A stretch of 42,078 bases of DNA from a virus. Below are positions 1-42,078 of the stretch, in pieces (positions within the stretch are counted from its first letter, which is position 1; each line of letters opens with the position of its first letter). The position numbers and the translations under genes were made by a program. Under the pieces are notes generated by a model. That model had not been told where the DNA came from and made no database searches. It saw nothing but the letters and a program-made list of their open reading frames with translations. The stretch is from the IMG/VR virus record IMGVR_UViG_3300030042_000002. One strand, given 5' to 3'.

Positions 1-127
1 GAGAGAGAAATGACGTTTTTAAGTTTTGTGATGATAAGCATTAGCTTATTTATATATGGAATGCACGATTAAGGTTTTGGTGGTGGAGTCGCTTTACCTG
101 TTTTTTTTGCAGGTTTATTGATTAAAT
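1..127. repeat. Terminal direct repeat, identical to 41952..42078 (circular-closure overlap)
   Basis: Bases 1-127 (gagagagaaatgacg...gattaaat) recur exactly at the window end; length 127. Confidence 0.95.
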
Positions 128-2654
128 CAAATTGTTTTTTTGTGCTGTCAATGAGTGATTTTTTGAAGTTTTTAGAGGTCATATAATAGGCTACTGTACC
201 AACACCTAATGTTGTTTTGATAGGTGCTAAAAAGAAGGCTGGTACAATCCCAAGACCAACACCTTTTTCAAATTTATGCTTTAGATTCTTATGACTTTTC
301 AAGCCCTCTTTAAACCCCGAAGCTACTTTAGATAAATCATGCGCTTGCTTATAGTTTTCTGGTGTCAAAAGTGTTTTCATTAAAACATCTGTTTTAGGAT
401 CGGCAAAAACTTCTGCGATCTCTGCTAAGTCAATTTCTTGTTTTTTTGGACCTTTATATAAACATTGTTCTACTTTTTTACGCTCTAGATTTTTAAGTAA
501 ATTCCTACCCTGTTCAGTCCCTTTCAGTGTATTGCGGACTAAATAAATACCTTTAGGGGAATTCATAATTTTCAAGGTCTCACTAAAGTCTGAATCAGAA
601 AGAATATCCTCAAGGATTTTTTGTCTAAGATTACTTTTATAAACTTCTTCCGGTGTGTTAAATTCCGAAGCTGTTTTCTTTATTTTTTCTAAAGTTTTCG
701 ATAATCCTTTTAATTCTGGATAAAAAGGTTCTAATTCTCGCGTTTCCTTAATTACTTTATCAGTAATCTTTGAAGCCAATTCTTTGGGACTCGTAGCTTT
801 TAATGGACCTTCTAAGACATCGGCTAGTATTTTACCTTTTAGATCATTTAATGCCGCGGTTTCTCCTACTGATTCTGCGAAATCTGAGAATTTTTTAAGA
901 TATGAAGGATTGTTTCTTATAGCGCGATAAAACTGTTCATCCGTCATGTTGTGGAGCTTTTTCATAATCGGATCTTGGAAGAATTGGGCTTTTTCCCTGA
1001 AAAGCGCATTAGCTTCTAAAAGCGGTTGAAGATGAGGTTTATTTGATGCCGCCGAGTCCATAATTGAACGCATTTCATTAGCCACAGGTTCTAAAAGATT
1101 AACCAATGTGGGATGTTCATAGCTAATCGTTTTATTCAAATCCTGAATATTTTTTCGAATATCTTCAAGTTTTATATTTGGCTTTTCTAAAATCACTTCA
1201 CCTGTAACTGGATGAATGGTTTCTTTAAGTTTAAAAAGAGTATTTATTTCTGATAAAACCCCTAAAGCTTCTTTACGCTCCGCTCCTTTAAAACCTTTAG
1301 ATGATAATTTTTTTCTAACTTCTTTAACCTTTTTTTGTAAATTATCATATTCAGATGAAGACGGCCGAACTAGATCGTTAGGATTGAATTTAACTTGATC
1401 ATAAAGGGTTTTATATTTGTCGGTAATATCTTCATCATATCTCTTAATAGCTGATGTCCCAACTTGACCTGTTTGATGTTTAGGAATATCTAATTGTGGC
1501 ACTGCGGATTCAAAAAGTTGTGGAAGCATATTATTAAATTGTTGTTCGCCAAGTTGCTCTTTTGATGAAATAACTTCTAGACCTTCATCTATTGACATTG
1601 AACTAATTACGTCGTCAACGCGTGCTGTCATTTCAGTGGTAAAGTTTTGTAGAAGATTATTAAATTTTCCCGCGCCGAAGAAAGAATTTTGAGAAATACC
1701 CTCTAAAAGGTTGGGTAACCCTCCTTTATAAAGCGCTTGTAAGGGTATATTTTCTATAGGCATTTTTAGATCATAAGCCGCGCGCAAGGTGGGGACGTTT
1801 AGATTATCCGGATTGTTGGTAATTAGCTTCGCAGCCAGATCATTGACGTTATTTATAGCTTCTTTTCCACTCGATATTAATTTACCTTTCACATTTATAG
1901 GGGCATTTTTTTGAGGTACTTTACCTATCATTAAAGCCATTACACCTCGTTGCTCAGGAGATAAACCTGCTTGCTCCGCAACATAATCAAGACCGCCTAT
2001 AATAGCTCCAACAGGTCCGGCCGTTCCAGCTCCAGCGGCAACCCTTTCCGAAAACTGCCCAATTCCAGTTTGAGGAGGGTTATATTCACCTCGTAGCATT
2101 TCTAAGGCTTGGTCAAATGAATATAGATTCTCTTTAGAAAAATCTTTAAGACCCGAGGTTTCTGCTACCCAATCGAAAAATTTAAGCGGGGGTTCAACTA
2201 GAGATCTTAAACCAATATTCCCTTCTTCAAAAAATCCAGGGTTCTCTCCTCCATGAAATTCTTGAGATGCTTTAACAATATTGCCAGGAGCATTTATAAT
2301 AGAATGAGGTAAAGACAACAGAGCTGCGGGAATAGCTGTAGTAATAGCCTCACTAGATTCTTTTAATGATTCTGAAACTGGATTTCTTCCTGCAATGGTT
2401 TCAACCGCATATCCCAAAGGATTTTGACTTAAAGTGCTAAATGCGCTCTGAAGCATTGTCTTAGGAGCCTTGAAATTCAATCCATATGTTTCTTTCGCAT
2501 GATCTTCAATTTGTTTTACTGGAACTCCAGCATTTAAAGATTGTTGATATTTTTCTTGATATTCTGGAGTGGTTTTTATTTTCTCAAAAATCTCTTCATC
2601 TGTAGCACCAGCTTCTTTAGAAGCTTTAATTTTATCTTGAAAATTCGGTGTCAT
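69..2654 (-). CDS. Large virion protein (internal/ejection-protein-like), function uncertain
   Basis: 861-aa ORF, largely helical. Hydrophobic C-terminal segment GVGLGIVPAFFLAPIKTTLGVGTVAYY. ATGA start/stop overlap with the upstream gene. Confidence 0.75.
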   Translation of the reverse strand: MTPNFQDKIKASKEAGATDEEIFEKIKTTPEYQEKYQQSLNAGVPVKQIEDHAKETYGLNFKAPKTMLQSAFSTLSQNPLGYAVETIAGRNPVSESLKESSEAITTAIPAALLSLPHSIINAPGNIVKASQEFHGGENPGFFEEGNIGLRSLVEPPLKFFDWVAETSGLKDFSKENLYSFDQALEMLRGEYNPPQTGIGQFSERVAAGAGTAGPVGAIIGGLDYVAEQAGLSPEQRGVMALMIGKVPQKNAPINVKGKLISSGKEAINNVNDLAAKLITNNPDNLNVPTLRAAYDLKMPIENIPLQALYKGGLPNLLEGISQNSFFGAGKFNNLLQNFTTEMTARVDDVISSMSIDEGLEVISSKEQLGEQQFNNMLPQLFESAVPQLDIPKHQTGQVGTSAIKRYDEDITDKYKTLYDQVKFNPNDLVRPSSSEYDNLQKKVKEVRKKLSSKGFKGAERKEALGVLSEINTLFKLKETIHPVTGEVILEKPNIKLEDIRKNIQDLNKTISYEHPTLVNLLEPVANEMRSIMDSAASNKPHLQPLLEANALFREKAQFFQDPIMKKLHNMTDEQFYRAIRNNPSYLKKFSDFAESVGETAALNDLKGKILADVLEGPLKATSPKELASKITDKVIKETRELEPFYPELKGLSKTLEKIKKTASEFNTPEEVYKSNLRQKILEDILSDSDFSETLKIMNSPKGIYLVRNTLKGTEQGRNLLKNLERKKVEQCLYKGPKKQEIDLAEIAEVFADPKTDVLMKTLLTPENYKQAHDLSKVASGFKEGLKSHKNLKHKFEKGVGLGIVPAFFLAPIKTTLGVGTVAYYMTSKNFKKSLIDSTKKQFDLINKPAKKTGKATPPPKP

Positions 2655-3835
2655 GGATTTCCCCAGATTGAATCAAGCACTTCTCTATTTGCCTGATTTT
2701 TCTTAGTAGGATTCAAAATATTAAGAAGTTGTTTGTTAGTTTGTGCCAAAACCATATCAGCATATGGTTTTAATTCTTTTTGCACTTCAATATCAAAGTT
2801 TGGACCAGGAGATTTTCCTAAATCGAAATATTCTTGACGTTTTTGATCTACAATATCTCTTTCTTTTTGAGCAATTCTATTTTCCATTAATGCTGAAACC
2901 ATTAAACATTCGGCTGCTTTAGGGCTGTCTTCTGCTGTTGCAATACGTTGTTGGAAAGTTTGAAATTCAAAATTAGATACTTTACCCTTAACTATATCAC
3001 CAATTCCAGAATATTGAGATTTCATTGCAGCATTAAACGCTTTGGATCCTGGATCAGCTAAAGCAGGGTTATCAAATTGTTTTGCAAGCCAATTTCCGAC
3101 TTTAAATCCAGTGGCTCCTTGCTGATGTAAAGTCATACCTTCTTCTATACCGCGAACTTTTTCATCGGCTGCGCGACCTTTTGTTTCAACCCCAGAAATA
3201 TATTTATCTGTTCTTTCTGCTGCTAACTTTTGAGCTGTAGGTTCATATAAAGGTTGTTCTTTTTTCTTTAGGGCCAAAGCACGAGCGGTGGGCACATCAT
3301 ATACTTGTGAAAGATCTTCTAATTCTTCTTCGTCGTAATCGCCTGTTTCTCTAAGAAGTTTTTTTACAGATTCTTTTTCACGAACTCTTTCTTGATTTTC
3401 AGTTTCTGCTTTATTTTCTTTTTCTATCCGATTTAAAGCATCACTCCTAAGGTTGCGTAATTGTTGGCCTAAACCTTTTTCAGCACCTTCTGCTTCAATA
3501 ATTTGGTCATCTGTTATTTGTGAATAATCAACCTGTTGACCTTGCTTTCCTCCTGAAATACTATCAAAAAAGCTTTTTCTTCTATTCCCTTCACCTTCTT
3601 TTTGCTTTCCTTGCATTGCTATTTCAAAAGCTTTTTCTAAGATTTTGGGATCGTTAATATCACTAAGATCATATCCAGTGAGTTTGCTGATAGCTGCTTT
3701 TTGTTTTTTTTGTTGTTCTTTAACTTCATATTCTTGCATCAATTGAGAACCTTGTTCAAGACCGCGAGAAATCGCGCCACTTAGTTTTTCACCGCGAGTA
3801 GGTTGTCTTTCAGGTGCTCTTAATATCTGTACCAT
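2651..3835 (-). CDS. Virion-associated protein, unknown function
   Basis: 394-aa charged coiled-coil-like ORF inside the late operon. Confidence 0.7.
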   Translation of the reverse strand: MVQILRAPERQPTRGEKLSGAISRGLEQGSQLMQEYEVKEQQKKQKAAISKLTGYDLSDINDPKILEKAFEIAMQGKQKEGEGNRRKSFFDSISGGKQGQQVDYSQITDDQIIEAEGAEKGLGQQLRNLRSDALNRIEKENKAETENQERVREKESVKKLLRETGDYDEEELEDLSQVYDVPTARALALKKKEQPLYEPTAQKLAAERTDKYISGVETKGRAADEKVRGIEEGMTLHQQGATGFKVGNWLAKQFDNPALADPGSKAFNAAMKSQYSGIGDIVKGKVSNFEFQTFQQRIATAEDSPKAAECLMVSALMENRIAQKERDIVDQKRQEYFDLGKSPGPNFDIEVQKELKPYADMVLAQTNKQLLNILNPTKKNQANREVLDSIWGNP

Positions 3836-3845
3836 TTAAATCTCC

Positions 3846-4463
3846 TCAATCGAATCCTGAACCAACGCCATAACCTAATTTAGCACCTGTTAATGCTCCA
3901 GCAGGTCCACCAAGAAAGAAGCCACCCGCTCCCCCTAACGCGGCGCCACCAACACCACCCCAGCCCCCAGCACCACTTGATTGCTGTTGCTTTTCAGCAA
4001 GGAATTTCTCTTGTGGTCTTTGTCCTAGAAGTTGATTGCTTAAACTCATCAAATCCTTCAATGCGTTTTGTTGTAGGCTTTGACGATTAGCTTGGAGGCT
4101 CTGGGCAAAATTAGAGGCGTATGATGATGCTGAATTTTGAAATCCACTACTCTTTCTTGAACCCGTTCCACCGATTCCACTAAACCTTGACGCTAACCTA
4201 CCTATTTGCTCGTTAAACTGTCTATAGGCAGGTTGTTCTATCTCATTAAAGATATCCTCATCGCCGCCCGCTAAACGCGATAGGTAACTATCTGGGCCTA
4301 GATGACCGAATTGTTGTTGAAAAAGCTGTTCTTGTTCGGGGGTGTAATTGTTGAGTTGACCCTTTCGATAACCCTTAGGTATGATATCACCAGTAGAGCC
4401 ACCTCTTTTAAGTGATCCAGTATTATCTCGCATTCCAGTAAAGCCACCGAGAGAACTTGTCAT
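3846..4463 (-). CDS. Virion protein with Gly-rich hydrophobic C-terminus
   Basis: ORF 3846..4475. The second ATG (4463) has a GAGG 7 nt upstream. C-terminus GAGGWGGVGGAALGGAGGFFLGGPAG. Confidence 0.65.
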   Translation of the reverse strand: MTSSLGGFTGMRDNTGSLKRGGSTGDIIPKGYRKGQLNNYTPEQEQLFQQQFGHLGPDSYLSRLAGGDEDIFNEIEQPAYRQFNEQIGRLASRFSGIGGTGSRKSSGFQNSASSYASNFAQSLQANRQSLQQNALKDLMSLSNQLLGQRPQEKFLAEKQQQSSGAGGWGGVGGAALGGAGGFFLGGPAGALTGAKLGYGVGSGFD

Positions 4464-4510
4464 AAATAACCTCATTTTATGTGAAGTTTATCAGTATATT
4501 TTATTTTTTA

Positions 4511-4999
4511 CTAATACCATTCCAAAACAATAATTCCTGAAACCACATTAGGCGAAGAAGCACCCACGGAAATCACTATGCTTGGAGGTATTGTTGTTTG
4601 ATCTACCCTTAAATCAATATTGTGAGCTGCCGCTACGGAAGCATAAGGAATAGGTCTATAATCAGGTAGATCGGTTATGCAAGCTCCATAAATTCGAGTA
4701 AATTGAGTCAACTGTGTAATATTATCTGGAATATTTATCAATGTTCCCGCTGCTATAGCTCCAAATGTATAAACTTGTCGAAAAGTTTGAGTTCTTTTTG
4801 AAGTAAAAAAATAAGATTCACCCGTTATTGCTGGCCTATTCGTGGGAAAAATAGAGATAGTACGGTCATTAACCGCATTCGCGACATCCACATAGGTTTT
4901 ATTAACCTCTACGGTAAGTTGGAATAGATCTTCTGGAAACTCTCGTGAGGTTCGTAGATATGGCATTGTATTGACAACGTTATTCATGAGAGCATCCAA
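4511..4999 (-). CDS. Structural protein, unknown function
   Basis: 162-aa ORF overlapping the end of the 940-aa gene by 16 nt. Confidence 0.65.
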   Translation of the reverse strand: MDALMNNVVNTMPYLRTSREFPEDLFQLTVEVNKTYVDVANAVNDRTISIFPTNRPAITGESYFFTSKRTQTFRQVYTFGAIAAGTLINIPDNITQLTQFTRIYGACITDLPDYRPIPYASVAAAHNIDLRVDQTTIPPSIVISVGASSPNVVSGIIVLEWY

Positions 5000-7806
5000 C
5001 TTGGCGACATGTCAAAGATAGCTGCATGGAACTCAATTTCAGCAAATTGGCATACTAAATTGCCATTAGCATCTAAACCTCGCATTTGGGCATCTGAAAG
5101 AGTTATCCCAAGTTGAATCGTGTCGCCTATCATAGAGGTATTCATTCTATGCCAGATTTGTTGTTGGGTATTATTTGAAGTCCCATTTAAGGATATTGCT
5201 GTCAATTGATGAAGGTTTGTATTTGCTGGAGTTAATCCAAGGTTTGTACTTTCCCTGCATGTATAGACAATGGCGCTATAGATCAGACTATTATTCATTG
5301 ATGTTGGATCCGGAATAATAGTTCCGGCATTCCAAGGGGTAGAATCATCTTGGCTTAGATAAATATTAACCGTTACCTGTGCATTTACTGTCTGAGTGAA
5401 TAGATATTGCTGAGGACCAAGCCTTGTCTTTCGGGCAAATTGCCATGATGTTGGGAATTGCTTTGTCTGGATGAAAGGAACATACATTCGTGTGATAATA
5501 CCACCGCCATAATATGTTTCAGGAATCAAAGCAGGATTAACCATAATATTGTTCGCATCTATCACAACGCCAACAGAAAATATCTTTCCATTCACTTGCG
5601 CTGCATAACTGGTGGTATCAGGCAATAAGCTATCTAGAACACCTGTGATAATGAAATAGTCATTTACGTTTAGGCCGTGATTAGGAACTGTGATCGTGCT
5701 ATTAACAATATTCTGAATTGAAAGCGATGGTTCCTCGCTAGTTTCATTTTCTTGATTTCTAAGAAGGATAAATCCTTGCTGATTGCCACCAATCACAATT
5801 GGTTGAAGAAGCGTTCCTCCCCCTGTATCCCATGAACCATTCCAAGCATTCCACGATGTAGCTGGAAGATCATTCCAAGTTAAACCAGTCTTCGGCCTAA
5901 AAGAACCATAAGTTGTATAAGATTCATTGAAAATGGCCCATGAATTGTCTCTATAGTTATATTGTAGAGTCTGATTAGGAAAGGCATAGAATGAGGAATT
6001 ATCCGAATTAGCGTTATAAGTAAAGTATACCCATTCATTGATAAAGTCACGTTGTGAACAGAATCTTTCAGGTCCATTATTTACAAGTTGCATTTGGAAG
6101 ATTTGATCTGGGATGTCTAAATCAAAGCGTTTAGCATTTGTTTGACCTGTGATGATGTATCCGCGATTACCCCTAGTCAACACACCTTCATCCATATTGA
6201 TGGCAGAGAAGGTGCTCCCTGAGCCTAATTCAGAATTGATGATAAAGAAGGCAAAAGGAATGATATCATTGCCCGTATAGAGAAAACGAGCTTGCTTTGT
6301 CGAGAAACCTATAATCAAAGCGTCTTCATTTGGAGACATTGTATTAATCGGCAAATCAACACCGGCAGTTTGAAAACCGCCAAAACCTGTTTGATCTTCA
6401 AACCATGCACTTGGTGTTGCTGTTTCTGCGGGTGGATCGGTTGTTAATCCTGGAATTAAAATCTCTACAAATCCCGGAGGAGTTACAGGTGGATTTGTCG
6501 GAGTGTCAGCCGTTGCAACTGGACTATTAGTATAGGAAACATTGTAATAAGGAGTACCGTTTTGACTATAAATCACCGTATCTTGAAGATATATCGGTGC
6601 ACCTGTTGATGTCTGAATGACTGGCCCAAAGAAAAGTAATCGATCCTTGAAGGGGTAAATCATCCTCGCGCCCACAAGATAGTACTGGGCCGCTGGAAGA
6701 CCTGCTATCGAATAAGCAAATTCGGATAAAGGCGGCATGAAATTTACCCATCCAAGAGGTGAACTTGGCAAAGGAGGATTGCCCCCTGTAGGGTCGCCAT
6801 CATAATATCGAATAGGGTTAACGGCTGGATTTGAGGTATTGGTTAAATATTGAATTATTCCCGGTGTTAATGTACCTGATGCTATCGTTGCAAAGGGGAA
6901 TTTGATTGTAATTGTATTAGTTCCACCGGGATCTGATGCTGCCGTAACATATCCAGTCTGAAAATTCAATCCTACATTTGGAGTCCATTCATTTGCGAAA
7001 ACAAAATCACCTATTACCAAAGGACAATTTGTTATAGTCAATGTTATGGTTGTTGCTGTGCTTGAAACGAAAGTTATTGTACTCGCTGGAGCAAATTGCA
7101 TTCCGATAGTCGTTCCTGTAAAAGGAACATCAATACCATTGGTCGCAAACATTGCACCTTGATAGTTTGTCGTCCAAAATTGCTGATAGTTATTTCCAGA
7201 CCAGTTTACCGGGGTCCATGTCGTTTTACGCACATAACCGGGTAGAAAAGTCGGATCTAAGGCTGGATTCTTATAAAAACTAACGTCCCAAATTGGATAA
7301 GGAAAGGTAGTAGAAACATTATAGGCATATTCTGTATCAAAGGCGACTGTGCCGGGAAATTGAATCGCATTAGGCGCAAAGTCTTCTAATCCCATAACAG
7401 GCAACGATGGGTAGTAAATAACATCTGTATCAGCAATTGAACCCGTGATTGTCAAAACGCCTGTGGAAAGAACTAATGTGCCTGATCCAGTACCATTAGT
7501 GATTAGTGTCACAGTGCCACTCATGCCGCCGGGATCGTAGAAAACATCACTTCCTATGACAAATGAAGATAGACCCTCTCCTATTGGATGCGGTGAAATA
7601 GTGATTGAGAAATCCCCAGACCCATCTGTTTCACCCAAAAACCGATTAAGACGGCCCAGTAATGTAGTTCCACGCTTGCGTTTAACTCTTCCACGCCATT
7701 GATAGGCATTAATTAAAGAGGGAAAGTTATCGTTATCAATGACGAATGGGGTCCGATCTGTTCTTAAGCCTTTTTCAATAGGCCCAATGACTAATTTTTC
7801 GCCCAT
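4984..7806 (-). CDS. Large tail/nozzle-type structural protein
   Basis: 940-aa ORF in the tail gene block. Contains repeated xxHGLxVxDxxxIxG-type beta-domain motifs. Confidence 0.75.
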   Translation of the reverse strand: MGEKLVIGPIEKGLRTDRTPFVIDNDNFPSLINAYQWRGRVKRKRGTTLLGRLNRFLGETDGSGDFSITISPHPIGEGLSSFVIGSDVFYDPGGMSGTVTLITNGTGSGTLVLSTGVLTITGSIADTDVIYYPSLPVMGLEDFAPNAIQFPGTVAFDTEYAYNVSTTFPYPIWDVSFYKNPALDPTFLPGYVRKTTWTPVNWSGNNYQQFWTTNYQGAMFATNGIDVPFTGTTIGMQFAPASTITFVSSTATTITLTITNCPLVIGDFVFANEWTPNVGLNFQTGYVTAASDPGGTNTITIKFPFATIASGTLTPGIIQYLTNTSNPAVNPIRYYDGDPTGGNPPLPSSPLGWVNFMPPLSEFAYSIAGLPAAQYYLVGARMIYPFKDRLLFFGPVIQTSTGAPIYLQDTVIYSQNGTPYYNVSYTNSPVATADTPTNPPVTPPGFVEILIPGLTTDPPAETATPSAWFEDQTGFGGFQTAGVDLPINTMSPNEDALIIGFSTKQARFLYTGNDIIPFAFFIINSELGSGSTFSAINMDEGVLTRGNRGYIITGQTNAKRFDLDIPDQIFQMQLVNNGPERFCSQRDFINEWVYFTYNANSDNSSFYAFPNQTLQYNYRDNSWAIFNESYTTYGSFRPKTGLTWNDLPATSWNAWNGSWDTGGGTLLQPIVIGGNQQGFILLRNQENETSEEPSLSIQNIVNSTITVPNHGLNVNDYFIITGVLDSLLPDTTSYAAQVNGKIFSVGVVIDANNIMVNPALIPETYYGGGIITRMYVPFIQTKQFPTSWQFARKTRLGPQQYLFTQTVNAQVTVNIYLSQDDSTPWNAGTIIPDPTSMNNSLIYSAIVYTCRESTNLGLTPANTNLHQLTAISLNGTSNNTQQQIWHRMNTSMIGDTIQLGITLSDAQMRGLDANGNLVCQFAEIEFHAAIFDMSPSWMLS

Positions 7807-8411
7807 TAATTACCTATAGCTGACCAGTAAAAACCAGTGTAAGAAGTTCCTGAACCACCAGTGAATTGCCATGTAAAAGCTGTTTTAGATGGTGTTCCAG
7901 TAACTTCAACAATATTAGCTGTCCCAGAAGTACCCTTCATGGTGATTTGAACATTAAAACAATTATTAGGAAAAGCAATGTTTGCTATGGCAAATGTGAC
8001 TGTGCCTGTGTTTGATGCAAAGGTTGTATTTACAATCCCCCATTGAACAATGATTCCTCCGGGCAGATATGAATAACCATTTGTTCCCGGAGAGGGAGTT
8101 ATTCCTGTTGCAGTCAATTGCGATATAATACCTCCTGAACTTTCATAAAAAAGTTCCAGATCACCTGATACAGTTTTTGTATAAACTTGACCTGCATTTG
8201 CTGGCGAAGTAATTGGTGAAGGATCAGAATTGCTTGCAATTTGAGGGATGCGGATTACCTTATGCCATCCACCTAAAGCATCATTAAACCCATGATGATC
8301 TATTGATACCCATTGTGCTATCGCTGCTGCGTTAGTCTGCATCGTGCCCACATCTGCTGATGGAGCATTAGGAGGATTTGGAATCGTTCCATTATAGGAA
8401 ATTGTCGTCAT
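7806..8411 (-). CDS. Tail-associated structural protein
   Basis: 201-aa ORF coupled to both neighbours. Confidence 0.65.
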   Translation of the reverse strand: MTTISYNGTIPNPPNAPSADVGTMQTNAAAIAQWVSIDHHGFNDALGGWHKVIRIPQIASNSDPSPITSPANAGQVYTKTVSGDLELFYESSGGIISQLTATGITPSPGTNGYSYLPGGIIVQWGIVNTTFASNTGTVTFAIANIAFPNNCFNVQITMKGTSGTANIVEVTGTPSKTAFTWQFTGGSGTSYTGFYWSAIGN

Positions 8412-9655
8412 ATGGTACTTCCTCCAAGTCCGTTAAACCCGGACTGACCTTGATTAATTCCAGCACTGTAGATTGTCTGTGTTCTTGTTGAAGTAAATTG
8501 TCTTTGACTGCGCTTCCAAACAAGCATCTCTTGTTCTCTAAAAAATGGCTCATAAAGGTTAAGTTGCTCTATATCTCCAACATCGCTAAGAATCTTGCGT
8601 GCTGCTCCTCTTGCTATATATTCAGCCATATACCCAAACTGCAATGCTTGGCTCTGGTTGAAGAAAGCTGCTGGACTAAGATAAGCATCCAACTCAACGA
8701 GATATTGCGTATCTGGGGGGCTTCTAAGCGTAATTGTGTTATTATAATAGAGTAGTGATCGAGGAAGACCGCATTCGAAGAAATAACATTGAGCACTAAT
8801 ATCTGCACCTAATGGAATCGCAGTCGGAAAGAACACATTTGTTGCAACACCAGTAAGGTAATTTATTGTATTCTGAGTGGTTGTATAGGCTTGTGGTAGT
8901 GATCCCCCATTAGCTAAAGGCATATTCCCAAATGGAGCCATCCCCGGATTCATCAAAAGACCAAAGTTGGCATAATTTGTCCCACCATCTTTCAAGAATT
9001 GTCCGGAATCGGAAACAACAACATTATTCCCATTTGCATCTACTGAGGTTAAATAGACTGCTGGAAATGTATTAGCGACAGGAATAGCAGGATTTATCGT
9101 GGTTGCAAAGATAGGGTCTTGAAAAGTACCTGAACTATAAGCGTTAGCTATAACCCCTGCAACATCAACATGGCCTCTTAAAATATATTGAAAAGGTGGA
9201 TTAAGAGGTGCAAGGTTATTAGGAGCGACAGGGAAAGCAAGAGTATATGGGCCACTAGTTCCATTTCCGACACCTACAACATTCATTTGTTGAATTATAT
9301 TAGGCCAAATATTGAAGAATGAATTCTTTTGTGTCTCAAAAGGCACTTGGATTCCATCAATATAAACTGGACCAAAAAAACCTTGGTATACTGGATAATA
9401 ACTAATATCTTGAGATGAAGGCGCTCCAGGTGTTTCACTCTGCACACTATAATAAGGCATATTATATTGGTCGACACCCGGAGTTGTCTGAAATTGATAT
9501 TTAGTCTTCAAATCAAACAACTGAATCCGGGCATCGACATCCATAATCCAGAATCTATTAATATAATCTATAAGCAAATTATCAGTTATAACCGCATTAG
9601 ATGGGGTCTTTATGATTCTGCGTATATAGGTAATAATATCCTGGAGTAGATTCAT
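8408..9655 (-). CDS. Tail/adaptor structural protein
   Basis: 415-aa ORF, overlaps its neighbours by 1-4 nt. Confidence 0.7.
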   Translation of the reverse strand: MNLLQDIITYIRRIIKTPSNAVITDNLLIDYINRFWIMDVDARIQLFDLKTKYQFQTTPGVDQYNMPYYSVQSETPGAPSSQDISYYPVYQGFFGPVYIDGIQVPFETQKNSFFNIWPNIIQQMNVVGVGNGTSGPYTLAFPVAPNNLAPLNPPFQYILRGHVDVAGVIANAYSSGTFQDPIFATTINPAIPVANTFPAVYLTSVDANGNNVVVSDSGQFLKDGGTNYANFGLLMNPGMAPFGNMPLANGGSLPQAYTTTQNTINYLTGVATNVFFPTAIPLGADISAQCYFFECGLPRSLLYYNNTITLRSPPDTQYLVELDAYLSPAAFFNQSQALQFGYMAEYIARGAARKILSDVGDIEQLNLYEPFFREQEMLVWKRSQRQFTSTRTQTIYSAGINQGQSGFNGLGGSTI

Positions 9656-10221
9656 TAGAAGCCACCTGTTCCTATAAAGATAGATTTACGAGACGAAACT
9701 GGTAAAGCATCAAGACGTTGAACAATATTATCACTGACCATTGTGCCAAAATATTCTGCCGTCCCATCTCCTCCAGCACTTCTACTTTGATCCATGCGTA
9801 ATCTATGATAAGAAGCACGCTTGATTTGTTCAGCTAAATGTCTTGGTCCCCAAACCGGCTTATTTACTGGAACTTCCCAATATTCCGCTGGCATTCCTGG
9901 ATATGGTTTTGTCCAGATTTCAATATTTTCGCCGATAATTTCTTTGTTTTCTGCGATAAATTGGACGAATTCCATTGCAAACTTCCAATCAGCCCTATAT
10001 TTTTCGTTAAACTTTTCTTGACTTCCGATAGTTTTCTTAGGCTTTAAATAAATATCCTTTGATTTAGCGAGATCTGCTTGTGAAAGAAGTGTCTGTTGTT
10101 CTGTTTCTAATTTAGGCGCTTCATTCATGCGATCAAGTGTTAGTTCTTTAACTTGATTATCGAATGCTTGAAACTGTTCTTCTGCTTTTTCTAAGCCATT
10201 TATGTCAGGTTTTTTTGCCAT
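9655..10221 (-). CDS. Structural protein, unknown function
   Basis: 188-aa ORF in the late operon. Confidence 0.65.
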   Translation of the reverse strand: MAKKPDINGLEKAEEQFQAFDNQVKELTLDRMNEAPKLETEQQTLLSQADLAKSKDIYLKPKKTIGSQEKFNEKYRADWKFAMEFVQFIAENKEIIGENIEIWTKPYPGMPAEYWEVPVNKPVWGPRHLAEQIKRASYHRLRMDQSRSAGGDGTAEYFGTMVSDNIVQRLDALPVSSRKSIFIGTGGF

Positions 10222-10228
10222 TACGCAC

Positions 10229-10651
10229 CTATGTTGGTGAAATATTAATAAAGCTTCCTGGAATTATCGTACTTGTTGCACGAGGTCCATTTGCGTTTAT
10301 CGCCCCTGTATTTACGTCAGCTATTGCCACAATCTGAGGTTGTTGCGATAAAGCAGCATTTATAAAAATATTAGCATACTGTGAATTTAAATTTATAATT
10401 ACTTGATTAGCAGCGGGTTTTGCTATGACAATCCCTATCATTTCATTCAATTGCGTTGAGCCATAACCATTAGGAATCAATAAACGGCATTGCTGACCGA
10501 TCACATAATTATTCGAAACCGAAGTGGTTACCGTGGTTGTCGTGCCAATCGAAAGAGCTGAAATAACGAATCTACTAGGTTGATAGTATTGAGGTGTTAT
10601 AGGTGGGTTTTGGTAGGGAGGAGTCGGACTTGTTACAATTCTGCTTGGCAT
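10229..10651 (-). CDS. Small structural protein with a beta-domain motif
   Basis: 140-aa ORF. Motif VSNNYVIGQQCRLLIPNG resembles the repeats in the 389-aa neighbour. Confidence 0.6.
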   Translation of the reverse strand: MPSRIVTSPTPPYQNPPITPQYYQPSRFVISALSIGTTTTVTTSVSNNYVIGQQCRLLIPNGYGSTQLNEMIGIVIAKPAANQVIINLNSQYANIFINAALSQQPQIVAIADVNTGAINANGPRATSTIIPGSFINISPT

Positions 10652-10662
10652 ATGACACCTAA

Positions 10663-10686
10663 AGGGAGAGGATTTCTCCTCTCCCT
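10663..10686 (-). terminator. 10-bp stem-loop (possible attenuating terminator) after the 389-aa gene
   Basis: AGGGAGAGGA-GAAA-TCCTCTCCCT on the minus strand, followed by only TTT. Confidence 0.45.
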
Positions 10687-10721
10687 AAAATGCCAACTTA
10701 AACTTTTAACTACAACACCTA

Positions 10722-11891
10722 TTACGGGCTTGAGTAGTCTGAAAGATAAGCGCGCCAGTATATTTGGCTCGAAACTGTTACAATGGTTGTTTCAGTGATA
10801 ACAGTTGGTGCTCCTGGCCCAATTATGAATCCTTGGCTTGTGTTATTCACAAATGCGCCTTGGATTGCTGGACCGTTGATCGTAGGAGTTGCACCTGGTG
10901 TGTTGCTACCATAAATATTTGGAGCTGGGTATAGCGCTCCGCCTGTATATGGCCATCCACCACTATTAATATCTCCAGCTGCAAATACCTGTGCAAATTT
11001 CAATCCTGGGAATGAAAGAAACGTAGGGTTAGCCACTGAAAATGCAGTGATTGCAGGTGTATAGTTAAATGTAAAACTTGTTGGTGTCGGTGTTGACACA
11101 ACATAGAAATACTGTGGTGATGCAGGAATAGTCACATTAGGAAGTTCATTGAGCTGTTGTGCTCCATAAATTGATGGAATCCTAAATGCAATTTCTTGTC
11201 CTACTACAAAGTTGTGCGCTGCTGTTGTATTAACAGTAACGACACCACCAGTTTGAGTGATTGTCCAAGGAAATGCTACACCTGGCTCATAAAGAGTTGG
11301 GTATAGAATCTGCTTGAATGATGCCAATGTATTCAAACCACCAGTTGTAATAGCAGTTAAATTAGCTGCATTACCTACCCAACCGATTGTAAAGGTTGTA
11401 GTTGAACCTACTGTCAAAACTTCAAAAGGAATGCCAGCTAATGTCTGCATACCTGTAGAAGCTGTTTGATAAAGATTTTGGAAAGTAACCCAGTTTCCAG
11501 GTACAAGTCCGTGTACTGCTGTTGTAGTTACTGTCAAAGTTGTGGAATTTGTTTTAGCAATACCACCTGAACCACCTAGTAAAAAGGTAGGTCCATATTG
11601 AAGCAACTGACCAGCAGAAAAAGAACTAATCCCATTAGATTGGATTACGTCAAAAATTGTTGCAGTCCCAGAGCTATAACCTTCAACCATAGTTGCGTTA
11701 TTGCCTGTAGAAGCATCAAGAAGACGGTTATCCCACCAAGCTCTTGTCAAAAGACTAGCGCCGGATGTTTTAATATTAGTGTAATTCCAAATCTCAACAA
11801 AGTCAGGTTGAAACGGTAAATTAATAACCGCTGCTGTCTGACTAGCCCCTGCTGTGAAATTACCTTTTGCAATTCTTGAATATTCAGCCAT
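10722..11891 (-). CDS. Abundant-type structural protein directly after the capsid gene (possible decoration protein)
   Basis: 389-aa ORF with an AGGAGG SD. Two internal repeats: TAVHGLVPGNWVTF and TAAHNFVVGQEIAF. Confidence 0.7.
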   Translation of the reverse strand: MAEYSRIAKGNFTAGASQTAAVINLPFQPDFVEIWNYTNIKTSGASLLTRAWWDNRLLDASTGNNATMVEGYSSGTATIFDVIQSNGISSFSAGQLLQYGPTFLLGGSGGIAKTNSTTLTVTTTAVHGLVPGNWVTFQNLYQTASTGMQTLAGIPFEVLTVGSTTTFTIGWVGNAANLTAITTGGLNTLASFKQILYPTLYEPGVAFPWTITQTGGVVTVNTTAAHNFVVGQEIAFRIPSIYGAQQLNELPNVTIPASPQYFYVVSTPTPTSFTFNYTPAITAFSVANPTFLSFPGLKFAQVFAAGDINSGGWPYTGGALYPAPNIYGSNTPGATPTINGPAIQGAFVNNTSQGFIIGPGAPTVITETTIVTVSSQIYWRAYLSDYSSP

Positions 11892-11902
11892 GATAAAGCC
11901 TC

Positions 11903-12457
11903 CTAGTAGTTAATTCCACTCAGACGAGTAGAAAGTACGTTCCGGATCGCTGTATCTTGTGTCAAAGCTTGCGCTTGAGCGAACTTAACCGCTAAAGTAG
12001 CATTTTGCGCCAACATACCTGAATAGTATGGATCACGATAAATCAAGTTCATGGAATAACCATCTTGATTAATGTGTGTGATCGCTTGCTTTCCACAAAC
12101 CGTATTGTAATATACGTCTTGACCATTTGCCGAAGCACCGCGAGCTACTGGAGCCTCGGAGCTTGTCAGAATGCGCAAGTTATATACTGAACCCCATTCG
12201 CTCGGCAACGCGCTGGTATTATTTGGATAATTCCAGTTGTTGAATACCCCTTGACCAGTTAATGCGTCAAAATCTGACTGCAATTCAGTCGAAGAAAGCA
12301 TAAAATAGGAACTACGAATAGGCCCCGTGCCGAAGCGATCCATGCCTTCGATACCTGACATGAACTTGTAGGCGTTATTTGAGTCTAGAGTAGTAGCTAC
12401 AAGGCTAAAATCTGCTAGTCCCAAATTTGTTGGATTGTCCGTTCTATTACTTATTGA
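11903..12457 (-). CDS. Major capsid protein, exon 3
   Basis: The frame is open from 12457 (SISNRTDNPTNLGLADF...) to the stop at 11903. It follows the predicted 3' splice site after UUAAG. Confidence 0.65.
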   Translation of the reverse strand, partial: SISNRTDNPTNLGLADFSLVATTLDSNNAYKFMSGIEGMDRFGTGPIRSSYFMLSSTELQSDFDALTGQGVFNNWNYPNNTSALPSEWGSVYNLRILTSSEAPVARGASANGQDVYYNTVCGKQAITHINQDGYSMNLIYRDPYYSGMLAQNATLAVKFAQAQALTQDTAIRNVLSTRLSGINY

Positions 12458-12482
12458 CTTAAATAACCCTACAAACTACAAT
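12454..12482 (+). promoter_or_regulatory. Near-consensus sigma70-type promoter for the LAGLIDADG gene
   Basis: TTGACT (12454-12459), 17-nt spacer, TACAAT (12477-12482). The ATG is 7 nt after the -10 and has no SD. Confidence 0.5.
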
Positions 12483-13601
12483 ATGTAGCATGTACAATTC
12501 TACCGATCTTGCCTACACAGCTGGTTATATTGACGGAGATGGATGCTTTCACCTTAGAAAACAAGTTTTTAAAGGGAATAAGCGTCCTAAATATTCCGCC
12601 AAACTGATTATTTCTTCTGTTAATCCCGACGTTCTCCATTGGTTTAAGAAAACCTTTGGAGGTGTTGTTCGAGAAGTCAAAAGAAAATCTCTGCCCGACG
12701 GACATAAACGTCAGTACCATTTTATATTTGATAATAAGTCTTTCAAAGATTTTTCTACCGAGTTGACCAATATTTATTTGGTTGAGAAACGTGTAGAATC
12801 TGCTTGGTTTAGTAATTTTCTTTGCTGCAAATTTATTGAGGACAAAGAAAGTTGTATTGATGAACTTCAAAAAGAAAAGCATAAATTTGGTCTTGTACTG
12901 CCTTCTCAAAAGATAGAATTTGAAGATAGGAGAAACACTATCAAATTTACCGAATTGGATCTTGCCTACCTTGCTGGTTTTATTGATGCTGAATGCTGTC
13001 TCGGCATTCAACGTTACAAACCAAAAAAAAGACCTAATCACACTTATAAAATTCAACTTCAATGCAATAATACTAAATATCCATTCTTTAAATGGGCTCT
13101 TGAAAGATTTGGAGGGCAAATTCACTTTATAGAAAGACAAAAATCTATGGGACAAAGAGATCAACTTTGCTGGCGTCTCTCTGCTAAAGCTCTTCTGCCA
13201 ATTCTTAAAGGAATTCAACCTTATATCAAACATAAACTTCCAGTTTGTGAGGAACTTATTAAATTCTACAAAACAACTGTTCCTCTCAAAAATACGATAA
13301 GTAGAAATAGTCCGCATTTCGCAGAATATTACCGTCCTATCCTTGAAGAGAGAGAGAGCATTTTTCATAAAATCCAAATCCTAAACAAAAAAGGTATTTA
13401 ATTTAAGCGGGTCGGTCTTCTCAGCCGACCTCTCTATGTTTCCATAGAGTCTAGAGCACCGCATCACACTTTCGTGTGTCTTTCCGCTTGCTACGTTCAC
13501 GCTGCAAGAGCATATTGCTCAGCTTGCGCCTTGTTGTCTTCACCATTACGTGGTAAGAGTTTCAAGTCCATCAGGAAAGATTTTACAACGGCAATAAGTC
13601 T
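12458..13601 (-). mobile_element. Group I-like intron 2 of the capsid gene (1144 nt), carrying an antisense LAGLIDADG gene
   Basis: IGS GCCGUU (13592-13587) pairs with the exon 2 end AACGGU. ACUUAUU pairs with exon 3 AAUAAGU. GAAA-capped hairpins lie at 13432-13449 and 13465-13478. The core is shared with intron 1, and the intron ends UUAAG. Confidence 0.65.
12490..13401 (+). CDS. Double-motif LAGLIDADG homing endonuclease
   Basis: 303 aa with LAYTAGYIDGDGCF near the N-terminus and LAYLAGFIDAECCL mid-protein. Confidence 0.85.
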   Translation: MYNSTDLAYTAGYIDGDGCFHLRKQVFKGNKRPKYSAKLIISSVNPDVLHWFKKTFGGVVREVKRKSLPDGHKRQYHFIFDNKSFKDFSTELTNIYLVEKRVESAWFSNFLCCKFIEDKESCIDELQKEKHKFGLVLPSQKIEFEDRRNTIKFTELDLAYLAGFIDAECCLGIQRYKPKKRPNHTYKIQLQCNNTKYPFFKWALERFGGQIHFIERQKSMGQRDQLCWRLSAKALLPILKGIQPYIKHKLPVCEELIKFYKTTVPLKNTISRNSPHFAEYYRPILEERESIFHKIQILNKKGI

Positions 13602-13947
13602 ACCGTTGGACCCCGCACCTGCCATAAGCTGGCTTGCAGCAGAAACGATATAATCGCGCAAAATCAAATCTTCAGCTTGCCTCATGGCAACTGCTAAACG
13701 CTCTGACACCCACGCTAAAACACCTTCTTGGTCTTGTAATATCACTTGTTCGTTGATGATACAACCTGTGCCAAAGAAAGCCATCTGAGCATCGATAATA
13801 TCGCGCTGTGGGACCTGTGCAGGAGGGTCAATACCGCTGTTACCTAATTGTACGGTAGGCGGTTGTAGTGCGCGTGGGCGCATAAAGCGACATGTAGTTC
13901 CGCCATTTGCAGGCATACTAATTTTGTCACAAATCGTAATATAATTC
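13602..13947 (-). CDS. Major capsid protein, exon 2
   Basis: (M)NYITICDKISMPANGGTTCRFMRPRALQPP...AGAGSNG, in frame with exons 1 and 3 under the P1/P10 model. Confidence 0.65.
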
Positions 13948-14196
13948 CTTAATGTTAAGTTACTTACGTAACTGCCTAGTCATTTCTGCTAGACTCTCTA
14001 TGTTTCCATAGAGTTCAGAGCACCGCATCAACTTATTTAAGCTGTCTCTTCGCTTGCTACGTTCACGCTGCACAGTTTCCTTGCTTGCGCCTTGTTGCCT
14101 TCAACTTCACTTGGTCAGGGTTTCAAGTCCATCAGAAGAGATTTTACAACCACAAATTACTTGCACATAAAACATAGATGCAATATAGTTAGGCAT
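13948..14196 (-). ncRNA. Group I-like intron 1 of the capsid gene (249 nt, no ORF)
   Basis: IGS UAAUUUGUGGUU (14159-14148) is complementary to the ligated junction AACCAU|GAAUUA. A GAAA hairpin lies at 13996-14013 and a GUAA hairpin at 13958-13973. The intron ends UUAAG. Confidence 0.65.
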
Positions 14197-14282
14197 ATGG
14201 TTGGGGTTGGAACATATAACATAGCCGGCGCAAGTGATTGCAGGATAAGTGGTCCCAAATTCCCTGTAGTCGTAATCGACAT
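14197..14282 (-). CDS. Major capsid protein, exon 1
   Basis: The ATG at 14282 is preceded by GAGGT. Sequence MSITTTGNLGPLILQSLAPAMLYVPTPT plus 2 nt. An in-frame stop 41 nt downstream of the predicted splice site ends any unspliced reading. Confidence 0.65.
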
Positions 14283-14442
14283 TATTACCTCGAAATTGAG
14301 GTTCTTATGATGTGGTGAACCGCGGACGAACGTACTACGTCCATTCTCATTCACATCTTGATGAAAGGTGCGATACTTTCTAACGCGACAACTATTAACG
14401 TATAGCTAAACGAAATTTTAATTTAACACATAAAGGTTTTAT

Positions 14443-15105
14443 ATGGCACCAAAAAAAACACATGGAATGTCTTATACAGAAGAATACGCATGTTGGAGAT
14501 CTTTGAAAAATAGATGTCTTAATGCAAAAAACGCCCAGTATAAAGATTATGGAGGCCGAGGTATTACAATTTGTGAAAGATGGTTAAAATTTGAGAATTT
14601 CTTCGAGGATATGGGTAATCGTCCTAAAGATTGTGAAATTGATCGCATCAATAATGAACAGGGTTATTGCAAAGAAAATTGTCGATGGACAACTAAAAAG
14701 GTGAATGCTCGAAATAGGCGTTCTACTAAAAAACACAAAGTTGACACAAGTGAACTTGTTCAACAAGAACTTTTGGAAAAGATAGGCTGGACAAAGAATC
14801 AATTCCGATGGTTTTTTAAACGTTATGGCATTGAATGGATATTAGACAATTTTAAAAAGGGAACATTGCCAGAAAAATCAAACATTTCAGTAGATAAAGA
14901 TGAGGTTATAGGAAAACAGTTTGGTAAATGGTTTGTGTTAAACTTTATTTCCTACATTCGAGGTGAAGGTAATAGATATTTATGTCGTTGTGAATGCGGT
15001 TTTGAAAAGGAAGTTGTGGGCTATTATTTGCGATCAGGAAAAAGTACAGGATGCCGTCGATGTGCATATAAGAACCAGGTAAATAAACCCATGCCAAAGA
15101 AGTAA
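14443..15105 (+). CDS. Phage DNA-binding / homing-endonuclease-like protein (YGGRGI...CERW...DRINN...NCRW family) with a C-terminal Cys4 ribbon
   Basis: 220 aa. Motifs YACWRSLKNRC, YGGRGITICERW, IDRINNEQGYCKENCRWTT, CRCECG...CRRC. Confidence 0.6.
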   Translation: MAPKKTHGMSYTEEYACWRSLKNRCLNAKNAQYKDYGGRGITICERWLKFENFFEDMGNRPKDCEIDRINNEQGYCKENCRWTTKKVNARNRRSTKKHKVDTSELVQQELLEKIGWTKNQFRWFFKRYGIEWILDNFKKGTLPEKSNISVDKDEVIGKQFGKWFVLNFISYIRGEGNRYLCRCECGFEKEVVGYYLRSGKSTGCRRCAYKNQVNKPMPKK

Positions 15106-15130
15106 TCTACTATCAACACATTTCTTTTCT

Positions 15131-15158
15131 TTAACATAAAGTTATAAAATGTTATCAT
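15131..15158 (+). promoter_or_regulatory. Candidate promoter for the Y-RNA array
   Basis: TTAACA, 16-nt spacer, TATCAT, ending 13 nt before module 1. Confidence 0.3.
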
Positions 15159-15171
15159 CTTCACTTAGCTT

Positions 15172-15306
15172 GCTTGCCGTAGATAAGAGTTACTTCGACT
15201 TGTAATCGAGCGGTCATTGGTTCGAGTCCAATATAATGCAGGGTTAGTCCTTGGATTGTTAGCTCAGTTGGTAGAGCGCTAAATTTCTCTTGTCGTTTGT
15301 TGCAGT
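15172..15306 (+). ncRNA. Y-RNA-like module 1 (YrlA-like, with tRNA-like domain)
   Basis: Lower stem GCT[T]GC/GCAGT and helix GATAAGAG/CTCTTGTC. T-arm at 15216-15232 (loop TTCGAGT), a closed hairpin, then D-arm GCTC-AGTTGGTA-GAGC at 15262-15277. Confidence 0.65.
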
Positions 15307-15320
15307 AAGTTAACTTGTTT

Positions 15321-15424
15321 TGCTTGGCGTAGAATTGAGATACTTGGTGACATTGCTGTAAAAGGCAATGTCGGTTCGAATCCGATAGCCCGAAAGGGTG
15401 AAACTCAATTCGTTTGTTCCTGCA
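15321..15424 (+). ncRNA. Y-RNA-like module 2 (partial tRNA mimic)
   Basis: Helix GAATTGAG/CTCAATTC. An 8-bp hairpin GACATTGC/GCAATGTC, a T-arm at 15370-15386 (TTCGAAT) and a GAAA-capped hairpin at 15388-15399. No D-arm. Confidence 0.55.
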
Positions 15425-15430
15425 TATTAT

Positions 15431-15503
15431 CGCGCGATAGAGCAGTGGTTAGCTCATTTGGCTCATAATCAAAAGGTCGAAGGTTCGAATCCTTCTCGCG
15501 CTA
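15431..15503 (+). tRNA. tRNA with CAT anticodon (Met or Ile2), embedded in the Y-RNA array
   Basis: Cloverleaf with D-arm GAGC/GCTC, anticodon loop CTCATAA and T-arm GAAGG-TTCGAAT-CCTTC. The acceptor has a C1-U72 mismatch. No encoded CCA. Confidence 0.8.
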
Positions 15504-15508
15504 TTTGT

Positions 15509-15623
15509 CCTTGCCGTAGTTGAGGGTTACTTTGAGTAACATCATATATAAGTTCGAATCTTATTAGATTCTTCGGAATCTATAGGCTAATTGGTAAGCC
15601 AGCCCCTTAATGATTGTTGCAGG
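15509..15623 (+). ncRNA. Y-RNA-like module 3 (YrlA-like, with tRNA-like domain)
   Basis: Lower stem CCT[T]GC/GCAGG and helix GTTGAGGG/CCCTTAAT. T-arm at 15548-15564, a 7-bp UUCG-capped hairpin at 15565-15582 and a D-arm at 15585-15600. Confidence 0.65.
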
Positions 15624-15634
15624 ACTTTTACTTT

Positions 15635-15752
15635 GTCCGTGTTGGATGATGACGGTTACTTAGTGGTGACTTTCAGTTACCGAGTGCAAGCCTAAAGCTT
15701 GCACCTCGCGCCATATGCGAGGTCTAATACCCGTTATTAAATGTTACCGGAC
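15635..15752 (+). ncRNA. Y-RNA-like module 4 (no tRNA mimic)
   Basis: Lower stem GTCCG/CGGAC and helix GATGACGG/CCGTTATT. The interior folds into three unrelated hairpins. Confidence 0.5.
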
Positions 15753-15761
15753 TTTTGTTTT

Positions 15762-15890
15762 GCCTATGTTGTAGATAAGAGTTACTTAGCTTGCAAAGCC
15801 CCGGATCATGGGTTCAAATCCCATCGCCCTTTCGAGGGTGTAGCTTAGTGTTTAAAGCGGGGACCGTTCTCTTATCGTTTGTTACTAGGC
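15762..15890 (+). ncRNA. Y-RNA-like module 5 (YrlA-like, with tRNA-like domain)
   Basis: Lower stem GCCTA/TAGGC and helix GATAAGAG/CTCTTATC. T-arm at 15808-15824, a UUCG-capped hairpin at 15825-15840 and a D-arm at 15843-15858. Closing helix CCCC/GGGG. Confidence 0.65.
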
Positions 15891-15904
15891 TTTTTGTTTC
15901 TTAA

Positions 15905-15970
15905 CCTTAGTGTAGATTGCAGTTACTTTGATTTGCATTCAAAAACATACCTGCGATCGTTTGTTCTAGG
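15905..15970 (+). ncRNA. Y-RNA-like module 6 (minimal stem module overlapping the rsr ribosome-binding site)
   Basis: Lower stem CCT[T]AG/CTAGG and helix GATTGCAG/CTGCGATC with a simple loop. The 3' strand CTAGG overlaps the SD AGGTGA of the Ro60 gene. Confidence 0.5.
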
Positions 15971-15977
15971 TGATTTT

Positions 15978-17312
15978 ATGAAAGTTAATGTTCAAAAGAG
16001 TGTTTTCACTCATCAAGGCGGAAAGGCTGTAGAAGTCAACGCCTACGAGCGCTTAAAGCGTACTATCATGGCTTGCATGCTTTTTGAAGATAATTTTTAC
16101 GAGGAAGGCGTTAAGGCGGCTGATAGAATTGCAGAATTATCAAAGCAATGTACTACAGATCAAATATGTACTTTAGCCTTAGAAGCCGCCACAAAATATC
16201 ATCTTAGGCATATTCCTTTACAAATGATTGTCGAAGCATTAGCGAAGAGAGATCATGGTAATGGAACACATATTATTTCAAATATAATTAATAAAATCAT
16301 CACTCGCCCTGACATGATGACCGACCTTTTAGCTTTGTATTGGAAATCAGGGAAAAAACCTCTTTCAAATCAACTTAAACGCGGCCTAGCAAAGGCATTT
16401 ACTAAATTCGATGAATACCAGTTATCTAAGTATAACCGTGATAATCCTATCAAATTGCGCGATGTCCTTTTTCTTTGCCACGCCAAACCTAAAGATGCAG
16501 ATCAAGCCGAATTATGGAAGCGCTTAATCAATAAAACGCTTAAGACTGCCGACACTTGGGAAACTCGTTTGTCTGCTGGAGAAGATAAGAAAGAATCGTT
16601 CCAAGAACTGCTTTTTAAAGGTAAAATGGGCAAACTTGCAATTCTTCGCAATATGCGGAATATGCAGCAAGCGGGTATCGCTAAAGAAGCCGTCGCGTTT
16701 GAACTTATGCGTAATATGAAAGAAATGTTACCTTTTCAATATCTTGCCGCTGCTCGAGAATGCCCTCAATGGGAAGATATCATAGATCCTGCAATGGTGG
16801 CTTCTGCTTCGTTTAAACCTAAGATTGAAGGCAAAACATTCATCCTTGTTGATGTATCCGGTAGTATGGTTTATCCTTTATCTGCTAAGTCTACTATGAC
16901 ACGTATGGATGCGGCCGCAGGATTAGCAATCTTACTACGCGAGTGCTGTAATGATTGCGAATTCTACACTTTTAGTGAAAGATTTGTGCCAATTCCTAAG
17001 CGTCACGGAATGGGATTACGTGATGTAATTAAATCATCTCAACCTAATCAAGGTACATATTTAGGCAATGCACTTAATCACATCATCAAATCAGGTGCTA
17101 AGTGGGATCGTCTTATCGTCATTACCGATGAACAGACAGCCGACAACATTCCTAATATGCCCATGGGTAAAAATTACATCCTTAACATTGGCAACTATCA
17201 AAATGGCATTGGAAATAAGAACCAATGGACGACTATTTCAGGGTTTAGTGAGGCATCAATAGATTTTATCAGGGAATATGAAGCAAGCACAGAAGCCAAA
17301 AAAGAAGATTAA
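15978..17312 (+). CDS. rsr: Ro60/Rsr orthologue (TROVE domain + vWA domain)
   Basis: MKVNVQKSVFTHQGGKAVEV start after the SD AGGTGA. TROVE-like motifs (KYNRDNPIKLRDVLFLCHAKP, ADTWETRLS, LAILRNMRNM) and a vWA MIDAS motif ILVDVSGSM. The track's TTG extension to 15879 overlaps the RNA modules and was not used. Confidence 0.85.
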   Translation: MKVNVQKSVFTHQGGKAVEVNAYERLKRTIMACMLFEDNFYEEGVKAADRIAELSKQCTTDQICTLALEAATKYHLRHIPLQMIVEALAKRDHGNGTHIISNIINKIITRPDMMTDLLALYWKSGKKPLSNQLKRGLAKAFTKFDEYQLSKYNRDNPIKLRDVLFLCHAKPKDADQAELWKRLINKTLKTADTWETRLSAGEDKKESFQELLFKGKMGKLAILRNMRNMQQAGIAKEAVAFELMRNMKEMLPFQYLAAARECPQWEDIIDPAMVASASFKPKIEGKTFILVDVSGSMVYPLSAKSTMTRMDAAAGLAILLRECCNDCEFYTFSERFVPIPKRHGMGLRDVIKSSQPNQGTYLGNALNHIIKSGAKWDRLIVITDEQTADNIPNMPMGKNYILNIGNYQNGIGNKNQWTTISGFSEASIDFIREYEASTEAKKED

Positions 17313-17730
17313 TCTCCCTGCCGATACTGAAGGATTACCAGTTGCACCATTGGGTCTTAAAGAAAGAAAAGCCGATATTACCTCGGAAATTAAACTCTTT
17401 CTGCAAGAACCAATTACACTTGAATCGATAAAATATATTCTTTTACGTCTTTCTGGTCCTATCACTCACTATAAATATATTAAATCTAAAGTTGCCATAG
17501 CTGCCCTAAAATCAAGAATATCAACTTATGATAAATATGATTTCATAGTTGCTGTAGAGATTGGTGATTATACATATAAATATTATGTAGATAGTATGGA
17601 ATTTTACAAATTAGGTTGGTTTTCGCAAAAGGATTTAGGAAAGTCTTCTTTAAAGAAGGAACTTGGCTGGATTATTTTTCGGTGGCTTAGTAGTAATTTA
17701 GAAAAATGTCAAATCATAGAGGCAAAATGA
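17278..17730 (+). CDS. Hypothetical protein coupled to rsr
   Basis: 150-aa ORF overlapping the rsr 3' end by 35 nt. No motif recognised. Confidence 0.5.
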   Translation: MKQAQKPKKKINLPADTEGLPVAPLGLKERKADITSEIKLFLQEPITLESIKYILLRLSGPITHYKYIKSKVAIAALKSRISTYDKYDFIVAVEIGDYTYKYYVDSMEFYKLGWFSQKDLGKSSLKKELGWIIFRWLSSNLEKCQIIEAK

Positions 17731-17749
17731 ATAAATTAGCACTTGAATC

Positions 17750-17822
17750 GCCCGTTTAACTCAGTGGCTAGAGTAGTGGTTTTGTAAACCAAAGGTCAGG
17801 GGTTCGAATCCCTTAACGGGCA
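17750..17822 (+). tRNA. tRNA-Thr (TGT)
   Basis: Acceptor GCCCGTT/AACGGGC, anticodon loop TTTGTAA, T-arm AGGGG-TTCGAAT-CCCTT. Confidence 0.85.
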
Positions 17823-17825
17823 TAT

Positions 17826-26670: not shown

Positions 26671-27177
26671 TTAAAATTCATGTCCGCATTTAGGGCATTC
26701 TTTAGTCTTTTTCTTTTTATTCTGTTTATCTTCGCCTGTATTGTCAAGTTCAAAGTTTAATTGTAGGTCATTTTCTGTTAGCCCTGCCATGAGTAGGATT
26801 TCGATATCGAACTCATTGCCTAGGATGTCCCAGTCATGTACGCCATAATGGGCGTTATCTTTTATGATGCGTTGCTTAATGATTTCGGGAGATAGATTGT
26901 GATCTATGATGCATGGTATTTGTTTCCATCCGAGCTTCTTTGCGGCTTTAACGCGTTGATTACCAGCGTATACATGTAATATTCCGTCTATTCTGTTGAC
27001 TAATACAGGCCGCTTTTCTAAGAAATCGGGATCATCTTTGAGAGAGATAAGAAGCTTTTCGAACTGTTGTTTGTCTATTTTTCTGGGGTTATTTTTGTCT
27101 AAAATAAGGGTCGAGATATCAACGTGAGCGACGAAACACTTTTCTATTTTGTTAGAGTTATCTTTATCTTGTTGCAT
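26671..27177 (-). CDS. ParB-like nuclease-domain protein with a C-terminal zinc ribbon
   Basis: LDKNNPRKI ... VYAGNQRVKAAKKLGW (ParB N-terminal GxxR box); the protein ends CPKCGHEF. Confidence 0.7.
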   Translation of the reverse strand: MQQDKDNSNKIEKCFVAHVDISTLILDKNNPRKIDKQQFEKLLISLKDDPDFLEKRPVLVNRIDGILHVYAGNQRVKAAKKLGWKQIPCIIDHNLSPEIIKQRIIKDNAHYGVHDWDILGNEFDIEILLMAGLTENDLQLNFELDNTGEDKQNKKKKTKECPKCGHEF

Positions 27178-27307
27178 ATATACATCACATGTGTTATATT
27201 AGTATCATCAAAGCAAGTACGCGATTAACGCCGACATCTTAGAGAACGGTAGCTAAAGCAGGAACGTTAGATAAACTTTAACCAAATGATTAAAAGGAGT
27301 CAATAAG

Positions 27308-27625
27308 ATGAGAACACAAGATATAACAACAAGTTGCTTGAGTGATTTTGGATCAAGAGAGAGATGGATGCTAGTGGAGCTATTAACGGCGTGGGATAGG
27401 CAACGGTTGCCCGATGATTTTTATGAAGATGAAGTTATACCTATGATGAATCGGAATAGTGGGTGTGTATTTCTCACTAATTCGGACTATCAGGTGGCAA
27501 TGATGAATGGTGACAAGCTTGAGATTTGGCATAATTGTTCGAATTGTGGACATGAGGGTTTTGCAGAGGATTGCCGATTGAATGATGATGGGTGTCAAGA
27601 GTGTAATCCAATGGAGGGCGAATAA
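27308..27625 (+). CDS. Cys-rich hypothetical protein
   Basis: 105 aa with an AAGGAG SD; CSNCGHEGFAEDC...CQEC. Confidence 0.6.
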   Translation: MRTQDITTSCLSDFGSRERWMLVELLTAWDRQRLPDDFYEDEVIPMMNRNSGCVFLTNSDYQVAMMNGDKLEIWHNCSNCGHEGFAEDCRLNDDGCQECNPMEGE

Positions 27626-27849
27626 TGGATAACGAAGATTGTGTGCATGAGGAATTAAGACAAAGCCTTTTTGATTTAGTAGAGGAATACCGAGAGCAAA
27701 TGAATCCGGCAGTGTTTATAGCATTATTGATGAATTTCACTGTTGAAATAGCATTTAAATGCGCGCCTGATAAAAAAGAAGCTATTAAAATACTAAAAGA
27801 TATGCTGAAGCAATCCATAAAATATAATCCTGAGAATGATGATGGTTGA
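27625..27849 (+). CDS. Hypothetical protein
   Basis: 74-aa coupled ORF. Confidence 0.5.
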   Translation: MDNEDCVHEELRQSLFDLVEEYREQMNPAVFIALLMNFTVEIAFKCAPDKKEAIKILKDMLKQSIKYNPENDDG

Positions 27850-29188
27850 GCTTAGGGATTACCAGTTAGAATGTGTAGACACAATATATAAGCATTTCAA
27901 GAAGGATAATAAGCAGCTTATCCAAATTCCAACGGGAGGGGGTAAGACATGGATTTTCCTGGAGTATTTAAGGCGTTATAGTCGCAAAGCTGTGATTGTT
28001 TGCCCTAGCAAGGAATTGGCGGAACAGATTGGTTATTGGGCAAATCGTTTTTTGGGCGATAGAAGGGTTTATACTAAGAAGCGAAACCGTCTAAACAAAG
28101 CGGATGCATACATCATTACCGCAGCAAGCTTCAACTATGAAAAAAGCTTAACACTTTTAGAGGATCTTGATTTTGATACATTGGTAATAGACGAGGCGCA
28201 CCATGCGCAAGCGGATACTTATTTAAATTTACTGGATCGTATAAAGGATAAGAAGTTTAATTTATTGGGCTTAACTGCTACGCCAGAAAGATTAGACCAA
28301 AAAAGCTTGCTTGATGTTTTTGGGACGATGACTTTTAAACGAAATATTATTGAAATGATTAAGGAGGGGTATTTATGCGAACTTGAAGGAACACGGATAA
28401 AGACAAACATTAAGTTGTCATCAAATTGGATTCGATACGGGGATTATATTCCTAGTGCTTTATCTGCTTTAGATATCGATTCTAGGAACAATATTATCAT
28501 GAAGACATTTTTTGATAATTGTGTTGGTAAAAAGACATTAGTTTTTTGCTTAAATGTTACTCATGCTGAGCGTATTGCAGAGCTTTTAAGGCAAGAAGGG
28601 ATAAAAGCGGAGTGTATACATGCAAAGATGAATTTCCCTTTAAGAAAGGCGATTTTAGAGCGTTTTAAGCGAGGTGAAACGCAGGTAGTAACAAACGTGC
28701 AAGTGTTAACAGAGGGTTTTGATGAACCTTCAATAGAGGCGCTGCTTATTACAAGACCAACCTTAAGCAAGTCATTGTATTGTCAAATGATAGGGCGTGG
28801 ATTAAGGTTATACCCAGGTAAGGATAAATGTAGTGTTTATGACATTACAGATAATGCGCATAAAATATGCACGTTTAATGTTGTTGCTGGCTATGAACTT
28901 GAGAATATGTTTGAGTCCCAGCCACGTACAAAAATAACTGAGTTGCAAGAGCCTGAGATAAAGCTAAGTGTCACTGATTTTACAATTGAAAAGGAGAAAT
29001 TACAATTTTTCAATATTGAAAATCATGTTAACGATGACGGGATAAATATATTTAAAAGTCCCTTTAATAAAATGTCCCAAAGTGAATGTCAATTAATAAA
29101 AATATCCCGACCTGAATTAACAAGGTTAGAGGCAATGTTTTTGATTTGGAAAGAAAAGTTAAAGGTGAAATATGGCTTCAATAAGTGA
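27836..29188 (+). CDS. Superfamily-2 DEAH-box helicase
   Basis: Motif I PTGGGKT, motif II VIDEAHH, motif III TATPER, motif VI QMIGRGLR. Confidence 0.85.
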   Translation: MMMVELRDYQLECVDTIYKHFKKDNKQLIQIPTGGGKTWIFLEYLRRYSRKAVIVCPSKELAEQIGYWANRFLGDRRVYTKKRNRLNKADAYIITAASFNYEKSLTLLEDLDFDTLVIDEAHHAQADTYLNLLDRIKDKKFNLLGLTATPERLDQKSLLDVFGTMTFKRNIIEMIKEGYLCELEGTRIKTNIKLSSNWIRYGDYIPSALSALDIDSRNNIIMKTFFDNCVGKKTLVFCLNVTHAERIAELLRQEGIKAECIHAKMNFPLRKAILERFKRGETQVVTNVQVLTEGFDEPSIEALLITRPTLSKSLYCQMIGRGLRLYPGKDKCSVYDITDNAHKICTFNVVAGYELENMFESQPRTKITELQEPEIKLSVTDFTIEKEKLQFFNIENHVNDDGINIFKSPFNKMSQSECQLIKISRPELTRLEAMFLIWKEKLKVKYGFNK

Positions 29189-29693
29189 AAGAGACGGAAG
29201 TTTCCGGGTACAGATTAGGAAGAAAGGTGTTGAGTTAACACAAACTTTTTCGAAGATTGAAGATGCTGAATTATGGGCTAAGTGGAAAGAAGACATTATT
29301 GATCAAATGGAAGCGTTTAAGCCACCAATGGAAGAAATGGTAACATTTGAAGATGCAATCGATTTAAAGATTAAAAAATTACAAGAGGAAAAGCGAGACC
29401 ACAGAACTATTGGTGCTGTAGTGGTTTTAAAGTCTGTCTTTCAAGAGATGTTAGAACTATCAATGCTTGAAATAACTTTTGATATGCTTTTATGTAAAGC
29501 TAAAGAATTATTAAAAAGTGAGATACGAATCGGAGGAAAGGCATCTAGTGGAGGTAGATTTAAATTACCAGAGAGGCAAACAATTTTATCAAGATTTAAT
29601 GTGTTAGGTTCTGTATACAGCGAAGTAATTGCTTCGGGCGTGCAAATTGAAAATGTTGCTCGCAATGTTTTAACATATTTAAGGAAGATTTGA
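29172..29693 (+). CDS. Integrase N-terminal-like (arm-binding + core-binding) protein without a catalytic domain
   Basis: DGSFRVQIRKKGVELTQTFSKIEDAELWAKWKE resembles the tyrosine-integrase arm-binding fold. The ORF ends at 173 aa with no R-H-R-Y region. Confidence 0.35.
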   Translation: MASISERDGSFRVQIRKKGVELTQTFSKIEDAELWAKWKEDIIDQMEAFKPPMEEMVTFEDAIDLKIKKLQEEKRDHRTIGAVVVLKSVFQEMLELSMLEITFDMLLCKAKELLKSEIRIGGKASSGGRFKLPERQTILSRFNVLGSVYSEVIASGVQIENVARNVLTYLRKI

Positions 29694-29699
29694 GGTTTA

Positions 29700-29879
29700 A
29701 TGAAGATAGAATTGATTCAAAGAAATGAATTCGGTAACGCAAGGTTTTACGCGACGAATCAAATTGGTTGCGTGTTGCTGGAGTTGATGAATAGAAAAAG
29801 CTTCACTATCGAACAGGTCAAACTACTTAGGACGGGTGGGTTTGAAGTTTCTATCACGACACCTAAGCCGACTCTATAA
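29700..29879 (+). CDS. Hypothetical protein (59 aa, below the track cutoff)
   Basis: ATG with a GAGG SD, followed by a terminator hairpin. Confidence 0.45.
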   Translation: MKIELIQRNEFGNARFYATNQIGCVLLELMNRKSFTIEQVKLLRTGGFEVSITTPKPTL

Positions 29880-29883
29880 GTAA

Positions 29884-29911
29884 GAGCGCATTTGTGTTAG
29901 TGCAAATGCGC
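29884..29911. terminator. Bidirectional terminator hairpin between convergent genes
   Basis: AGCGCATTTG-TGTTAGTG-CAAATGCGCT followed by TTTATT. Confidence 0.6.
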
Positions 29912-29912
29912 T

Positions 29913-30104
29913 TTATTCGCTGATTTCGGTTAATTCTTCGATTTGCTGGAGTCGCCGGAAACATTGGATGGAGCAAATATAGACTCGTTCATTGAGATGA
30001 TCGACAGCCTTAAGAAATCGGTTTTTAGATTTATTGCATTCAACGCATTTTATTGATGATGCAGTATTAAAAAATCCTGGTGAGTGTTCTAAGTAGACTT
30101 TCAT
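29913..30104 (-). CDS. Small Cys-containing protein
   Basis: 63-aa ORF coupled to the phosphoesterase gene. Confidence 0.5.
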   Translation of the reverse strand: MKVYLEHSPGFFNTASSIKCVECNKSKNRFLKAVDHLNERVYICSIQCFRRLQQIEELTEISE

Positions 30105-30787
30105 AGAATGATACGTGTTGGTTTGTTTACTGGTTCGTAGTGTTCATTCATGATAGAGACGTTGTAACAATCGGTATGGGTTTTGATGGCATCGTGGTGT
30201 TTTAGGGATATATGTTTGCCACCGTGTTCATGGATGTGTCCGAATATACAAATTTTAGGCTTTATAACTTCAATGCAGTGCCTGAGTGCAAAACTACCGC
30301 AATCCCTTATATTTCCTGTGTGGTAATCATTTACAGAGTCGAGGATTAGATGGGGTGGTCCATGGCTTATTAGGATGTCTGTTGTTGTTGGTATTTCATT
30401 ATATGCTTTTTCAAGGCGTGATTCATTTCCGGTGAAAGCCTTACAATGAGGATTAATTCCATGAAACCAGAGAGACCAAGGTGTACCCCATATTTTTAAT
30501 CCTTCAAATTCGGTGCCAGAGTCGCACAGGTATTCAAAACCTTCGTCCTCCCAAAGATCCATTTCTTTTGATTCTTGAGTTGAGATGGTTTGAGCAAGGA
30601 AGTTGTCATGATTACCGGCAACAAGGATTTTCTTTTGATACTTTTGTTCTTTTAACCACTCAAAGAAGTTTTTCCACTGTATGACCTTGTCGGAACCGGA
30701 GATATCTCCGGCGATGATAAGTAGGTCGCCCCCTTCTAATTCTGGTAACTCTCCATGGAGGTCAGAAATACACTCTATGACGGTCAT
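30101..30787 (-). CDS. Calcineurin-like metallophosphoesterase
   Basis: Motifs SDLHG, AGDI, GNHD, and GHIHEHGG. Confidence 0.8.
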   Translation of the reverse strand: MTVIECISDLHGELPELEGGDLLIIAGDISGSDKVIQWKNFFEWLKEQKYQKKILVAGNHDNFLAQTISTQESKEMDLWEDEGFEYLCDSGTEFEGLKIWGTPWSLWFHGINPHCKAFTGNESRLEKAYNEIPTTTDILISHGPPHLILDSVNDYHTGNIRDCGSFALRHCIEVIKPKICIFGHIHEHGGKHISLKHHDAIKTHTDCYNVSIMNEHYEPVNKPTRIIL

Positions 30788-31111
30788 TTAAATATCCTTA
30801 TCAGGTGAATAGTCTATATATTTAAAGACCATTTCGTCGTGACCTTTTTCAGCTTCATTAAGTGAGCTATAACGCATCACTTCAATATCATAACAATCAT
30901 CTAATAGGAAAACCATTGTCTCGAAGTAATGACCGCCTAAATGTTCCAATCCAAGCCAAACGGTAGAAACCCAACAATGATCTAGATGTGTTCGTTTTAT
31001 TATTTTATAATCACCCGGATCACTGATAAGATCGCCCCACTCTTCAGAAGTGATAGGGTTGCCGAATTTATCTTTGTATTTTACCCTATATGATTCAAAG
31101 CCGTGCATCAA
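30788..31111 (-). CDS. Hypothetical protein
   Basis: 107-aa ORF abutting the next gene. Confidence 0.6.
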   Translation of the reverse strand: MMHGFESYRVKYKDKFGNPITSEEWGDLISDPGDYKIIKRTHLDHCWVSTVWLGLEHLGGHYFETMVFLLDDCYDIEVMRYSSLNEAEKGHDEMVFKYIDYSPDKDI

Positions 31112-31195
31112 ATAACCTTTTTATGTTATAAAATATTTTCTTATATTGACAATATAGTATAACATTACATATATATGAATCAAGGGAGAATTACT

Positions 31196-31438
31196 ATGCA
31201 AATGATGTTACCGCTTGATGCTGATCATGAACGTAATGAGATATATTATCTACATGAGCGACTCGATAAGTTAGAGAATATGTGTAGTACGATGAGGCGT
31301 GCTTTGTTTGCGCGTCATGGACAACATGAGAAAAGATTATTAGAAATGGAAGAAAAGTTGAGGGGTTATGTACAAACGGAATGGGCCTATGCAACGGGAG
31401 ATAGTCTCTTTGATGATCGCCGAATTGCAGGGACGTGA
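31196..31438 (+). CDS. Hypothetical protein (opposite strand to its neighbours)
   Basis: The in-frame ATG at 31196 follows AGGGAG. A TTGACA element lies about 40 nt upstream. Confidence 0.45.
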   Translation: MQMMLPLDADHERNEIYYLHERLDKLENMCSTMRRALFARHGQHEKRLLEMEEKLRGYVQTEWAYATGDSLFDDRRIAGT

Positions 31439-31446
31439 AGAAGATT

Positions 31447-31890
31447 TTAATCGGCTGGCTGTTGAAGATCCTGGGGAATGTGTTCGCGTTCTTCATGGGG
31501 CATATCAACTTGCGGAACAGGAAAGCACTCGTAAATATCAATCCGGAAACCTGAGAGTTTAGCAGTCTCTTGCTTGTAGTGCCAAGTTATTCTTAGGTCT
31601 CCATCGGCACGTCCTTTTGCTAATCCGGGAATGATAATATCTGCTACATCGTCTTTGATTCCCTTGAATGCCATACGCAAATTGTCATCATCATCAAGCT
31701 TTCTTGTCCCGAATCTTGTCAAGATCACAGAGCAAGGGAGGGGGATCTTTCCTTTAAAACGATTTAGAGAGGCTACAACGGGCTCGCGCCTCTTCTTGGA
31801 CTCTTCATACTGCCTACGCCAATGTACGTGGTTATTAGCGATGCTAATGAGTTTAATCGGTATTGTGACACTAACCTTCAGCTTCATCAC
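31447..31890 (-). CDS. rusA: RusA-like Holliday-junction resolvase
   Basis: 147 aa; SIANNHVHWRR ... KLDDDDNLRMAFKGIKDDVAD acidic catalytic cluster. Confidence 0.6.
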   Translation of the reverse strand: MMKLKVSVTIPIKLISIANNHVHWRRQYEESKKRREPVVASLNRFKGKIPLPCSVILTRFGTRKLDDDDNLRMAFKGIKDDVADIIIPGLAKGRADGDLRITWHYKQETAKLSGFRIDIYECFPVPQVDMPHEEREHIPQDLQQPAD

Positions 31891-32045
31891 TTACCTTTCT
31901 GCAATCGTCGAATCGAAACCTTGAGGCATTCTATCTCTTCAACCATTTTCTCTAGTAGAGCGCAAAGTGGAACGCTGTTACTATCAAGATCGAGATGACC
32001 CAAGAATCTCACTTGGCTCCAGTTCCATAAGTTCGTCATAGTCCA

Positions 32046-32645
32046 TTATTTCCCCTCAGCCCTCAAGTCTGGGCATCCATCAAGATCAATTATAGTGTTT
32101 TCAGAAGCAAAAAGTCTGCTGTAAACTCTTGGATGATAAAAAGTTTTGAATTCTTCCCTAGTTAAATTGCTCGTAATGACAGTCGGTTTCATGGTGTTAT
32201 ATCTTTCATCAAAAGCCGAGAAAAGAACTTCGCGCGTCCAATCTGTTTGTCGTGTACTTCCAATATCATCTAAAAATATCATATCATCATCGAGTAGGTA
32301 AACCATTTCTTTGTGATAATCCCCCATATTCTCATCTATAACTTTTCTAAGTTTTTCTAATAATGTTTGTTCGTCATAATAGCGGAAACAATGAAAATTC
32401 CTAATAGCCCATTCAAACATGGCAGCGCAAATATAAGATTTCCCCACACCTGGATCACCAATAATAACCAAAAAGTTTTTAGGATTCTTTAAGAACGCAT
32501 AAATTCGGGTACAATGGTCTTTATTGATCTCCAATTTGCTAAGGGATGCTCCGATGTATCGGGTTCCGAGATAGTATTGCTGTCTTCTTTTAATGGCATC
32601 TTCGATTCTTTCTTTTCGTATTTTTTCGTCTTCTGGTGATTGCAT
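32046..32645 (-). CDS. DnaC/IstB-like AAA+ helicase loader
   Basis: Walker A GDPGVGKSY, Walker B IFLDDIG. Confidence 0.75.
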   Translation of the reverse strand: MQSPEDEKIRKERIEDAIKRRQQYYLGTRYIGASLSKLEINKDHCTRIYAFLKNPKNFLVIIGDPGVGKSYICAAMFEWAIRNFHCFRYYDEQTLLEKLRKVIDENMGDYHKEMVYLLDDDMIFLDDIGSTRQTDWTREVLFSAFDERYNTMKPTVITSNLTREEFKTFYHPRVYSRLFASENTIIDLDGCPDLRAEGK

Positions 32646-33331
32646 TCTTTTGTCTCGTTAAATTTTTTAATATCGTGATTCTTCTTTTTTAGTCTTTCGT
32701 TATTTATGATAGCTTCTGAATATTTTATAATATCGCTAATTGGGTTAGGATAGTCTTTTATCTTATTCCACGCAAATTCTATTTCGAAAGCTGACCAGTC
32801 TTTTTTCGCTAAGACTGCTTTTTCATAAAGCTCTTCTTTGGACATGGGTATTTCTTTACCGTCGGGCTGCTTTATCGAGCATCGCTCGGTTTTTTTGGGG
32901 TCGCGCGCCTGCGCGCTATCATCATCATCATCTTTATTTATTAAGCTTATATTATTATGTAGCACAGGTGTGCGGTTCGGAGGCGCACAGGTGTGCGTAT
33001 CGTTATGCACAGATGTGCGCTTCGTAAGATCTTTTTGAAAACCATGGTTAGGATATATTTTCCTAGACCACGAAAAGCCTTTTCGTTCGCTATCTCTTAC
33101 GATATAACCTTTATCTTCCAGAACCTTTAAACGATTTTGGACTTCACGTTCTTTAACCCTTGTTAGCTCCGCAAGATATTTATCGCTGGCCCAACAATGG
33201 CCTTTCTGATTGGAAAGGGCGACAATGCGACCATAAAGCATGGCGGTTGCGTCGTCTATATCTGGATCGTCTGCAATGAATGCAGGAATTAGAAGAAAGA
33301 AACCATGCTGAGGTTGTTGTGGGGTGGTCAT
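32489..33331 (-). CDS. Replication initiator (winged-helix, phage O/DnaD-like)
   Basis: N-terminal wHTH LYGRIVALSNQKGHCWASDKYLAELTRVKEREVQNRLKVLEDKGYIV. Internal iterons. The 3' end overlaps the loader gene by 157 nt. Confidence 0.55.
   Translation of the reverse strand: MTTPQQPQHGFFLLIPAFIADDPDIDDATAMLYGRIVALSNQKGHCWASDKYLAELTRVKEREVQNRLKVLEDKGYIVRDSERKGFSWSRKIYPNHGFQKDLTKRTSVHNDTHTCAPPNRTPVLHNNISLINKDDDDDSAQARDPKKTERCSIKQPDGKEIPMSKEELYEKAVLAKKDWSAFEIEFAWNKIKDYPNPISDIIKYSEAIINNERLKKKNHDIKKFNETKECNHQKTKKYEKKESKMPLKEDSNTISEPDTSEHPLANWRSIKTIVPEFMRS
32962..33019. repeat. Three iterons (candidate origin of replication) inside the initiator gene
   Basis: GCACAGGTGTGCG at 32962 and 32985, and GCACAGATGTGCG at 33007 (spacing 23 and 22 bp). 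Each is an inverted repeat GCACA..TGTGC. An AT-rich tract lies at 32937-32960. Confidence 0.6.
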
Positions 33332-33376
33332 AAAATATCTCCTTGATAATATATTTTTCTTTTATCACGGAGAGGC

Positions 33377-33405
33377 TTGATTTATTGCGACATGTTTGCT
33401 ATATT
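33377..33405 (+). promoter_or_regulatory. Sigma70-type promoter for the antisense small RNA
   Basis: TTGATT, 17-nt spacer, TATATT. Confidence 0.5.
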
Positions 33406-33411
33406 AGCGAG

Positions 33412-33494
33412 TATTATGTAAGTCTCTCCTTGTTTGTCGCAAGGATCAAGTCTCTCTGAACGCCTCGGAAGTCTAGCCGGGGCGTTTCTTTTTT
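33412..33494 (+). ncRNA. Candidate small antisense RNA (about 83 nt) upstream of the initiator gene
   Basis: Promoter plus an intrinsic terminator AACGCCTCGG-AAGTCTAG-CCGGGGCGTT followed by TCTTTTTT. It lies in a minus-strand intergenic region and has no ORF. Confidence 0.5.
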
Positions 33495-33520
33495 CTGGCC
33501 TATCTTAGCCAAGCTAACCT

Positions 33521-33712
33521 TTAAGTCAAATTCTTTTCAGAATTAATTGGTTTCTCTGGTCTTTTGGGGCAAAACTCGCAATTAGGATCTTCGCATCTCG
33601 ACTCTCGCCATTCGTTGCATTTAGCACAAAAGAAAGCATCATAAAGTGCGTGATATTCTTTTGGATTTCCGCATTTGTCGCAACCCCACCTCCACTTACT
33701 CATGACTTTCAC
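33521..33712 (-). CDS. Small multi-Cys zinc-ribbon protein
   Basis: 63 aa; CDKCG...CAKC...CEDPNCEFC. Confidence 0.55.
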   Translation of the reverse strand: MKVMSKWRWGCDKCGNPKEYHALYDAFFCAKCNEWRESRCEDPNCEFCPKRPEKPINSEKNLT

Positions 33713-33995
33713 TCTCCTTGCAAAAACAAATGGTGTTTTCTGTTTCTCGACATAAAGCCTTTGCTAAGATAACGTTCTTAGTCTGGCAACTCTCTGTTGT
33801 GATGATATAGCCATTCTTTTCTAAATAGCGAAGCCTAAGAAGATATTCTTGAGACTCAGGATCCTCATAGATGCCTATGTGACACTTCTTCTTAAAGCGC
33901 GTTACATCGCAAATGTGGGTATAAAACCCCACCGAACTAGGATATTCAGCTATCAAACGACCATAACAAGTGTCACAAACTTCAATCGTCTTCAT
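33696..33995 (-). CDS. Hypothetical Cys-containing protein
   Basis: 99-aa coupled ORF. Confidence 0.55.
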   Translation of the reverse strand: MKTIEVCDTCYGRLIAEYPSSVGFYTHICDVTRFKKKCHIGIYEDPESQEYLLRLRYLEKNGYIITTESCQTKNVILAKALCRETENTICFCKESESHE

Positions 33996-34311
33996 GATCC
34001 CAACCTACAAGTTCAACAATCGTTACTGAAGGTCTTTCATCAACATTAATTAATCCTTGATTACAAAGTTTCAAGAGATTTTGCTTAAAGTTTCGACCAT
34101 AGGCATATCTATAATTTGGTTCAATCGATGTTATGTTTAATGGATTGCGGTTAGACCATAATTTCATATAAGTATATGCAGCGGCAGGAGCGCTTATTAA
34201 AACCTGCTCTAAGTATGGATATGGTGGATAGTCCCAAATTTGTTGCACTGAAAACCTCAAACATTTTCTAGACAAACAGTATAAAATAAGCAATAAAAGA
34301 AAAAGAAACAT
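33982..34311 (-). CDS. Hypothetical protein (start uncertain)
   Basis: 109-aa ORF with a hydrophobic N-terminus. Confidence 0.4.
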   Translation of the reverse strand: MFLFLLLLILYCLSRKCLRFSVQQIWDYPPYPYLEQVLISAPAAAYTYMKLWSNRNPLNITSIEPNYRYAYGRNFKQNLLKLCNQGLINVDERPSVTIVELVGWDHEDD

Positions 34312-34365
34312 GTTATTTAAAATTATTAGTTTGAGGATTTTATGTTTAATGGGTTCCGTGGATTT

Positions 34366-34647
34366 TTAGAAGAAATGCGAAGAGATCCCTTTTTCCGAAC
34401 TATGATATTTCTCTATATGGCTTTTGGGGGGGTGGCATTGTTTGTTTTTCTTTGTTCGGGATTTGGTTGGCTTTAATTCTCTACAGGTGACAGCTCCTCT
34501 TGTGAAGTCTTCTATTAAAAGAGCTGTTGATAGGGAGGGTTCATATCCTTTCATGTATTGTCGTAGGCTCTGAGGGCTGATATTAAGTTCTTTTGCAAGG
34601 CCGATCGCACTCCTCTTTGTTGCTTTCATCCATTCCGTAAGTTTCAT
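34366..34647 (-). CDS. Cro/YdaS-like HTH regulator
   Basis: MKLTEWMKATKRSAIGLAKELNISPQSLRQYMKG. The start was moved to the ATG at 34647, which has an AGGT SD. Confidence 0.6.
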   Translation of the reverse strand: MKLTEWMKATKRSAIGLAKELNISPQSLRQYMKGYEPSLSTALLIEDFTRGAVTCRELKPTKSRTKKNKQCHPPKSHIEKYHSSEKGISSHFF

Positions 34648-34687
34648 ATTATTACCTAGTGTTAGGAGATATTTCTTGTTTTTAAAC

Positions 34688-34703
34688 TGACAACATGTTA
34701 TCA
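34688..34703. promoter_or_regulatory. 16-bp near-palindrome (candidate operator) in the divergent early control region
   Basis: TGACAACATGTTATCA, 14 of 16 positions symmetric. It lies between the Cro-like gene and the plus-strand early operon. Confidence 0.4.
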
Positions 34704-34755
34704 TTTAGGAAATACAACGATATCACTCGTTGGGATTTAACACAAGGAGACACTT

Positions 34756-34935
34756 ATGGACCAACTAGAAAGATACAAACTGCGTAATCAACTCTCAATT
34801 ATAAAGTCTATGCTTAGAGAGATGGACTTTTGTGTAGAACAGGCACAAACAACGATTTACAATATAGAAAACAAGATGATGGACGAAGAAGATGCATGGC
34901 AGCAGATCGGCTTTCCTCAAGTGATGGAGGTTTAA
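34756..34935 (+). CDS. First gene of the plus-strand early operon (59 aa)
   Basis: Strong AAGGAGA SD. The TAA is adjacent to the next ATG. Confidence 0.55.
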   Translation: MDQLERYKLRNQLSIIKSMLREMDFCVEQAQTTIYNIENKMMDEEDAWQQIGFPQVMEV

Positions 34936-35163
34936 ATGAAGACGATTTCAATGGATTATGAGGAATATAAAAACGAACTAAATAAAGAATATGAGAGAGG
35001 AAAATCTCACGGCCTAACGGAAGTTGGTATGTATTTAGAGCAAGAAAAAAGATTTTATGAATGGTATCGTAGTCAGTTTTCATTATCAGAAATACCTTGC
35101 CAATGGACTTATGTACTTTATGGATTAGGTCGAGAAACTGAAATTCATCCATTGGAGGCATAA
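34936..35163 (+). CDS. Hypothetical protein
   Basis: 75-aa coupled ORF. Confidence 0.55.
   Translation: MKTISMDYEEYKNELNKEYERGKSHGLTEVGMYLEQEKRFYEWYRSQFSLSEIPCQWTYVLYGLGRETEIHPLEA

Positions 35164-42078: not shown

What the first reader, a model, noticed from the sequence alone, without database searches (positions are those of the whole stretch)
11903..14282. Major capsid gene split into three exons by two paralogous group I-like introns
**Capsid fragments.** Capsid-like sequence occurs in three minus-strand pieces: MSITTTGNLGPL..., ...MPANGGTTCRFMRPRAL... and ...LGLADFSLVATTLDSNNAYKF.... They are separated by 249 nt and 1144 nt containing in-frame stops.

**Shared core of the two intervening sequences.**
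- They share three near-identical blocks: 67 nt with 9 mismatches, 21/21, and 35 nt with 2 mismatches.
- The blocks are separated by divergent hairpins.
- GNRA-capped stems read as GNRA only on the minus strand: CTCTATG-GAAA-CATAGAG in both, CACAC-GAAA-GTGTG in intron 2, and AGTTAC-GTAA-GTAACT in intron 1.

**Guide sequences.** Just 5' of the shared core, each carries a different guide that matches its own exons.
- Intron 1: UAAUUUGUGGUU pairs with AACCAU|GAAUUA over 12 contiguous bp, with wobbles flanking the junction.
- Intron 2: GCCGUU pairs with AACGGU (U-G at the cleavage site), and ACUUAUU pairs with AAUAAGU near the start of exon 3.

**Splice consequences.**
- Both introns follow a CCAACNNU exon context and both end UUAAG.
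- Splicing at these sites keeps the frame and gives a 328-aa product.
Basis: partly seen in the sequence, partly recalled or inferred. Interest (0 to 1): 0.8.

Follow-up and report, generated by a model that had tools for sequence, protein, structure and literature searches.

The report
Two self-splicing introns split capsid gene
The only major capsid gene of this roughly 42 kb uncultured phage is interrupted by two related group I-type self-splicing introns from a large, uncatalogued intron family, and one intron carries a homing endonuclease gene on the opposite strand that is unusually free of stop codons on both strands.

Summary

**Gene structure.** The minus-strand capsid gene has three exons:
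- exon 1: 14282..14197
- exon 2: 13947..13602
- exon 3: 12439..11903

An intron-less relative (L139) is exactly colinear across both junctions.

**Correction.** It is 13601..12440 (1162 nt), and the product is 322 aa, not 328.

**Evidence for group I architecture.** A covariance model built here finds 237 copies in 140 viral loci.
- 94% of pair cells are paired, against 37-50% in slid controls.
- The P3/P7 pseudoknot is supported independently of the model.
- A guide sequence pairs with the 5' exon and ends in a U.G wobble, over 37 different target hexamers.
- P9.0 covaries.
- Both introns end in G.

**Against catalogued membership.** Rfam's group I model gives no hit at all, although it finds the phage T4 td and nrdB introns at 36-40 bits.

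**Endonuclease gene.** Intron 2 holds an intact LAGLIDADG gene on the opposite strand.

**Unexpected finding.** This gene and 10 diverged homologues avoid TTA, CTA and TCA, so the mRNA-sense strand is also stop-free for about 300 codons.

Splicing itself is inferred and has not been shown.

The parts
14197..14282 (-). Capsid exon 1. ATG at 14282..14280, GAGG ribosome-binding site 7 nt upstream. Ends ...CCAACCAU.
   Evidence: BLASTN to the intron-less gene L139 covers window 14291..14197 = L139 2001..2095.
13948..14196 (-). Intron 1, 249 nt, no ORF. Elements: P1, a hairpin in L1 (14183..14161), P3-P9, P9.1, P9.2 (13973..13958). Ends ...CAUUAAG, with the terminal G at 13948.
   Evidence: It is an exact insertion relative to L139 (2095|2096). 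The protein junction PTPTM|NYIT is colinear with 12 homologues. The family model scores 191 bits.
14148..14159 (-). Internal guide of intron 1, UAAUUUGUGGUU. GUGGUU pairs with the exon 1 end AACCAU (P1, terminal U.G). UAAUUU pairs with the exon 2 start GAAUUA (P10).
   Evidence: Read from the sequence. Relatives at the same site show a compensating change, AACGAU/GUCGUU in L004 and L016.
13971..14150 (-). Catalytic core of intron 1.
- P3: 14141..14135 with 14051..14045
- P4/P5/P5a
- P6/P6a: 14089..14066
- P7: 14060..14055 with 14022..14018
- P8: 14044..14029
- P9: 14013..13996
- P9.1: 13993..13975
13602..13947 (-). Capsid exon 2. Ends ...CCAACGGU.
12440..13601 (-). Intron 2, 1162 nt (corrected). 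It has the same core as intron 1, with a 0.9 kb insert in the P9.2 loop.
   Evidence: L139 joins 13602 to 12439 (2441|2442). Homologues read GSNG|DNPTN. The family model scores 201 bits.
13587..13598 (-). Internal guide of intron 2, CUUAUUGCCGUU. GCCGUU pairs with the exon 2 end AACGGU (P1, U.G). UUAUU pairs weakly with the exon 3 start GACAA (4 of 5, one C.A mismatch).
   Evidence: Relatives at this site show a cleaner P10: L006 GAAUAUU/GAUAUUC, and L010/L015 UUGUU/GACAA.
13407..13589 (-). Catalytic core of intron 2.
- P3: 13580..13574 with 13485..13479
- P6/P6a: 13528..13500
- P7: 13494..13489 with 13458..13454
- P8: 13478..13465
- P9: 13449..13432
- P9.1: 13430..13410
13401..13407 (-). 5' strand of the P9.2 stem (CUUAAAU). 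Its partner is AUUUAAG at 12464..12458. The endonuclease gene sits in the loop.
   Evidence: In L015/L019 the same stem closes a short loop without the ORF, and L010 has the ORF.
12490..13401 (+). Intact double-motif LAGLIDADG homing endonuclease gene (303 aa), antisense to the intron and the capsid gene.
   Evidence: - Pfam PF00961 scores 34.5 bits against a cut-off of 23.1.
- PHROG 5046, E = 9e-34.
- Weak similarity to I-CreI and I-MsoI.
- Full-length homologues are antisense and just 3' of the core in the other loci.
12469..13377 (-). Stop-free frame on the mRNA-sense strand. It is codon-aligned with the reverse complement of the endonuclease gene (302 codons, ATG at 13368). It ends 4 nt before the P9.2 3' strand.
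   Evidence: No Pfam match.
12440..12457 (-). 3' tail of intron 2, UCAAUAAGUAAUAGAACG. UAG pairs with J7/9 CUA (P9.0). The terminal G is at 12440.
11903..12439 (-). Capsid exon 3. Starts GACAAUCC and ends with the stop codon TAG at 11905..11903.
   Evidence: BLASTN covers window 12439..11802 = L139 2442..3069.

Best explanation
The phage's single major capsid gene (N4-gp56 family, minus strand) is transcribed as a precursor that contains two paralogous group I-type ribozyme introns.

**How each intron would splice.**
- A 6-nt guide just upstream of the core pairs with the last six exon bases and ends in a U.G wobble (P1).
- The core folds into P3-P9 with a P3/P7 pseudoknot.
- A guanosine cofactor would attack after the U.
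- The 3' splice site is set by P9.0, the terminal G and P10.
- The exons are then ligated to encode a 322-aa capsid protein.

**Boundaries.** Intron 1 is 14196..13948. Intron 2 is 13601..12440.

**Mobility.**
- Intron 2 carries an opposite-strand LAGLIDADG homing endonuclease in the loop of P9.2. This enzyme would cut intron-less capsid alleles in co-infecting relatives and drive homing.
- Intron 1 has no ORF. It sits at a similar CCAACNNU site with a retargeted guide, so it probably arose by ectopic movement of a family member.

**Shown versus inferred.**
- Shown: the insertion boundaries, the conserved and covarying RNA architecture, and the intact endonuclease gene.
- Inferred: the splicing chemistry, the homing, and the origin of intron 1.
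For: **Exact colinearity**
- Twelve uninterrupted homologues (321-325 aa, 86-93% identical) align across PTPTM|NYIT and GSNG|DNPTN.
- BLASTN to the intron-less gene L139 joins 14197|13947 and 13602|12439 with no lost or extra base.

**RNA structure**
- RNAalifold on 19 copies predicts P3, P4, P5, P5a, P6, P6a, P8, P9 and P9.1. Of 42 pairs, 27 show compensatory changes.
- On 150 copies, 94.1% of pair cells are paired against 37-50% when the partners are slid. The covariation score is 0.433 against at most 0.077.
- P7 was not part of the search model. It is still 92.9% paired, with GC<->CG and CG<->UA exchanges.

**Guide sequence**
- Of 145 distinct copies, 73 have five Watson-Crick pairs plus a terminal U.G with a hexamer 3-60 nt upstream. 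Shuffled guides give 5.9.
- These cover 37 different target hexamers.

**P9.0**
- J7/9 CUG goes with tail CAG in 70 copies.
- J7/9 CUA goes with tail UAG in 9 of 9 copies, and window intron 2 is one of these.

**Presence/absence among relatives**
- L016 has both introns.
- L004 has an intron at the intron 1 site; its held stretch (2.6 kb) ends before the intron 2 site.
- L139 has none.

**Endonuclease**
- It matches LAGLIDADG above the Pfam cut-off.
- It is intact and antisense in the other diverged copies.
Against: - There is no RNA or biochemical evidence of splicing.
- Rfam RF00028 gives no hit at E <= 10 on the region, on intron 1 alone (266 nt), or on six related loci. The same search finds T4 td at 40.3 bits and nrdB at 35.7 bits.
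- Some junction lengths are atypical under my assignment. J3/4 is about 7 nt, and J8/7 is only about 3 nt if the inner GC/GC pairs of P7 are real.
- The guanosine-binding pair cannot be assigned with certainty.
- P10 of intron 2 is weak (4 of 5).
- Single-sequence folding of intron 1 is no better than shuffles (z = -0.82).
- Two scans of metagenome contigs for the spliced junctions found nothing. This is uninformative either way.
Confidence: 0.85

Rival explanations
1. Intron 2 is spliced at the reader's site (13602|12457, after UUAAG). This would give a 328-aa capsid with a six-residue SISNRT insertion, either always or as an alternative 3' splice site.
For: The site keeps the reading frame. 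It follows a G. ACUUAUU just 5' of the guide can pair with AAUAAGU at exon positions +3 to +9. Intron 1 also ends UUAAG.
Against: - SISNRT is absent from all 12 aligned homologues.
- The intron-less DNA has no counterpart for these 18 nt.
- The 18 nt match the conserved family intron tail.
- They contain the covarying P9.0 strand.
- UUAAG is the 3' strand of the P9.2 stem that encloses the endonuclease gene.
Confidence: 0.05
2. The intervening sequences are self-splicing RNAs of a distinct class. They resemble group I introns in guide use and terminal G, but they do not use the canonical guanosine-cofactor chemistry or active site.
For: - RF00028 gives no score at all, while the T4 introns score 36-40 bits.
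- The model built here does not hit the T4 introns either.
- J3/4, J6/7 and J8/7 have unusual lengths.
- P7 has an internal loop.
- A highly conserved 3' tail AAGUAACAGA has no obvious canonical counterpart.
Against: - Every topological hallmark of group I introns is present and covaries: P1 with U.G, P10, P9.0, terminal G, the P4-P6 and P3-P8 domains, the P3/P7 pseudoknot, an A-rich J4/5, and a GAAA L9.
- RF00028 is known to miss the ID and IE subgroups and some phage variants (PMC11878797).
Confidence: 0.08
3. The capsid gene is a pseudogene disrupted by non-splicing insertions, or the arrangement is an assembly artefact. Functional capsid protein would come from elsewhere.
For: Splicing has not been demonstrated. 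Gene callers would see only fragments.
Against: - The exons stay in frame and are about 90% identical in protein to intact homologues.
- No second family-model hit and no second capsid ORF was seen in the 42 kb window.
- The same two-intron arrangement occurs on an independent contig, L016.
- The RNA structure is under clear selection.
- The insertion boundaries are exact to the base.
Confidence: 0.02

Closest known systems
Phage T4 td, nrdB and nrdD group I (IA2) introns with homing endonucleases I-TevI to I-TevIII
   Same: These are self-splicing introns in an essential phage gene. The endonuclease ORF is looped out of a peripheral stem. Presence varies among related phages. The guide sequence, U.G wobble and terminal G are shared features.
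   Different: - The T4 ORFs are on the same strand as the intron and belong to the GIY-YIG or HNH families.
- T4 introns score 36-40 bits with RF00028, whereas this family scores nothing.
- The family model built here does not hit T4.
- This family has no P2 and no P7.1/P7.2.
Mycobacteriophage LittleE capsid gene intron (Cluster J; PMC3706429)
   Same: It is an intron in a major capsid gene with a homing endonuclease transcribed in the opposite direction. The exon ends in U and the intron ends in G. In that phage, splicing was shown by RT-PCR and protein sequencing.
   Different: LittleE has a single intron with an HNH enzyme, and the authors left its class unresolved. Here there are two paralogous introns, a LAGLIDADG enzyme, a large family with covariation support, and a stop-free mRNA-sense frame across the endonuclease gene.
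Group I introns of Bastillevirinae phages (PMC11878797); Staphylococcus phage Twort as a multi-intron example (from my own knowledge)
   Same: Several group I introns occur per genome or gene. Some carry nucleases and some do not. That paper argues that phage introns exceed the current subgroup scheme and that Rfam and GISSD models can miss them.
   Different: The Bastillevirinae introns were found because they match existing models, mostly IA2 and IA3. The family here is invisible to RF00028 and concentrates in capsid and other late genes of uncultured phages, with up to about 10 hits per locus.
Ambigrammatic narnaviruses (bioRxiv 10.1101/761890; PMC8316113)
   Same: A codon-aligned reverse-strand ORF spans a whole gene and is kept open by avoiding CUA, UUA and UCA. 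In those viruses its translation matters, although its protein function is doubted (PMC8155312).
   Different: Those are RNA viruses of eukaryotes. Here the pattern is in a homing endonuclease gene inside an intron of a DNA phage. The stop-free strand is the capsid pre-mRNA. The resemblance is one of pattern only, and no function was tested.

Membership tests
Group I intron | The 5' splice site follows a U that forms a U.G wobble at the end of a P1 helix between the 5' exon and an internal guide sequence. | tested here: met
   - Intron 1: AACCAU/GUGGUU.
- Intron 2: AACGGU/GCCGUU.
- Family: 73 of 145 copies against 5.9 expected, over 37 target hexamers.
Group I intron | The last intron nucleotide is G, positioned by P9.0. 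| tested here: met
   Both introns end in G at boundaries fixed by the intron-less allele. P9.0 covaries for intron 2 and the main family type: CUG/CAG in 70 copies and CUA/UAG in 9 of 9. No P9.0 partner was identified for intron 1, whose 3' tail lacks the CAG motif.
Group I intron | P10 pairing between the guide and the start of the 3' exon. | tested here: inconclusive
   Intron 1 has 6 of 6 pairs contiguous with P1. Intron 2 has only 4 of 5, with a C.A mismatch. Relatives at the same site have 6-7 pairs.
Group I intron | A conserved core of P3-P9 with a P3/P7 pseudoknot and separate P4-P6 and P3-P8 domains. | tested here: met
   RNAalifold predicts the helices. Pair counts give 94.1% paired against 37-50% for slid partners, and 47 of 49 pairs show changes on both sides. 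P7 is supported although it was absent from the search model.
Group I intron | A guanosine-binding G-C pair in P7 next to a bulged nucleotide. | tested here: inconclusive
   A G-C pair that never changes to another standard pair (89 G-C cells, 7 unpaired) sits at the J6/7-proximal end of P7, beside a variable bulged base. Its register differs from the textbook arrangement, and binding cannot be tested in silico.
Group I intron | A match to the curated covariance model Rfam RF00028. | tested here: not met
   No hit at gathering score or at E <= 10. The positive controls T4 td and nrdB score 40.3 and 35.7 bits. The seed of this model lacks whole subgroups (PMC11878797).
Group I intron | Guanosine-dependent two-step self-splicing. 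| not testable with these tools
   This needs in vitro transcription and splicing, or RNA from infected cells.
LAGLIDADG homing endonuclease | One or two LAGLIDADG motifs in an alpha-beta-beta-alpha-beta-beta-alpha fold, and a match to the family profile. | tested here: met
   Two motifs are present, LAYTAGYIDGDG and LAYLAGFIDAEC. PF00961 scores 34.5 bits against a cut-off of 23.1. There is weak similarity to I-CreI and I-MsoI. Cleavage activity was not tested.
N4-gp56 family major capsid protein | Full-length similarity to family members and profiles. | tested here: met
   Homologues are 85-92% identical over 99% of the length, and some are named N4-gp56 family major capsid protein. PHROG 1357 'major head protein' gives E = 1e-16. 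Pfam PF25209 scores only 17.5 bits against a cut-off of 27.

The most novel reading that the evidence does not exclude
These introns belong to a structurally distinct, uncatalogued lineage of group I-type ribozymes that standard models cannot see. The lineage has proliferated in late genes of uncultured phages by retargeting its guide sequence.

Its opposite-strand homing endonuclease gene is under selection to stay stop-free on the capsid-mRNA strand. Ribosomes could then translate across the 0.9 kb insert in the precursor, for example to escape Rho-dependent termination or RNA decay before exon 3 is made.

This would be a DNA-phage counterpart of the ambigrammatic narnavirus genomes.
Probability: 0.35. 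Interest if true: 0.85.

Novelty: new variant of a known kind. Interest (0 to 1): 0.62.

Why it matters
**Annotation.** Gene callers break this capsid gene into fragments, and RF00028-based screens report no intron. Capsid genes of this phage clade are therefore systematically mis-annotated. A family model such as the one built here would repair hundreds of genes.

**Intron biology.**
- The family offers a natural experiment in guide retargeting: dozens of insertion sites, with apparent micro-exons of about 12 nt.
- It also extends the known structural range of group I-type ribozymes.

**The stop-free endonuclease gene.** If the double-strand stop-free pattern reflects translation of the antisense insert, it would reveal how a phage tolerates a long opposite-strand selfish gene inside its most highly expressed gene.

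Tried and rejected
- **Rfam, gathering score, whole window:** only five tRNAs.
- **Rfam at E <= 10:** run on the region, on six related loci, and on intron 1 alone. No group I hit.
- **GenBank phages:** megablast and blastn with the intron core, and tblastn with the spliced capsid protein, found no match. The clade has no cultured relative in that collection.
- **Core 21-mer in GTDB genomes:** one short MAG contig only, so there is no host clue.
- **Spliced-junction 22-23-mers in metagenome contigs:** none.
- **Single-sequence MFE folding of intron 1 on either strand:** z = -0.82 and -1.37, uninformative.
- **Group II intron, intein, translational bypass:** all rejected. The elements are 249 and 1162 nt long and have in-frame stops. 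They lack the GUGYG start and AY end of group II introns, and they have a conserved RNA structure.
- **Sense-strand ORF as a known protein:** no Pfam match.
- **Literature searches:** these found capsid-gene introns and opposite-strand endonucleases in other phages, but nothing on this family or on stop-free antisense endonuclease genes.
- **First exon coordinates:** my first attempt was off by one base and gave a frameshift. This was corrected.
Full report
**What is in the sequence.**
- The minus strand of 11903..14282 carries three capsid-like coding pieces separated by two non-coding stretches.
- That product matches PHROG 1357 'major head protein' (E = 1e-16).
- It also has over a thousand database homologues. 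The best 120 are uninterrupted proteins of 311-325 aa at 84-92% identity, and several are named N4-gp56 family major capsid protein.
- The rest of the window looks like a complete phage genome of about 42 kb. It has a portal, a large terminase, a helicase, a RecT-like protein and five tRNAs.

**Where the boundaries are.**
- In an alignment with 12 intron-less homologues, junction 1 is exactly colinear (VPTPTM|NYIT).
- I fetched the DNA of the closest intron-less gene (L139). BLASTN gives three colinear pieces:
  - window 14291..14197 = L139 2001..2095
  - window 13947..13636 = L139 2096..2407
  - window 12439..11802 = L139 2442..3069
- The 34 unaligned bases on each side correspond one to one.
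- Intron 2 is 13601..12440 (1162 nt). Exon 3 starts at 12439 and the product is 322 aa.

**The introns belong to a large family.**
- The invariant 21-mer of the core occurs in 20 IMG/VR contigs.
- A 14-mer from the P7/J7-9 region brought in 118 more loci.
- I aligned 19 cores (A3). RNAalifold alone predicted P3, P4, P5, P5a, P6, P6a, P8, P9 and P9.1, with compensatory changes in 27 of 42 pairs.
- A covariance model built from this alignment (R1) finds 156 + 81 = 237 hits at E <= 0.01 in 140 loci (1.25 Mb). Some loci have up to about 10 hits (L122, L137, L052, L053, L062).
- The model finds none in the intron-less L139 and none in phage T4.
- The window holds exactly two copies, even with filters off.
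- Many copies lie a few dozen bases apart in capsid genes. In L014 two introns appear to be separated by an exon of about 12 nt. I inferred this by comparison with L020 and did not verify it further.

**Structure tests.**
- On the 150-copy alignment, 94.1% of pair cells form standard pairs. The figure is 66.8% after shuffling and 37-50% when the partners are slid.
- The covariation score is 0.433, against at most 0.077 for slid partners. Forty-seven of 49 pairs show a change on both sides.
- That alignment was fitted to the nested helices, which inflates their numbers.
- P7 was not in the model, because it crosses P3. It is still 92.9% paired, with GC<->CG (61/19), CG<->UA (61/24) and AU<->UA/GC exchanges.
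- The core therefore has the P3/P7 pseudoknot and the two-domain layout of group I introns.
- An invariant G-C pair beside a variable bulged base lies at the J6/7 end of P7. This is my candidate for the guanosine site. The assignment is an inference.

**Splice-site recognition.**
- Six bases that end three nucleotides upstream of the conserved AAAUC act as a guide.
- In 73 of 145 distinct copies the guide forms five Watson-Crick pairs plus a terminal U.G with a hexamer 3-60 nt upstream, usually about 9 nt. Shuffled guides give 5.9. The 73 cover 37 different hexamers.
- The window's pairs are AACCAU/GUGGUU and AACGGU/GCCGUU.
- Relatives at the intron 1 site carry the compensated AACGAU/GUCGUU.
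- At the 3' end most family members finish ...GGUCAnAAAAGUAACAGAnnG.
- The CAG of this tail pairs with CUG immediately after P7, which is P9.0. All nine copies with CUA have UAG, and window intron 2 is one of them.
- This independently places the end of intron 2 at ...AAUAGAACG (12440).
- L015 and L019 are the same intron as L010 but without the ORF. In them that stem closes a short loop.
- Intron 1 and its relatives L004 and L016 form a sub-type with an extra hairpin in the P1 loop, a GUAA-capped P9.2 and a different tail (...UUAACAnnAAG).

**Is it a group I intron?**
- Every architectural hallmark I could test is present.
- Yet Rfam RF00028 gives nothing: not at gathering score, not at E <= 10 on 2.6 kb, not on 55 kb of related loci, and not on the 266 nt around intron 1 alone.
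- As a control, the same search finds T4 td at 40.3 bits and nrdB at 35.7 bits.
- A recent survey notes that RF00028 has no ID or IE sequences in its seed and that existing models may miss phage variants (PMC11878797).
- I therefore file this as working like a group I intron. It is probably a member of the class but lies outside the catalogued sequence families.
- Junction lengths are also somewhat unusual: a long J3/4 and J6/7, and an internal loop in P7.

**The endonuclease.**
- Intron 2 carries a 303-aa ORF on the plus strand (12490..13401) with two LAGLIDADG motifs. It passes the Pfam cut-off and is weakly similar to I-CreI and I-MsoI.
- TBLASTN finds full-length homologues at 35-52% identity in ten other loci. 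At least nine of them (all but L111, where no core lies close by) sit immediately 3' of an intron core, on the opposite strand.
- The antisense arrangement is therefore old and the gene is maintained.
- An opposite-strand endonuclease in a capsid-gene intron has a precedent in mycobacteriophage LittleE (PMC3706429).

**An unexpected property.**
- The mRNA-sense strand across the endonuclease gene is also stop-free: 297 codons in the window and 284-303 in all ten homologues, at 27-35% G+C.
- Sixteen ordinary genes of the window have codon-aligned antisense runs of only 37-100 codons.
- The cause is specific avoidance of the three codons whose reverse complements are stops:

| Codon measure | Endonuclease genes | Window genes |
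|---|---|---|
| TCA as a fraction of TCN | 0.03 | 0.44 |
| CTA as a fraction of CTN | 0.01 | 0.23 |
| TTA/(TTA+TTG) | 0.20 | 0.69 |

- Other A-ending codons are used normally.
- Given the window's codon usage, the chance of this pattern is 1e-8 to 3e-12 per gene.
- The sense-strand frame ends 4 nt before the P9.2 3' strand. It has no Pfam match.
- The pattern is the one described for ambigrammatic narnaviruses. I found no report of it for homing endonucleases.
- Whether it reflects translation across the insert in the capsid precursor, a second protein, or something else is open.

**Verdict.**
- The finding is real.
- The kind itself (self-splicing introns with homing endonucleases in phage structural genes) is known.
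- What is new is the lineage, which standard models cannot see and which is highly proliferated, and the double-strand stop-free endonuclease gene.
- Splicing, homing and any role of the sense-strand frame remain inferences.

Noticed in passing
window 12469..13401, both strands; also L001, L002, L003, L009, L010, L011, L016, L046, L067, L111: The opposite-strand LAGLIDADG gene is stop-free on both strands. It almost entirely avoids TTA, CTA and TCA, so the codon-aligned frame on the capsid-mRNA strand is open for about 300 codons in all 11 diverged copies. The chance per gene is 1e-8 to 3e-12. This pattern is known from ambigrammatic narnaviruses.
   Followed up: partly
window 12454..12482 (+): A sigma-70-like site, TTGACT-17-TACAAT (10 of 12), ends 7 nt before the endonuclease ATG at 12490, and no Shine-Dalgarno sequence lies between them. 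The -35 hexamer is the reverse complement of the conserved intron tail AAGUCAA. A 'ttgacttaa' string recurs upstream of seven homologues. The endonuclease mRNA may be leaderless. The region as a whole has no excess of promoter-like sites (10 found, 8.3 expected).
   Followed up: partly
window 14443..15105 (+): A free-standing HNH-type endonuclease gene (PHROG 374, E = 2e-47) sits 160 nt upstream of the capsid start codon on the opposite strand. It is a second selfish nuclease next to the same gene.
   Followed up: no
window 15879..17312 (+), with tRNAs at 15430..15504 and 17750..18059: A Ro60/TROVE-like RNA-binding protein gene (PHROG 850, E = 7e-39) is flanked by five tRNA genes. The intron-less relative L139 also has a TROVE + vWA gene next to its capsid gene. 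I did not look for a partner Y-RNA-like RNA.
   Followed up: no
L014 3389..4081; L122 209..2459; L137 1202..3827; L052, L053, L062: Some related contigs carry 6-10 model hits within 2-3 kb of one gene. The apparent exons are only about 12-40 nt long, for example AAUAUGAUCCAU in L014. This is an extreme intron density for a phage gene.
   Followed up: partly
L015 1345..1525 and L019 13821..14001 versus L010 9710..9890: The intron cores are identical, but L015 and L019 lack the endonuclease ORF and the P9.2 stem closes a short loop. This looks like clean loss or gain of the endonuclease gene within one intron.
   Followed up: partly
window 10722..11891 (-): The gene just downstream of the capsid gene matches the ubiquitin-activating enzyme E1 FCCH domain (PF16190) at 30.5 bits, just above the cut-off of 29.5. 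The same faint hit appears in the L139 orthologue. It may be a small beta-barrel in a head decoration or structural protein.
   Followed up: no
window 14157..14159 and 13497..13499 (-): Ribosomes reading from exon 1 would stop at a UAA that lies inside the P10 guide of intron 1. Ribosomes reading from exon 2 would run about 105 nt into the intron 2 core and stop at the UGA in J6/7. Translation could therefore interfere with, or help, folding differently in the two introns.
   Followed up: no

Follow-up and report, generated by a model that had tools for sequence, protein, structure and literature searches.

Organization of the capsid locus

The window analysed is a 42,078-nt stretch of DNA, to which all coordinates refer, and the locus belongs to a ~42-kb tailed phage. 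Its major capsid gene and the intervening sequence both lie on the minus strand. On that strand, exon 1 (14197–14282, ATG at 14282–14280) is followed by a 249-nt group I intron without an ORF (intron 1, 13948–14196), exon 2 (13602–13947), a second group I intron of 1162 nt (intron 2, 12440–13601) and exon 3 including the stop codon (11903–12439); the two introns belong to the same family. Junctions were placed with intron-less homologues. Conceptual splicing yielded a 969-nt coding sequence of 322 aa, which was 93% identical without gaps to that of an intron-less relative (L002).

A megablast search against GenBank phages found nothing, and tblastn against phages returned only one remote capsid match and remote actinophage LAGLIDADG genes. 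When GTDB genomes were searched for the host, only MAG contigs assigned to unrelated phyla, archaea included, were obtained; because of this spread they were taken as mis-binned phage contigs, and the host was not identified.

Boundaries and ribozyme core of intron 2

Judged from its sequence and its relatives, the 12440–13601 segment (minus strand) is a mobile group I intron of compact build that interrupts the major capsid gene and lacks P2, and it is predicted to be self-splicing. Its 3′ splice site lies at 12440/12439, the only junction giving ...SNG|DNPTNLG..., gapless against the 322-aa intron-less homologue. With this junction, U occupies exon position −1 (U13602, in a U·G pair at the 5′ splice site) and G is the last intron base (G12440, as G13948 is in intron 1). 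All 12 homologous introns end in ...AGUAAUAGnnnnG|GAC, and intron-less capsid alleles (e.g. L002) read ...GGGTCCAACGGT|GACAATCCAACA... across the junction. The IGS of intron 2, GCCGUU (13592–13587), pairs with exon AACGGU (13607–13602) and that of intron 1, GUGGUU, with exon AACCAU, i.e. each intron matches its different exon sequence with a different IGS; GCCGUU is kept in the same-site introns of L048 and L081–L085.

Most capsid alleles have no intron at this site, ORF-less introns occupy it in L048 and L027, and the same intron with its endonuclease gene is found there in capsids only 35–45% identical. The comparison of phages having or lacking the ORF, suggested in an earlier sequence-only reading of this DNA, thus revealed intron-less, ORF-less and ORF-bearing alleles coexisting at one site.

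Rfam models (Intron_gpI included) run over 11800–16000 gave no group I match for either intron, at the gathering threshold or with E up to 10, and the structural case was then built from relatives. The family is compact and without P2, and it appears to be outside the coverage of the Rfam model. An alignment of 40 related cores defined a 200-nt ribozyme core (13402–13601, minus strand), with P2 absent and with P4, P5 and P6 inside it. The remaining helices are P3 (13580–74/13485–79), P7 (13494–89/13458–54), which forms a pseudoknot with P3, P8 (13478–65), P9 (13449–32), P9.1 (13430–10) and the 5′ strand of P9.2 (13408–01). Across P3 to P8, the P3/P7 pseudoknot included, 96.6% of the cells were paired and 23 of the 27 core pairs showed compensatory changes; none of 500 shuffles reached this pairing, and slid controls gave 37–47%.

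The 3′ strand of P9.2 (AUUUAAGU, 12464–12457) and a conserved 3′ tail ending in the terminal G (GUCAAUAAGUAAUAGAACG) lie within 12440–12464. This tail motif, GUCAn(n)AAGUAA(C/U)AG...G|, is present in the ORF-less introns of the family too. P9.2 flanks the endonuclease ORF, its stem covaries in L089, L084, L082, L083 and L085, and the endonuclease gene fills its terminal loop. An intein and a split gene were rejected, because the insert has exon-frame stops and a conserved ribozyme core. That the intervening sequence might turn out not to be an intron, a possibility raised in the sequence-only reading, is countered by the colinearity with intron-less alleles, the U·G pair, the terminal G and the covariation of the 40 cores.

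An intact endonuclease gene on the opposite strand

The plus strand of intron 2 carries an intact ORF of 303 aa (12490–13401) encoding a double-motif (monomeric) LAGLIDADG homing endonuclease, in agreement with the earlier reading. It matched Pfam LAGLIDADG_1 (PF00961) at 34.5 bits (cut-off, 23.1) and contains two LAGLIDADG motifs, LAYTAGYIDGDG and LAYLAGFIDAEC, whose acidic residues D17 and E168 do not vary among six homologues and reach at least 90% conservation among 65. Sequence matches to I-CreI and I-MsoI were obtained with both halves of the protein. An AlphaFold model run with a 65-sequence alignment (pLDDT 94, against only 40 for a single-sequence model) matched scI-MsoI, scI-CreI and I-OnuI at E ~1e-13.

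Homologues of the endonuclease number 419, and the identical protein occurs on seven contigs. As estimated by a dN/dS of 0.10–0.2, with dS above 1 (saturated), the gene is under strong purifying selection. A degenerate ORF, which had been considered as a way for the reading to fail, was not found, the frame being intact and both catalytic residues kept. By analogy with its family, the enzyme is presumed to cleave intron-less capsid alleles.

Since the gene is antisense to the intron, the endonuclease cannot be read from the intron RNA, as had been noted before. Among 33 further family members examined, a core was detected nearby in 30, and in all 30 it was on the strand opposite to the endonuclease gene. 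Antisense endonuclease genes outnumber sense ones by 18 to 10 among the loci examined in this phage group; LittleE gp14 and I-DirII are likewise antisense, and the view that intron-borne endonuclease genes are normally sense-oriented in phages was overstated.

Directly after the endonuclease stop codon, the plus strand holds a hairpin (13409–13431) that is the complement of P9.1 and resembles a terminator with a weak T-rich tail. It may possibly terminate the antisense transcript, a role that we infer with caution because the same hairpin exists in ORF-less introns.

A candidate promoter with a leaderless layout

A candidate sigma-70-type promoter (12454–12482, plus strand) precedes the gene. 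It consists of a −35 hexamer TTGACT (12454–59), a 17-nt spacer and a −10 hexamer TACAAT (12477–82), followed after 7 nt by the ATG without a Shine-Dalgarno sequence. The candidate scores 10/12 against the sigma-70 pattern, and the promoter type of the host may differ. Within the window, such matches were at chance (25 promoter-like sites in 10 kb, five of them scoring 10/12, against 28.8 expected). Hence the near-consensus promoter of the earlier reading is there as hexamers and spacing, is at chance when judged from the window alone, and gains its weight from relatives. In all 12 homologous introns a −35-like hexamer, 16–18 nt, TAnnnT, 6–7 nt and ATG follow one another, again without a Shine-Dalgarno sequence. 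TAnnnT ending 6–7 nt before the ATG was found in seven of eight non-redundant members, where the null expectation per sequence is 0.089 (P ~3e-7, members treated as independent). TTGACT-17-TATAAT-7-ATG is found in a deeper subfamily whose flanking sequences differ. The −10 element lies within a segment absent from ORF-less introns, and the spacer sequence is not conserved. For ~4 kb upstream on the plus strand, only minus-strand genes are present. The comparative evidence favours a sigma-70-type promoter belonging to the endonuclease gene itself.

The −35 hexamer lies 14–19 nt inside the intron, at its 3′ splice-site end. With the splice site at 12440/12439 it is wholly intronic; the sequence-only reading had placed the boundary at 12457/12458, i.e. 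18 nt off, and had the hexamer straddle it. TTGACT is the reverse complement of AGUCAA, and at the same place ORF-less introns have GGUCAA, GGUCAU or GGUCAC, so that an RNA motif accounts for the −35 hexamer in part.

Flanking phage genes use Shine-Dalgarno sequences, and strong ones precede the antisense endonuclease genes of other families in these introns, indicating that their absence here is a trait of this family and not of the host. The leaderless mRNA proposed earlier is probably correct: the 7-nt gap and the missing Shine-Dalgarno sequence are borne out and recur, the gap at 6–7 nt, in the 12 homologues, and the start itself, at ca. 12489–12490 (the A of the ATG), is predicted.

A mirror frame kept open on the pre-mRNA strand

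Opposite the endonuclease gene, and in exact codon register with it, the minus strand carries an ORF of 299 codons (12469–13368; ATG at 13368–66, TAG at 12471–69), the mirror frame. Avoidance of TTA, CTA and TCA in the endonuclease gene keeps this ~300-codon frame open on the pre-mRNA strand. These three codons occur 5.0 times per 1000 codons in 18 antisense endonuclease genes, which span several families, and 56.9 times in 10 sense ones, whereas the other A-ending codons occur 120 and 153 times, respectively (Fisher P 8e-28 for the contrast). L081b is an antisense endonuclease gene without this avoidance.

In 44 family members, TTA, CTA and TCA stand at 51 per 1000, i.e. the neutral rate, in the last 12 endonuclease codons, at zero in the next 792 codons and at 0.8 per 1000 in the rest, and the mirror frame is ~300 codons long and sharply bounded in 44 of 44. 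Its conserved ATG is the complement of an endonuclease His CAT codon, and the C-terminal His residues are preferentially encoded by CAT, not CAC (P 0.003). A Shine-Dalgarno-like motif is found upstream of the mirror ATG in 23 of 42 members (12 nt away in this window), and ~5 nt separate the end of the frame from the 3′ strand of P9.2. The amino-acid sequence that it encodes lacks conservation, identity being 45% against 72% for the endonuclease. At the sequence level, then, stop avoidance is orientation-specific and position-bounded. Translation of the mirror frame would account for this pattern, and what selection preserves would then be the transit of ribosomes over the insert.

The mirror frame is not a continuation of a capsid exon: the frame of exon 2 stops inside the core (TGA, 13499–13497), and in this window the mirror frame and exon 3 are in different frames. 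Read-through of the mirror frame into exon 3 occurs in L047 and, apparently, in L082 and L083, roughly as often as chance would allow. Opposite a free-standing HNH gene (14443–15105), the mirror frame has stops. GC skew did not reveal the C-rich, G-poor sense RNA expected of a strong Rho substrate. Literature searches, which covered part of the published work, turned up no account of stop codons being avoided opposite antisense endonuclease genes.

Alternative explanations

Could the promoter-like hexamers be no promoter at all, but the imprint of constraint on the intron RNA (3′ tail, P9.2) or of AT-rich composition, with the endonuclease expressed in another way or hardly at all? Matches at chance frequency in the window, and the counterparts of AGUCAA at the same place in ORF-less introns, would fit this. 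We consider it unlikely, because the −10 segment is missing from those ORF-less introns while its spacing to the ATG is kept in seven of eight members (P ~3e-7), because the whole arrangement recurs in a deeper subfamily with other flanks, because the ~4 kb upstream holds minus-strand genes only, and because strong purifying selection on the protein requires expression. Still less probable is a decaying passenger gene in an element that no longer homes, i.e. a frozen accident. Homing endonuclease genes commonly degenerate after fixation, and ORF-less introns do occur at this site; a gene in decay would hardly, however, keep an intact ORF with both catalytic acidic residues, a dN/dS of 0.1–0.2, an identical protein on seven contigs among 419 homologues, and the same position in capsids that have diverged to 35–45% identity.

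For the mirror frame, a functional protein (e.g. a maturase-like or regulatory factor) was considered, and the sharp bounds, conserved ATG and ~300-codon length in 44 of 44 members, with good Shine-Dalgarno sequences in some, are what such a protein would show. We give it little credence all the same, since the first codon positions of the mirror frame coincide with the synonymous sites of the endonuclease, where substitution is saturated (dS 1.1–2.2), since mirror identity is only 28–50% where that of the endonuclease is 45–73%, and since openness in several unrelated endonuclease families would call for several unrelated mirror proteins. Codon avoidance could also serve translation of the endonuclease itself, for example with scarce early tRNAs: TTA, CTA and TCA are all read by U34 tRNAs, and antisense genes may differ from sense ones in the time of expression. 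Against this, the use of other A-ending codons is unrestricted, the phage itself encodes tRNAs for Met, Thr, Gln, Met and Asp, TTA makes up 26% of the Leu codons in phage genes and TCA 30% of the Ser codons, and the return to the neutral rate in the last 12 codons fits a frame that starts at the mirror ATG. On the tRNA set, the A-ending codons and this return, tRNA supply was rejected as the cause and is regarded as very improbable.

Proposed model and implications

We consider it quite probable that the locus is a mobile intron whose antisense endonuclease has its own promoter and whose mirror frame is kept for ribosome transit. In this arrangement a 200-nt core would be followed by a P9.2 loop that holds the opposite-strand endonuclease cassette, a 25-nt 3′ tail and the terminal G. 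Host RNA polymerase would transcribe the endonuclease from a promoter whose −35 element appears to re-use the reverse complement of the P9.2 end and of the conserved GUCAA tail motif, so that one DNA stretch would serve both strands. Translation would proceed on a leaderless mRNA that begins at or beside the ATG, and the endonuclease would in this way be expressed independently of capsid transcription. The enzyme would then cut intron-less capsid alleles, presumably, from what is known of the family, at ...AACGGU|GACAAU..., and repair would copy the intron in, possibly aided by the RecT/RecE-like genes of the phage.

On the pre-mRNA strand, the ~0.9-kb insert would not be left as untranslated antisense RNA, a ~300-codon frame being kept open through it. 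Transit of ribosomes might prevent Rho-type polarity or RNase attack, might stop the insert from mispairing with the ribozyme, or might stop it from annealing to the endonuclease mRNA. The sequence-only reading had suggested that antisense transcription could interfere with splicing or capsid expression. This is speculation; what the data suggest instead is that the two strands accommodate each other, an open frame being maintained on the pre-mRNA strand.

Mobile group I introns with homing endonucleases are known, and an antisense endonuclease in a capsid intron has one published precedent. New here is the evidence, drawn from relatives, that the gene has a promoter to itself and a leaderless start, the promoter being partly built from the complement of a conserved ribozyme tail motif. 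Also new is the orientation-specific, sharply bounded avoidance of stop-complement codons in several unrelated families and in 44 of 44 members of this one, suggesting that ribosomes read the pre-mRNA strand over the backward gene. The avoidance opens a direct experimental route to the question of how highly expressed genes of bacteria and phages put up with long non-coding inserts, with regard to polarity, RNA folding and dsRNA. For annotation it means that, opposite such genes, a "hypothetical protein" of ~300 aa reflects a maintained frame and is probably not a conventional protein. A wider proposal, which may well hold but which we would not quite favour over its negation, is that bacterial and phage group I introns with a backward endonuclease gene have a selected, full-length mirror frame with an ATG and often a Shine-Dalgarno sequence of its own, whose function is ribosome transit (for anti-polarity, RNA chaperoning or the prevention of sense-antisense pairing) and whose encoded sequence is irrelevant. 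If true, it would define a new class of overlapping, sequence-indifferent ORFs and a general rule that long intron inserts under coupled transcription-translation must be translated.

Comparison with known systems

The closest parallel is the capsid intron of mycobacteriophage LittleE, in which the LAGLIDADG gene gp14 is on the bottom strand (GenBank annotation) and splicing was shown by RT-PCR (Pope et al. 2013, PMC3706429). As here, a major capsid gene is split by a group I intron that follows an exon-terminal U and ends in G, and a LAGLIDADG-type gene is opposite to the intron strand. The LittleE intron is nevertheless of another lineage and is not detected by the core model built here. Its gp14 is a single-motif protein of 177 aa with an HNH-like tail in a high-GC genome, and a promoter or leaderless layout is not described there. 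The mirror frame of gp14 has two stops and TTA, CTA and TCA are not entirely avoided; at 58% GC, gp14 is uninformative as a test of the mirror frame.

I-DirII, encoded in a nuclear rDNA group I intron of Didymium iridis, is likewise antisense to its host intron and has its own promoter, according to the account of Johansen et al. (2006) given in PMC3073962. The system differs in being eukaryotic, with a His-Cys box enzyme, a Pol II promoter, a spliceosomal intron and polyadenylation, and in having an rRNA host gene, whose sense strand is hence not translated.

Among monomeric LAGLIDADG enzymes, I-OnuI, I-SmaMI, I-LtrWI and single-chain I-CreI and I-MsoI share the full-length fold (TM 0.6–0.7, E 1e-11 to 1e-13), with two LAGLIDADG helices and an acidic residue ending each; they differ in sequence (14–18% identity), and the solved ones are organellar and sense-encoded.

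The td, nrdB and nrdD (sunY) introns of T4, with I-TevI, I-TevII and I-TevIII, are also mobile group I introns in protein genes that bear an endonuclease ORF in a peripheral loop. Expression of I-TevI is driven by internal promoters. The T4 ORFs, in contrast, are of the GIY-YIG and HNH families and sense-oriented, so that they are read from the intron strand, and a second, opposite-strand frame is not needed. Splicing of T4 introns depends on translation of the pre-mRNA, according to Semrad & Schroeder (1998) and Sandegren & Sjöberg (2007) as cited in PMC3984707.

Two group I introns in the capsid gene

Exon/intron borders were set by aligning IMG/VR relatives of ~40 kb, most of which have an uninterrupted capsid gene, to the window. 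The major capsid protein was encoded on the minus strand in three pieces: exon 1 (14282–14197, ATG at 14282–14280), exon 2 (13947–13602) and exon 3 (12439–11903, stop included). Between them lay intron 1 (14196–13948, 249 nt, without an ORF) and intron 2 (13601–12440, 1162 nt). Conceptual splicing yielded a 969-nt gene for a 322-aa protein, 93% identical without gaps to the 322-aa protein of L002, an intron-less relative. Each intron was preceded by U and ended in G; its guide sequence paired with the last six exon bases and varied in step with them (exon/guide AACCAU/GUGGUU for intron 1, AACGGU/GCCGUU for intron 2).

No Rfam group I intron model matched the window introns, even at E up to 10, so the case was built from relatives. 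Iterated nhmmer seeded with both window cores found 86 core matches, which lay on the capsid-sense strand in every locus fetched via the capsid gene (L001–L080). RNAalifold on an alignment of 40 contiguous cores recovered P3, P4, P5, P6 and P8. With the P7 pseudoknot included, 96.6% of cells were paired and 23 of the 27 pairs had compensatory changes; none of 500 shuffles reached these values, and slid controls were 37–47% paired. The predicted topology is canonical group I, compact and without P2. Core covariation and colinearity with L002 speak against the refuting case in which the intervening sequence would be no intron.

Introns of this single family interrupted the capsid genes of related phages at various positions, as many as four per gene (four cores in L083, three each in L011 and L048; also L014, L019, L027 and others). 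Other genes of related phages, ~5 kb upstream of the capsid gene, contained cores of the same family too (L054:162–319, L054:480–626 and L051:1052–1209).

An intact endonuclease gene within P9.2

The plus-strand ORF at 12490–13401 was uninterrupted and encoded 303 aa with two LAGLIDADG motifs (LAYTAGYIDGDG and LAYLAGFIDAEC), as the sequence-only reading had described. It matched Pfam LAGLIDADG_1 (34.5 bits, threshold 23.1), and both halves matched I-CreI and I-MsoI by sequence. The acidic motif residues D17 and E168 did not vary in six homologues and were conserved at 90% or more in a set of 65. AlphaFold on the single sequence gave a model of no use (pLDDT 40), but supplying the 65-sequence alignment gave pLDDT 94 and pTM 0.91. 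The predicted fold was like those of scI-MsoI, scI-CreI and the I-OnuI family (E ~1e-13, TM 0.6–0.7), which are full-length monomeric or single-chain LAGLIDADG enzymes. Comparisons between homologues gave dN/dS of 0.10–0.2, with synonymous sites saturated (dS 1.1–2.2). Uninterrupted ORF, motifs, fold match and dN/dS together indicated that the gene is intact and under purifying selection. There were 419 relatives in a large protein database, and an identical copy was present on seven contigs; the longest measured 42,092 bp, which suggests that the window is probably a complete phage genome.

In intron 2 (minus strand), P9 (13449–13432) and P9.1 (13430–13410) were followed by P9.2, with its 5′ strand at 13408–13401 (GCUUAAAU) and its 3′ strand at 12464–12457 (AUUUAAGU). 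P9.2 closed a ~940-nt loop holding the antisense ORF and covaried among homologues (AAGA/UCUU, AAAG/CUUU, ACGG/CCGU, CUGUA/UACAG); ORF-less introns of the family had a short hairpin at its place. In some relatives the endonuclease gene occupied the loop of P6 instead, in either orientation.

Between P9.2 and exon 3 lay a tail, GUCAAUAAGUAAUAGAACG. All 12 homologous introns ended in AGUAAUAGnnnnG followed by GAC, placing the end of intron 2 at 12440, 18 nt from the 12457/12458 boundary of the sequence-only reading. The −35 hexamer (12454–12459) was therefore wholly inside the intron, overlapping the last three P9.2 pairs and the tail's conserved GUCAA, and did not straddle the splice site.

A probable promoter and probable leaderless start

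Upstream of the endonuclease gene were TTGACT, 17 nt, TACAAT, 7 nt and ATG, without a Shine-Dalgarno sequence, as first noticed. The same scan found 25 promoter-like sites against 28.8 expected, a chance frequency, so the window sequence by itself proved nothing. Twelve introns with this endonuclease family (protein identity 44–77%), taken from IMG/VR or from the contigs encoding the closest proteins, were then compared. All 12 had a −35-like hexamer, 16–18 nt, a −10 hexamer, 6–7 nt and ATG, and none had a Shine-Dalgarno sequence before it. The −35 hexamers were TTGACT (seven), TGGACT (two), TCGACT, ATGACT and TTGACC (one each), and the −10 hexamers TACAAT, TATAAT, TATATT, TATTAT, TATTTT, TACACT and CATAAT; one member, L081, read TGGACT-17-TATATT-6-ATG. 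Among eight members whose spacers were no longer alike, seven had TAnnnT ending 6–7 nt before ATG (null 0.089 per sequence; P ~3e-7 if members are treated as independent). The layout TTGACT-17-TATAAT-7-ATG recurred further out in the family, among others in a subfamily whose flanking context differs. Since neighbouring phage genes had clear Shine-Dalgarno sequences, and antisense endonuclease genes of other families within these introns had strong ones (e.g. AGGAGG) and not the leaderless layout, the absence was a trait of this cassette.

The −35 TTGACT (12454–12459, plus) is the reverse complement of AGUCAA (12459–12454, minus), formed by the last P9.2 pairs and the 3′-tail motif. ORF-less introns carried GGUCAA, GGUCAU or GGUCAC there, so conservation of the −35 was not independent evidence for a promoter. 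It looks as if a ribozyme motif was recruited, and the same six base pairs appear to double as ribozyme sequence on the minus strand and endonuclease promoter on the plus strand. On this comparative evidence it is likely that the gene has a promoter of its own and that the start is leaderless or nearly so. A hairpin directly after the endonuclease stop (13409–13431), the complement of P9.1, had a terminator-like score; it occurred in all introns of the family, so its termination of the endonuclease transcript is conjecture.

Stop codons are avoided opposite the endonuclease gene

The pre-mRNA strand was open opposite the endonuclease gene (12469–13377, minus, 302 aa) in exact codon register with it, meaning that the gene lacked TTA, CTA and TCA, the complements of stop codons. 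This mirror frame was open in all homologues despite 31–35% GC; the other two antisense frames were open for only 22–53 codons. In 18 antisense genes of several families these codons occurred at 5.0 per 1000 (other A-ending codons 120), against 56.9 (other A-ending 153) in 10 sense genes of the same intron family (Fisher P 8e-28). Of the 20 forbidden codons in the antisense genes, nine were in a single ORF, L081b, an exception together with LittleE gp14, which at 58% GC is uninformative. Avoidance was found at L007, L019, L027, L035, L036, L038, L047, L049, L055, L065, L081–L090 and L103–L143. In phage structural genes TTA made up 26% of Leu and TCA 30% of Ser codons. The tRNAs of the phage itself did not explain the avoidance.

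Among 44 members of the family, the last 12 codons held 27 forbidden codons in 528 (51 per 1000, the neutral level), codons 13–30 from the C-terminus 0 in 792, and the remainder 9 in 11,795 (0.8 per 1000), none of them beyond codon 19. The C-terminal boundary fell at a conserved His codon, whose complement reads as ATG in frame on the pre-mRNA strand (13368–13366 in the window); CAT:CAC was 53:5 there and 206:71 elsewhere (P 0.003). A Shine-Dalgarno-like motif, typically ACCUUUGAGGUUUAAnnnAUG, lay 4–16 nt upstream of this ATG in 23 of 42 members; the window had a weak AGGA 12 nt away. The mirror stop, TAG (12471–12469), was 5 nt before the P9.2 3′ strand. Mirror-frame identity was 45% where the endonucleases were 72% identical, and their synonymous sites were saturated, so by these comparisons openness, and not a protein, is maintained.

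In L047/L084, L082 and L083 the mirror frame ran on past the 3′ splice site. In L047 it was open for 504 codons, through the end of exon 3; in L082 and L083 no stop had appeared by the limit of the extracted region, 150 nt beyond the endonuclease ATG. A fusion with the C-terminal part of the capsid protein could therefore arise from unspliced RNA. Such extension occurred in three of eight cases, about the chance frequency.

Possible role of the mirror frame

Since reading frames are read only by ribosomes, we infer that ribosomes would traverse the backwards gene on the capsid pre-mRNA and that a premature stop there would do harm. Where the endonuclease gene is in sense orientation, its own ORF supplies the frame; a rule shared by both orientations would be that an ORF of the pre-mRNA spans each long insert in these introns. 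Translation might shield the pre-mRNA from Rho-type polarity or RNases, keep the insert from mispairing with the ribozyme, or avoid a duplex with the endonuclease mRNA. The missing C-rich, G-poor skew points against a simple Rho story. A limited check of ten ORFs against PHROGs found no phage RNA polymerase. According to PMC3984707, splicing of T4 introns reportedly needs pre-mRNA translation (Semrad & Schroeder 1998; Sandegren & Sjöberg 2007). No description of stop avoidance opposite antisense endonuclease genes was found in the literature, the coverage of which was incomplete. This conserved, orientation-specific frame is the most interesting result, giving a concrete testable prediction on how a phage tolerates a backwards gene within its most highly expressed transcript.

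Other features of the phage

A free-standing HNH endonuclease gene (14443–15105, plus; PHROG 374, E 2e-47) lay on the strand opposite the capsid gene, ~160 nt upstream of its start and ~250 nt from intron 1. Four relatives (L006, L020, L032 and L053) had a homologue, and all four had the ORF-less exon 1/exon 2 intron; most loci had neither. The pairing of the HNH gene with ORF-less intron 1 (13948–14196, minus) resembles “collaborative homing”, in which a free-standing endonuclease acts on the insertion site of an intron. Genes for RecT-like and RecE-like recombination proteins (35355–36203 and 36990–37853, plus strand) could support double-strand-break repair in homing.

Five tRNAs (Met, Thr-UGU, Gln-UUG, Met and Asp) were found on the plus strand (17750–18059 and 15430–15504). 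Two sub-threshold matches to YrlA, a bacterial Y RNA-like RNA (15168–15387 and 15786–15891, plus; 28–29 bits, E 0.002–0.005), flanked a tRNA-Met and preceded an ORF (15879–17312, plus) with TROVE and Ro60 vWA domains; the phage may make its own Y-like RNAs alongside a Ro60-like protein.

Matches in genome collections were MAG contigs only, assigned to mutually incompatible phyla. Close capsid-gene relatives among GTDB genomes (L091–L101) were labelled Legionellaceae, Chlamydiia, Patescibacteria, Bacteroidales, Nitrosopumilaceae, Methanobacterium and others; almost certainly they are contigs of phages that ended up in the bins of unrelated organisms.

Comparison with known antisense endonuclease genes

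Taken together, intron 2 is a presumably mobile group I intron whose LAGLIDADG gene runs antisense and, by the comparisons, is likely to be expressed autonomously. The sequence-only reading was mostly right in this, apart from misplacing the splice site and overstating how rare the orientation is. LAGLIDADG genes in the relatives examined were antisense in 18 cases and sense in 10, and among 33 further members of this endonuclease family a core was detected near 30, on the opposite strand in all 30. The antisense arrangement was unmentioned in a review of bacterial group I introns (PMC3984707). In mycobacteriophage LittleE a capsid intron shown to splice contains a LAGLIDADG-type gene, encoded on the bottom strand (PMC3706429), a placement also given by the GenBank annotation. 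According to PMC3073962, I-DirII in Didymium is expressed antisense from its own promoter. LittleE and I-DirII are like the window in having the endonuclease gene antisense to the host intron.

What the first reader, a model, noticed from the sequence alone, without database searches (positions are those of the whole stretch)
15131..17312. Phage Ro60/Rsr gene preceded by a six-member tandem array of Y-RNA-like modules
**Protein.** The ORF at 15978-17312 has TROVE-type motifs and a vWA MIDAS motif (DVSGSM), which is the Ro60/Rsr architecture.

**Shared frame of the six upstream units (15172-15970).**
- All have a 5' motif TTGCCGTAG-N-GAGTTACTT and a 3' motif (T)CGTTTGTT.
- A short lower stem is present, often with a bulged T: CCT[T]GC/GCAGG, CCT[T]AG/CTAGG, GCT[T]GC/GCAGT. 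The other lower stems are GTCCG/CGGAC and GCCTA/TAGGC.
- An 8-bp upper helix covaries between units: GATAAGAG/CTCTTGTC, GAATTGAG/CTCAATTC, GTTGAGGG/CCCTTAAT, GATGACGG/CCGTTATT, GATAAGAG/CTCTTATC, GATTGCAG/CTGCGATC.

**Interior of the units.**
- Units 1, 3 and 5 contain a canonical T-arm, then an acceptor-like hairpin closed by a loop (UUCG in two of them), then a canonical D-arm. This is the permuted tRNA-like order described for bacterial YrlA RNAs.
- Unit 2 is a partial mimic, unit 4 has unrelated hairpins, and unit 6 is a bare stem.

**Context.** Rsr/Y-RNA pairs are known in bacteria and in some phages. A six-unit array with three architectural classes and an embedded tRNA is unusual. It suggests the phage supplies a diversified set of Ro60 adaptor RNAs.
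Basis: partly seen in the sequence, partly recalled or inferred. Interest (0 to 1): 0.85.

Follow-up and report, generated by a model that had tools for sequence, protein, structure and literature searches.

The report
Phage Ro60 gene with Y-RNA array
An uncultivated 42-kb phage carries a Ro60 RNA-binding ring protein preceded by six head-to-tail small-RNA genes that share one docking stem but carry different "heads". Arrays of this kind turn out to be common but unannotated in related phages, including cultured ones.

Summary
**Observation:** confirmed.
- ORF 15978-17312 is a full-length Ro60. It has TROVE and Ro60-type vWA domains and an invariant MIDAS motif. Its AlphaFold model matches all solved Ro60 rings.
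- The 0.8 kb upstream holds six tandem modules and one tRNA-Met(CAU).

**The shared frame:** each module has a 5-7 bp lower stem with a bulged U, a 4x7 internal loop, an 8-bp helix and then UUACUU.

**Evidence that the frame is real:**
- In related phages it shows strong compensatory change: 97.8% of cells paired, 11 of 14 pairs covary, 0 of 500 shuffles match.
- A covariance model built from the leader-type module recovers U1, U2, U3 and U5 in the window. It hits only the Ro60-sense strand next to Ro60 genes elsewhere.

**Heads:**
- U1, U3 and U5 are circularly permuted tRNA mimics (YrlA-like).
- U2 is a conserved T-arm class.
- U4 is a conserved three-hairpin class, not random hairpins.
- U6 is headless, and its stem overlaps the Ro60 ribosome-binding site.

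**How unusual:** arrays of 3-5 modules are normal in relatives and occur in Xanthomonas phage Olaya. Six is only the upper end. Rfam's YrlA model misses all of them.

**Verdict:** a new variant of the known Ro60/Y-RNA system. Binding, processing and function are inferred, not shown.

The parts
15131..15158 (+). Promoter-like site TTAACA-16 nt-TATCAT, with TG two bases upstream of the -10 hexamer (extended -10). It ends 13 nt before U1.
   Evidence: This is the best sigma-70-type match in 14.4-18.4 kb, at 10 of 12. A -10-like TAYNAT/TATAGT hexamer lies 5-13 nt before the first module in most close relatives. Several of these have TG two bases upstream, giving TGnTAYnAT. Promoter activity was not tested.
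15172..15306 (+). U1: a Y-RNA-like module with a YrlA-type head. In order: anticodon-like 'V' arm, T-arm, closed acceptor hairpin, D-arm.
   Evidence: Rfam YrlA 28.0 bits, E = 1.2e-3, below the gathering score of 69. R1 model 24.6 bits, E = 2.8e-3. ARAGORN calls it a tRNA after un-permuting. The orthologue alignment has 27 pairs, 18 of them compensatory.
15321..15424 (+). U2: a module whose head is a hairpin, a T-arm (GGUUCGAAUCC) and a GAAA-capped hairpin, with no D-arm.
   Evidence: R1 35.4 bits, E = 7e-6. In 11 orthologues there are 24 pairs, 22 of them compensatory, and the T-loop is invariant.
15430..15504 (+). Genuine tRNA-Met (anticodon CAU) embedded in the array.
   Evidence: Found by ARAGORN. 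Rfam tRNA 65.9 bits. A tRNA-Met sits at the same place in the closest relative, L016.
15507..15625 (+). U3: a module with a permuted tRNA-like head. In order: T-arm, 7-bp acceptor hairpin with a UUCG loop, D-arm. It has no V arm and is absent from the closest relative.
   Evidence: R1 37.1 bits, E = 3e-6. ARAGORN calls it a tRNA after un-permuting. There is no Rfam YrlA hit even at E <= 10. L016 lacks it.
15635..15752 (+). U4: a module with a divergent frame (3' loop AAAUGUU) and a conserved three-hairpin head. The central hairpin has a CUAAA loop.
   Evidence: R1 gives only 10.8 bits. Eight orthologues show 38 pairs, 22 compensatory, 93% paired, 0 of 500 shuffles as good, and slid controls at 32-39%. 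Single-sequence z-score is -5.3.
15762..15890 (+). U5: a module with a canonical YrlA-type head. In order: 4-bp closing stem, T-arm, 6-bp acceptor hairpin with a UUCG loop, D-arm.
   Evidence: Rfam YrlA 29.3 bits, E = 4.8e-4, below the gathering score. R1 38.6 bits, E = 1.3e-6. ARAGORN calls it a tRNA after un-permuting.
15904..15971 (+). U6: a headless module with only a small hairpin inside. It forms the Ro60 mRNA leader. Its 3' lower-stem strand CUAGGU (15966-15971) overlaps the Shine-Dalgarno sequence AGGUGA (15968-15973).
   Evidence: The syntenic alignment of 13 loci gives 14 pairs, 11 compensatory, 97.8% paired and 0 of 500 shuffles as good. R1 scores 90.4 bits, but U6 is a training member of that model.
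15978..17312 (+). Ro60/Rsr orthologue: TROVE HEAT-repeat ring plus vWA domain with a MIDAS motif. 444 aa.
   Evidence: Pfam domains. PDB sequence search best hit 9KOP/9L5Y (phiLo Ro60), E = 4e-24. AlphaFold2 model pLDDT 84 and pTM 0.78; Foldseek TM 0.70 to 9KOP, 0.74 to 1YVP, 0.62 to 2NVO. More than 7,800 homologues found.
17750..18059 (+). Downstream tRNA cluster (Thr-UGU, Gln-UUG, Met-CAU, Asp-GUC) on the same strand. It may belong to the same transcription unit.
   Evidence: Found by ARAGORN and Rfam. No terminator-like site occurs before 18370-18385. Co-transcription is inferred.

Best explanation
This is a phage Ro60/Y-RNA operon.

**Transcription and processing (inferred).** One promoter at about 15131-15158 probably drives a polycistronic RNA. 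It carries six Y-RNA-like modules and a tRNA-Met, then the Ro60 mRNA, and possibly ORF 17278-17730 and four more tRNAs. The precursor would be cut in the 6-15-nt spacers, most of them U-rich, and at the tRNA by RNase P and RNase Z. This would release RNAs of about 70-135 nt.

**The constant frame (shown: conservation and covariation; inferred: Ro60 docking).** Every module has the same frame:
- a lower stem with an invariant bulged U;
- an asymmetric internal loop, with 5' G-N-Y-G-W-A-G and 3' G-N-N-U-G-U-U;
- an 8-bp helix;
- single-stranded UUACUU.
By analogy with Xenopus, Deinococcus, Salmonella and phage phiLo Y RNAs, this frame is the docking site for one Ro60 ring.

**The variable heads (shown: structure classes; inferred: function).**
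- U1, U3 and U5 carry a circularly permuted tRNA mimic.
- U2 carries a T-arm plus hairpins.
- U4 carries a three-hairpin fold.
- U6 carries nothing.
The heads would act as adaptors that tether Ro60 to different partners. Candidates are host PNPase, as in RYPER complexes, and proteins that recognise tRNAs. This would reshape RNA decay or quality control during infection.

**U6 (inferred).** U6 stays on the Ro60 mRNA. Its Ro60-docking stem includes the Shine-Dalgarno sequence. Free Ro60 could therefore repress its own translation and match protein level to Y-RNA level.
For: **Ro60 identity:**

**Frame conservation and covariation**
- The U6-type alignment was built by synteny alone. It shows 97.8% of cells paired and 11 of 14 pairs compensatory. 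None of 500 shuffles does as well, and slid controls give 29-40%.
- The same lower stem, bulge and 8-bp helix were predicted independently in the U1/U5, U2 and U4 class alignments.

**Specific linkage to Ro60**
- R1 hits in 12 close loci: 43 of 43 lie on the Ro60 strand and upstream of the gene, 3-5 per locus.
- In 96 more loci, 64 of 64 hits with E <= 0.01 lie on the Ro60 strand.
- There are 0 hits in about 280 kb of viral DNA without Ro60.
- An independent pattern scan gave 184 sense hits, 30 antisense hits and 19 in shuffled sequence. Of the sense hits, 133 lie within 1.5 kb upstream of Ro60.

**tRNA mimicry**
- Rfam YrlA gives full-length subthreshold hits to U1 and U5.
- ARAGORN calls the un-permuted U1, U3 and U5 constructs tRNAs. 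It does not call the native order.

**Transcription unit**
- The best promoter-like site lies just before U1, and no terminator-like site occurs until 18370.
- A -10-like element is conserved before the first module in relatives.
- Gene callers left a gene-free gap of about 450-1080 nt upstream of Ro60 in all close loci.

**U6 and the ribosome-binding site:** 8 of 12 distinct close loci place a clear Shine-Dalgarno sequence inside or against the 3' lower-stem strand.

**Precedents**
- YrlA RNAs lie next to rsr in 254 bacteria and 22 phages (PMC4201824).
- Phage phiLo Ro60 binds two upstream Yrl RNAs and forms complexes with host PNPase in vitro (PMC12135203).
Against: - There is no expression, end-mapping or binding data for this phage or its relatives.
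- Rfam YrlA never reaches its gathering score, here or in 15 relatives.
- The canonical CGAA / GNCGAAN0-1G motif is absent. Three units have CGUA, two have UGUA and one has GGAU.
- U4 barely matches the frame model, at 10.8 bits.
- The U6-SD overlap is missing in L019 and L100 and ambiguous in L105 and L106. It is also absent in distant relatives, where the last module lies more than 100 nt from the start codon.
- Single-sequence folding z-scores are modest for U1, U5 and U6, at -1.7 to -1.9.
- Partner proteins are unknown.
Confidence: 0.75

Rival explanations
1. The array acts mainly in cis. It is a long structured 5' leader of the Ro60 mRNA with multiple Ro60 binding sites. These sites titrate or autoregulate Ro60, or stabilise the mRNA. 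The array is not a set of processed, trans-acting small RNAs.
For: - There is only one promoter-like site before U1 and no terminator between the modules and Ro60.
- Spacers are only 6-15 nt.
- U6 abuts the start codon and overlaps the Shine-Dalgarno sequence in most close relatives.
Against: - An embedded genuine tRNA implies RNase P and RNase Z cutting of the transcript.
- Conserved, covarying and elaborate heads, whether tRNA mimics or three-hairpin folds, are unnecessary for simple titration.
- In some relatives the array lies downstream of Ro60 (L131, L010, L015).
- Bacterial Y RNAs co-transcribed with rsr are processed to stable RNAs, according to PMC4201824.
Confidence: 0.1
2. The tRNA-like heads are the functional part. 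They act as decoys or sponges for host enzymes that recognise tRNAs. Such enzymes include anticodon nucleases of defence systems, modification enzymes, and RNase P or RNase Z. Ro60 only protects and stabilises the decoys.
For: - U1, U3 and U5 carry near-canonical T-arms, D-arms and acceptor hairpins.
- The U1-class V arm keeps an anticodon-loop-like CU-NNN-AA loop across relatives.
- The operon is flanked by real tRNAs.
- A Ro60-like protein of phage Bas63 was reported to counter a defence system (PMC11482910).
Against: - The frame is the most conserved part, and it is present in modules without any tRNA-like feature (U4, U6).
- Heads are swapped between orthologous frames, as between window U5 and L016 2813-2918. 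This argues that no single tRNA-like head is indispensable.
- No defence-system target has been identified.
Confidence: 0.1
3. The units are decayed tRNA genes flanked by generic processing hairpins, for example RNase III-type sites. They have no specific relation to Ro60.
For: - The units sit in a tRNA-rich region.
- The Rfam tRNA model gives weak hits inside U1 and across U1-U2.
- Stem, internal loop, stem hairpins are used as RNase III sites in some phages (general knowledge).
Against: - Frame hits occur only beside Ro60 genes and only on their strand, across more than 100 loci with 40-77% protein identity. There are none in 280 kb of control DNA.
- Conserved single-stranded sequence motifs and an invariant bulged U indicate sequence-specific protein recognition.
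- The helices of 6 and 8 bp are short for RNase III.
- The heads show purifying selection with compensatory changes.
Confidence: 0.03

Closest known systems
Bacterial and phage YrlA/YrlB Y RNAs next to rsr (Chen et al. 2014, PMC4201824; Rfam RF02553)
   Same: - They are encoded beside a Ro60 orthologue on the same strand.
- The 5' and 3' ends pair into a stem with an internal loop.
- The head of U1, U3 and U5 has a T-arm, a closed acceptor-like hairpin and a D-arm in permuted order. U1 also has an optional V stem-loop.
- U2 resembles YrlB in carrying a T-arm only.
   Different: - Scores reach only 28-29 bits against a gathering score of 69, and U3 is not detected at all.
- The 5' loop motif is GYGWAG (CGUA or UGUA) rather than GNCGAAN0-1G.
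- There is a conserved UUACUU after the upper helix and GNNUGUU on the 3' side.
- There are six modules in one head-to-tail array, against about 1.3 reported per genome (355 RNAs in 276 genomes).
- There are head classes with no tRNA-like feature (U4, U6).
Thermus phage phiLo Ro60 with Yrl1 and Yrl2 (PMC12135203; PDB 9KOP, 9L5Y)
   Same: - It is a phage-encoded Ro60 with Y-RNA-like genes directly upstream.
- It is the closest solved structure by sequence (E = 4e-24) and by fold (TM 0.70).
- It offers a mechanistic precedent for Ro60-Yrl-PNPase complexes.
   Different: - Protein identity is only 22%.
- phiLo has two Yrl RNAs, defined by a CGAA motif, with one or two hairpins. They are not tRNA mimics.
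- No leader-embedded module has been reported there.
Metazoan Y RNAs and Ro60 (Xenopus Ro-Y RNA complex 1YVP)
   Same: - A terminal stem formed by the 5' and 3' ends carries a conserved bulged pyrimidine and is followed by an internal loop and an upper helix.
- There are several paralogous Y RNAs per genome, with a common Ro-binding stem and variable loops.
- A U-run follows the stem.
   Different: - The bulge is U, not C, and the sequence motifs differ.
- Rfam Y_RNA gave no hit at E <= 10.
- The genes here are tandem and probably co-transcribed with Ro60. They are not dispersed Pol III genes.
Deinococcus radiodurans rsr with upstream Yrn1/Yrn2 and the RYPER complex
   Same: - Several small RNAs are encoded upstream of rsr.
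- The Y RNA is modular: a Ro-binding stem plus an effector module that tethers PNPase.
- Yrn1 contains a T-arm-like stem-loop (PMC4201824).
   Different: - The arrangement of tRNA-like elements differs.
- There is no evidence here for PNPase binding.
- This array is larger and its heads are more diverse.

Membership tests
Ro60 / Rsr (TROVE-vWA ring protein) | TROVE (HEAT-repeat) domain | tested here: met
   Pfam PF05731 scores 47.2 bits against a cut-off of 23.
Ro60 / Rsr (TROVE-vWA ring protein) | C-terminal vWA domain with MIDAS residues (DxSxS ... T ... D) | tested here: met
   Pfam PF25045 vWA_Ro60 scores 36.6 bits against a cut-off of 27.7. D292, S294, S296, T360 and D384 are invariant in 30 homologues.
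Ro60 / Rsr (TROVE-vWA ring protein) | Full-length fold similar to solved Ro60 rings | tested here: met
   The AlphaFold2 model has pLDDT 84.4 and pTM 0.78. The top 13 Foldseek PDB hits are all Ro60 chains: 9KOP, 9L5Y, 9NEP, 1YVP, 2I91, 9NF8, 9NFA, 1YVR, 2NVO and 9NEN. Their E-values are 5e-20 to 5e-12 and their TMq values are 0.62-0.76.
Ro60 / Rsr (TROVE-vWA ring protein) | Binds Y RNA on the outer surface and RNA 3' ends in the central cavity | not testable with these tools
   This needs EMSA, RIP-seq or a structure.
YrlA (Rfam RF02553) | Score at or above the Rfam gathering threshold (69 bits) | tested here: not met
   U5 scores 29.3 bits and U1 scores 28.0 bits. U3 has no hit at E <= 10. 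No relative reaches the threshold either.
YrlA (Rfam RF02553) | Encoded within a few kb of a Ro60 orthologue | tested here: met
   The modules lie 7-806 nt upstream of the Ro60 start, on the same strand.
YrlA (Rfam RF02553) | tRNA-like domain in permuted order: T-arm, closed acceptor-like stem-loop, D-arm | tested here: met
   This holds for U1, U3 and U5. ARAGORN calls tRNAs in the un-permuted constructs and none in the native order. T-arm, D-arm and acceptor base pairs covary in orthologues. It does not hold for U2, U4 or U6.
YrlA (Rfam RF02553) | GNCGAAN0-1G motif in the 5' strand (proposed Rsr contact; PMC4201824) | tested here: not met
   None of the six units has CGAA. U1 and U3 have GCCGUAG and U2 has GGCGUAG, each differing from the motif by a single A-to-U change. 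U5 and U6 have UGUAG. U4 has UGGAUG. Relatives often have GGUGAAG.
YrlA (Rfam RF02553) | tRNA-type modifications; substrate of RNase P and other tRNA enzymes | not testable with these tools
   This needs biochemistry.
Y RNA (functional class) | 5' and 3' ends pair into a stem that holds the Ro60 site, with a bulged helix and an internal loop | tested here: met
   The lower stem with its invariant bulged U, the 4x7 loop and the 8-bp helix are supported by compensatory changes in four independent class alignments.
Y RNA (functional class) | Discrete RNA of about 80-130 nt, stably bound by Ro60 in vivo | not testable with these tools
   The predicted module sizes of 68-135 nt fit. The RNA ends and Ro60 binding are unknown.

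The most novel reading that the evidence does not exclude
This phage lineage may have turned the Y RNA into a cassette system with three features.
- A constant Ro60-docking frame carries interchangeable heads. Orthologous frames in close relatives carry unrelated heads.
- One head is a previously undescribed three-hairpin class (U4 type) that presumably recruits a partner other than tRNA-binding proteins.
- A headless copy sits in the Ro60 leader and sequesters the ribosome-binding site. Ro60 would then autoregulate its own synthesis against the pool of its own Y RNAs.
Together these would let a 42-kb phage retarget one RNA-binding ring, and through it host exonucleases, to several RNA or protein targets during infection.
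Probability: 0.3. Interest if true: 0.75.

Novelty: new variant of a known kind. Interest (0 to 1): 0.6.

Why it matters
What Ro60 and Y RNAs do in bacteria and phages is still largely unknown. Only a handful of Y RNAs have been studied experimentally.

This locus and its roughly 100 relatives add the following:
- A sequence-defined, covariation-supported Ro60-linked frame. Current Rfam models miss it, so these RNAs go unannotated.
- Tandem arrays of 3-6 modules, which are normal in a large group of phages.
- At least four conserved head architectures, one of which has no tRNA-like feature.
- Apparent head swapping on constant frames.
- A possible autoregulatory Y-like element in the Ro60 leader.

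The same frame occurs in cultured phages: Xanthomonas phage Olaya and its relatives, and Caulobacter phage CcrColossus. That makes it directly testable which partners the different heads recruit and what Ro60 does for a phage.

Tried and rejected
- **Rfam at gathering thresholds:** only tRNAs were found in the window and in 15 relatives. YrlA appears only below threshold, and Y_RNA (RF00019) not at all at E <= 10.
- **NCBIfam on the ORF:** no family.
- **Megablast of the locus against 50,697 phage records:** no match. The portal protein has only 23%-identity partial hits, so there is no close cultured relative of the whole phage.
- **Motif-only scan of viral contigs (TGGTGWAGN6GGTTACTT):** 35 hits, about what I estimate for chance. 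Only the 3 loci that also encode Ro60 had real modules. The short 5' motif alone is not diagnostic, but the scan served as a negative control for the covariance model.
- **Protein-pattern scan of viral contigs:** only 15 distant loci. Closer relatives had to be fetched one at a time.
- **Two Wolin-lab reviews:** PMC10870794 and PMC6047535 are not held. The supplementary tables of Chen et al. 2014 are not held either. I could not check how many YrlA RNAs per phage were listed there.
- **Rejected: the units encode peptides.** There is no ORF of 60 aa or more in 15106-15977, apart from a TTG-extended reading of Ro60. Gene callers left this gap empty in all relatives.
- **Rejected: U4 is a chance hairpin cluster**.
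- **Rejected: separate promoters for each module.** The spacers are 6-15 nt and only one promoter-like site was found.
- **Not followed:** pairing partners or a function for the invariant UUACUU. By eye I found no complement for it in U6.

Full report
**1. What is in the sequence**

The window is a phage genome or a large part of one. It encodes a portal protein, a large terminase, a helicase and an HNH endonuclease. Related contigs are 38-42 kb. The portal has only remote cultured relatives, and the locus has no near DNA match among 50,697 phage records.

ORF 15978-17312 starts at an ATG that aligns with the MKxNV start of all homologues. It hits Pfam TROVE at 47.2 bits and the Ro60-specific vWA domain at 36.6 bits, both above the curated cut-offs. 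The MIDAS residues D292, S294, S296, T360 and D384 are invariant in 30 homologues.

The closest solved protein by sequence is the Ro60 of Thermus phage phiLo (9KOP/9L5Y, E = 4e-24). An AlphaFold2 model (pLDDT 84, pTM 0.78) has Ro60 chains as its 13 best PDB matches. These come from phage, Xenopus, human and Deinococcus, with TM 0.62-0.76. The protein part of the finding is confirmed.

**2. The six units**

The 870 nt between the HNH gene and Ro60 contain no ORF of 60 aa or more, apart from a TTG-extended reading of Ro60. They contain one genuine tRNA-Met(CAU) at 15430-15504.

The six modules are U1 15172-15306, U2 15321-15424, U3 15507-15625, U4 15635-15752, U5 15762-15890 and U6 15904-15971.

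Each module has the following parts, 5' to 3':
- a 5-7-bp lower stem interrupted by a bulged U two base pairs below the loop;
- a 5' loop strand of 4 nt (5 nt in U4): CGUA, UGUA or, in U4, UGGAU;
- an 8-bp helix that pairs 8 of 8 in all six units although its sequence differs;
- single-stranded UUACUU (AUACUU in U2);
- the head;
- the 3' helix strand;
- the 7-nt 3' loop strand GNNUGUU (AAAUGUU in U4);
- the 3' lower-stem strand, followed by a spacer of 6-15 nt. Most spacers are U-rich, but the one between U1 and U2 begins AAGUUAAC.

**3. Is the frame real?**

Single-sequence thermodynamics are only modest, with z-scores from -1.7 to -5.3. I therefore used relatives. The Ro60 protein has thousands of homologues. 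I fetched 13 loci with 54-77% identity and about 95 with 39-57% identity.

*Synteny test.* I took the roughly 85 nt upstream of the Ro60 start codon in 11 close loci, together with the displaced leader-type modules of L100 and L019. Selection was by position only and took no account of pairing. MAFFT and RNAalifold then returned exactly the proposed lower stem, bulge and 8-bp helix, with 11 of 14 pairs showing compensatory changes. On that alignment 97.8% of cells pair, against 73.6% in column shuffles (0 of 500 as good) and 29-40% when partners are slid by 1-3 columns.

*Covariance-model test.* Model R1 was built from this alignment. It contains U6 but none of U1-U5.
- In the window it finds U5 (38.6 bits, E = 1e-6), U3 (37.1), U2 (35.4) and U1 (24.6, E = 3e-3). 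Nothing else in 42 kb scores better than E = 0.3. U4 scores only 10.8 bits.
- In the 12 close loci, all 43 hits are on the Ro60 strand and upstream of the gene, head to tail, 3-5 per locus.
- In 96 further loci, all 64 hits with E <= 0.01 are on the Ro60 strand.
- In 32 viral loci without Ro60 (about 280 kb) there is no hit. The 3 loci in that set that do encode Ro60 have 7 hits.

*Independent pattern scan.* This gave 184 sense hits, 30 antisense hits and 19 in shuffled sequence. Of the sense hits, 133 lie within 1.5 kb upstream of Ro60.

The frame is therefore a genuine structured RNA element that is linked specifically to Ro60 genes.

**4. The heads**

*U1, U3 and U5.* Each contains a T-arm with a GUUCRANUC loop, then a hairpin of 6-11 bp, then UA and a D-arm.
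- I opened the hairpin loop and capped the closing helix with an artificial anticodon loop. For U1 I also tried its own V arm. ARAGORN then calls all constructs tRNAs at default settings, and it calls nothing in the native order. The constructs were designed by eye, so this shows compatibility with a permuted cloverleaf, not identity with one.
- Rfam YrlA aligns full-length to U5 (29.3 bits) and U1 (28.0 bits). Both are far below its gathering score of 69, and U3 is not detected.
- Orthologues of the U1/U5 class show 18 of 27 pairs with compensatory changes, including pairs in the T-arm and the acceptor base.

*U2.* U2 belongs to a class present in at least 11 loci. The head is a variable hairpin, a T-arm with an invariant loop and a second hairpin, with no D-arm. 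Of 24 pairs, 22 are compensatory.

*U4.* U4 belongs to a class present in at least 8 loci.
- It has three hairpins inside a short UUAG/CUAA helix.
- All 8 pairs of the central hairpin covary, and its CUAAA loop is kept in six of the eight orthologues.
- Overall 93% of cells pair, 22 of 38 pairs are compensatory and 0 of 500 shuffles do as well.
- No Rfam family matches it.

*U6.* U6 has only a small hairpin inside the frame.

*Order and exchange.* The classes keep their order across close relatives, but heads can be exchanged. Window U5 and L016 2813-2918 have almost identical frames and unrelated heads. U3 is missing from the closest relative. That relative instead has tRNA-Val and tRNA-Met inside a five-module array.

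**5. Transcription and the Ro60 leader**

The best promoter-like site in 4 kb, TTAACA-16 nt-TATCAT with an extended-10 TG, ends 13 nt before U1. No terminator-like site occurs until 18370, beyond Ro60, ORF 17278-17730 and four tRNAs. A -10-like hexamer lies 5-13 nt before the first module in most close relatives. Several of these have an extended-10 TG, giving TGnTAYnAT. The spacers are too short for internal promoters. Co-transcription followed by processing is the simplest reading, but it is inferred.

In 8 of 12 distinct close loci, the 3' lower-stem strand of the last module (CUAGG...) is part of, or abuts, a clear Shine-Dalgarno sequence 4-7 nt before the ATG. Examples are CUAGGUGAUUUUAUG, CUAGGAG and CCCGGAG. 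Two loci are ambiguous and two are exceptions. If the frame binds Ro60, then Ro60 binding here would occlude the ribosome-binding site. This autoregulation idea is an inference and has no precedent that I know of.

**6. Comparison with what is known**

- Chen et al. 2014 reported 355 YrlA RNAs next to Ro60 in 254 bacteria and 22 phages. They described the T/AS/D/V architecture and a GNCGAAN0-1G motif (PMC4201824).
- Phage phiLo Ro60 binds two upstream Yrl RNAs and forms complexes with host PNPase in vitro (PMC12135203).
- Other reports only suspect Y RNAs near phage Ro60-like genes (PMC12282133 and PMC11482910).

The present locus is the same kind of system, but it differs in several ways:
- Rfam does not recognise its modules.
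- Its loop motif is a variant: CGUA or UGWA instead of CGAA.
- It has extra conserved elements: UUACUU, GNNUGUU and an invariant bulged U.
- It is organised as a head-to-tail array.
- It includes head classes without tRNA features.

The array as such is not unique to this window.
- Relatives have 3-5 modules.
- Xanthomonas phage Olaya has 4-5 modules in an unannotated 700-nt gap before a 'hypothetical protein' that is its Ro60.
- Caulobacter phage CcrColossus has 3 confident and 4 weaker hits before its TROVE gene. One of the weaker hits overlaps an annotated tRNA-Gln.
- Six modules was the largest confident number among about 110 loci examined. The detectors are imperfect and this is a sample, not a census.

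**7. Verdict**

The array is typical of this group of phages rather than exceptional. U4 is a conserved class. U6 is a leader element.

I rate the finding a new variant of a known kind. Ro60 binding, RNA processing, partner recruitment and autoregulation are all inferred and need the experiments listed under next steps.

Noticed in passing
window 12490-13401 (+) and 14443-15105 (+): Two homing-endonuclease-like ORFs lie immediately upstream of the array. One is LAGLIDADG (Pfam 34.5 bits) and the other is HNH (PHROG 374). The closest relative L016 has neither gene between the structural genes and its array, so these look like mobile insertions next to the RNA locus.
   Followed up: partly
window 17278-17730 (+) and 17750-18059 (+): A 150-aa ORF overlaps the 3' end of Ro60 by 35 nt and matches no Pfam or PHROG family. 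Four tRNAs follow on the same strand (Thr-UGU, Gln-UUG, a second Met-CAU, Asp-GUC). The first terminator-like site is at 18370-18385. They may belong to the same operon as the array.
   Followed up: partly
window 15762-15890 versus L016 2813-2918: These frames are orthologous and nearly identical (ttttgcctatgYtgta GATAAGAG ttacttagctt ... gctaggcttttt). Their heads are unrelated: a permuted tRNA mimic in the window and two plain hairpins in L016. This suggests cassette-like head replacement.
   Followed up: partly
window 15196-15210 (U1 V arm) and its orthologues in L001, L016, L017, L100, L103, L104, L107: The hairpin before the T-arm keeps an anticodon-loop-like 7-nt loop of the form CU-NNN-AA. 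The middle triplet is UGU, GUU or GAU in different relatives. ARAGORN even calls L001 2559-2627 a tRNA-Thr. The U1 class thus mimics all four tRNA arms.
   Followed up: partly
L014 2207-2302: This Y-type frame has a head that matches the Rfam tRNA model at 45.9 bits (model positions 4-67, locus 2216-2281). It is a non-permuted tRNA-like head, an architecture different from YrlA.
   Followed up: no
L108 (Xanthomonas phage Olaya, MW802488) 1813-2429; L109 (Caulobacter phage CcrColossus, JX100810) 1219-2408: Two cultured phages carry unannotated head-to-tail arrays of the same frame upstream of their Ro60 genes. In Olaya the Ro60 gene is annotated only as a hypothetical protein. In CcrColossus one weak hit overlaps the annotated tRNA-Gln.
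   Followed up: partly
L131 6138-6565 (-), L010 5577-5724, L015 4355-4526: In some distant relatives the modules lie downstream of Ro60 on the same strand instead of upstream. This resembles the Salmonella rsr-yrlBA order.
   Followed up: no
window 38859-38940 (+): A weak hit of the frame model (16 bits, E = 0.32) lies far from Ro60 and has several non-canonical pairs. It is probably chance.
   Followed up: no
window 15430-15504: The first acceptor pair of the embedded tRNA-Met(CAU) is a C1-U72 mismatch. The anticodon stem lacks the three G-C pairs typical of initiator tRNAs. A second tRNA with a CAU anticodon lies at 17911-17984. It was not resolved which of the two is elongator Met, initiator or Ile2.
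   Followed up: no
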